Source of the DNA: Dictyostelium discoideum
Taxonomy: Eukaryota
Direction: 5' to 3'
Length of the DNA: 64,000 nt
NCBI GenBank assembly: GCA_000004695.1
Contig: CM000150.2
Span: 2,368,001-2,432,000 of the forward strand
The notes beneath the pieces were generated by a model that worked only from the letters and a program-made list of their open reading frames with translations, was not told where the DNA came from and searched no databases. Below, piece after piece: positions 1-64,000 of the stretch. The first letter of the stretch is position 1. Every line of letters begins with the position of its first letter. Both the position numbers and the translations under genes were made by a program.

Positions 1-297
1 ATAACAATACCACAATCAAAAACGACCTAAAAAAATTGTACAATTGAAATTTTGTCTTTTTTTTTTTTGAACTAGATTACTCAATTATTACTTCTCCTTG
101 AATGAAAAAATTTTGTGTTTAGCATGTAAGATTCAACATTGAATATCTTAATACAACTACTTAAGGAGACTTTCCATTACTATTATTTCTACTAGTGATA
201 AGCAAACATTTAAATTTAATTTATAATTTTATTTTTGCCAATAAATTAACCTCATCATGGCATCGAACATGCGATCTTTTGTGGAAAAAAAGAAAAG

Positions 298-369
298 CTC
301 CCCATTCGGGAATCGAACCCGAGGTACCAGTGTGAAAGACTAGAGTGTTACCGACTACACCAATGAGGA
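298..369 (-). tRNA. tRNA-Glu (anticodon TTC)
   Basis: The reverse complement folds as a cloverleaf with acceptor TCCTCAT/ATGGGGA and anticodon stem CTAGT/ACTGG. The anticodon loop is CTTTCAC and the T-arm is TCGGGTTCGATTCCCGA. Confidence 0.7.
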
Positions 370-416
370 ATTTCATGAAAAATTAATTACAATAGTAGTA
401 TTGGTAGTTGTAAAAT

Positions 417-1190
417 AAATTTATTCTTATTCAAAAGTAAGAAGTAAAATACACTGCTCATATTGATGGGTTAAAGCAAAATCTCCTCGGGACATGTCCA
501 TGTATAACTGACCAATAAGTATCGCAACCAAAAAACTCCTAAATGAGGGATTACAATACTATCATCGAATCTGGGGAGGTAGCTTCCAAAAACCATCCGA
601 CGGCACAACGGCCGACAGGTTACCCCGGTATGGCACAAGCGAAGCCGTTGGTTAGTCAGTCACTGCAACAGTAAACGTGTGGCACACTGGCGAGACACTT
701 CAAGTAACGGGAAGGAGGCTGATGCCTCTGGGACACAAAGTAAGTCGATAAAAGTAAAAATATATAAAAAGACGAATGGCGAGTGAGTGGCGCGAGAGAT
801 GAGAGCGAGTGTCGGTCACGAAAGTGGCTTAAGGTTTCACCGATAGTATGAGTGGAGGTTGGGTAGTTGTGGCACCATCAACTTCAAGACCCCCCATAGT
901 GTCGGCCGAGGATAAAATAAAAAAATGATTTAGAAAAAAGTTTGGACAAAAAAGATGTTTTAATCAAAAGTAATAATACAATTCAAAATTTGAAACAAAA
1001 AAAAAAAAAAAAAAAAAAAAAGTAAACTAACCTCTTTTAGAGACCCTGTAAAAAACTACAAATAAAATGAGATCTAGCATCTCAAGGAGAAGAAAGTAAT
1101 AATTGCGTTATCCAATTCAAAAAAAGTAGTTGTAAACAGGAGAAGCAACTAATAATTGCGTTATCCAATTCAAAAAAAAAAAAAGTAGTT
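417..1190 (+). mobile_element. TRE5-type retroelement remnant, head-to-head and ~48 bp upstream of tRNA-Glu. It has an unusual GC-rich 5' part at 470-912, followed by a TRE5-A B-module fragment and a C-module with a duplicated tail.
   Basis: Bases 912-1000 match the TRE5-A B-module and the ORF1 5' codons (DDKIKKDLEKSLDKKDVLIKSNNTIQN). Bases 1030-1190 match the C-module (gagatctagcatctcaaggagaag...ttgcgttatccaattcaaaaaaa), present twice. The 5' boundary lies at tRNA end + 48 bp. Confidence 0.5.
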
Positions 1191-1204
1191 GTAAATGTAC
1201 AAGA

Positions 1205-1440
1205 AAAGTTAGGTTTACTGATATGTATAAACAATGTTGATTATATAGTTGTAATGGTTGAAGTGAAAAATCTCATGCTAAATGATAGTCCCTCCAGAAG
1301 TAATAGTGGTAGAAGTGGTAGTAGTAGAACAAGAAAGTAAAGTTTGGTTTACTGATATGTATAAACAATGTCGATTATATATATAGTTGTAATGGTTAAA
1401 GTGAAAATCTCACGTTTATGATAGCCCATCCTGAAATAGC
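1205..1440. repeat. Two tandem ~135-bp direct repeats (agtttggtttactgatatgtataaacaatgt.gattatata...gttgtaatggtt.aagtgaaaa.tctca), followed by a poly(A) tract at 1621-1680. Possibly the 3' end of an unclassified element.
   Basis: Read directly from the sequence. The two copies are ~90% identical. Confidence 0.5.
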
Positions 1441-1689
1441 AGTAGAAATAGGAGTAAAAGATAGTTAAGAAGTGATAGTAATAGTAAATTGAAGTTCCAG
1501 TCATTAGATTCAGTGTTACAAATCCATGCAAGAATATAGGTAATAGAGTTGTTCAAGTCGAAGTGACAGTTTTGTTATTTAACAATTTCAAGAAATTTTC
1601 AAGGTCTACATCTTTGGAAATCAAAAAAAAAAAAAAATCAAAATCAAATCAAATCAAAAAAAAAAAAAAAAAAAAAAAAAATATATTAT

Positions 1690-2068
1690 TGTTTTTTTCT
1701 AAGAAAGAGAGTGGTCTTGTGATTGATGGAGGTGTAATGATATCTAATTGATTATCAAGTCCTTTGTTTAGTGAGAGTTGGTTTGTTGGGGTTTGTTTTT
1801 TAGGTGTGTAGATTTTTGCGCTTTTGTTTTTTGTTGTTGAGGTTGTGGAGGTATTATTTGTATTGGTTGTGTTGTTATCTGTATGATTTAACTGTAATTC
1901 AGTTGAGTGATCATCAGCCATTGTTGAAAAGTATATAGGACGATAGCCCTTGCTTTAATGAGCAAAAATAGGGTAAAATTATGAGGAATGAATGTGGCGG
2001 TGAAGATATAACAGTGATTTATTTATTATATGTATAAATTCTCGTTTATTTCTTTGTTTTTTTCGGTT
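1690..2068 (-). mobile_element. TRE3-family element, 5' fragment (5'UTR plus the first 77 codons of ORF1, MADDHSTELQLNHTDNN...). It is downstream of the minus-strand tRNA-Gln.
   Basis: Near-identical to the 5' end of the TRE3 copy at 30483-31100. The ORF track gives a 90-aa ORF1 fragment at 1649-1921. Confidence 0.7.
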
Positions 2069-2124
2069 TCGTTTATCAATTAGGAATCGAACCAACAACC
2101 TATTTTTAGTTTTTTAAAAAAAAA

Positions 2125-2197
2125 TGGTTCTACTGAGACTCGAACTCAGATTACAGGATTCAAAGTCCTGGGTGCTAACCAATTACACTATAAAACC
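2125..2197 (-). tRNA. tRNA-Gln (anticodon TTG)
   Basis: The reverse complement is GGTTTTATAGTGTAATTGGTTAGCACCCAGGACTTTGAATCCTG...TAGAACCA. The anticodon loop is CTTTGAA. An exB-like box (ggttcgattcct) lies ~25-45 bp downstream at 2082-2100. Confidence 0.85.
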
Positions 2198-3017
2198 TTT
2201 TGATTTTTTATGTAATAAAGTTACTCTATAAAATTAATAGATATTAAATATGCATATTACATTACTAATTATAGTTGACACACATTTAAATAATATATAA
2301 TAATAATAATAATAATAATACTGTCAACTCATTATAAACAATATAAATACTAAAGAATAATTTTATTAACAATATTGAATATTATAAATATAAACTAATA
2401 TTAAATAAAGATAACAAAGTATTATTCAATTATATAATTATTAATTATATATATTTATAAAGCTAACAAGCTTTATTACATTTAATAATGAACGTCGTAT
2501 TCCAATTCCTATGTAAACTTTTGATAATTTGTATACCTTATATACTTGTGTGACCCTTGAACACACAGAAATAATTAATAATAAATAATAAATAATATTA
2601 TATATCTTATAATATTATATGTAATAAAGTTTTGTTTGTGCACAATTTTGAATAAAACAACAATGAATTAATTTTTATTTTATTTACTATTTTTACTAAA
2701 ATTAATTTTACTAAAGAAACCGTTGGTAAAATTTCTGAGAATAAAGTAAGAATCTTGTATTTTTTAACATCTTTTCAGTTTCAGATCTATTTCTATATTT
2801 GTATTTTACTAGGGATAAAAACTTTATAAAAAAATTTATGTCGCTTAATTATTCGCGATTATTACATTCTTAATTAAAACGTCGTATGTCAGTCTCCTCC
2901 CCATATTCGATTATAGTATTTTTATCCCTCATTTCGGGAGTTTTGAGTTTGTGTTGCTTAATATTCGTGGGATTATTTAATATGATAACTGCTATTTTAA
3001 AAAAAAAAAAATATCAA

Positions 3018-3090
3018 GGTTTTATAGTGTAATTGGTTAGCACCCAGGACTTTGAATCCTGTAATCTGAGTTCGAGTCTCAGTAGAACCA
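3018..3090 (+). tRNA. tRNA-Gln (anticodon TTG), an identical inverted copy
   Basis: Same 73-nt sequence as 2125-2197 on the opposite strand. An exB-like box lies at 3118-3135. Confidence 0.85.
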
Positions 3091-3149
3091 TTTTTCCCAC
3101 CCCTAAATAAAAGGTAGTAGGTTCGATTCCTATTTTGGTGAAATCTAAT

Positions 3150-3450
3150 TGAGAAAGGAAATTGGAATATTCAAGAACATTATCAAACTTTAACCATACT
3201 CAATTAAAAACAACCTCACAAAAACTCAAAAAGAAACCCAAACCATCAAAAAATTTAAAAAAGAATGGAGCATAAACACTAATGAACCAATTCCAACAAT
3301 TACACCACCAATTAATTATTAATTACCTAATCTAAAATAACATACCATTTTAAATTCACAAAAACTAAAAACCTAAAATAAATAAATATAAATAACATAC
3401 TAATTGTATACTACAATAGTTTATTTATATCAAAAAAAAAAAAAAAAAAT
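3150..3450 (+). mobile_element. TRE3-family element, extreme 3' fragment (last ~57 codons of ORF2 ending ...EPIPTITPPINY, then 3'UTR and oligo(A))
   Basis: The protein and 3'UTR match the reverse complement of the 42880-43100 copy. It lies downstream of the plus-strand tRNA-Gln and its exB box. Confidence 0.7.
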
Positions 3451-3551
3451 GAGAAAGGAAACAAAATATGGCAAAAAAAAAAAAAAAAAAAGAAAATTAT
3501 TATTTGAAAATTTATTTATTTTATTTTATTTTACTTATTTATTTTAATTTA

Positions 3552-17174
<13,623 letters not shown>

Positions 17175-17271
17175 TTTTATTTTATTTTTTATTTTATTTA
17201 TTTACTATGTTTGTTTTTTTTTTTTTTTTTTTATTTTTCCGATGCACTTTTTTTTTTTTTTTACTATGAGT

Positions 17272-17306
<35 letters not shown>

Positions 17307-17669
17307 TTGTTATATTTTTTATTATAACTAATTTTATTTTCTCTTTATTTTAAAAAAATATATTGTTTACTTTATTTGAATTTATTTAATGCACACAATA
17401 TATATTTTTCCATAAAAATTTTCATGGCAATTGAAGGATAAAAAAAAAAAGTAAAAATAAAAATAAAAATAAAAAAATTTGAAAATAAAAAAAAAACAAA
17501 ATGAAAGTGAAATAATTAAAAAAATTAAAAAAATAAAAAATAATAAAAATAAACGAGCATAATTGAAATTGAAAACGAAAACCTGTTTATTTTTATTTTT
17601 ATTTTTATTTTTATTTTTCCATCTTAATTATTTTTATTTTTTTTTATTTTTTATTTTTTTTAAAGATCC

Positions 17670-17915
17670 TCACACATAAGTTGTACATCCACTATCATCG
17701 CTACTATTATTAAGATGTTGTTGTTGTTGTTGGTGATGGTATTGATGAGAATGGTGATGAATAATATTACTACTATTCTCCAGTTCCTCACCTTCCTTCT
17801 TTAAATTATTAATTTGTTCTTTTAGTTTTTCAATCTCTTGAAGTAATTGTTCGTTCTTCTTTCTATTTTCAGAGATTGATTCTCCAATAAGTTTTGACGA
17901 TGGTGATGATAAAGT

Positions 17916-18005
<90 letters not shown>

Positions 18006-18578
18006 TTGTCTCTCTTCCTTCATTGATTCAATAGAATTATCATTAAATTCCTTCACAGTATGTTGATAATTTTGAGATTGATAGTTTTGAGATGATGATG
18101 TTGTTGTTGTTTTTAATTTTTTAATTATATTATGAGATTCAAAGAATAGGGTTGAAATGAAATTAGTTATAGGTTCACCACCAAATTTAAAAATACGTAT
18201 AGTTATACTCTTTTTATTAGAGCTATCATTTGTATTGCTACTATTAAAATTGCTGCTACTGCTACTACTACTACTATTACTACTACTACTAAAATTATCA
18301 ATATCCAAAATCAACTCTTTATTTAATAATGATTCGTTGAATATACCATTTCTAACTGATTGGAATTGAAATAATTCTTTACAAATATTCATTTGAATTT
18401 CAACCAATCTCTTTGTAATTTCAATACCACTAGATTCAAATGAAACACCCATTGATTCTAATCTTTCTTTTAATTGAATCCTTTGATAAAAGAAATTAAA
18501 ACAAATTAATGATCTATATGAAAATAATTTTGATAAACATTCATTATATAATTTCATTTCATTTTCTAAATTATTATC

Positions 18579-18629
<51 letters not shown>

Positions 18630-18935
18630 ACTTCCACCACCACCAAAATGAATACTAGTTGAAATAACAGAGGACCATGGTGTAACATTAGAATTATTTG
18701 ATTGATTTGATGACAAAATAACATTCTTTTCAACATCTAATTGAACATTCTTTTTAATTTGCAAAATGTTATCTAAAAATTCATTATAACTTCTCTTATT
18801 ATTTACAATAGTTTCACGAATAGATAATACACTTCCACTATATTTTTGATAAACTCTTTTCATATGCATAACATTATCATAAAATAAATCTTTTTCAAAA
18901 TTATTATAATTAAAAATAAAATTTAAAATATCCAT
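17670..18935 (-). CDS. Truncated paralogue of the giant gene (421 aa; one repeat module, a coiled-coil, then a His/Gln-rich tail)
   Basis: The N-terminus MDILNFIFNY...KYSGSVLSIRETIV matches module 4 of the giant protein (KYSGSLLDIRETIV). It also carries FFYQRIQLKERLE and FKFGGEPI motifs. It is on the same strand, 500 bp upstream of the giant gene's ATG. Confidence 0.6.
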
Positions 18936-19059
18936 TATGACTTGATCACTTCTAAAATATTTAAAAATAAAATAATATAAAATAAATATTAATTTAGAAA
19001 TAATTAATATTAATTTGTTTTTTTTTTTTTTTCAAAAATATAATCAAAAAAATGGTTTC

Positions 19060-21254
<2,195 letters not shown>

Positions 21255-21896
21255 ATATGTATATATAAATACTAATTAAATTAATAATGAATATGAATAT
21301 ATGGGTAAATAAAGAAAAAAGATATGTCCAATAAAAAAAAAAAATTATTAAAAAAAAAAAAAATTATTAAAAAAAAAAAAAAAAAAAAAAAATTTACAAA
21401 AAAAAAAAAAAAAAAAAAAAGAAAAAGAAAAGAAAAAGGCAAAATATATGTGTATATTATATATTGACACAACTCTTAACTTTTTTTTTTAAAATATTGA
21501 AAAAAAAAAAAAATTTTAATTAAATTTGGTCCAATATTTTTTTTAATTTTTTTTTTTTAAAATATTTTTTTTTAATTTAATTTTGATTTTTATTTTTTTT
21601 TATTTTTTATTTTTTTTTTTCTTTTTGAACTCCTCTTTTAAATAGATTTTCAAATCATCACTTTCAATTTTTTATATATCTCGATATTTTGGGTGGTTTG
21701 TTAGTTTAGATTCCAATAAAACCAATTTCGATAATTTTTTTTTTTTTTTTTTAAAAAAAATTTATTTTTTATATTTTTATTTAAAATTCACCACCACAAC
21801 AACGAATACTCCAAAAACAATAATTTTTTGTACCCCTCAATAAATTGTTTTTTTTTTTATTTAGAAAATTACAATTATTAAACAAATAAAAAAAAA

Positions 21897-22193
21897 ATGA
21901 CACAAACAGTTTTTAAAGTTACAATGACAGAAATAATGGAAAGTAGTCAAATATTTTTCGCAATTTTAAAAGGTAAATTTCAAAGTGAATTTAAAGAAGA
22001 AGACTTTTCAACAAATCCAATGAAATATATTGGCGATGATTATACAATAGAAAATGAAGAAGAAGAATCAGTCCCTCAAGAGAAATATCAAGAGCTTGTT
22101 TCAAGCTCTGATTATATTTGGATAAAATGTACAAAATTTAACCCACAAAATAAAGATATTGAATTGGATGTAATTGGATTTAGAAGAAAATAA
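21897..22193 (+). CDS. Hypothetical small protein (98 aa)
   Basis: A non-repetitive ORF with Dictyostelium-like codon usage, and AT-rich tracts upstream and downstream. No recognisable domain. Confidence 0.3.
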   Translation: MTQTVFKVTMTEIMESSQIFFAILKGKFQSEFKEEDFSTNPMKYIGDDYTIENEEEESVPQEKYQELVSSSDYIWIKCTKFNPQNKDIELDVIGFRRK

Positions 22194-22364
22194 AAACAAA
22201 ATAAAAATAAATAAATAAAAATAAATTTTAAACAATAATATATCATAATAAAATTATTAAAATTTTAAATAAATTGATATCCAAGTTTAAGGACATAATA
22301 ATCTCATAGAAAAAATTTTCGGGAATCGAACCACCGCCCTGTGTTTTATTAGGGCAAAAACTAT

Positions 22365-22437
22365 CGCCTAGACATGGGATCGAACCATGGACCTAGCGGT
22401 TAACAGCCGCTCGCTCTGCCTACTGAGCCATCCAGGC
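22365..22437 (-). tRNA. tRNA-Asn (anticodon GTT)
   Basis: The reverse complement is GCCTGGATGGCTCAGTAGGCAGAGCGAGCGGCTGTTAACCGCTAGGTCCATGGTTCGATCCCATGTCTAGGCG. An exB-like box ggtggttcgattcc lies at 22322-22340. Confidence 0.85.
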
Positions 22438-22484
22438 ATTTTTGATGAAAATTCGTTATTTTTGCTCCTATTGATTTTTAATAG

Positions 22485-22751
22485 AGATCGAAAAAAACAA
22501 ACAACAACAACAATCTCTTTTTTTGATTATTTCATTTTTCATATAAAAAAGACTTAAAAAACAAATAAATAAATAAATAAACTATTTTAAAAAGCCATCT
22601 TTTTACTTTATTGTAATTTATTATTTGTTTCGTTTTGAGAATTTTGCGTAGCAAAATTTTCAAAAAAAAAGCAAAAAATAATCAGATCGAAAAAAACAAA
22701 CAACAACAACAATCTCTTTTTTTGATTATTTCATTTTTCATATAAAAAAGA

Positions 22752-22803
<52 letters not shown>

Positions 22804-24509
22804 GGAACCAAGTTAATTAGAAAATTTCCAGATTTTTAACTTTTTAAAGAAAAATAAAAAAGATAGAAAGAAAATAAAATGAAAATCACAAACAACACCA
22901 CAAATATTAAGCAACACAAATGCCTACAAAAAATAAGCGAAATTGTGGATAAAACTCAATTAAAAAAAAAACAATTCAAATACGTCATAAACATCAATCA
23001 CGAACCAGACGATAAAATAAAAAAAGATTTAGAAAAAAGTTTGGACAAAAAAGATGTTTTAATCAAAAGTAATAATACATTCAAAATTCTCACAGACAGT
23101 ATTAGTACAGTAATCTATTTTGTAAATATGTTTGATGCAGAATTAAAAGGACAATTTATAACCACTATAAGACCAAAAAATATGTATACAGATTTTGATT
23201 GGTATAAATCACTCACAGAAATAGAATGGGTAATAGAAAATGAAGGATGTAAACTAATTAAATCAGAAATTAAAGGCGAAACTCTAATTATCAAAACAGT
23301 GAAAAGAGTCGTAGAAGAATTTGACACTATCATTGAACTAGACAATCTAACATTAATTGGACACTCCAACAAAGGATGGAGAGATCAAACCTCATTACCA
23401 GAAAATCAAGAAGAAAACAAAAATAAAAAACAATCAGATGAACAACAACCACAATCTACATCAGAACAAATACCAAAACAAGGAAAAAGAACAATCATTA
23501 TCCCACCAATCACATCCTCATCTAATGATAAAACATTTATGGCCCTAGATGATACAGCTCAAAAGGTAATAGAAGCATCACTAGAAAACGTAGATGAACT
23601 AACAAGAATAGAGAATGAGATCAATACACAATCGATAAACAATCAAGAAATTAAAACAAAATCAGAAAAACCTATCGAACCACCATCTCCATACAATACA
23701 CCAATAAAACAACACGGCGAAACAAAGGGACTAACAACGGAAGAAAAACTTAGAGAGGCAAATGATATCTTCGACTTCACCAGCCCAAACACTGATGCAA
23801 TAAGAAAAATAGAATTCCCACTTTCAATCCCTTCAAATCAATGGTTCTTCTCCTCTCCAATAAAACATATCATGAGTTTCAGCCCAACCTATGGTACACC
23901 ATCGAAAATTATCGATTCACCAAGTAAATTGTTAAACACACCAAAAAAGAAACAACAAGACAAAACAAACAAGACCAACAAAACACCAGTCAAACCAAAA
24001 TTGGGTGAATATGGACAAAAAAGCATAAAAACAAAAATGGATGAAGATATAGACAACTTCAACAAGGAAATTCTAAAACAAATCAATAAATCAAAAAACC
24101 CCACAAACACACAAGACCAACAACACAACGAACAAAGTAAAGATCAGTTAGAAGACAAAATAAACCAGAAACTTCAAAAGGTAGATAAAAATCTACCCCA
24201 AATAAAACTATAAAGAAAAACACAATAAGAATAGGTGTTTGGAACGTCCAAGGATCCAACACCATCCAATCTGCCAGCATAATAAACACCGTTTTAGACA
24301 ACAACAAGCTGGACGCAGCACTTCTAACTGAAACAAATATAAAAACAAATAAAATTTACTCAATAAATCAACAATATAAAAACAAAATAACACACCACGC
24401 ACCAATTGATAAAACAGGACAAGGGGTGTCACAAATCATCATCAACACCCGTAATAGAACTTCCTAAACATCTCAAAAAATACAATAATTCACTCAGTAC
24501 TTTCTATAA

Positions 24510-24567
<58 letters not shown>

Positions 24568-24890
24568 CAAGTTAATCAGAAAAATAAAAAAGATAGAAAG
24601 AAAATAAAATGAAAATCACAAACAACACCACAAATATTAAGCAACACAAATGCCTACAAAAAATAAGCGAAATTGTGGATAAAACTCAATTAAAAAAAAA
24701 ACAATTCAAATACGTCATAAACATCAATCACGAACCAGACGATAAAATAAAAAAAGATTTAGAAAAAAGTTTGGACAAAAAAGATGTTTTAATCAAAAAG
24801 ACCCTGTAAAAAAAAAAAAAAAATAAAATGAGATCTAGCATCTCAAGGAGAAGCAAATAATAATTGCGTTATCCAATTCAAAAAAAAAAT
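22485..24890 (+). mobile_element. TRE5-A retrotransposon, an internally deleted (TRE5-A.2-like) copy. Its layout is: A-module plus a partial second A-module, oligo(A), B-module, intact ORF1 (22879-24213, 444 aa), ORF2 reduced to its first ~80 and last ~20 codons (24213-24478), oligo(A), partial 3' B-module, C-module.
   Basis: The element starts 48 bp upstream of tRNA-Asn, in head-to-head orientation. The ORF2 start (WNVQGSNTIQSASIINTVLDNNKLDAALLTETN) is joined directly to the ORF2 end (...IELPKHLKKYNNSLSTFYK). The C-module motif is gagatctagcatctcaaggagaagcaaataataattgcgttatccaattc. Confidence 0.8.
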
Positions 24891-24904
24891 TATTTATTTA
24901 TTTT

Positions 24905-25095
24905 TTAACACAAGCGGTTATAAACAAAACATTAAGAATCAAATCAAAGCAACGGCCAGAAGAACAAAATAAATTAGACTCACTAATCTCGCTAAAGCTA
25001 TTACAATTTAGCAGACAATGGAACTCACCTCTTCACTCAATAGAACTTCCTAAACATCTCAAAAAATACAATAATTCACTCAGTACTTTCTATAA

Positions 25096-25162
<67 letters not shown>

Positions 25163-25610
25163 GGAACCCAAGTTAATCAGAAAATTTCCAGATTTTAACT
25201 TTTTAAAGAAAAATATAAAAAAATAGAAAGAAAATAAAATGAAAATCACAAACAACACCACAAATATTAAGCAACACAAATGCCTACAAAAAATAAGCGA
25301 AATTGTGGATAAAACTCAATTAAAAAAAAAACAATTCAAATACGTCATAAACATCAATCACGAACCAGACGATAAAATAAAAAAAGATTTAGAAAAAAGT
25401 TTGGACAAAAAAGATGTTTTAATCAAAAGTAATAATACAATTCAAAATTCGAAAAAAAAAAAAAAAAAAAAAAAAAAAGGTAAACCAACCCCTCTTTTAG
25501 AGACCCTGTAAAAAAAAAAAAAATAAAATAAAATGAGATCTAGCATCTCAAGGAGAAGCAAATAATAATTGCGTTATCCAATTCAAAAAAAAAAAATTAT
25601 TTATTTTTTT
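24905..25610 (+). mobile_element. TRE5-A, 5'-truncated copy (ORF2 tail, oligo(A), 3' B-module, C-module) in tandem with the preceding element
   Basis: The ORF2 3' end (RAAW...QRPEEQNKLDSLISLKLLQFSRQWNSPLH...STFYK) is followed by the B-module (25160-25440) and the C-module (25480-25610). Confidence 0.7.
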
Positions 25611-25898
25611 TTTTTTATTTTTTTTTCTTTGGAAAATTGTTTTTTATTTTCATTAACTGGCTTCACTTGGTTATCATGAAAAAATACTGACTTTTTGAAT
25701 TGGATAGTTTCTATCCTCAAGGATACAAGTCCAACTTGTTCTCATTTTTTAAAAGAAACTCTAAAATACATATCCCACTTAAAATAATACAAAAAAAAAA
25801 ATTCCATATTGTTATATTTTATTTTTACATTTTAAAAATTTTATTTTTTAAATAATTTATTATGATACAAATTTAGAAAAGAAAAAAAAAAAAAACAA

Positions 25899-26496
25899 TT
25901 ACCACCAATATAACGGATAAGATCGTTTTCTAGCAAAATTATTTACAACCAATGCAGTTAATAACATTATAAGTGCACCTGATAAAATTGGTACAAATAT
26001 AAAGTAAAAGCCTCTCCAACGTTGTTCAACACCCATAACGCAGATTAAAGCAGTGGCTCCACCTGGTGGATGTAAAGAATTTGTAAATTGCATTAACATA
26101 ATCGATAAACTTACAGCCAAAGCACATGCAACTTCAAAATTGGCATTGGTATATACTAAAGCAACTCTAATAACCGAACCAACTACTGCAGATAGGAAAT
26201 GACCCATAATTAAATTTCTTGGTTGAGCTAATGGGGATTTTGGTACACCAAATATAATCACAGCAGAAGCAGCAAAAGAACCAATCAAAACTTGCATTTG
26301 AGCATCAAGTGCTTCACGATAATGAATTAAAGCTAAAACTAGAATACCAGTAAATGAAGCCAACCAAGTCCACCCTATCTCTTCTAAATCTGGTATTGGT
26401 GGTCTTTTATCTTTACCAGTTCCTAACCATTTTTTAAAATATTGAATTATATACATTTTTATACAAAATAAAGTTTTTTTAAATTTTCTGTCTTCA

Positions 26497-26565
<69 letters not shown>

Positions 26566-26756
26566 TCACCATTTTCAAAACTTTCAATTTTCTTTTCACC
26601 TCTACGCACATCATCTTCTGAAATATCAATTTTTTCTAAATTTCTATTTATTGATTGGTCTATTGAAATTTCAAGGTTTGTTGATTGTGACATATCAATA
26701 CTTGATGATGATGAAATATCACTACCAATATTTCTTTCCAAATTTCTATCTTCCAT
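25899..26756 (-). CDS. HPP-family integral membrane protein (285 aa)
   Basis: Four or five predicted TM helices and the diagnostic HPPGGA motif (...FTNSLHPPGGATALI...). An N-terminal poly-Asn tract. The stop lies at 25899. Confidence 0.7.
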
Positions 26757-26989
26757 TTTTTTTTTTTTTTTCTTTTTTATTTATGAAAATTTATTTATAT
26801 ACCTTCAATAATTTTAGTCAAAGAAGATTGATTAATAATTTTTTTTTTTTTTTTTTCTATTTTTTTTTTCTGTTTTTTTTTTTTTTTTTTTTTTAAATAG
26901 GATTTATAAATAAATTTAATAATAGCCTCATTTTTTAAATAAAATTAATTAACAATAAAACACTACAAGGTATTAAAGTATTAAAGTTC

Positions 26990-27028
<39 letters not shown>

Positions 27029-27560
27029 AACATAGGAAAAAATGGATTTTAAAAAAAAAAAATTTTACAATAACCATGTTTGTAAAATAATTATTATAAT
27101 AAAAACAAAAAAAATAAAATTAAAAATAAGCTTATCATTAATTGAAATTTACCTTGGCGATCAAAAAATAATTATAACACCACAACACACCATAAAAAAA
27201 AAAATAAAAAAATAAAAAAAAACAAAAACAAAAAAAAAAAAACAAAAACAAAAAAAAAAAAATAAGAAAAATGGATTGAGAGGTGCGTAAAAGATATTCG
27301 ATATGTTGGGGTGCAGTGTTGTGGAAAATTTATTTTATAAAATTTTGAGAGTTTTTGACCAGGGTCTTTATAATAAAAGTTTTTTTTAATTTTTTTATTA
27401 AAAAAAAATTTTATGGTGAATGGTAGTGCATTTCGAAAAAAAAAAAAATTAAAAAAAAAATAAAAAAAAAAATAAAAAATCAAATTATTTCGATTTCTTT
27501 GCACACACCCATTGTGAAAGAAAATAATAGAGGTTAAAAAACGTAATTAATTAACAACCG

Positions 27561-27592
<32 letters not shown>

Positions 27593-27861
27593 AAAACAGA
27601 AATTTTATAAACATAAAATAGTTATGATATTTTTATTCATCATATTATTTAATTATTTTCATCAAATTTTTTAATCTTTCAACACACCATCTTGATATTA
27701 AATAAAAATGATATCTTGGTGCTTGTTAACAAAAAATATCTTTTTTTTTTTTTAATTTTTAATTTTTTTTGTTTTTATTTTTTTTATTTTTTATTTTTTT
27801 TTTTTTATTTTTTTATTTTTTTAATTTTTTATTTTATTTTTTTTTTCTATAAATAAAAAAA

Positions 27862-28856
27862 ATGAGATTATTATTATTTGTAATATTTTTCATTTTTTAT
27901 CAGTTTTCAAATTTAAATAGTTATACATTAGTTTCAACACAAAATCAAGAAGCAATTGATTTTGTTTCATCAGTATTTGGAATAACAACAAGCTCACCTT
28001 GTGATCAACTTATTTGTAAAGAAATCTCACCAAACAGTAATGAATATTGTGTAGATTCTATTATTGTACCAAAACAATCAAGTACAATAACTATTTCAAA
28101 TGATTTAACAGTGTTTAAAAATTTAACAGTTTTATCATTGGGTGAAAATATAATTTTAAATGATCAATTTTTTAATAATTTAAATCAATTCAATTTTTTA
28201 ATTTCAATGTTTGTAATTAATTTATAATAAAAAAAATAAAAAAAAAAAAAAAAAAATTTAATATTATTATTATTATTATTTTCTTTTTACCAAAAACAAA
28301 TTAAATAGTAATATTTTTAGTTATTCAGGAAAAATTTCAAATTTAATTGAATTTCCAAAATCATTAAAAACAATAAATTTTAATTATTTAGGATCATCAA
28401 TTCCAAATTCAATTTTTAAATCAGATATTACATCATTAATTATTGAAAATTCATTAAATGGTTATAATTTAAATGATACAATGATTTCAACAAATTCTAA
28501 ATTAATTGTATTTGGATTACCAATATCTTTGAAAGAGAATAATTTACCAAAAAATTTAGAAAATTTAAAAAGCTTAAAATATTTTACACTTTATATTGAT
28601 AATGGTGAATCTATAAAATATTCAATACCAGATTTTTCATCATTAAAATTAACAACCGTTGAAAGTCTTGTATTCCGTTTTACTCAATCATCACCTTCTC
28701 AAACTTGGGTAATACCACAATTTATAAATTCAATAACAACTTTAAATAATTTTGAAATTTATTCAAATGGTTTTAAAATTAATTCAACAATTGGTTTTTT
28801 AGATTTATCATCTTTAAAAAATAATTTAAATTTGTAAATATACATATATATATATA

Positions 28857-28910
<54 letters not shown>

Positions 28911-29880
28911 TAATTTTATTCAAAATATTCGTATAGAAATTTTGAAAATGGTGGATTAGATTTTATATCAGAATGTAACCAAAAACCTTGTATTAAAGTA
29001 CCATATAATTCTCAATTGTATGTAAATTAATAATTTTTATTTTTTAAAGTAGAATTTCAATAAGGTATTAATAACTTTTTAAAAAAAAAAAGAATTTCGT
29101 TAAATAATGATTTTAATTTTAATAATTTAGATTTTTCAAATTTTTTAAATATTTTTATTGAAAATAATAATTTTAAACAATTATTACCAATTGATACAAT
29201 TGATTTTTCAAATTTAGAATCTTTACAAATTATTAAAAGTAAAGTTTTTGGATTAATTCCAAATCAATATTGTTTTATTAAAAATTTAAATTTACAAAAT
29301 AATCAATTAAATTCAACAGTACCATCATGTTATTTATGTGTTGGTGGTAAATTAGGTGATAATTTATTACCAAATCCTTTTATAAATTTCAATTCAAATA
29401 CTGCTTCTTTTTGTCGTATGTATTTTTTATTTTTTTTAATTTTTTTATAATTTTTTTTTTTACTTCTAACATACCTTTATTTTTTTAATTTTTTTAAAAA
29501 AAGCATCATTTTCAATTGGTAATAGTTATTATAATGTTAGTAGTAAAGGTGAAAATTTAATAATAAATGGTAATGATTTTGGATGGGATTTACAAAGTTT
29601 AGAGGGTCCACAATTAGTTATTACAATACCTAATAAAGAAATAAAAGTCAGTATTCCACCTGGTGAAGTTGGTACATCACATTCTTATAAAACAACCTTT
29701 TATAATGGTAGTTTATCTTTCTTATTTAATTATACTTATCAAGAAGAAATTGATTCAAGTGATTCTAAATCATCTAATGGTGAAAGTAATGAAATTTCCT
29801 TTGCCATCAAAATATTACTTTATCTTCCTTATTTATTCATTCAATATACTGCTATCTTTTTTGTTATATTTTTAATTTAA
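27862..29880 (+). CDS. Multi-exon gene for a secreted/membrane leucine-rich-repeat protein with a hydrophobic C-terminus. The exons are roughly 27862-28208, 28321-28833, 29093-29415 and 29504-29880, with a possible extra exon at 28937-29021.
   Basis: An N-terminal signal peptide (MRLLLFVIFFIFYQFSNL). LRR-like LxxLxLxxN periodicity in exons 2 and 4 (NLDFSNF...LESLQIIKSKVFGLIPNQYCFIKNLNLQNNQLNSTVP). The introns are AT-rich, 90-260 nt, with GTAAAT/GTATGT donors and TTTTAG/AAAAAG acceptors. The C-terminus ends in a hydrophobic tail (LLYLPYLFIQYTAIFFVIFLI). Exact exon boundaries are uncertain. Confidence 0.5.
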
Positions 29881-30030
29881 TAAATTTTCCCACCCCCCAC
29901 AAAGTTTTGTCTCTTGTTTTTTTTCAGATTAATTTTATAAATATTAAATAAAAACTCAAATTACACCATAAATAATGTCAAAGTTTAAACTACTAAATAT
30001 GAAGTTGATATATTAATTTTTTTTTTGAAT

Positions 30031-30133
30031 TGGAAAACGCAATTATTAGTTGCTTCTCCTTGAGATGCTAGATCTCATTTTATTTTTGGTTTTTTTTTTT
30101 TTTTTACAGGGTCTCTAAAAGAGGGGTTAGTTT

Positions 30134-30170
<37 letters not shown>

Positions 30171-30296
30171 TTTCGAATTTTGAATTGTATTATTACTTTT
30201 GACTAGTATCTTTTTTTCCCAAACTTTTTTCTAAATCTTTTTTTATTTTTTCGTCTGGTTCGTGATTGATGTTGATGATATATTTGTGTAGTTTGT
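30031..30296 (-). mobile_element. TRE5-A 5'-truncated remnant (partial B-module plus C-module), ending 48 bp upstream of tRNA-Lys
   Basis: Reverse complement of the C-module and of the B-module/ORF1 codons (NINHEPDEKIKKDLEKSLG...). The spacing to the tRNA start at 30344 is 48 bp. Confidence 0.7.
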
Positions 30297-30343
30297 TAAT
30301 ATATTAATTTTATTCTTATATTAAAATAGAAAATTCCGAAAAT

Positions 30344-30416
30344 GCCCAGATAGCTCAGTCGGTAGAGCGCAAGGCTTTTAACCTTGTGGTCGGGGGTTCG
30401 AGCCCCCCTTTGGGCG
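30344..30416 (+). tRNA. tRNA-Lys (anticodon TTT)
   Basis: GCCCAGATAGCTCAGTCGGTAGAGCGCAAGGCTTTTAACCTTGTGGTCGGGGGTTCGAGCCCCCCTTTGGGCG. An exB-like box aaggttcaaatcccag lies at 30463-30479. Confidence 0.9.
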
Positions 30417-30482
30417 AAAATTTTAACGAAATTTTAAAGAAACTATATTTTTAGTATTACCAAAAGGTTCAAATCCCAGAAA

Positions 30483-33400
30483 AAAGTAAAAAAACCGAAA
30501 AAACAAAGAAATAAACGAGAATTTATACATATAATAAATAAATCACTGTTATATCTTCACCGCCACATTCATTCCTCTTAATTTTACCCTTTTTTTGCTC
30601 AATAAAGCAAGGGCTATCGTCCTATATACTTTTCAACAATGGCTGATGATCACTCAACTGAATTACAGTTAAATCATACAGATAACAACACAACCAATAC
30701 AAATAATACCTCCACAACCTCAACAACAAAAAACAAAAGTGCAAAAATCGACACACCTAAAAAACAAACCCCAACAAACCAACTCTCACTAAACAAAGGA
30801 CTTGATAATCAATTAGATATCATTGCACCTCCATCAATCACAAGACCACTCTCTTTCTTAGAAAAAAACAATAACACCATCAACATTAAGTGTTACTTTA
30901 ATCAACCACACATCCGTGAAGAATTAACCTCAAAAGATGACACAAGAATTCAACAAATTCACAAAAACATTCACAAACTCTTCGAAGATATACTGTCGCC
31001 ATCAGCATTTAAAATAATTGGTGCAACTGCCTTCGTAAATTGCAACGTTGATAAATTAACTTCAATAATCAACCTTCAAAACCAACTTGCACTAAATATC
31101 GACAAACTCAACTATAGATTCGATATATCATCAAATGATTATGCAATCATTAAAACATTCATTAAAACGTACTCACCCAAACATGCAAACGAGGCAATTA
31201 CAAACAACCTCACTAAATTCACCAGTTGTACATCAATTGAATCATTTACTGTCACATACTCATATGCTGTTGCGTTTAAAAGCTACATTATAACATATCA
31301 TCTAATTGATCACACACACAACATTGTTGATCAAAAGATCGAACAACCATCTGGTATCACAAGATATATCAAAGCTGCAACACGTAGTGTCACTAAACAC
31401 AAAATTCAACATGCAAAAAATGCAGATATGGCAACAACTATAAAAAATGCCATCACAAACCCAAACATGAACAAAAACAATCAACCACCAAAAAACAACA
31501 TTAAAACCCCACCAATCAACGAAATTGCAAATTCCAATCGCAATAATAACTCACTTCAAAATAGTGGTTCAAAAGCTATACTAAATGAATCACTTGATAT
31601 TAACAATCAATCCCAAAACAATAATGAAATATCACACAAAAGTGATTCTTCAAATAATAATAACGGGAAAAACTCATTATCAATGAGCAATCCAACCGAT
31701 CCAACAATTGTACCACAAAAACCTCTACAATCTCAACCAAACAAACCAAGTGCACCAACTCAAAATACAATAAATACAAGAAGAAGCAGCAATGCCCTGA
31801 CTACACAACCAGTCAATACTGGTGCTGCCAAACCTAGTAAGGTATGAGCTCAAAAATCAACTTTATAACATGGAATTGTAGAGGATTCACTGAAAACCCA
31901 AACAATCAACACAATTCCTACCAAAAAGCTGTTGACACACTACAACTACTTATATCAAAACTTCCACCTCGTCCAACAATCTCAATACTCACTGAACTCA
32001 ATTCATCACCATTACAACTTAAACATGATTTTCCCGATCACATCATCTCTGTCACCAAACGAGGAAATGGTGTAATCATCATTAACCATAACCCAAACAC
32101 ACTCAAACTCAAACACATATCAACAATTGATGGTAGAGCTATTTTAGCAGACGTTATATTTCCAAATCAATTACCAATTGGTATTCTTGGAATTTACGCA
32201 CCAGCATCAAATAATACCATCAAAAAGAATTCATATGCAACTTCACTACAAACACTTCTCCACAACCACTCAACAAACCCAATACCAAACCAATCCCAAC
32301 ATGTATCTATTATCGCAGGAGATTTCAACTGTATCCACAACGACAATTCACTATTAGATGATATTATCCAATCCTACACATACCAACACCATCTAATTGA
32401 TCAAGGTGAATTTAAAAACACTCCAACTCATACACATGGTAACAGATTAGATAGAATATATACTCAATACAATAGAATAGACCCTGAAAATATATATACT
32501 CAAGTCCACCAAATTCCATCTTCATTATCAGATCATAATCCAATATCAACAACATTTTCTTCACCTTTTCAAATAAATAAACATAAGAAAAGATGGATAT
32601 TATCACCTGGTACTGCAAATGACCATGAAGCAATCAATATTATCAATCATTTAATAACTAATCACAATAACACATCAATCAATCAATTTACAAATTGGTC
32701 AAAAGTAAAATCAAAAATTATTAAAACTCTAAAAAACTATCAATATAACAAAGACAAACAAACTCAACGTGCAAAACAAATACTATTAGAAAAAGCAGCA
32801 AAATTCAAACATCTTGAAGAACAATGCATCGCTGAATACAATATTATATGTAACAAAAACAAATTACATCAAAACCACACAAACATATTAAAAAAACATA
32901 TAAATGGAGAAATACCTAGCAAGTATCTATCAGCAATACTAAACAAAAGATCAAAAGATGCAAAAATTGAATCAATCCAATATGGTAACATCATTACATC
33001 CGACCCCGACCAAATTGAAAATGCGTTTGTTGAATTCTACACAAATCTATATAGCTTACAAATATGTTGTCCAATTACTCACCAGCTCATGCTAAACACA
33101 TGGCCCATCATAAAAAATGAATATTGGAATGGTTTAGACTCACCATTTATACAAGATGAAGTTGAAGCTGCAATTAAAACCTGTAACCCCAACAAATCAC
33201 CCGGTCCAGATGGCGTTACAAATGCATTCTACATTAATCATTTAAACCAAGTTAAACCAATTCTCACTACATTATTCAACGATATACTAGAAAATCCTCA
33301 CCACATCACAACAGAATTCACAGAAGGTCTTATACACACAATATACAAGAAAGGCAACCCCTTACTCATATCAAATCGTCGTCCCATTACACTTCTAAAC

Positions 33401-34819
33401 ACTGATTACAAGATCCTCTCAAAAGTAATCAATGCACGTCTTCTGAGAATACTTCCTTTCATCATCAACAACAACCAAACTGGTTTCGTACCCCACAGAT
33501 TCATCATAGACAACATCATCAACATCAATGAATTAATCAACTACCTCAAATCTAAAAACCTCCCTGGTATCATCACACTATTTGACTTCTTTAAAGCATT
33601 TGATTCTATCTCTCACGATAGCATTAAAAGAACATTAATTCATATTGGTATACCAATAAAATTAATAAATTTAATCCACAAGCTATTATCTGACTCACAA
33701 GCAAAAATTTCAATTAATGGTAAAACGACCAGAAAATTCGATATTAAAAGAGGTGTAAAACAAGGTGACCCAATCTCAGCCACTTTATTTGTAATTGTAA
33801 TTGAAATATTAGCAAGAACAATAAATGCAGACAATTCAATAATTGGATTACCAATTTCACCCAATCCACAAATTAAAATTAAATTTACCCAATTTGCAGA
33901 CGACTCTACAACATACAACATCAACTACGAACAACAACAACAATCAATCAAACATTTCGATAATTTCTGCGCTTCAACATCATCATCATTAAATTTTGAC
34001 AAAAGTGCAATAATAGAAATCAACCCCCACAAAATCACTGATAAACACATAATAAACAACATTCCACAATCAAAAAGAATTCCAATAACCAAAAAAGATC
34101 AATCAGAAAGAGTTCTTGGCTATTTCTTTAATCATAATGGTTTACATAGGAAATTACCAGAAACAATGAAAACACTGATTAAATCATTAGTGCTATGGAA
34201 AACTAGTGGCACAACATTAAAAACAAAAACAACCATCATAAACACCTACTCACTATCACCAATAACATATTTATCATACCTTGAAGAATTTACAAAAGAT
34301 GAAGAAATTCAAATTAATAAATTAATCTCATGGTTTATGAATTCTCCCGCAAATTCTGAATCACCAACTCTCGATACCAATTCCATTGAAAAAAACACAT
34401 CAACCATCCATTCACGTGCAAAAATACCTTTGATGTGTTATGATAGATCATTAAAACCATTAAAAGAAGGTGGTTGGGGTATGTGGAATATACAATTACG
34501 ACAAGTTGCTCAAAAGATTTGGATATACAACAGATTTTTACAAATGCATAAATCTGCAAACAATTCAATATACATGATAAGTTGGATGGATCAAATCATC
34601 AACAAATCAATCTCTTCTCCATACCTTATAAAAATCAAAAAAGAATGGGAAAACTATGCAACTCAAATTGGACATCTAAAAGATAAAGTTCAAATCCTAC
34701 AACCAATATTAACAAAAAACCAACCCTCTCAAACATTAAACACAAATAATATTTCACTACCACCAACACTCAAAGAAATCTACTCGACAATACTAAACAA
34801 TCACCAATGCAAATCAAAA
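30483..34819 (+). mobile_element. TRE3-family non-LTR retrotransposon. It has a 5'UTR, ORF1 (30639-31847, 402 aa) and ORF2 (31844-34819+, AP-endonuclease plus reverse transcriptase). The 3' end is lost in the assembly gap.
   Basis: It begins 4 bp after the exB box of tRNA-Lys, in the same orientation. ORF1 and ORF2 overlap in an ATGA. The APE motifs are WNCRGF and IAGDFNCIHN. The RT motifs are PGPDGV, FFKAFDSISHD and QFADDSTTY. Confidence 0.85.
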
Positions 34820-34919
34820 NNNNNNNNNNNNNNNNNNNNNNNNNNNNNNNNNNNNNNNNNNNNNNNNNNNNNNNNNNNNNNNNNNNNNNNNNNNNNNNNN
34901 NNNNNNNNNNNNNNNNNNN
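34820..34919. other. Assembly gap (100 N)
   Basis: A run of exactly 100 n characters. The converging TRE3 (+) and TRE5-A (-) ORFs are both cut off by it. Confidence 1.
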
Positions 34920-35802
34920 GGTGGTTCGATAGGTTTTTCTGATTTTGTTTTAATTTCTTGATTGTTTATCGATTGTGTATTGATCTCATTCTCTATTCTT
35001 GTTAGTTCATCTACGTTTTCTAGTGATGCTTCTATTACCTTTTGAGCTGTATCATCTAGGGCCATAAATGTTTTATCATTAGATGAGGATGTGATTGGTG
35101 GGATAATGATTGTTCTTTTTCCTTGTTTTGGTATTTGTTCTGATGTAGATTGTGGTTGTTGTTCATCTGATTGTTTTTTATTTTTGTTTTCTTCTTGATT
35201 TTCTGGTAATGAGGTTTGATCTCTCCATCCTTTGTTGGAGTGTCCAATTAATGTTAGATTGTCTAGTTCAATGATAGTGTCAAATTCTTCTACGACTCTT
35301 TTCACTGTTTTGATAATTAGAGTTTCGCCTTTAATTTCTGATTTAATTAGTTTACATCCTTCATTTTCTATTACCCATTCTATTTCTGTGAGTGATTTAT
35401 ACCAATCAAAATCTGTATACATATTTTTTGGTCTTATAGTGGTTATAAATTGTCCTTTTAATTCTGCATCAAACATATTTACAAAATAGATTACTGTACT
35501 AATACTGTCTGTGAGAATTTTGAATGTATTATTACTTTTGATTAAAACATCTTTTTTGTCCAAACTTTTTTCTAAATCTTTTTTTATTTTATCGTCTGGT
35601 TCGTGATTGATGTTTATGACGTATTTGAATTGTTTTTTTTTTAATTGAGTTTTATCCACAATTTCGCTTATTTTTTGTAGGCATTTGTGTTGCTTAATAT
35701 TTGTGGTGTTGTTTGTGATTTTCATTTTATTTTCTTTCTATCTTTTTTATTTTTCTTTAAAAAGTTAAAAATCTGGAAATTTTCTAATTAACTTGGTTCC
35801 CA

Positions 35803-35851
<49 letters not shown>

Positions 35852-36690
35852 TCTTTTTTATATGAAAAATGAAATAATCAAAAAAAGAGATTGTTGTTGT
35901 TGTTTGTTTTTTTCGATCTGATTATTTTTTGCTTTTTTTTTGAAAATTTTGCTACGCAAAATTCTCAAAACGAAACAAATAATAAATTACAATAAAGTAA
36001 AAAGATGGCTTTTTAAAATAGTTTATTTATTTATTTATTTGTTTTTTAAGTCTTTTTTATATGAAAAATGAAATAATCAAAAAAAGAGATTGTTGTTGTT
36101 GTTTGTTTTTTTCGATCTGATTATTTTTTGCTTTTTTTTTGAAAATTTTGCTACGCAAAATTCTCAAAACGAAACAAATAATAAATTACAATAAAGTAAA
36201 AAGATGGCTTTTTAAAATAGTTTATTTATTTATTTATTTGTTTTTTAAGTCTTTTTTATATGAAAAATGAAATAATCAAAAAAAGAGATTGTTGTTGTTG
36301 TTTGTTTTTTTCGATCTGATTATTTTTTGCTTTTTTTTTGAAAATTTTGCTACGCAAAATTCTCAAAACGAAACAAATAATAAATTACAATAAAGTAAAA
36401 AGATGGCTTTTTAAAATAGTTTATTTATTTATTTATTTGTTTTTTAAGTCTTTTTTATATGAAAAATGAAATAATCAAAAAAAGAGATTGTTGTTGTTGT
36501 TTGTTTTTTTCGATCTGATTATTTTTTGCTTTTTTTTTGAAAATTTTGCTACGCAAAATTCTCAAAACGAAACAAATAATAAATTACAATAAAGTAAAAA
36601 GATGGCTTTTTAAAATAGTTTATTTATTTATTTATTTGTTTTTTAAGTCTTTTTTATATGAAAAATGAAATAATCAAAAAAAGAGATTGA
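34920..36690 (-). mobile_element. TRE5-A copy. Its 5' end lies ~47 bp upstream of tRNA-Thr. It has a five-fold tandem array of the ~189-bp A-module (35862-36690), then the B-module and ORF1 (35725 down into the gap).
   Basis: ORF1 (303 aa shown; MKITNNTTNIKQHKC...) is identical to the 22879 copy. The A-module unit gtcttttttatatgaaaaatgaaataatc...gatggctttttaaaatagtttatttatttattt is repeated at a 189-bp period. Confidence 0.8.
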
Positions 36691-36736
36691 AAATAAATAA
36701 ATAAATAAATTGTTTTAATCTCAAAAATTCAAAAAT

Positions 36737-36808
36737 GGCTCCTTAGCATAGTGGTATTGCGCTTCCCTAGTAAGGAAGAGGTCATGAGTTCGATCCTCAT
36801 AGGAGCCT
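36737..36808 (+). tRNA. tRNA-Thr (anticodon AGT)
   Basis: GGCTCCTTAGCATAGTGGTATTGCGCTTCCCTAGTAAGGAAGAGGTCATGAGTTCGATCCTCATAGGAGCC folds as a perfect cloverleaf. An exB-like box gcaggttcgattctag lies at 36832-36847. Confidence 0.9.
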
Positions 36809-36931
36809 TTTAAACCAAAGGGATAAAAATCGCAGGTTCGATTCTAGTTCAAAAATATTCTGAACCTATTCATTTTTAAATTTAAATTAAAATTAATAAA
36901 ACTAGTTTTATTATTGGTTATTTCCTAAAAT

Positions 36932-39386
36932 AAGCATGGGATATCAAATTAAAACTCCACCTGCATCAAGAAACACCAAGCAAATACCTCACAAGTATCC
37001 TTAAATCCAGAGCCAAAGATAAATCAATATTCCAAATAAAAGATAAAGATAATAAGACCATATCAGATAAAGAGAACATAGCAAAAAGATTTGTTGAATT
37101 CTATCAAGATCAATATGAAGAGAAAGAAGATAACGAAGAAACCCACAAGAAGTTATTAGAAAAATGGGAAGTAGACGTTGATTTAATCAAGAAACTCGAG
37201 ATAGACAGACCGTTAAGAATACATGAAGTGACCAAAGCAATCAAAACTTCAAGTATCCACAAATCTCCAGGTTTAGACGGTATCAATGCACTATTCTACA
37301 AGTACCACATCAACTCAATAGCAAGAATATTGACTATAGCTTTCAACGACCTCCTCACAAATAAGAAAGAAATCCCCACAAAATTCAAAGAAGGAGTAAT
37401 AACAACAATATTCAAAACAGGAGATGAACTAAACATTTCAAATAGAAGACCAATCACCCTTCTCAATACAGATTACAAAATTTTAAGCAAAATTCTCAAC
37501 AGTAGATTATTAGATATCACCAGTAAAATTATCAACAAATTTCAAAACGGCTTTGTTCCAAACAGGTTCATCCAAGACAATATTCAGATCATGAAGGAAG
37601 TAATAGAAATAAGTAACAAAAGAAAGAACAATACACTCATTACCTTTTACGATTTTAACAAAGCATTCGATTCAATCAGCCACAAGAGTATCACAAGAAC
37701 ATTAGAGCATATTGGTATCCCCCCAAAATTCACAGCGATCCTACTAAACCTACTCAAAGATACTAAAAACAAAATAAAGATCAACGACTTTTTAGTCAAT
37801 GGAATAACAATCAGAAGAGGAACAAAACAAGGAGACCCAATATCACCAACAATCTTTGCTCTAGTTTTAGAACCACTTCTAATAGATATCATCAATGATA
37901 ATACAATCAAAGGCTTCACTCTACCAAATTCCAAATCATTAAAACTCACTGCATTTGCTGACGACATAGCAACATTTACAAACTCCACAGAAGAACTAAT
38001 GAAAATTAATACTAAAATCCAAAAGTACTGCTCAGCAACATCATCATCGTTAAACAAAGAGAAAACAGTAATGATAGCAATAGGAGATAAACCACACGAT
38101 CTACCATTCCAAGAGAGTACAGTCCCAGAAAGATATCTTGGCCTCAATTTCACCAAAACAGGTTTAAATTCAAAATACAACACTTTAATCCAAGAAATGA
38201 AAAACAATCTAATCAAATGGAAATCACAAGCAATAACGATGAAGGCAAAGATGACAATTCTCAAAACATACGTTCTATCCAAATTAACATACCATCAATA
38301 CATGGATAATCTAAATGAAGAACAAATTGAGGAAATCAATAACATGACCAGATGGTTCTTATTCTCCTCAGTTAAGAATACATATACAGAAGAGAGAAAA
38401 TACAAAACTATGATGAAAATAGACAGAGCATATGCAGATTGGAAAGAAGGAGGCATAAAATTATGGGATATAGAACTAAGACATATAGCATTCAAAATCT
38501 GGTACATGAACAGGCTACTCCATAACAACTACAACAACAACAACAATACCTTACAAGAATGGTACATGGAGCAATTAAGTAGAAAAAAAGCCCACACTTC
38601 AACCCTCAACGATATGTGCAGACACTGGGGTGTATTCAGAGTCAAATTTTACCAAAACCATCCAAAGATAAATGAACTTCCAGGCTGTATAAGAAACGAC
38701 AATGACGAACCACTAAAACTAAAAGAAATTTACGAACTCATGATCAAAGACAGACACCCAACACCAAGAAGAACAGAATGGCAGAAGTTATGGGCGGTGA
38801 GATACAACACAGCAATACCCAAAGTATTCATAAACATCAACAGCATTTCTCACCAAAAAGGTAGAAACACCCTCTTCAGATTCTTCTCAAGATCACTTCC
38901 AGGTATCAACCACGAAAGAGACACCAGATGCAAGATCTGTGGCCACCTATTCAGAGACCCTTATTCTCACCTCTTCACTCTATGCCAAGATATCCTAGAT
39001 ATTGAAAAAACCATCATATCAACAGTTAACAAATTATCATTCATCAAAATCCACAGATGGTCAATGGAAACCTTAGACATATCAAAATACAACAGAACTG
39101 AGAGAATCTTCCCCAATCTCATAGGAATAATAGCACACCAATTATGGAAGATAATCTGTCACAAATTGTTCAACACTGATGAAAGCAAACCAGAGCCAAA
39201 ATTCGAGCAAAAGGTCATAGAAACAGAATTACTAAATCTCATCGAAACTGAAAAATTCATCACACTAAAGAAAATCAAACACGACGAAGCAATACTAAAA
39301 AACACCAATCAAGATCTTCACAAATACAAATTCAACAAAGCCTGGCAAACCCCAGTAGTTCCGAACCCTCTTCCAATTTAAGTAGT

Positions 39387-39427
<41 letters not shown>

Positions 39428-39537
39428 GTTTAAAAAATTTAATACAATTGAATAATAAAAATAAAATCGTTTAACAAACACCGCCGAAAAGACACAAGGA
39501 CATTCCTTGAAGGTCTGATCACAGGTAAAAAAAAAAA
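36932..39537 (+). mobile_element. TRE3-family element, 5'-truncated (an RT-C-terminal ORF of 717 aa at 37228-39381, ending ...WQTPVVPNPLPI; internal oligo(A); 3' C-module ending ...ggtctgatcacaggt plus A-run). It is flanked by a 16-bp target-site duplication.
   Basis: The TSD ggttatttcctaaaat occurs at 36916-36931 and again at 39538-39553. The RT motifs are FYDFNKAFDSISH and AFADDIATF. The Cys/His motif is CKICGHLFRDPYSHLFTLCQ. The element lies 124 bp downstream of tRNA-Thr. Confidence 0.85.
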
Positions 39538-39941
39538 GGTTATTTCCTAAAATGGATAAACTTTAATTAAGAAAACTTTAAACTGTCTTCATCAAAAATC
39601 ACATCAGGCAAATTAAAAATATTAAAAATCAAAAAATCAACGACTATTCTATACCAAACACAGTTTTACCAAAACAGAGTATTTGTAGATCAATTTATTT
39701 AAGATATAGTAACTCTAAAATAATATAGCATACTATTTTATTATTGAAATATTTAATTAACTAATCCTATAAATTTAAAAATATAAATAAACAAAATAAA
39801 CAACATTTGGAGCTTCTACAAATCTAGAAAATAATTAATCTAAAAAAAAAAAAAAAATAAAATAAACTTTGGTTAAGTCAATGCTAAAAAAAAAAATCAA
39901 ACCAAATGAAGGATACCACTTTAAAACTAAAAAATATTCAT

Positions 39942-39978
<37 letters not shown>

Positions 39979-40348
39979 ATATTTTTTAATTTTTTTTTTT
40001 TTTTAATAAAAATTTTCAAAGAATTAACCCAATCACACATGTCCCAAAATTATTATGACAATACAGACTTTCTTTCTTTCACATTCTAAAATGAAATCGA
40101 ATTAATTTCATTCTTTTTGATAATGGTTTATTTTCGATGTTTTGATTTTATTTTTATATTTAAACTCTTTAATAATTTTAATTTTTATTAATCAATCAAA
40201 CATAAATTTAATATATACATATAATAAATATAAATAATTATAAATTAATAAATAATAATATTAAAAAAATCATATATTAATAATATAAATAAATAGCCAT
40301 AAATTAAAAATCATTTTTTTAAAAAAAAATATATATTTAAAAAAAAGA

Positions 40349-40934
40349 ATGACAAAATTAAAAGTTGGAAATATTGCACCAGATTTTGAAGCTAAAAATT
40401 ATTTAGGTCAAACAGTTACATTAAAAGAATTTAAAGAAAAGAGTCAACCAATCGTTTTATATTTTTATCCAAAAGATAATAGTCCAGTATGTACAAAAGG
40501 TAAGTCAATTTATATTAAATGTTTTTTTTTATTTTTTTTTTTAAATTACTAATAATAAATAACCTTTTTAATATAATAATTCATACATACATACAAACAC
40601 ACACATATATATCAATATAGAGAGTTGTGAATTTAGAGATAAATATCAAAAGTTTATAGAAGCAGGCGCAGAAGTAATCGGAGTCAGTAGCGATGGTGAG
40701 GATAGTCATAAATCATTCGTTTCAAAATATTCATTACCATTCACATTATTAACAGATAAACATAGTAAATTAGCCAAGTTATATGGTGTCAACGGTATAT
40801 TATTACCAGGTAGAAAAACATTTATAATTGATAAACATGGTATTATAGCTGGTATTCATGATGGTTTACTCAGCTCAACTTCTCATATCGATGAATCTTT
40901 AAAAATAATTGAAAAATTAAAATCACAAATCTAA
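40349..40934 (+). CDS. BCP/PrxQ-type peroxiredoxin (thiol peroxidase), copy 1. Two exons, 40349-40499 and 40621-40934.
   Basis: [51 protein letters not shown] / [56 protein letters not shown].... The peroxidatic Cys lies in the PVCTKE context. The intron is gtaagt...atatcaatatag (121 nt) and is phase 1. Confidence 0.8.
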
Positions 40935-41081
40935 ATAATAATTTTTATAATAAATTGTACATGCCCACCCACCTTTGTAATTTTTTTTTATAATAAATTG
41001 TAAATTTTTACGTTTTATAATAACTCCAATATTTCTTAAAGTTTAAATAATTTATTTAAAAGTTTTTTAAAAAATTTAAAA

Positions 41082-41116
<35 letters not shown>

Positions 41117-42109
41117 ATATTTAAAACATAAAGTTCTTCTGAAAGCCTGTAAAGGTTTTGAAAAGTTATATGGTAACAATTGTTATTATTTTTAGATTTG
41201 TTTTTTCTTTAAAAGTTCATAACTAAATCTAATCTTTTGAGTGTTGTAATATAATTGTGTAATAATTAAATTGTTACAATAAAATAATGTTTTATCAACA
41301 TATTAAATTAGATATAATCTCGCTCTCAAACTAAAATAATTTATGATTATAATTAGACTTTTCTCACCTAGGTGGGAAAAAGCCACTTGGTGAGTTTTTA
41401 ATGTCGATTGAAAAACTTATAAACATAATTTCAAATCTCAAATATAAAAAGTAAAAATTTTCAATAGTAAAAGACATTCATAATAAATTTTAGATTTTGT
41501 CGATAACATCAACTTATTACTTTATTTTTATTTATATATATTTATTTATTTATTTTAATTTTATTTTTCTATTACAAGATTCTGATAAAACATGAGCAAT
41601 AATTTAGGCGAGTATTTTTAACTAATTTTATTTAACTAATAAATCATTTATATAAATTATTGTGTTAATGTTCAACATTTGAGGGTATATTTGATAAATC
41701 CTGAAATTAAAAGATAACTAACCAAAAAATTTATAATTTTAAAAAAGAGAGGGAAGAAGAGCAACTAAATTATTTATTAATAATAACACAAACCTACTCT
41801 AATAGATCAAATTACAAAAACATTATTATTTTCATCTTTTTTAAATACCTTTTTTTTTTTTTTTGGAATATTTAAAAAAAAAAAAAAAGATAAATAATGT
41901 TTTGCGTTTGATGTATTAATACACAAAATCACAGAAATATTTTTGAATTTTTTTTTTTTTCAATATTTCATTCCTAATTTTTTACTTCTTTTTAATTAAA
42001 ACCATCATTTTTTAACTTTTGGTGGCACTAATGATGGCACCAATGCCAAAAATCTTTTATTAGTTTTTTTAAAGAAATTTCATTATCTTTTCTTTTTTTT
42101 TTTTTTTTT

Positions 42110-42208
42110 ACCTGTGATCAGACCTTCAAGGAATGTCCTTGTGTCTTTTCAGCGGTGTTTGTTAAACGATTTTATTTTTATTATTCAATTGTATTAAATT
42201 TTTTAAAC

Positions 42209-42254
<46 letters not shown>

Positions 42255-42847
42255 ACTACTTAAATTGGAAGAGGGTTCGGAGCTGCTGGAGTTTGCCAGG
42301 CTTTGTTGAATTTGTATTTGTGAAGATCTTGATTGGTGTTTTTTAGTATTGCTTCGTCGTGTTTGATTTTCTTTAGTGTGATGAATTTTTCAGTTTCGAT
42401 GAGATTTAGTAATTCTGTTTCTATGACCTTTTGTTCGAATTTTGGCTCTGGTTTGCTTTCATCAGTGTTGAACAATTTGTGACAGATTATCTTCCATAAT
42501 TGGTGTGCTATTATTCCTATGAGATTGGGGAAGATTCTCTCAGTTCTGTTGTATTTTGATATGTCTAAGGTATCCATTGACCATCTGTGGATTTTGATGA
42601 ATGATAATTTGTTAACTGTTGATATGATGGTTTTTTCAATATATAGGATATCTTGGCATAGAGTGAAGAGGTGAGAATAAGGGTCTCTGAATAGGTGGCC
42701 ACAGATCTTGCATCTGGTGTCTCTTTCGTGGTTGATACCTGGAAGTGATCTTGAGAAGAATCTGAAGAGGGTGTTTCTACCTTTTTGGTGAGAAATGCTG
42801 TTGATGTTTATGAATACTTTGGGTATTGCTGTGTTGTATCTCACCAT
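42110..42847 (-). mobile_element. TRE3-family 3' fragment (same subfamily as 36932-39537): the last ~190 codons of ORF2 plus the C-module
   Basis: A 195-aa ORF ...CKICGHLFRDPYSHLF...WQTPAAPNPLPI. The reverse complement of the C-module, acctgtgatcagaccttcaaggaatgtcc, lies at 42110. Confidence 0.7.
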
Positions 42848-42879
42848 TTCATTATCTTTTCAGTTACAATAAAAAATTA

Positions 42880-43847
42880 AAAAAAAAAAATTAAAAAAAT
42901 TTTTTTTTTTTTTTTTTTTTTTGATATAAATAAACTATTGTAGTATACAATTAGTATGTTATTTTTATTTATTTATTTTAGGTTTTTTAGTTTTTGTGAA
43001 TTTAAAATAGTATGTTATTTTAGATTAGGTAATTAATAATTAATTGGTGGTGTAATTGTTGGAATTGGTTCATTAGTGTTTATGCTCCATTCTTTTTTAA
43101 ATTTTTTGATGGTTTCGGACCATTGGGTTTCTTTTTGAGTTTTTGTGAGGTTGTTTTTAATTGAGAATTGGTTAAAGTTTGATAACCTTTTTGAATATTC
43201 CAATCTTATTAGCTTGTGCCATTTTGATTTTAATATATCATAATCTAGTGTTGTGTTGTTTATTTGGTTGTTCCAATTGTCAATTGATTGAGTTATATTG
43301 ATGTCAAATAATGATTTGCATAACCATATCCATATTTGGTGAATAACTAATGAGATTATGTTCCAATATGCATGTGTTCTGACTAGATCAAGATTTGTGT
43401 TTATATAATTCCAGTTGAACCTGTATTTTTTATATTGTGCGTTTTCTGCAAAATGAAAATTAATATTGATAGTTGGATCTGGTTTAAATGCTTTGTTGTT
43501 TGTTTGTGGTTTATAAATGAGTGTGTATAATTTTGTTGTTTGGTTTTTTGTTAGTGACCAGTTTTTGTTTCCATTGCAATTTTTATATATAAAATATTTT
43601 AATTTGTCGTGGTTAATGAAGTTGATTGTGTGCTGGCAATTGAAAAACAAATGACCATAGGGATCATTATTCATTTCATTGTTGCAAATGGGGCAAACTT
43701 TGTTGTGTAGATGATTAATCGGAAGACATCTAGCATGGAATCTTTGCATTGTATCTCGGCCTTTTGGATCTTTTAATTTTTGAATTTTGACAAAAAGTTG
43801 GTCGTATGTGTATTTCCATAATAGTTGTATTGATTGTTGGTAATTAA
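42880..43847 (-). mobile_element. TRE3-family 3' fragment of a different subfamily (ORF2 C-terminus ...CPICNNEMNNDPYGHLFFNCQH...EPIPTITPPINY), downstream of the minus-strand tRNA-Trp
   Basis: Matches the 3150-3450 fragment. The ORF-track protein's first ~25 aa are read through the tRNA and are spurious. Confidence 0.65.
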
Positions 43848-43873
43848 AAAAAAAAAAATCCTCTAAAAAAGAC

Positions 43874-43960
43874 AGACCCCTCAGGGAGTTGAACCCTGGA
43901 CCAACTGCTAACTTCTTACGTTTTGGAGACAATTACAATAAACCACTATGCTAAGGAGTC
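43874..43960 (-). tRNA. tRNA-Trp (anticodon CCA) with a ~13-nt intron
   Basis: The reverse complement is GACTCCTTAGCATAGTGGTTTATTGTAATTGTCTCCAAA[ACGTAAGAAGTTA]GCAGTTGGTCCAGGGTTCAACTCCCTGAGGGGTC. The anticodon stem ATTGT/GCAGT has two G-U pairs. The T-arm CAGGGTTCAACTCCCTG and the acceptor stem are intact. Confidence 0.55.
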
Positions 43961-43987
43961 ATTGAAAACCAAATGGTTGACACACTT

Positions 43988-44272
43988 TGATAACCCGCCA
44001 TTTATTTCGATCGATCGAAAAAAACAAACAACAACAATCTCTTTTTTTGATTATTTCATTTTTCATATAAAAAAGACTTAAAAAACAAATAAATAAATAA
44101 ATAAACTATTTTAAAAAGCCATCTTTTTACTTTATTGTAATTTATTATTTGTTTCGTTTTGAGAATTTTGCGTAGCAAAATTTTCAAAAAAAAAGCAAAA
44201 AATAATCAGATCGAAAAAAACAAACAACAACAATCTCTTTTTTTGATTATTTCATTTTTCATATAAAAAAGA

Positions 44273-44308
<36 letters not shown>

Positions 44309-44745
44309 GGAACCCAAGTTAATCAGAAAATTTCCAGATTTTTAACTTTTTAAAGAAAAATAAAAAAAATAGAAAGAAAATAAGATGAAAATCACAAACA
44401 ACACCACAAATATTAAGCAACACAAATGCCTACAAAAAATAAGCGAAATTGTGGATAAAACTCAATTAAAAAAAAAACAATTCAAATACGTCATAAACAT
44501 CAATCACGAACCAGACGATAAAATAAAAAAAGATTTAGAAAAAAGTTTGGACAAAAAAGATGTTTTAATCAAAAGTAATAATACAATTCAAAATTCGAAA
44601 CAAAAAAAAAAAAAAAAAAAAAAAAAAGGTAAACCAACCCCTCTTTTAGAGACCCTGTAAAAAAAAAAAAAATAAAATAAAATGAGATCTAGCATCTCAA
44701 GGAGAAGCAAATAATAATTGCGTTATCCAATTCAAAAAAAAAAAA
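43988..44745 (+). mobile_element. TRE5-A ORF-less derivative (A-module x1.4, oligo(A), B-module, oligo(A), C-module), ~45 bp upstream of tRNA-Trp
   Basis: The module order A-B-C contains only the first 62 ORF1 codons that are embedded in the B-module. This is consistent with recombination between the 5' and 3' B-modules. Confidence 0.75.
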
Positions 44746-45299
44746 AAATTTATATTTTTGTGGGTGACATGCTTTATATAGGTGAATACAATTACAATAA
44801 ACCACTATGCTAAGGAGTTATTGAAAACCAAATGGGTTAAACTCTTCGATTAAATTATCAAAATATAAAAAGCTAAGTTAAATATAAAAATAAATTAAAA
44901 TATACTTGTTAACTAAATTGCATTAGACCACTTTCCTTACACATGTAAAGAATGCTCTATTTCCTGCCCACAGCTTCTTGAATGAAAAAATTTAACCACG
45001 GGAGTTATGAATAAATATCTTGAATTCATTGAAACTGATAAAATCTAATTGTGTCTGGGAAGGTTGAACAGAATTTTGAATTCAAAATTAATATTATAAC
45101 TATAATTAATAAATAAAAAAATAAATAGATAATTAAAATTATAAAATACTTTAAGAATATATATAATTTCTAAAAGTAATTTTAGAAATAATAATTATAG
45201 GAATGAACCATCTTCGATACAATTTAATAAGTGTAATGAATACTCTAATACTTTACATGACACTTTAAATATTAATTTACACTTACTACTACTTTCCTT

Positions 45300-45470
45300 G
45301 AAAAAATGAAATAAACATCTTTGGGTTATTCCCTAAAAAGAAGACACCTTAGCAAAGTGTATAACCCATTTGGTTTTCGATGACACCCAAGCAAAGTTTT
45401 TTACCCATTAGGTTATCTATGACAGTTTAGCGAAGTGTATTACCCATTTAGTATTCCTTAACAACTTTTT
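45300..45470 (+). repeat. Tandem array of three to four 40-50-bp units. Each unit is the first ~15 nt of tRNA-Ser(GCT) plus ~25 nt of its native 5' leader.
   Basis: gacaccttagcaaagtgtataacccatttggttttcgat / gacacccaagcaaagttttttacccattaggttatctat / gacagtttagcgaagtgtattacccatttagtattcc. Further copies occur at 46160-46215 and, inverted, at 59962-60105. Confidence 0.6.
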
Positions 45471-46190
45471 TTTGAATTGGATAACGCAATTATTAGTTGC
45501 TTCTCCTTGAGATGCAAGATCTCATTTTATTTGTAGTTTTTTACAGGGTCTCTAAAAGAGGGGTTAGTTTACTTTTTTTTTTTTTTTTTTTTTTGTTTCA
45601 AATTTTGAATTGTATTATTACTTTTGATTAAAACATCTTTTTTTCCCAAACTTTTTTCTAAATCTTTTTTTATTTTATCGTCTAGTTCGTGACTGATGTT
45701 GATGATATATTTGAATTGTTTTTTTTTATTTGAGTTTTATCCACAATTTCGCTTATTTTTTGTTGGCATTTGTGCTTAACTTGGTTGCCAGGTTTTTTTT
45801 TTTTTTTTTTTATTTTTTTTTTTTTTTTAGTCTTTTTATATGAAAAATGAAATAATCAAAAAAAGATACCTCCACCAAAGAATAAGTAACACTCCTACTT
45901 CATATATAAAACTGTGGGAAGAGGAACTCAAAAACAACAACAACAACAAAACAACAACAACAAAACAAAATCAACTACACTGGCAATGCAAGCAAGCATG
46001 GACCCAATTAAAAACTCCACAAAATAAACAAACACACTACGAAAACCTCCCAAAATTAAAAAAAATATACGAGGATATGATGACAACCCAATCTCCAGAA
46101 CACAACAAATTCATACCAACTCCTGGCCAAAAAGAAATAATTACCAAAATTAATAGCAAACACCTTCCTTTCCCTTGACAACTTAGCAAA
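45470..46190. mobile_element. Composite TRE5-A debris. A minus-strand piece (C-module, B-module, 36 bp of A-module; 45470-45872) abuts a plus-strand ORF2 internal fragment (45873-46190; 112-aa ORF ...RYLHQRISNTPTSYIKLWEE...).
   Basis: Module sequences are recognisable by comparison with the 56925-59945 copy. The junctions are abrupt. Confidence 0.6.
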
Positions 46191-46215
46191 GTATTTTACC
46201 CATTTGATATTCGAT

Positions 46216-46296
46216 GACACCTTAGCAAAGTGGTTAATGCGGCGCCCTGCTAAGGCGTTCTCTTCGGAGGCGCAGGTTCGAACCCTGCAGGTGTCG
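46216..46296 (+). tRNA. tRNA-Ser (anticodon GCT)
   Basis: GACACCTTAGCAAAGTGGTTAATGCGGCGCCCTGCTAAGGCGTTCTCTTCGGAGGCGCAGGTTCGAACCCTGCAGGTGTCG, with a long variable arm. An exB-like box acaggttcgattcctgttg lies at 46318-46338. Confidence 0.9.
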
Positions 46297-46516
46297 AATT
46301 TTTAACTTCCAAACCTGAATAACAGGTTCGATTCCTGTTGTATTATATACAAAATAATTCTCGATAACAGCTAAATTTTCATGGGTGCAAGAATTAAAAA
46401 TAATATAAATAATTAATAAATTAGTAATCAAATCTATAATTTAAAAATAAAAACTAATTAACAAGATTAACAAATCGGAACAGATTTTATATAAATTTTT
46501 TGTTTATGAGCACAAT

Positions 46517-46635
<119 letters not shown>

Positions 46636-46817
46636 TAAAAATTTTACAGCTTTTAATGAAAATGATCTTAAAACTTTAAAATCTTTAGATGATAAACTAT
46701 TAATATTAATAATTTACCTGCTGGTTATATTTGCAATAGAAAATCTGAAATATGTGTATTATTAAAACATCAATAACCACAGAAGGTATATCAAATATTA
46801 GAGAAGTTATATTAAAA

Positions 46818-46856
<39 letters not shown>

Positions 46857-46957
46857 TAAAAAAGTGATTAAAAAAAAAAATAAAAATAAAAATAAAATAA
46901 ATAAATCTAATTTTATTAAAAAAAATATAGAAAAAAGAATTTAAAAGTGGTTATTTC

Positions 46958-47172
46958 AAAAGAAAATGTAGTAATATGATATGTATCATAACCCAATCCA
47001 ATTGTAAGAAAGGAAAGATTTATCTAAGCACTATATCATTTAGAAAAATTAATGTTCATATCAAAACTATCATATCCAAAGGGAAATAAAAAATGATCAA
47101 TATTAATCTATTGTCAGAGAAAGGAAAGATTTATCTATGCACTATGACATTACGAAAATATATGGCCATATA
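46958..47172 (+). repeat. Left arm of a ~210-bp inverted repeat pair (~90% identical to the reverse complement of 49568-49782). Each arm contains two copies of aaaggaaagatttatct.tgcactat.
   Basis: Compared directly against the reverse complement of 49568-49782. Confidence 0.7.
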
Positions 47173-47580
47173 ACTCCCTAAAAAAAAATTCAATAAAGTT
47201 TATTGAATAAACCTTAGAATTTTTAAATAAAACAGCATTTCAAAAAACAAATTTAATTAAAATTAAATAATAAAATAAAATAAATAAAAAAATAAATATT
47301 TGAAAAAAATAATACATATTTTCATTAAAGTTTTGAAAAAACATAAAATTCTTTTCACACATTCTAAAATGAAATCGAACCAATTTTTTCTTTAGGATGA
47401 TAGTTTGTTTTGATATTTTAAATTTATTTTTAATATTTAAACTCTTTGATTTTAATTTTTGTTAATCAGTTAAACATAAATTAATATAAATATAAATAAT
47501 TATAAATTAATAAATAATATAAATAATCATAAATTAAAAATCATTTTTTTTTTAAAAAAAAATATATATATAAAAAAAGA

Positions 47581-47866
47581 ATGACAAAATTAAAAGTTGG
47601 AAATATTGCACCAGATTTTGAAGCTAAAAACTATTTAGGTCAAACAGTTACATTAAAAGAATTTAAAGAAAAGAGTCAACCAATCGTTTTATATTTTTAT
47701 CCAAAAGATAATAGTCCAGTATGTACAAAAGGTAAGTCAATTTATATTATTACATAATTCAATAAACTTAAATGTTTTTTTTTTTAATATACTAATAATA
47801 AAATAACCTTTTAAATATAATAAAATTACCAACATACATACATACATACATACATACATACATACA

Positions 47867-47899
<33 letters not shown>

Positions 47900-48221
47900 C
47901 AATATAGATAGTTGTGAATTTAGAGATAAATATCAAAAGTTTATAGAAGCAGGCGCAGAAGTAATTGGAGTCAGTAGCGATGGCGAAGATAGTCATAAAT
48001 CATTCGTTTCAAAATATTCATTACCATTCACATTATTAACAGATAAACATAGTAAATTAGCCAAATTATATGGTGTCAATGGTATATTATTACCAGGTAG
48101 AAAAACATTTATAATTGATAAACATGGTATTATAGCTGGTATTCATGATGGTTTACTCAGCTCAACTTCTCATATCGATGAATCTTTAAAAATAATTGAA
48201 AAATTAAAATCACAAATCTAA
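47581..48221 (+). CDS. BCP/PrxQ-type peroxiredoxin, copy 2 (exons 47581-47731 and 47908-48221)
   Basis: Exon 1 is identical to copy 1. The intron is expanded by a (CATA)n microsatellite. Exon 2 is ~97% identical. The ~300-bp 5' flank and ~100-bp 3' flank are also shared. Confidence 0.75.
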
Positions 48222-48809
48222 ATAATAATTTTTATAATAAATTGTACATATCCACTTATCATTGTATATTTTTTTTGTTTTATAATAATTCACCAATTAA
48301 TATCAATAATTCTTTAATTTTAAATAAATTATTTAAAATATTTAATAAAAAATAAATAATAAACCAAATCAATAATTATATTCTCTTTTAAAAATAATTA
48401 TAAAAAATGAATGGTAAATAATAAAATACTTAAAGTCTACTTTTTCTTAAGAAATTCATATTGATGGGAGTTGGCGGATAAAATACATAAAAGATTTGGA
48501 AGAGTTTTATTTTTGATTATTTTTTTTTTTTTTTTTTTTTGGTATTTGAATCCAAGAACATTAACAAACCATTTTATCTATGAATTAAAGATTTTTTTAA
48601 AATAAATTAAAACAGTTAAAAAAAAAAAAAAGTTTGAAAATTTAAAAATATTTATTCAAAGAAAGAATTTAAAAGAATTAAAATTATTTTTTTTATTGGT
48701 TTTTTATTGGTTTTTTTTTTTTTTTTTTTTTTTTTTGATATCGAATAGTTTTTATATTTATTTTTAATTTTTTAGTTTAAAAATTTTTTTTTTTTTTTTT
48801 TTACACTAA

Positions 48810-49466
48810 ATGAAAGAAAAAACTACAGCAACAACAACAACAACAACAATACCAACAAGGAATGCAGATGATGATTATGAATTAATTAAAGTTTTAATGT
48901 TGGGTGATTATAAAACTGGTAAAGGTTCAGTTTTAAGAAGATACCATTATAATGAATTTGAATTAGGAGTATCATCAATTGGTGTTGATTTTGTTATAAG
49001 AGATTATGGTATTGTAAATGGTAAATATTATAAAATTCAAATTTGGGATGCAAATAGTTGTGAAAGGTTTAGATCAATAACACAAGCCTATTATAGAGGT
49101 GCACATGGTTTTATGTTATTATATGATTGTACCAATCAAGAATCATTTAATAATTTACAATTTTGGATCAATGAAATTATAAATAAATCACCAAATTCAA
49201 ATAATTCAACAATTGTTATCATTGGTAATAAATGTGATTTAGTTAATGATATTAAAATTGATCCAATAAAATCTAAACTATTTTGTGATTCAAAATCAAT
49301 AACTTCATTTCAAAATGTTTCTGCCAAAGATTCTATCAATATAAACGAACCATTTGAAATTTTATTTAAACAAATAATTGAAAAAGGTCATTCACAAACA
49401 ATTTCTCCAAAACTAATAAAACAAAGATATGAAAACAATAATAATAAATCATGTAATATTTTATAA
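48810..49466 (+). CDS. Atypical Rab-like small GTPase (218 aa) with a C-terminal CAAX box (CNIL)
   Basis: G1 is LMLGDYKTGKGS. G2 and the switch I region are IGVDF. G3 is WDANSCERF rather than the canonical WDTAGQERF. G4 is GNKCDL. G5 is SAK. The Rab-family YRGAHG motif is present. The protein ends ...KSCNIL. Confidence 0.7.
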   Translation: MKEKTTATTTTTTIPTRNADDDYELIKVLMLGDYKTGKGSVLRRYHYNEFELGVSSIGVDFVIRDYGIVNGKYYKIQIWDANSCERFRSITQAYYRGAHGFMLLYDCTNQESFNNLQFWINEIINKSPNSNNSTIVIIGNKCDLVNDIKIDPIKSKLFCDSKSITSFQNVSAKDSININEPFEILFKQIIEKGHSQTISPKLIKQRYENNNNKSCNIL

Positions 49467-49567
49467 TTTGTAAAAAAAAAGTTATTTAATTTTAATTAAA
49501 TTTGTTTTTGAAATGTAATTTTATTTGAAAATTCTTTTTAGGCTTATTGGAAAATTTAGGGGGGGGA

Positions 49568-49782
49568 ATGATATGGTCATCTATTTTAGTAATGTCATAG
49601 TGCATAGATAAATCTTTCCTTTCTCTGACATTAGATTAATATTGATTATCATTTTTTATTTCCCTTTGAATATGATAGTATTGGTATGAATAATAACTTT
49701 TCTAAATGGTATAGTGCATAGATAAATCTTTCCTCTACCAATTAGATTGGGTTATGATGCATGTCATATTACTACATTTTCT
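49568..49782 (-). repeat. Right arm of the ~210-bp inverted repeat pair
   Basis: Reverse complement of 46958-47172. Confidence 0.7.
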
Positions 49783-50343
49783 TTTTCCTTTATTTTTTAA
49801 AAATAAAATTAGAAAATTTATTTTTTTTTTTTTTTTTTTCACTTTTTTTAACTTTTTATTTACCTTTTTTTTCTATATAATTCTATCTTAAATCTTTTAA
49901 TATCTTTTTTTTTTTGAAATAATACTATTTCATTTTATTTGTTTTGATTTTTTGGTTTGGAGTGAAAAAAAAAAAATAAAAAAAAAAAAAAAGTCTATTT
50001 ATACTCTGATAAAAATTTTTATTATTTCCTATTTAAAATTATTTAGATTTGTCCTAAAAAGGAGTTTTTACTTTTTTTTTTTTTTTTTTTTTTTTTCCTA
50101 TTTTTTTATCAATCAAAAAAATTTCTAAATTGGAAAATAATAGATCTATTATTAATTAATATTAATAATAAAAATGGTAAAATAGGAAAACTAATTTAAT
50201 TTTAATTTTTTTTTTTATTCTTAATCTCCCCATACACCATTTATCAACATTCAAATTCTTTTTCAAATGATAAACCAATAAAAAAAAATAAAAAAAAAAT
50301 AAAAAAATAAAAAAAAAATTAAATAAATTATACAGATGCAATA

Positions 50344-50396
<53 letters not shown>

Positions 50397-50592
50397 GTTT
50401 AATAATTTTTATTAATTTTAGTAATTAAAAACTTCTGGGATATTCTCCTCTATTATTTGATAAGCCATCTGTGAGTGTTTTAATGATATCTTAAATCTTT
50501 TCACTGTAAATATTTATTGATTCCATTAATATTATGATTATCCAAACTTATTAAAAAGATAAAAAAGATAAAAAAAATTGTTAAATTTATAG

Positions 50593-50670
50593 ATAAATTA
50601 TATATAAATTAAAAAAAAGATAAAAAAAGATAAAAAAAGATAAAAAAAGATAAAAAAAGATAAAAAAAGA
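50593..50670. repeat. (agataaaaaa)n 10-mer tandem repeat, ~7 units
   Basis: Read directly from the sequence. Confidence 0.8.
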
Positions 50671-50695
50671 TAAAATTTTTTTTTTTTTTTATTGT

Positions 50696-51007
50696 AAAGT
50701 AATATACCTTTTGCTTAATGTTTATTTATTTTTTATTTTTTAGTTATTTTTTTTAGAAGTTTATGAGTTGGAATGAGTTGTCGATGTGTGAAGCTTTCCA
50801 GGATTGTTTGAATTTGTTGATCCAGTTAGTGCAGTGTTGGTTTCTTGTGGTGAAGTTGTGTTTTGGAAAGTTCAAGGTTGATGATTCCGAGCCATTTTTT
50901 GTTTATTATTTCGTTTTTTATTAGTTCTTGAAGTGATTCAATTTTGTCTGATTGTGAGATGGTGGGGTTGAATTGAATTTTGCATATCCATACCCAAATG
51001 AAGTTTT
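50696..51007 (-). mobile_element. 3' terminal fragment of a further TRE-type element (ORF2 C-terminus ...IWVWICKIQFNPTISQSDKIESLQELIKNEI..., 3'UTR and oligo(A) at 50683-50695). A nested insertion splits it, and it continues at 52028-52062.
   Basis: The translation resembles, but is distinct from, the C-termini of the other TRE3 subfamilies present here. Confidence 0.45.
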
Positions 51008-51118
51008 TTTTTTTTTTTTACCTGTGATCAGACCTTCAAGGAATGTCCTTGTGTCTTTTCGGCGGTGTTTGTTAAACGATTTTATTTTTATTATTCAATT
51101 GTATTAAATTTTTTAAAC

Positions 51119-51164
<46 letters not shown>

Positions 51165-52027
51165 ACTACTTAAATTGGAAGAGGGTTCGGAATTGCTGGG
51201 GTTTGCCAGGCTTTGTTGAATTTGTATTTGTGAAGATCTTGATTGGTGTTTTTTAGTATTGCTTCGTCGTGTTTGATTTTCTTTAGTGTGATGAATTTTT
51301 CAGTTTCGATGAGATTTAGTAATTCTGTTTCTATGACCTTTTGCTGGAATTTTGGCTCTGGTTTGCTTTCATCAGTGTTGAACAATTTGTGACAGATTAT
51401 CTTCCATAATTGGTGTGCTATTATTCCTATGAGATTGGGGAAGATTCTCTCAGTTCTGTTGTATTTTGATATGTCTAAGGTATCCATTGACCATCTGTGG
51501 ATTTTGATGAATGATAATTTGTTAACTGTTGATATGATGGTTTTTTCAATATATAGGATATCTTGGCATAGAGTGAAGAGGTGAGAATAAGGGTCTCTGA
51601 ATAGGTGGCCCCAGATCTTGCATCTGGTGTCTCTTTCGTGGTTGATACCTGGAAGTGATCTTGAGAAGAATCTGAAGAGGGTGTTTCTACCTTTTTGGTG
51701 AGAAATGCTGTTGATGTTTATGAATACTTTGGGTATTGCTGTGTTGTATCTCACCGCCCATAACTTCTGCCATTCTGTTCTTCTTGGTGTTGGGTGTCTG
51801 TCTTTGATCATGAGTTCGTAAATTTCTTTCAGTTTTAGTGGTTCGTTATTGTCGTTTCTTATACAGCCTGGAAGTTCATTTATCTTTGGATGGTTTTGGT
51901 AAAATTTGACTCTGAATACACCCCAGTGTCTGCACATATCGTTGAGGGTTGAAGTGTGGGCTTTTTTTTTACTTAATTGCTCCATGTACCATTCTTGTAA
52001 AGTATTGTTGTTGTTGTAGTTGTTATT
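51008..52027 (-). mobile_element. TRE3-family 5'-truncated copy (287-aa ORF2 C-terminus plus C-module), nested with a 12-13-bp TSD
   Basis: The TSD (t)acccaaatgaag occurs at 50995-51007 and 52028-52040. The C-module acctgtgatcagaccttcaaggaatgtcc lies at 51020. Confidence 0.75.
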
Positions 52028-52062
52028 ACCCAAATGAAGTGGAATATGATGGAGGTGTAGAT

Positions 52063-52196
52063 TTTTTTTTTTTTTACCTAAAAGCGGTGTATTGTTATAT
52101 TTTATTACATTTTTAAATTTTTAGATTTTTAAATTTTTAAATTTTTATATTGTTATATGTTGATATTTTTGGTTATATTATGATTACTACTACTTG

Positions 52197-52227
<31 letters not shown>

Positions 52228-55200
52228 TATAATGGAATTGGGTTTGGAGTGTTCGGGTTATGCCATGATGTGTTGAAGTTGATTATTAATTGGTCTCTGT
52301 TATTTAATTTGTATATTGTTTCACTCCTTTCGATCTTCTTTATTAAAATGAATTTCTCTATTTTAATTAAGTTGGTTAGTTCTTTTTCAATTAATGTTGG
52401 ATCAAATGAGGGTGGAGTTTTAGATTCGTCTTGATTGAATAGTTTGTGACAAATTATTCTCCATAGTTGATGTATAATTATGCCGATTAAATTTGGGTAG
52501 ATTCTTTCTTTTTTATTTGTTTTGCTAATATCTAGTGAATTGAGATCCCAATTTCTGATCTTGAAGAATGAGAGATTGTTGAATGTTGAAATTATTATGT
52601 TTTCTATTTCTTTTACTTGCATACAGTCTATAAAAAGGTGAGTGTATGGGTCACGGATTATATTGTTACAGATTTTGCATGGTACGTTACGTTCATAGTT
52701 GATTCCAGGAAGTGACCTTGAGAAAAATCTGAATAGTGTATTTCTACCTTTTTGATGTGATATGTGGTTGATATGTTGGAAGATGGATGGTATGTTGATG
52801 TTATTTATTGAAATTAGATTTTTTTGTCCATCTGTTTTTCTTATTGATTTGTATTTGTGAGTGATTAACATGTTATAGATTTCTTTAAGTTGAAGTGGCT
52901 TTTTGTTTTGACCTTTGATACAATCAGGTAGTGATTTTAGTTTATTGTGTTGTGGTGCAAAGTTGTTTCTAAAATCTTTCCATCTGTCTACCATCTCTCT
53001 TAATCCAATTGATATATATTTGCTGTTGCTGATTTGTTCCATATACCATTCTTGTAGTATGTTGCATGCTTTTATCTTGATAATGTGTAATAATCTATTC
53101 ATGTTCCAAACTTTGAATGCTACTTGTCTGATACCTAAGTCCCACATCTTAATTCCACCTTCTTTCCAATCACCGTATGCTCTATCCATTGTCATTAATG
53201 TTCTATATTTATGTTCTTCTGTGTATGTATTTTTAATTGCGGAGAAGAGGAACCATTTAATGATATTGTTTAGTTCAGTAATGTGTGATTCATTTAGTGA
53301 GTCTAGATATTGATGGTAGGATAATCTCGATAGCGCATATGTTTTGACAATTGTCATCTTTGCTCTTATTGTAGTTGCTTGACTTTTCCAATTGTTTAAG
53401 CTATCTTTGATTGAGTTGATGATTGATGTGATTTTTGAATTGAGGCCCACTTTCGTGAAATTGAGACCCAAGTATCTTTCTGGAGCTTCACTAATCTTAA
53501 ATGGGAGGTTTGGTGGTATATTACCAATGCATATCATAACAGTTTTCTCTTGATTAAGTTTTGAAGATGTACCTAGACAGTAGTTGTTGATTTTGTCCAA
53601 TACTAATTTTAATTCTTCTGCTGAGTTGTTGAAAGTTGACATATCATCTGCGAATGCTGTTAGCTTGATTCTTTTCTGGTCTGATAATTTAAATCCTTTA
53701 ATTTCGATTTCTTTAAGTATATCAATTAGTAGTGCTTCCATTACAAGTGCAAATATTGTTGGTGATAATGGATCTCCTTGTTTTGTGCCTCTGTTAACTG
53801 TAATGTGTCCCACCAGGAAGTCATTTATCTTGATCTTATTCGTTGTTTCTTTTAATAGATTCATTATTAATTCTACTATCGTTTTTGGTATGCCAATGTG
53901 GCTCAATGTTCTTCTGATACTTTTGTGGCTAATTGAGTCGAAAGCTTTGTTGAAATCGAAGAATGTGATTAACGTAGTACTATTTCTTGATTTGTTTGCT
54001 CTTTCGATTACCTCCTTCATTATTTGAATATTATCTTGGATGTAACGATTTGGAACAAACCCATTTTGAAATTTGTTTATTATTTTCTTTGTAACTGCAA
54101 GTAAACGGTTGTTGATGATCTTACTTAATAGTTTGTAGTCCGTATTGAGTAGAGTAATTGGTCTTCTATTAGCTATTTGTAGTTCGTCTCCTTTCTTGAA
54201 TAGTGTTGTGATAAATCCTTCTTTGAAGTTGGGATTGATTTCTTTTTGATTAGTTAATGTATCATTAAATACTTTTGCTAAGATTGTTGAAAGTGATGCA
54301 GAGTGGTTTCTATATAATGCAGCATTGATTCCATCTAGTCCTGGAGATTTGTGTGGATTAGAATTTTTAATTGCATTATTGACTTCTTTTGGTGTGATTG
54401 CACTATCTAATGATAGTCTGGAAATGTATTGTTTGTCCACTATCCATTTATCCAATAGTTCCTTGTGTTTACTTTCATTATCTGGTTTTTCATCGTATTG
54501 TTCTTGATAGAATTCTAAGAAGCATTTGGCTATTTCAACTTTTTCTGATACAATTGTTCCATCTTTATTTTTAATTTGGAATATGGATCTGTCCTTTTTC
54601 CTTTTCTTTAGTTTACTTGTTAGATATCTACTTGGAGTTTCTTGGTTTAAGTGAAGTTTCAATTTGGTTTCCCATTGTTTATTTGCTTCTTCTTCTTTCA
54701 ATAACTCTTCCATTTCGTCTTCTAGTTGCTTTCTTTGACCAGGGTATAAATCTTCTCTTTCAATTAATCTATGTAACCTACTCTTCTTTTTGTTTTTTTC
54801 CTTTTTTATCAAGTTCTGTTGCTTTTTGAGATGGTGCCTGATTGTATAATTCTTAAAGTGGATCCAGTCATCTAGTGTGTTGATGTATTGTTTGTTGTTT
54901 TCTATGATTTGCGAGATTTCTTCATGAATTGTTGGATCAGCCAATGTTTCTTTGCATAATGTCCACGGGAGTTTTTCAATTTTGATGTTGTTGATGTTGA
55001 TATCGTTTGCGCTATTGTTATTCATTTTTAAATCTATTGAAATAGGTGTGTGGTCAGATTTGTTGTAAATATCTTCATGCACCCTTAGCGGGTTTGAACC
55101 CACCATTGTTGGTTTACAATAAATTCTGTCCAATCTGCTATTAGATCTTGAAAAAGTTGCGATATTGTTGTTTGCACCTATATCTTTCAGGTTGCTTTCT

Positions 55201-55883
55201 TCAATTATACTTCTGATACCAATACCATAGTGTGAATTGTTGTTGTGGTCTGCATTAAAGTCACCTGCAATGATGTCATGTTTGATTTTTTGATCTTTAA
55301 TGAGATTCTTTGCTGCTATAATGAATGCATTTCTTCTAGGTATTGATGCTGGGGCATAAATTAAAAGGATGTTGATGTTGATATACGAATTGAATTTAAC
55401 TGATAATATTCTACCTTCTGTATCTTTGAAATTTACTGTTAGATAGCCAGTGCTTAAATTTCTATTCTCTATTGATACACCAGTGCCTTTACCGTTTCCA
55501 TGATCTATCCTTTCATAGTTGAACATTGATTTATAATGATTGAATGTTGAACCGTTTGTTTCTGTAAGTAATGTGATTTGGGGACCTATTCTCTTGATCG
55601 TTTCTTCAGCTTTTTTATTTGAGAGAGGGCTTGAACTACCTCTGCAATTCCATAATAAAATTTTTAATTTTTCCATCCTCTTGATAGGGTTGGGTTACCA
55701 TTTGGTGGTTGACCACCACTTGGTTTTGTTTGTGTAGTAATATTGTTTGTTGTATTTGAGTTGTTTAATTTATTTGTGATGATTGTTTTGTTGTTGTTGT
55801 TGACATTTTTGTCGTTGTTATTATTGCTGTTGTTATTATTATTGTTGTTGTTGTTGGAGTTATTGGAGTTATTGGAGTTATTG

Positions 55884-55945
<62 letters not shown>

Positions 55946-56551
55946 TTGTATTATATTTGTATTATTGTTAGGTTGATTGGTTGTTGTTTGTTTTTTGTTT
56001 TTCTTTTTAGCTTCCTCCCTATCTTCTCTACTAATAGATTCACAGAAGTATACTTTAATTTGATTGTTGTTGTTTTTATATGATTGAATTTGATTATTGA
56101 TTATATTTGTATTTGTTGATTTGTTGAATAGTATTATTGCTGAATATCTGTGCACATCATTCATAATTTTAACGTTGCATTCATCAACTTCCTCTGCTTC
56201 TACTCCCATGTTTGTTTGTACATCTTCTTTTGTTATTGCTTTTGTTATATTTTTTGTGAAGGTATGGAAGTGGAGGTAGTGGTGATTAGGAAAGTATGGG
56301 ATGAATCTTTGAATTCTATATATTCCATCCTCATCCTTTATTTGAAATGTGCAAAATGAATCGTGTAGATGTTTCAAATTTTCTTTTAGAATTCTACCCA
56401 ACACTGTTATACCTTTTGATTTTCTAATTATTGTTTTATCTTTGAGGAGTGTATTGTCAATGAATTTGAGAGTATTACTATTTAATTCTGCTGTATTTGG
56501 GTAGTATAGTCTGATTTTATATGTTGAGTTATTTAGTAATTCTTCATTGAA

Positions 56552-56605
<54 letters not shown>

Positions 56606-56695
56606 TGTGATCAGACCTTCAAGGAATCTTCATTGAATACAAATTTGTTACTGATGAGATTGAAAAAGTTATTGTTCATTTTTTTTTTTTTTTTT
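52063..56695 (-). mobile_element. Apparently full-length TRE3-family element of a third subfamily. It has ORF1 (55664-56404, 246 aa, N-rich), ORF2 (52227-55676, 1149 aa: APE, RT, C-terminal Cys/His), a 3'UTR and oligo(A). Its 5' end lies ~100 bp downstream of the minus-strand tRNA-Ser.
   Basis: ORF1 and ORF2 overlap by 13 nt. The APE motifs are WNCRGS and IAGDFNADHN. The RT motifs are FFDFNKAFDSISHKSI and AFADDMSTF. The protein ends ...CKICNNIIRDPYTHLFIDC...NPNTPNPIPL. The 5'UTR carries a tiny nested insertion at 56556-56627. Confidence 0.8.
56556..56627 (-). mobile_element. Extremely 5'-truncated TRE3 insertion (a 25-nt C-module tail acctgtgatcagaccttcaaggaat plus a ~47-nt oligo(A)), flanked by a 13-bp TSD
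   Basis: The TSD cttcattgaatac occurs at 56543-56555 and 56628-56640. Confidence 0.7.
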
Positions 56696-56706
56696 TTTAT
56701 TTTTTT

Positions 56707-56753
<47 letters not shown>

Positions 56754-56792
56754 TATTTTATTACGTGATAAAAAAAAGATAAAAAGATAGAT

Positions 56793-56873
56793 CGACACCT
56801 GCAGGGTTCGAACCTGCGCCTCCGAAGAGAACGCCTTAGCAGGGCGCCGCATTAACCACTTTGCTAAGGTGTC
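56793..56873 (-). tRNA. tRNA-Ser (anticodon GCT), second copy
   Basis: Exact reverse complement of the 46216-46296 gene. Confidence 0.9.
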
Positions 56874-56924
56874 ATCGAAAACCAAATGGGTAATACACTT
56901 CATTTAACCAAATGTGTAAAGGAG

Positions 56925-59457
56925 ATCGAAAAAAAACAAACAACAACAACAATCTCTTTTTTTGATTATTTCATTTTTCATATAAAAAAGACTTAAAAAA
57001 CAAATAAATAAATAAATAAACTATCTTAAAAAGCCATCTTTTTACTTTATTGTAATTTATTATTTGTTTCGTTTTGAGAATTTTGCGTAGCAAAATTTTC
57101 AAAAAAAAGCAAAAAATAATCAGATCGAAAAAAAACAAACAACAACAACAATCTCTTTTTTTGATTATTTCATTTTTCATATAAAAAAGACTTAAAAAAC
57201 AAATAAATAAATAAATAAACTATCTTAAAAAGCCATCTTTTTACTTTATTGGTGTATTGTATGGAGATGGTGGTTCAATAGGTTTTTCTGATTTTGTTTT
57301 AATTTCTTGATTTTTTATCGATTGGGTATTGATCTCATTCTCTATTCTTGTTAGTTCATCTACGTTTTCTAGTGATGCATCTATTACCTTTTGAGCTGTA
57401 TCATCTAGGGCCATAAATGTTTTATCATTAGATGAGGAGGTGATTGGTGGGATAATGATTGTTCTTTTTCCTTGTTTTGGTATTTGTTCTGATGTAGATT
57501 TTGGTTGTTGTTCATCTGATTGTTTTTTATTTTTGTTTTCTTCTTGATTTTCTGGTAATGAGGTTTGATCTCTCCATCCTTTGTTGGAGTGACCAATTAA
57601 TGTTAGATTGTCTAGTTCAATGATAGTATCATATTCTTCTACGACTCTTTTCACTGTTTTGATAATTAGAGTTTCGCCTTTAATTTCAGATTTAATTAGT
57701 TTACATCCTTCATTTTCTATTACCCATTCTATTTCTGTGAGTGATTTATACCAATCGAAATCCGTATACATATTTTTGGTCTTAGAGTGGTTATAAATTG
57801 TCCTTTTAAACTACCACTCAAAATGGTCCTCACAATAATGAACTTACTCAATGAATCAGAAACATCAGTGTACATCAATAACTCATTATCTAAAAGCTTT
57901 ACATCAAAAAGAGGAACCAAACAAGGTGATCCTATCTCTCCCACTATCTTCGCATTAGTGGTTGAATGCATGGCAACTACTATAATAAATGACCGCTGCA
58001 TCAATGGTGTAACCAAAGAAACCATTAAAATACTACAGTTCGCCGATGATACAGCAACAATAGCATACAACTTTATGGACCATTTCCTCATGAATGAATG
58101 GATCAAGAAGTTTTGCCAAGCAACCAGCGCAAAAATAAACCAAACCAAATGCTCGTGTATCACTTTCAAATGGAACACCAGAACGCTATACACCGTCATA
58201 AAATCAAACGAAAGGTACCTCGGCTTTGACTTCAACAATAAGGGTATCAAATCCAAAATCAATACAATCTCAGACAACATCAGAGCTAAACTAGTAACAT
58301 GGAACTCAACTTCATCAACCTATATGGGCAGACTCATAATGGCAAAAACATATGCACTATCTCAGTTAACGTTCCACACTTACATCAACACCACACCACA
58401 ACACAATAGTATTGAAAATAACATCGTAAAATTCGTTTTCAACACAAAATCTAAAAACTCTCTTTCACTACAAAGAAGACAAAACAACTATATCAATGGT
58501 GGCCTAAACTTATGGAACCTGAAGACAAGAGAACTAGCACAGAAAGCATGGTTATTCGAAAGATACCTCCACCAAAGAGTAAGTAACACTCCTAGTTCAT
58601 ATATAAAACTGTGGGAAGAGGAACTCAAAAACAACAACAACAACAAAACAACAACAAAACAAAATCAACTACAACTACACTGGCAATGCAAGCAAGCATG
58701 GACCCAATTAAAAACTCCACAAAATAAACAAACACATTACGAACACCTCCCAAAATTAAAAAAAATATACGAAGATATGATGACAACTCAATCTCCTGAA
58801 CACAACAAATTCATACCAACTCCTGGCCAAAAAGAAATAATGACCAAAATTAATAGCAAACACCTTCCATTTAAAGAAATCAAAAAAATAATAAACATGA
58901 AAGGTAGAGATCTATTATGGAGATACACACTGAAAGCACTACCAAAAATATACAACATGCCATGCCAACAGTGTGGGGAAGATGAGACCTCAGAACATAT
59001 ATTCTTCAACTGCAAAGCCCACATCAAAAACACACAAGAAATCTTCAACTACACCCTAACTAAGTGTGGACACACCACTCACACCTGGAATGTGAAGATT
59101 TTAAACCATCTACAAATTGCACTAGTAGCCAATTTAATAGCTATTATATTCGATAAAATCTGGCACAAAAGAAATAAACTCATTCACGATGAAAAAGAAA
59201 TAATAATTCACAGACAACAAGTCATACGTGAACTAATTAAAACACAAAGAGCTGCATGGGACAGGACACAAGCGGTTATAAACAAAACATTAAGAATCAA
59301 ATCAAAGCAACGGCCAGAAGAACAAAATAAATTAGACTCACTAATCTCGCTAAAGCTATTACAATTTAGCAGACAATGGAACTCACCTCTTCACGCAATA
59401 GAACTTCCTAAACATCTCAAAAAATACAATAATTCACTCAGTACTTTCTATAAATAA

Positions 59458-59516
<59 letters not shown>

Positions 59517-59945
59517 GGAACCCAAGTTAATCAGAAAATTTCCAGATTTTTAACTTTTTAAAGAAAAATATAAAAAATAGAAAGAAAATAAAATGAAAAT
59601 CACAAACAACACCACAAATATTAAGCAACACAAATGCCTACAAAAAATAAGCGAAATTGTGGATAAAACTCAATTAAAAAAAAAACAATTCAAATACGTC
59701 ATAAACATCAATCACGAACCAGACGATAAAATAAAAAAAGATTTAGAAAAAAGTTTGGACAAAAAAGATGTTTTAATCAAAAGTAATAATACAATTCAAA
59801 ATTCGAAACAAAAAAAAAAAAAAAAAAAAAAAAGTAAACTAACCCCTCTTTTAGAGACCCTGTAAAAAAAAAAAAAAAATAAAATAAAATGAGATCTAAC
59901 ATCTCAAGGAGAAGCAACTAATAATTGCGTTATCCAATTCAAAAA
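56925..59945 (+). mobile_element. Rearranged TRE5-A copy, ~50 bp upstream of tRNA-Ser. It has A-module x1.7 (56925-57240), an inverted ORF1 segment (57241-57807, reading on the minus strand), the ORF2 3' two-thirds (57808-59457: RT, Cys/His and C-terminus), oligo(A), the 3' B-module and the C-module.
   Basis: A 176-aa minus-strand ORF matches ORF1 residues ~103-278. The 556-aa plus-strand ORF has the RT motif QFADDTATIAY and the CCHC-like motif CQQCGEDETSEHIFFNC, and ends ...STFYK. Confidence 0.75.
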
Positions 59946-59961
59946 AAAAAAAAAAAAAAAA

Positions 59962-60105
59962 AAAAAAACCAAATGTGTAATACACTTTGCTAAGGTGTCA
60001 TCGAAAACCAAATGGGTAATAAACTTTGCCAAGGTATCATCGAAAAATATTTGGTGATACACTTCGCTAAGGTGTCATTGAAAAATAAACCACCACAAGA
60101 CTAAT
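59962..60105 (-). repeat. Three inverted copies of the tRNA-Ser 5'-half/leader ~45-bp unit
   Basis: ccaaatgtgtaatacactttgctaaggtgtcatcgaaaaccaaatgggtaataaactttgccaaggtatcatcgaaaaa... Confidence 0.6.
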
Positions 60106-60474
60106 TTTTTAATTAATAATTTTTTTTTTAATTGTTTTATTGTTTTTTTTTTTTTTTTTTTTAAGACTGTGGCGCTGACTATAATAATTTTTGAACCTTT
60201 ATTGAAATATAATTAAAAAAATACAAAAAATAAAAATAATTAGTAAAGTGACTGTTTTTTTATTTTTATAAAAATATTTTATAATATAAGTTGTTTTCTT
60301 TATTTATTTGTTTATTTATTTATTTTAATTTTTTTTTATTTTAAAAAAAAAAAAGTTTAAAACTTTTAAAATTATTTAAACTTTAAGAATTATTGGAGTT
60401 ATTTGGAATATTATAAAACAAAAAAAAATTACAAAGGTGGGTGGATATGTGCAATTTATTATAAAAATTATTAT

Positions 60475-61089
60475 TTAGATTTGTGATTTTAATTTTTCTA
60501 TTATTTTTAAAGATTCATCGATATGAGAAGTTGAGCTGAGTAAACCATCATGAATACCTGCTATAATACCATGTTTATCGATTATAAATGTTTTTCTACC
60601 TGGTAATAATATACCGTTGACACCATATAATTTGGCTAATTTACTATGTTTATCTGTTAATAATGTGAATGGTAATGAATATTTTGAAACGAATGATTTA
60701 TGACTATCTTCGCCATCGCTACTGACTCCAATTACTTCTGCGCCTGCTTCTATAAACTTTTGATATTTATCTCTAAATTCGCAACTCTCTATATTGATAT
60801 ATGTATGTGTGTAGGTATGTATGTATGTATGTTGGTGATATTATTATATTTAAAAGGTTATTTATTATTAGTATATTAAAAAAAAAGAAAAAAAACATTT
60901 AAGTTTATTGTATTATGTAATAATATTAACTAACTTACCTTTTGTACATACTGGACTATTATCTTTTGGATAAAAATATAAAACGATTGGTTGACTCTTT
61001 TCTTTAAATTCTTTTAATGTAACTGTTTGACCTAAATAATTTTTAGCTTCAAAATCTGGTGCAATATTTCCAACTTTTAATTTTGTCAT
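60475..61089 (-). CDS. BCP/PrxQ-type peroxiredoxin, copy 3, inverted (exons 61089-60939 and 60788-60475)
   Basis: The reverse complement is near-identical to copies 1 and 2, including the intron position and ~300 bp of 5' flank. Confidence 0.75.
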
Positions 61090-61714
61090 TCTTTTTTTTA
61101 TATATATATTTTTTATTTTTTTTTAAAAATGATTTTTTAATTTATGATTATTTATTACTGATTATTAATTTATGATTATTTATTAGTGATTATTAATTTA
61201 TGATTTCTATTTAATACTATTATTTGTTAATTTATATTTATTATATGTATAAATTAATTTATATTTGATTGGTTAATAAAAATTAAAATTATTAAAGAGT
61301 TTAAATATTAAAAATAAATTCTAAACATTGAAAATAAACCATCGTCGAAAAGAATGAAATTTATTCGATTTCATTTTAGAATGCGAAAGAAAGAAAGTCT
61401 GTGTGTATCGTCATATTAATTTTGGGACAGGGTGTGATCACGTTAATTCTTTGAAAATAATTATGGAAAAAAAAAAAAAAAAAATAAAAAAATAAAAATA
61501 AAAAAAATTTTGGCTTGGAACTCTTTTTTATTTTTTTAATACTTTTTTTATTTAATAATATTTTATTTTATTTTATTTTATTTTATCTTATTTTATTTAT
61601 TAATATTTTTTTTTTTTTTTTTTTTTTATTATTTTTATTATTAGAAATACATTAAGTATAATTATTATATTATTATATTATTATTATTATTATTTTTTAT
61701 TTTTTTTATTTTTT

Positions 61715-63239
61715 TTACACAATTTGAAGTTCTTTATTTTGATCTAATGAAGCAGTTTTACCATTTAATAATTTTAAAGAATCTATACCATAACCATATA
61801 AATAAAGTTCTAAATTTTTTTTACAGGATTCACTTGCTTCATTTATATCAAAAGCTTTTAAAATGAGATCAATTTTATTTAATTTTTTACCATCAATAAC
61901 AACGAAATCATTTGTAAAACCATCCAATAGAGTTGATAAAATATAATAACTAAAATAATTAGTATCCATTGATGGAAATTGAGGATTATTTGGAGTTCTT
62001 TCAATATGTGAAATTAATAATTGTTTTTGAGTGATTTCACTACCATCAATTGGTGATTGAAATGAATCTTGATTTAATTCATTCAAAATTAAATAAGTTA
62101 CCAAATATGCATTTGAAAGTTTATTACAAATAACACCATGAGTTTGCATTAATCTTTTTGCAATATCAATTTTATCCAATGTATCACCAAGTAATTCAAC
62201 TTTTTCATTATTACGCATTGCAGATACTAATTTAAATAATGAATCTTCAACAACATATTTATTTTCATTTTTTTCAATAATTTTAATTAATTTCTCTAAA
62301 AAATTAAATAAAAAAAAAAAAAAAATAAAAAAATAAAAAAAATTTAAAAATTAATTAATTAATTATTGTGTGAAAATTATTCAAGTTTGTACACTTTTCA
62401 ACTTATATATATATATATACATTACTTTTTGTTGAAATTGAAATCTTTTTTGGAACAAATAATTTTTTATTCATATTTTTTTTAAAATTAATTTCACCAA
62501 CACCATTTAAAAGTGAAATGGATTGAACACCATATGCAATCATATAATTTTGAATCATTTCTAGTGAGAATGTATTTGTATTATCTTTATCCAATGATAA
62601 TAAAACCAAATCTAATTTATTTAAAGATTTACCTTTGATATCAATAGTTTCATTTAGAAATCCTTTTAATAAATTACAAAGCTCATAATAATTATAAGAG
62701 ATGAATTCTAAATCTGCATTTGGTTGATTCTCTTGATACTCTATGGTTTTAATTAATAAATATTTTAAATCAACTTCTTTACCATCTAATAATTTAATTG
62801 AACTTTCTTTCATTTCCAATAATTTCGTATAAAGAAAATAATAATAAAATGCTGAATTTGGATATTCTTCAATTCCTTTTAAAATACTTTCAACTTTATA
62901 TTCTTCTTCTTGATTTTTACCAATATTAAAATTAATTTTATTATAATTTTTAAATTTTTTATTTGTTGAATTTGTTGAATTAATTGAATTAGTTGTTGTT
63001 GTTGTTGTTGTTGTTGTAGTTGTAGTTGTTGGATTTTTTGTTGAATAATTTAAACCATTATTATTATTATTATTATTATTTTGATTTTTATTATTTTGAT
63101 AATTTTGATTATATTTATTCCATTGGCAATAATATTTATTATTAATATTATTTAAAATATTCGAATTTTTATTTGATGAAACCAATGTTGATCTATTTAA
63201 AAACTTTAAAGTTTTATTTGATACTATTGATTTAATCAT
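61715..63239 (-). CDS. Two-exon gene (~466 aa) with two homologous ~160-aa domains. The exons are 63239-62421 and 62293-61715. Function unknown.
   Basis: The two ORF-track ORFs (278 and 167 aa) join in frame through a 127-nt AT-rich intron. The donor is aat|gtatatat and the acceptor is ttttttagag|aaatta. Domain 1 contains KSLNKLDLVLLSLDKD...YMIAYGVQSISLLNG. Domain 2 contains KKLNKIDLILKAFDIN...YLYGYGIDSLKLLNG. Confidence 0.5.
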
Positions 63240-63262
63240 TTTTCAATGAGAAAGAGATTTGT

Positions 63263-63300
<38 letters not shown>

Positions 63301-63764
63301 AAATTAAAAAAAAAAAAAATTATTAAAAAAAAAATAAAAAAAAAAAAAATGAAATTAAAAAAAAAAAAAAATATCTCAAGCAAAACAAAAAATTTGAACA
63401 TCAAAACAAAACTTTTTAAATTAAAATTTTTTAATTAAAAATAATCTAAAAATTATAAAAAAAAAATAAAATAATTAAAAAAATAAATAATTATTATTAT
63501 TAATTATTTATTTTTTTAATTATTTTATTTTTTTTTATAATTTTTAGATTATACAAAGTGATGAAGAGGTCAAGTATAGAGAATATGCAACCTCTGCCAC
63601 TCTTACTACCAATACATCAAATAAACAACCAATTCAACCCAATAATAATAATAATAAATAATAATAATAATTTTAATTATTTTTTTTTTTTATTTTTAAA
63701 AAGCTCTTTTTTATTATTTTTTTTTTTATTTTTAGAATAATTATAAAATTTTTTTTCAAATTAT

Positions 63765-64000
63765 TTATTTCTTCTTTGATGGAGCAGCAGCACCTTTCTT
63801 ATCACCTGCTTTACCTGGGGCTTTCTTGACGGTTGATTTGATGACACCGACGGCAACGGTTTGTCTCATATCTCTGACGGCGAAACGACCTAATGGTGGG
63901 TATTCAGTGAATGATTCAACACACATTGGACGAGATGGGGTTAATTCGACCATAGCAGCATCACCATTCTTTAAGACGACGGCGGCAGTACCTTCTTTGG
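63765..64000 (-). CDS. Translation elongation factor 1-alpha (eEF1A), C-terminal end. The gene continues beyond the window.
   Basis: ...[59 protein letters not shown]... is the highly conserved eEF1A domain III C-terminus. The coding GC content is higher than the flanks. Confidence 0.9.

Follow-up and report, generated by a model that had tools for sequence, protein, structure and literature searches.

A GC-rich island beside a Dictyostelium tRNA-Glu gene is retroelement cargo and may descend from a template switch by the TRE5 reverse transcriptase

Results

A composite insertion upstream of tRNA-Glu

The 64,000-nucleotide stretch of Dictyostelium discoideum DNA analysed here (the window) carries a tRNA-Glu(UUC) gene on the minus strand at 297-369, and 101 bp from it begins an island of unusual composition. 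The island (470-912) has a GC content of 48.3%, compared with 25.4% for the whole window. When all 64 kb are scanned, the maximum for 443 nt falls at 469-911 (48.5%), and the second-ranking stretch is a GTT-repeat at 16025-16467 with 42.4%. A reading of the sequence alone had picked out this GC-rich island and placed it about 100 bp from tRNA-Glu, and both observations hold. The features of the locus, together with an older relative further along the window, are as follows.

297-369, minus strand: tRNA-Glu(UUC), the integration landmark (called by ARAGORN; 56.3 bits with the Rfam tRNA model; A-box/B-box pair in the motif scan)
404-414, plus strand: target-site duplication (TSD) copy 1, GTAGTTGTAAA, an exact 11-mer that lies upstream of the tRNA, 35-45 bp from its 5' end
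415-430, plus strand: 16 nt at the 5' junction, ataaatttattcttat, which may be additional nucleotides or a heavily eroded stretch of module (blastn homology to loci L001 and L003 begins at 431; similarity 5' of there is weak)
431-904, plus strand: GC module, corresponding to the island, 5'-truncated and without its first ~90 nt, the A/B-box head (blastn and alignments with L001 and L003)
609-617, plus strand: first arm of a 9-nt complement, CGGCCGACA, kept in the homologues L001 and L003
900-908, plus strand: second arm of the complement, TGTCGGCCG, which straddles the module/B-module fusion at 904/905 and is missing from L001 and L003
905-996, plus strand: 3'-terminal piece of a B-module of TRE5-A type, with the end seen in 3' UTRs, caattcaaaatttgaaac (alignment and junction comparison; 96% identical to B-module ends at 23008-23088 and elsewhere)
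997-1021, plus strand: internal oligo(A), the spacer between B- and C-module as in other TRE5-A 3' UTRs (in every aligned 3' B-C copy)
1022-1118, plus strand: TRE5-A C-module (similarity to the window's B-C copies)
1119-1125, plus strand: A7 tail of the composite, from the sequence
1126-1136, plus strand: TSD copy 2, an exact repeat of the 11-mer at 404
1137-1184, plus strand: a second, extremely 5'-truncated TRE5-A insertion into the same target, in which cagg (4 extra nt) is followed by 31 nt of C-module end and A13 (sequence compared with C-module ends)
1185-1195, plus strand: TSD copy 3, an exact repeat of the 11-mer
2879-2982, minus strand: diverged, truncated, older relative of the module, which begins ~47 bp upstream of tRNA-Gln (plus strand, 3018-3090)

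The segment 415-1125 is one retrotransposition unit between 11-bp TSDs, upstream of tRNA-Glu. The 11-mer GTAGTTGTAAA occurs exactly at 404, 1126 and 1185, and since its second copy closes the composite, the unit represents a single integration event. It is composed of the 5'-truncated GC module, ~86 bp of B-module end, oligo(A), a C-module and A7, in this order. The element start (415) lies 45 nt from the tRNA-Glu 5' end (369) in a head-to-head arrangement. TRE5 elements are characterised by insertion ~48 bp upstream of tRNA genes, where they duplicate the target site and face the tRNA with their 5' end.

The sequence-only reading had assigned the 3' part to ordinary TRE5-A B- and C-modules. 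This is correct from 905 onward, where eight other copies in the window match and share the same starting point (~908), but the B-module is represented by its last ~86 bp (of 290 bp) only. In detail, 908-1125/1136 is 91-93.5% identical to the B-C copies at 25368-25591, 44514-44740, 59722-59947 and 45458-45682, and an alignment of 905-1125 with five other 3' B-C ends gives 84-93.5% identity (91-93.5% for four of them). The TRE5-A ORF1 of the window and AX4 DDB_G0293142 share 99% identity. TRE5-A has the layout AB-ORF1-ORF2-BC, with an A-module of ~200 bp as its 5' end. Upstream of the B-module, 415-904 shows no similarity to the TRE5-A A-modules at 22485-22780 or 35894-36689. The composite contains neither ORF1 nor ORF2; its longest ORF measures at most 55 aa and all six frames are closed. 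The island at this locus is dead, inert retroelement cargo, without A/B-box head and without ORF, rather than a gene. An identity as DGLT-A LTR was ruled out, because DGLT-A integrates 13-18 bp upstream of tRNA genes (PMC6101501) while this element starts 45 bp from the tRNA and ends in a TRE5-A C-module. That C-module, located at the TRE5-A 3' end, is essential for retrotransposition in a published assay (PMC3159450).

The relative upstream of tRNA-Gln was recognised by blastn (516-579 against 2960-2896, 81.5% identity) and by a profile match with nhmmer (E=5.5e-8). It opens with 23 nt that match the TRE5-A B-module at 22 positions, and module sequence follows. Because this fragment joins the module to B-module sequence, it hints at a TRE5-derived module rather than a host RNA, and it is an observation that sits uneasily with a template switch.

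RNA, protein and foreign-DNA searches

The sequence-only reading had also proposed that a 9-nt complement closes a structured RNA of ~290 nt, and that gggaaggaggctga (at 709-722) resembles the CR-I motif of RNase P/MRP. The complement exists, 1-3 nt from where that reading had placed it, but it is not meaningful evidence of a closing helix. Perfect inverted pairs of at least 9 nt are found in 17% of 500 dinucleotide shuffles of 470-912, so the complement is not above chance. Its core, CGGCCG, is self-complementary, and minimum-free-energy folds leave the 609-617/900-908 pairing unused. Folding z-scores against shuffles are weak for the window copy, at -1.20 (580-912), -1.49 (418-912) and +0.94 (minus strand); the full-length L003 module reaches -2.56. 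RNAalifold, applied to two copies whose close similarity gives the comparison low power, found a double change in none of 109 predicted pairs.

Searches with Rfam 15 lead to the same picture. At E≤10, positions 1-3200 match only three tRNAs and, as noise, one miRNA; at gathering thresholds the whole window yields tRNAs only, and the full-length L001 homologue yields noise only. The models for RNase P, MRP, SRP and snRNA, which that reading had singled out for comparison, give no match even at E≤10.

A 43-aa ORF of the module (MRDYNTIIESGE...) stays open through two opposite A-run indels. We set a coding role aside because its sole homologue is the P0001 gene model, and exact protein look-ups were also negative for the island ORFs of 43 and 55 aa. 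The suggested horizontal acquisition also finds no backing: blastn detects no match in 7.3 Gb of plasmids, 28 Gb of E. coli genomes or 2.3 Gb of phages, and exact scans with conserved 22-26-mers detect none in bacterial and archaeal genomes, metagenomes or viral contigs.

Homologous modules in other Dictyostelium genomes

A six-frame ORF search matched P0001 and led to locus L001, and protein-index routes gave only L001 and L003, neither of them a stand-alone source gene. The copies in hand are three modules (window, L001 at 9798-10365 and L003 at 5389-5950) and the one old fragment, which together form the whole sample behind the template-switch reading discussed below. By blastn, window positions 431-904 are 87% identical to L001 9891-10365 and 88% identical to L003 5477-5950; over ungapped columns, the window copy is 93-94% identical to them, and the range among the module copies is 93-94.5%. 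The complete module is ~565 nt long, has 47-48% GC and is non-coding. The three copies carry 16, 10 and 15 lineage-specific substitutions without a GC-to-AT excess, i.e. without decay. The L003 module is separated from a tRNA-Thr by a 49-nt spacer, and at L001 a minus-strand B box (9690-9698) would put a +1 ~48 nt from the module start.

Two of the origins that the sequence-only reading had offered are affected by these homologues. A 5' module of a different TRE5 type is borne out in so far as TRE5-type elements of two other Dictyostelium genomes carry a homologous module at their 5' end; this is the clean match to a transposon 5' region that, according to that reading, would make the island a TRE module. 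A captured RNA is likewise one of the two options to which the homologous modules of L001 and L003 point, but not in the form of a structured ncRNA gene at this locus, for which neither covariance-model match nor compensatory pairs were found.

The 3' end of the module falls on the same nucleotide in all three copies (...CCATAsTrTCG), while the LINE partners differ. In the window, the partner is a TRE5-A cut inside its 3' B-module, ~86 bp from the B-module end. In L001 it is a TRE5-A-type element cut at ORF1 codon 6, and in L003 an element of a different TRE5 family, cut ~15 codons before the ORF1 end and ~45 nt before the ORF2 ATG. The LINE part of L003 has a nucleotide identity of 69% to the ORF2 of L001 and L002, and of 72% to L005; the modules themselves are 92% identical. 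The LINE-derived part spans ~220 bp in the window versus more than 4.8 kb with both ORFs in L001. There, the module supplies an in-frame ATG (10262) to an intact 489-aa ORF1, which is followed by an intact 1142-aa ORF2, and L001 therefore looks like a working LINE. In L003, no ORF1 follows the module. The LINE parts of L001 and L003 are interrupted by LTR elements, and flanking by one TSD was seen for the window chimera. No U-tract was seen at the module junctions.

The GC module is absent from the complete L002 element (A-B-ORF1-ORF2-B-C), whose ORF2 is 99% identical to that of L001. It is also absent from the complete TRE5 elements L004, L005 and L006, from the D. citrinum locus L007, which carries A-module repeats, and from the window's own TRE5-A copies. 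We considered whether these modules mark TRE5-C, which has been described as lacking a 3' B-module and having a C-module 78% identical to that of TRE5-A (PMC3159450). The window copy departs from this description in retaining a remnant of a 3'-type B-module and a C-module 91-93.5% identical to TRE5-A copies. L001 at first resembles TRE5-C in its missing 3' B-module and diverged C-module. However, L001 has a 3' B-module into which, after 10 nt, an LTR retrotransposon has inserted, and 15182-15463 represents the end of that retrotransposon. The near-identity of the L001 ORF2 to that of the canonical L002 element also opposes the assignment. L005, a TRE5-C-like element without 3' B-module and with a C-like tail 85% identical, carries no GC module. 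This comparison uses the published description of TRE5-C, whose 5' end may already be known to resemble the module.

A Pol III-like head

The head of the full-length module opens with G at +1; the A box follows at +8, and the B box comes after a further 33 nt. This arrangement is intact in L001, which reads TAGTGCAGTGG, a 33-nt gap and GTTCGATAC, with a G at -7. In L003 the A box is present and the B box contains one extra T (a 1-nt insertion). A-box/B-box layouts of this kind are typical of tRNA genes. Scanning 179 kb on both strands for A-box plus B-box pairs, with the motif definitions of PMC5391098, returned 20 matches, of which 17 are ARAGORN tRNA genes; the 18th reuses the B box of tRNA-Ser (46215-46297), and another is the L001 module head, apart from which the pair is almost confined to tRNA genes in this sequence. 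Judged by these motifs, the module head resembles a Pol III promoter. As a tRNA it is not recognised: 96-nt slices of L003 and L001 have no tRNA-model match at E≤10, and ARAGORN calls none. Near module position 245, both L001 and L003 contain an internal TTTT that could terminate Pol III. The B-box insertion of L003, this internal TTTT, a head unlike the tRNA model and junctions devoid of a U-tract all count against the template-switch reading discussed below.

Discussion

We propose, with some confidence, that GC modules joined to TRE5 parts are template-switch chimeras in which the module is a mobile sequence or separate RNA. Either the module itself or its ancestor would be a separate RNA, for which Pol III acting through the internal A and B boxes is a plausible polymerase. 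In the course of target-primed reverse transcription, the TRE5 enzyme would begin copying a TRE5 RNA at its C-module/poly(A) end, halt part-way and jump to the 3' end of the module RNA, thereby creating a module-LINE chimera. The chimera at tRNA-Glu would have reached its site as a composite retrocopy with the module as its 5' part, and its product would be inert. The island would then owe its high GC to the make-up of its source RNA and to having been copied recently. As in such chimeras, the three copies combine a fixed end of the 5' partner with a variably 5'-truncated LINE, and the window copy also has a TSD, a LINE 3' end and an A tail.

A possible though less probable explanation is that one TRE5 subfamily, for instance TRE5-C or the LINE family of L003, naturally has the module as its 5' UTR and internal promoter. 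The window copy would then be an internally deleted or recombinant non-autonomous derivative, mobilised in trans by TRE5-A proteins in the manner of TRE5-A.2. This would readily explain why the module always lies at the extreme 5' end of TRE5-type elements and at the TRE5 integration distance, why it gives L001 its start codon ahead of intact ORFs, and why the fragment near tRNA-Gln runs from B-module into module; it is also in line with the exchangeable 5' promoter of TRE5-A and with the mobilisation of ORF-less constructs in trans (PMC3159450). Yet one identical module end faces three partners and three truncation points, which argues against a 5' UTR, because nothing would make a UTR break at this point within a longer RNA. 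Moreover, the modules are 92-94% identical and the LINE parts ~69%, which suggests that the module co-evolves with no partner. The complete TRE5 elements examined (TRE5-A in three species and the types of L004, L005 and L006) are devoid of the module, and the module of L003 leads into no ORF1.

That a functional structured ncRNA gene, be it RNase P/MRP/SRP-like or new, is expressed here and closed by the 609-617/900-908 helix appears very improbable. The high GC amid an AT-rich genome, the L003 module that folds somewhat better than its shuffles and the well-conserved core across three copies could all be taken to speak for it. They are outweighed by a helix that is at chance level, created by the fusion and missing in homologues, and by the lack of an Rfam family at E≤10, of compensatory pairs and of a convincing folding z in the window copy. 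In addition, this copy has lost its 5' head, is enclosed in a TSD-flanked retrocopy and shows indels relative to its homologues. For this locus, the ncRNA-gene reading is largely refuted. Even less probable is an origin by horizontal transfer from bacteria, phages or plasmids, or by contamination during assembly or cloning. Its appeal lies in a GC content of 48%, close to enterobacterial composition; against it stand the negative blastn and 22-26-mer scans, the lack of an ORF and the fact that two independent Dictyostelium assemblies contain the same sequence with the same retroelement surroundings. The contaminant reading is refuted by this, whereas an ancient foreign origin of the module itself is conceivable.

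Returning to the template-switch reading, a tentative extension is that the module may be an unrecognised dictyostelid element, transcribed by Pol III from its A and B boxes. It might be an abundant host RNA or the first SINE-like non-autonomous retroelement of Dictyostelium, spread via jumps of the TRE5 reverse transcriptase. In L001, such a jump might have given a 5'-truncated TRE5-A-type LINE a new 5' UTR and start codon with its ORFs intact, and L001 would then show LINE 5'-UTR replacement as it occurs in nature.

For annotation, these results remove a false ncRNA candidate and explain the window's most GC-rich 443 nt as retroelement cargo. For transposon biology, they point to a GC-rich module that is mobile, has a Pol III-type head and, in three Dictyostelium genomes, is joined to different TRE5 LINEs always at one constant nucleotide. 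Should it represent a separate RNA, TRE5 makes template-switch chimeras as L1 and MGL do. TRE5 integration complexes act at Pol III genes and would have Pol III transcripts within reach. To our knowledge, the acquisition of 5' UTRs by LINEs has so far been inferred mostly via sequence comparison, and an L001-type chimera, if active, would be a concrete case of a LINE gaining a new 5' UTR. If the module is the known TRE5-C 5' end, the finding is ordinary.

Several known systems resemble parts of this picture. A/B-box loci of the extrachromosomal rDNA palindrome of Dictyostelium (PMC5391098) share with the module a +1 G, A box, B box, tRNA-like spacing, absence of any other tRNA context and a link to TRE5-A. 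As the source of the module they were set aside after a weak test, in which none of the 31 published locus primers matched at ≤4 mismatches. Like tRNA-derived SINEs, the module has internal Pol III A and B boxes at its 5' extreme and a non-tRNA body, and in the window copy a LINE-matching 3' tail. Unlike them, it has a head without detectable tRNA fold or homology and, rather than a fixed tail, a LINE part that varies from ~220 bp (window) to both ORFs (L001). A limited literature search, which is weak evidence, found no description of a Dictyostelium SINE.

TRE5-A.2 and the synthetic TRE5-A(bsr) (PMC3159450) are comparable to the window copy in that it has no ORF2, relies on a TRE5-A C-module 3' end and has integrated, with duplication of the target, ~45-50 bp upstream of a tRNA gene; in all of them the 5' region may be heterologous. 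The window copy differs from both in having neither A-module nor ORF1, in its ~86 bp of B-module and in a GC module outside the described A/B/C set.

The closest parallels to the proposed chimeras are WEIRD-MGL ('MINE') of Magnaporthe grisea, LINE template-switch chimeras between short direct repeats (n=33; PMC2104539), and mammalian U6/L1. These share the bipartite structure, the copy of a non-coding RNA (a putative one in Dictyostelium) at the 5' end, the variably 5'-truncated LINE 3' part, the short direct repeats that flank the whole, and the use of the LINE's own integration machinery and site preference. The Dictyostelium LINE differs in being a tRNA-gene-targeting TRE5, and its 5' partner, known from the chimeras alone and as a candidate RNA, measures ~565 nt, has 47-48% GC and bears an A/B-box head. 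Compared with the 33 WEIRD-MGL chimeras there are three in Dictyostelium, of which L001 keeps both ORFs intact.

A GC-rich module inserted upstream of tRNA-Glu

The window as a whole has 25.4% GC and contains 9 tRNA genes and many TRE-type retroelements; its TRE5-A ORF1 shares 99% identity with D. discoideum AX4 DDB_G0293142. The GC-rich island reported by the sequence-only reading is real: 470-912 has 48.3% GC, 469-911 is the window-wide GC maximum at that length, and the runner-up of equal length (42.4%) lies within a GTT repeat. The features at this locus are as follows.

297-369 (-), tRNA-Glu(UUC)
404, 1126 and 1185, 11-mer GTAGTTGTAAA
415-1125, insertion starting 45 nt from the tRNA-Glu 5' end and facing the tRNA
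431-904, GC-rich module, fused at 904/905 to TRE5-A cut within its 3' B-module
1137-1184, second TRE5-A insertion, so strongly truncated at its 5' end that 4 extra nt are followed only by the final 31 nt of the C-module and by A13
2895-2962 (-), fragment resembling 516-579
3018-3090 (+), tRNA-Gln

The 3' part had been read as TRE5-A B- and C-module, which is correct. From ~908 on, the sequence matches 8 other places in the window, all starting at this common point, and consists of the B-module end, an internal oligo(A) and the C-module (as defined in PMC3159450). Since GTAGTTGTAAA occurs at 404 and 1126, 415-1125 is a single insertion with flanking target duplication. The second insertion reused the same 11-bp target, hence the triplicate.

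Past the third target copy (1197-2069) lies a ~125-nt tandem duplication (1201-1323 / 1335-1456, 81% identity), and the stretch closes with a long A-rich run (1620-1680). Here, 1686-2069 is 98% complementary to 30491-30874; as both are downstream of tRNA genes, they are probably TRE3-type elements. Further along, a TRE5-A adjoining tRNA-Ser(-) 56792-56874 (A-module 56930-57116, ORF2 part from 57808) is plus-oriented except for a 533-nt ORF1 segment (57245-57777, vs 23176-23708), suggesting an internal inversion or a rearranged copy. An uninterrupted, simple-repeat-rich 4540-aa ORF (3552-17174, -) is found 2.4 kb away from the island; no annotated protein matched it in a look-up by exact sequence.

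Within the window, 431-904 has no counterpart apart from 516-579, which is 81.5% identical to the fragment at 2895-2962. This fragment lies upstream of tRNA-Gln, starting ~47 bp away, and opens with 23 nt that agree with the TRE5-A B-module at 22/23 positions. On the minus strand of the 2491-2982 region, module homology stops after ~100 nt at ATACGACGTT. This 10-mer occurs twice, 387 bp apart (2878-2887 and 2491-2500), and may be the target duplication of an AT-rich insertion.

Homologous copies of the module

DNA searches of plasmids, E. coli genomes, phages, metagenomes, prokaryotic genomes and viral contigs gave no match, which speaks against the proposed horizontal acquisition. A protein search with the joined stop-free translations of the island matched a single gene model, P0001, from 'Dictyostelium cf. 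discoideum'. The sequence at this locus (L001) is 87% identical to window 431-904. Further loci were reached by tracing relatives of the L001 element's ORF2. One of them, L003, comes from the assembly of a D. discoideum strain; its module copy (5389-5950) shares 88% identity with the window copy and 92% with that of L001. No stand-alone source locus of the module turned up along these protein-level routes.

Identity among the three copies is 93-94.5% when gapped columns are left out. They carry comparable numbers of lineage-specific substitutions (16, 10 and 15), among which GC-to-AT changes are not in excess. The GC content of the window copy is carried over from its source and has not eroded so far. 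The window copy lacks ~90 nt at the 5' end of the full-length module, which measures ~565 nt. In L003 the module starts 49 nt upstream of a tRNA-Thr(-), head-to-head; in L001, a minus-strand B box (9690-9698) would place +1 ~48 nt from the module start.

A fixed module end with changing LINE partners

All three copies end at one nucleotide (...CCATA[C/G]T[G/A]TCG), and the sequence that follows differs in each.

Module partners and module-free TRE5 elements
L001: TRE5-A-type partner, beginning at ORF1 codon 6
L003: partner of a different TRE5 family, beginning ~15 codons before the ORF1 end and continuing into ORF2
L002: module-free; tandem A-modules, B, ORF1, ORF2, B, C; ORF2 99% identical to that of L001
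L004, L005, L006: types without the GC module
L007 (D. citrinum): A-module repeats instead of the GC module
Window TRE5-A copies: A-modules

At the nucleotide level, the LINE part of L003 shares no more than 69% identity with L001/L002 ORF2 and 72% with L005. None of the complete TRE5 elements examined carries the module. We considered L001 to be a TRE5-C-like element with a diverged C-module and rejected this: 15182-15463 is the terminus of an LTR retrotransposon that sits 10 nt into the 3' B-module, so the LINE part is ordinary TRE5-A type for that genome. Related LTR termini, starting TGTTAGAGACTC... and easily mistaken for a diverged C-module, interrupt both module-bearing LINE parts (L001 15182-15463, L003 8537-9000).

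In L001 (10262-15156), an in-frame ATG from the module (10262) restores the 5'-truncated ORF1 to an intact 489 aa, of which the N-terminal 35 are new; the 1142-aa ORF2 behind it is intact as well. The NCBI model P0001 differs in that module-derived codons are spliced onto ORF1.

Structured RNA and Pol III signals

A 9-nt complement had been noted as one that could close a structured RNA of ~290 nt. The complement exists, at 609-617 / 900-908, shifted by 1-3 nt from the positions first reported. When the region is shuffled by dinucleotide, 17% of the shuffles contain a perfect inverted pair of 9 nt or longer, and minimum-free-energy folds of the island do not use the helix. Its second arm is missing from L001 and L003 and spans the 904/905 junction in the window copy. 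In Rfam, only the neighbouring tRNAs match the region at E<=10. With no Rfam match, a chance-level helix and an arm absent in homologues, reading the island as a structured RNA is wrong. For folding, the plus strand has z-scores of -1.2 and -1.5, the minus strand one of +0.9. All six frames of the island are closed (longest ORF 55 aa). A 43-aa ORF (MRDYNTIIESGE...) is open at window 543-674 and in L003, and has 81 aa in L001; in the window copy, two opposite single-base A-run indels preserve the frame relative to the others. Its one homologue is the P0001 model.

The module head (first ~70 nt) begins with G, followed seven nt on by an A box, TAGTGCAGTGG. In L001, a B box, GTTCGATAC, comes after a 33-nt gap; in L003 the B box contains an additional T. 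A scan of 179 kb on both strands with published D. discoideum A-box/B-box motifs (PMC5391098) gave 20 hits, including 17 ARAGORN tRNA genes, the L001 head and an 18th tRNA-linked hit sharing the B box of tRNA-Ser 46215-46297. Another pair (window 25980-26032, +; 33-nt spacing, G at -7), which neither ARAGORN nor Rfam calls as a tRNA, falls within the span of a 285-aa minus-strand ORF (25899-26756) and may be a chance match. No tRNA fold is detectable in the head. Its boxes suggest that the module may be transcribed by Pol III; internal TTTT in two copies and the absence of a U-tract at the junctions call for caution.

Origin of the composites

The composites fit chimeras formed during target-primed reverse transcription. 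The TRE5 reverse transcriptase would start at the C-module/poly(A) end of TRE5 RNA, quit this template part-way and resume synthesis at the 3' end of another RNA. We infer this from the fixed module end joined to three unrelated breakpoints in three LINE partners, from the high module identity despite low partner identity, and from the target duplication around the whole window composite, integrated at a TRE5 site. According to the main rival, a TRE5 subfamily, possibly TRE5-C, has the module as its native 5' UTR, and recombination would then have spread it. This would account for the module's position and for the L001 element, with its in-frame ATG and two intact ORFs, but less well for the fixed end and the discordant divergence. 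The early suggestion that the island is a 5' module borne by a TRE, or else a captured RNA, holds, as the homologous module heads TRE5-type elements. If the module matches the deposited TRE5-C 5' end, the finding is ordinary; it gains interest should the module turn out to be a Pol III transcript in its own right or a SINE-like element. No function is expected of the window copy at the tRNA-Glu locus: the head is missing, there is no ORF, and indels set it apart from its homologues.

RNA-to-RNA template switching is established for U6/L1 and WEIRD-MGL chimeras (PMC2104539). What the chimera inferred here would share with them is a LINE enzyme switching to a second RNA. The composite is a variant of LINE-mediated chimera formation or of 5'-module exchange, both of which are known.
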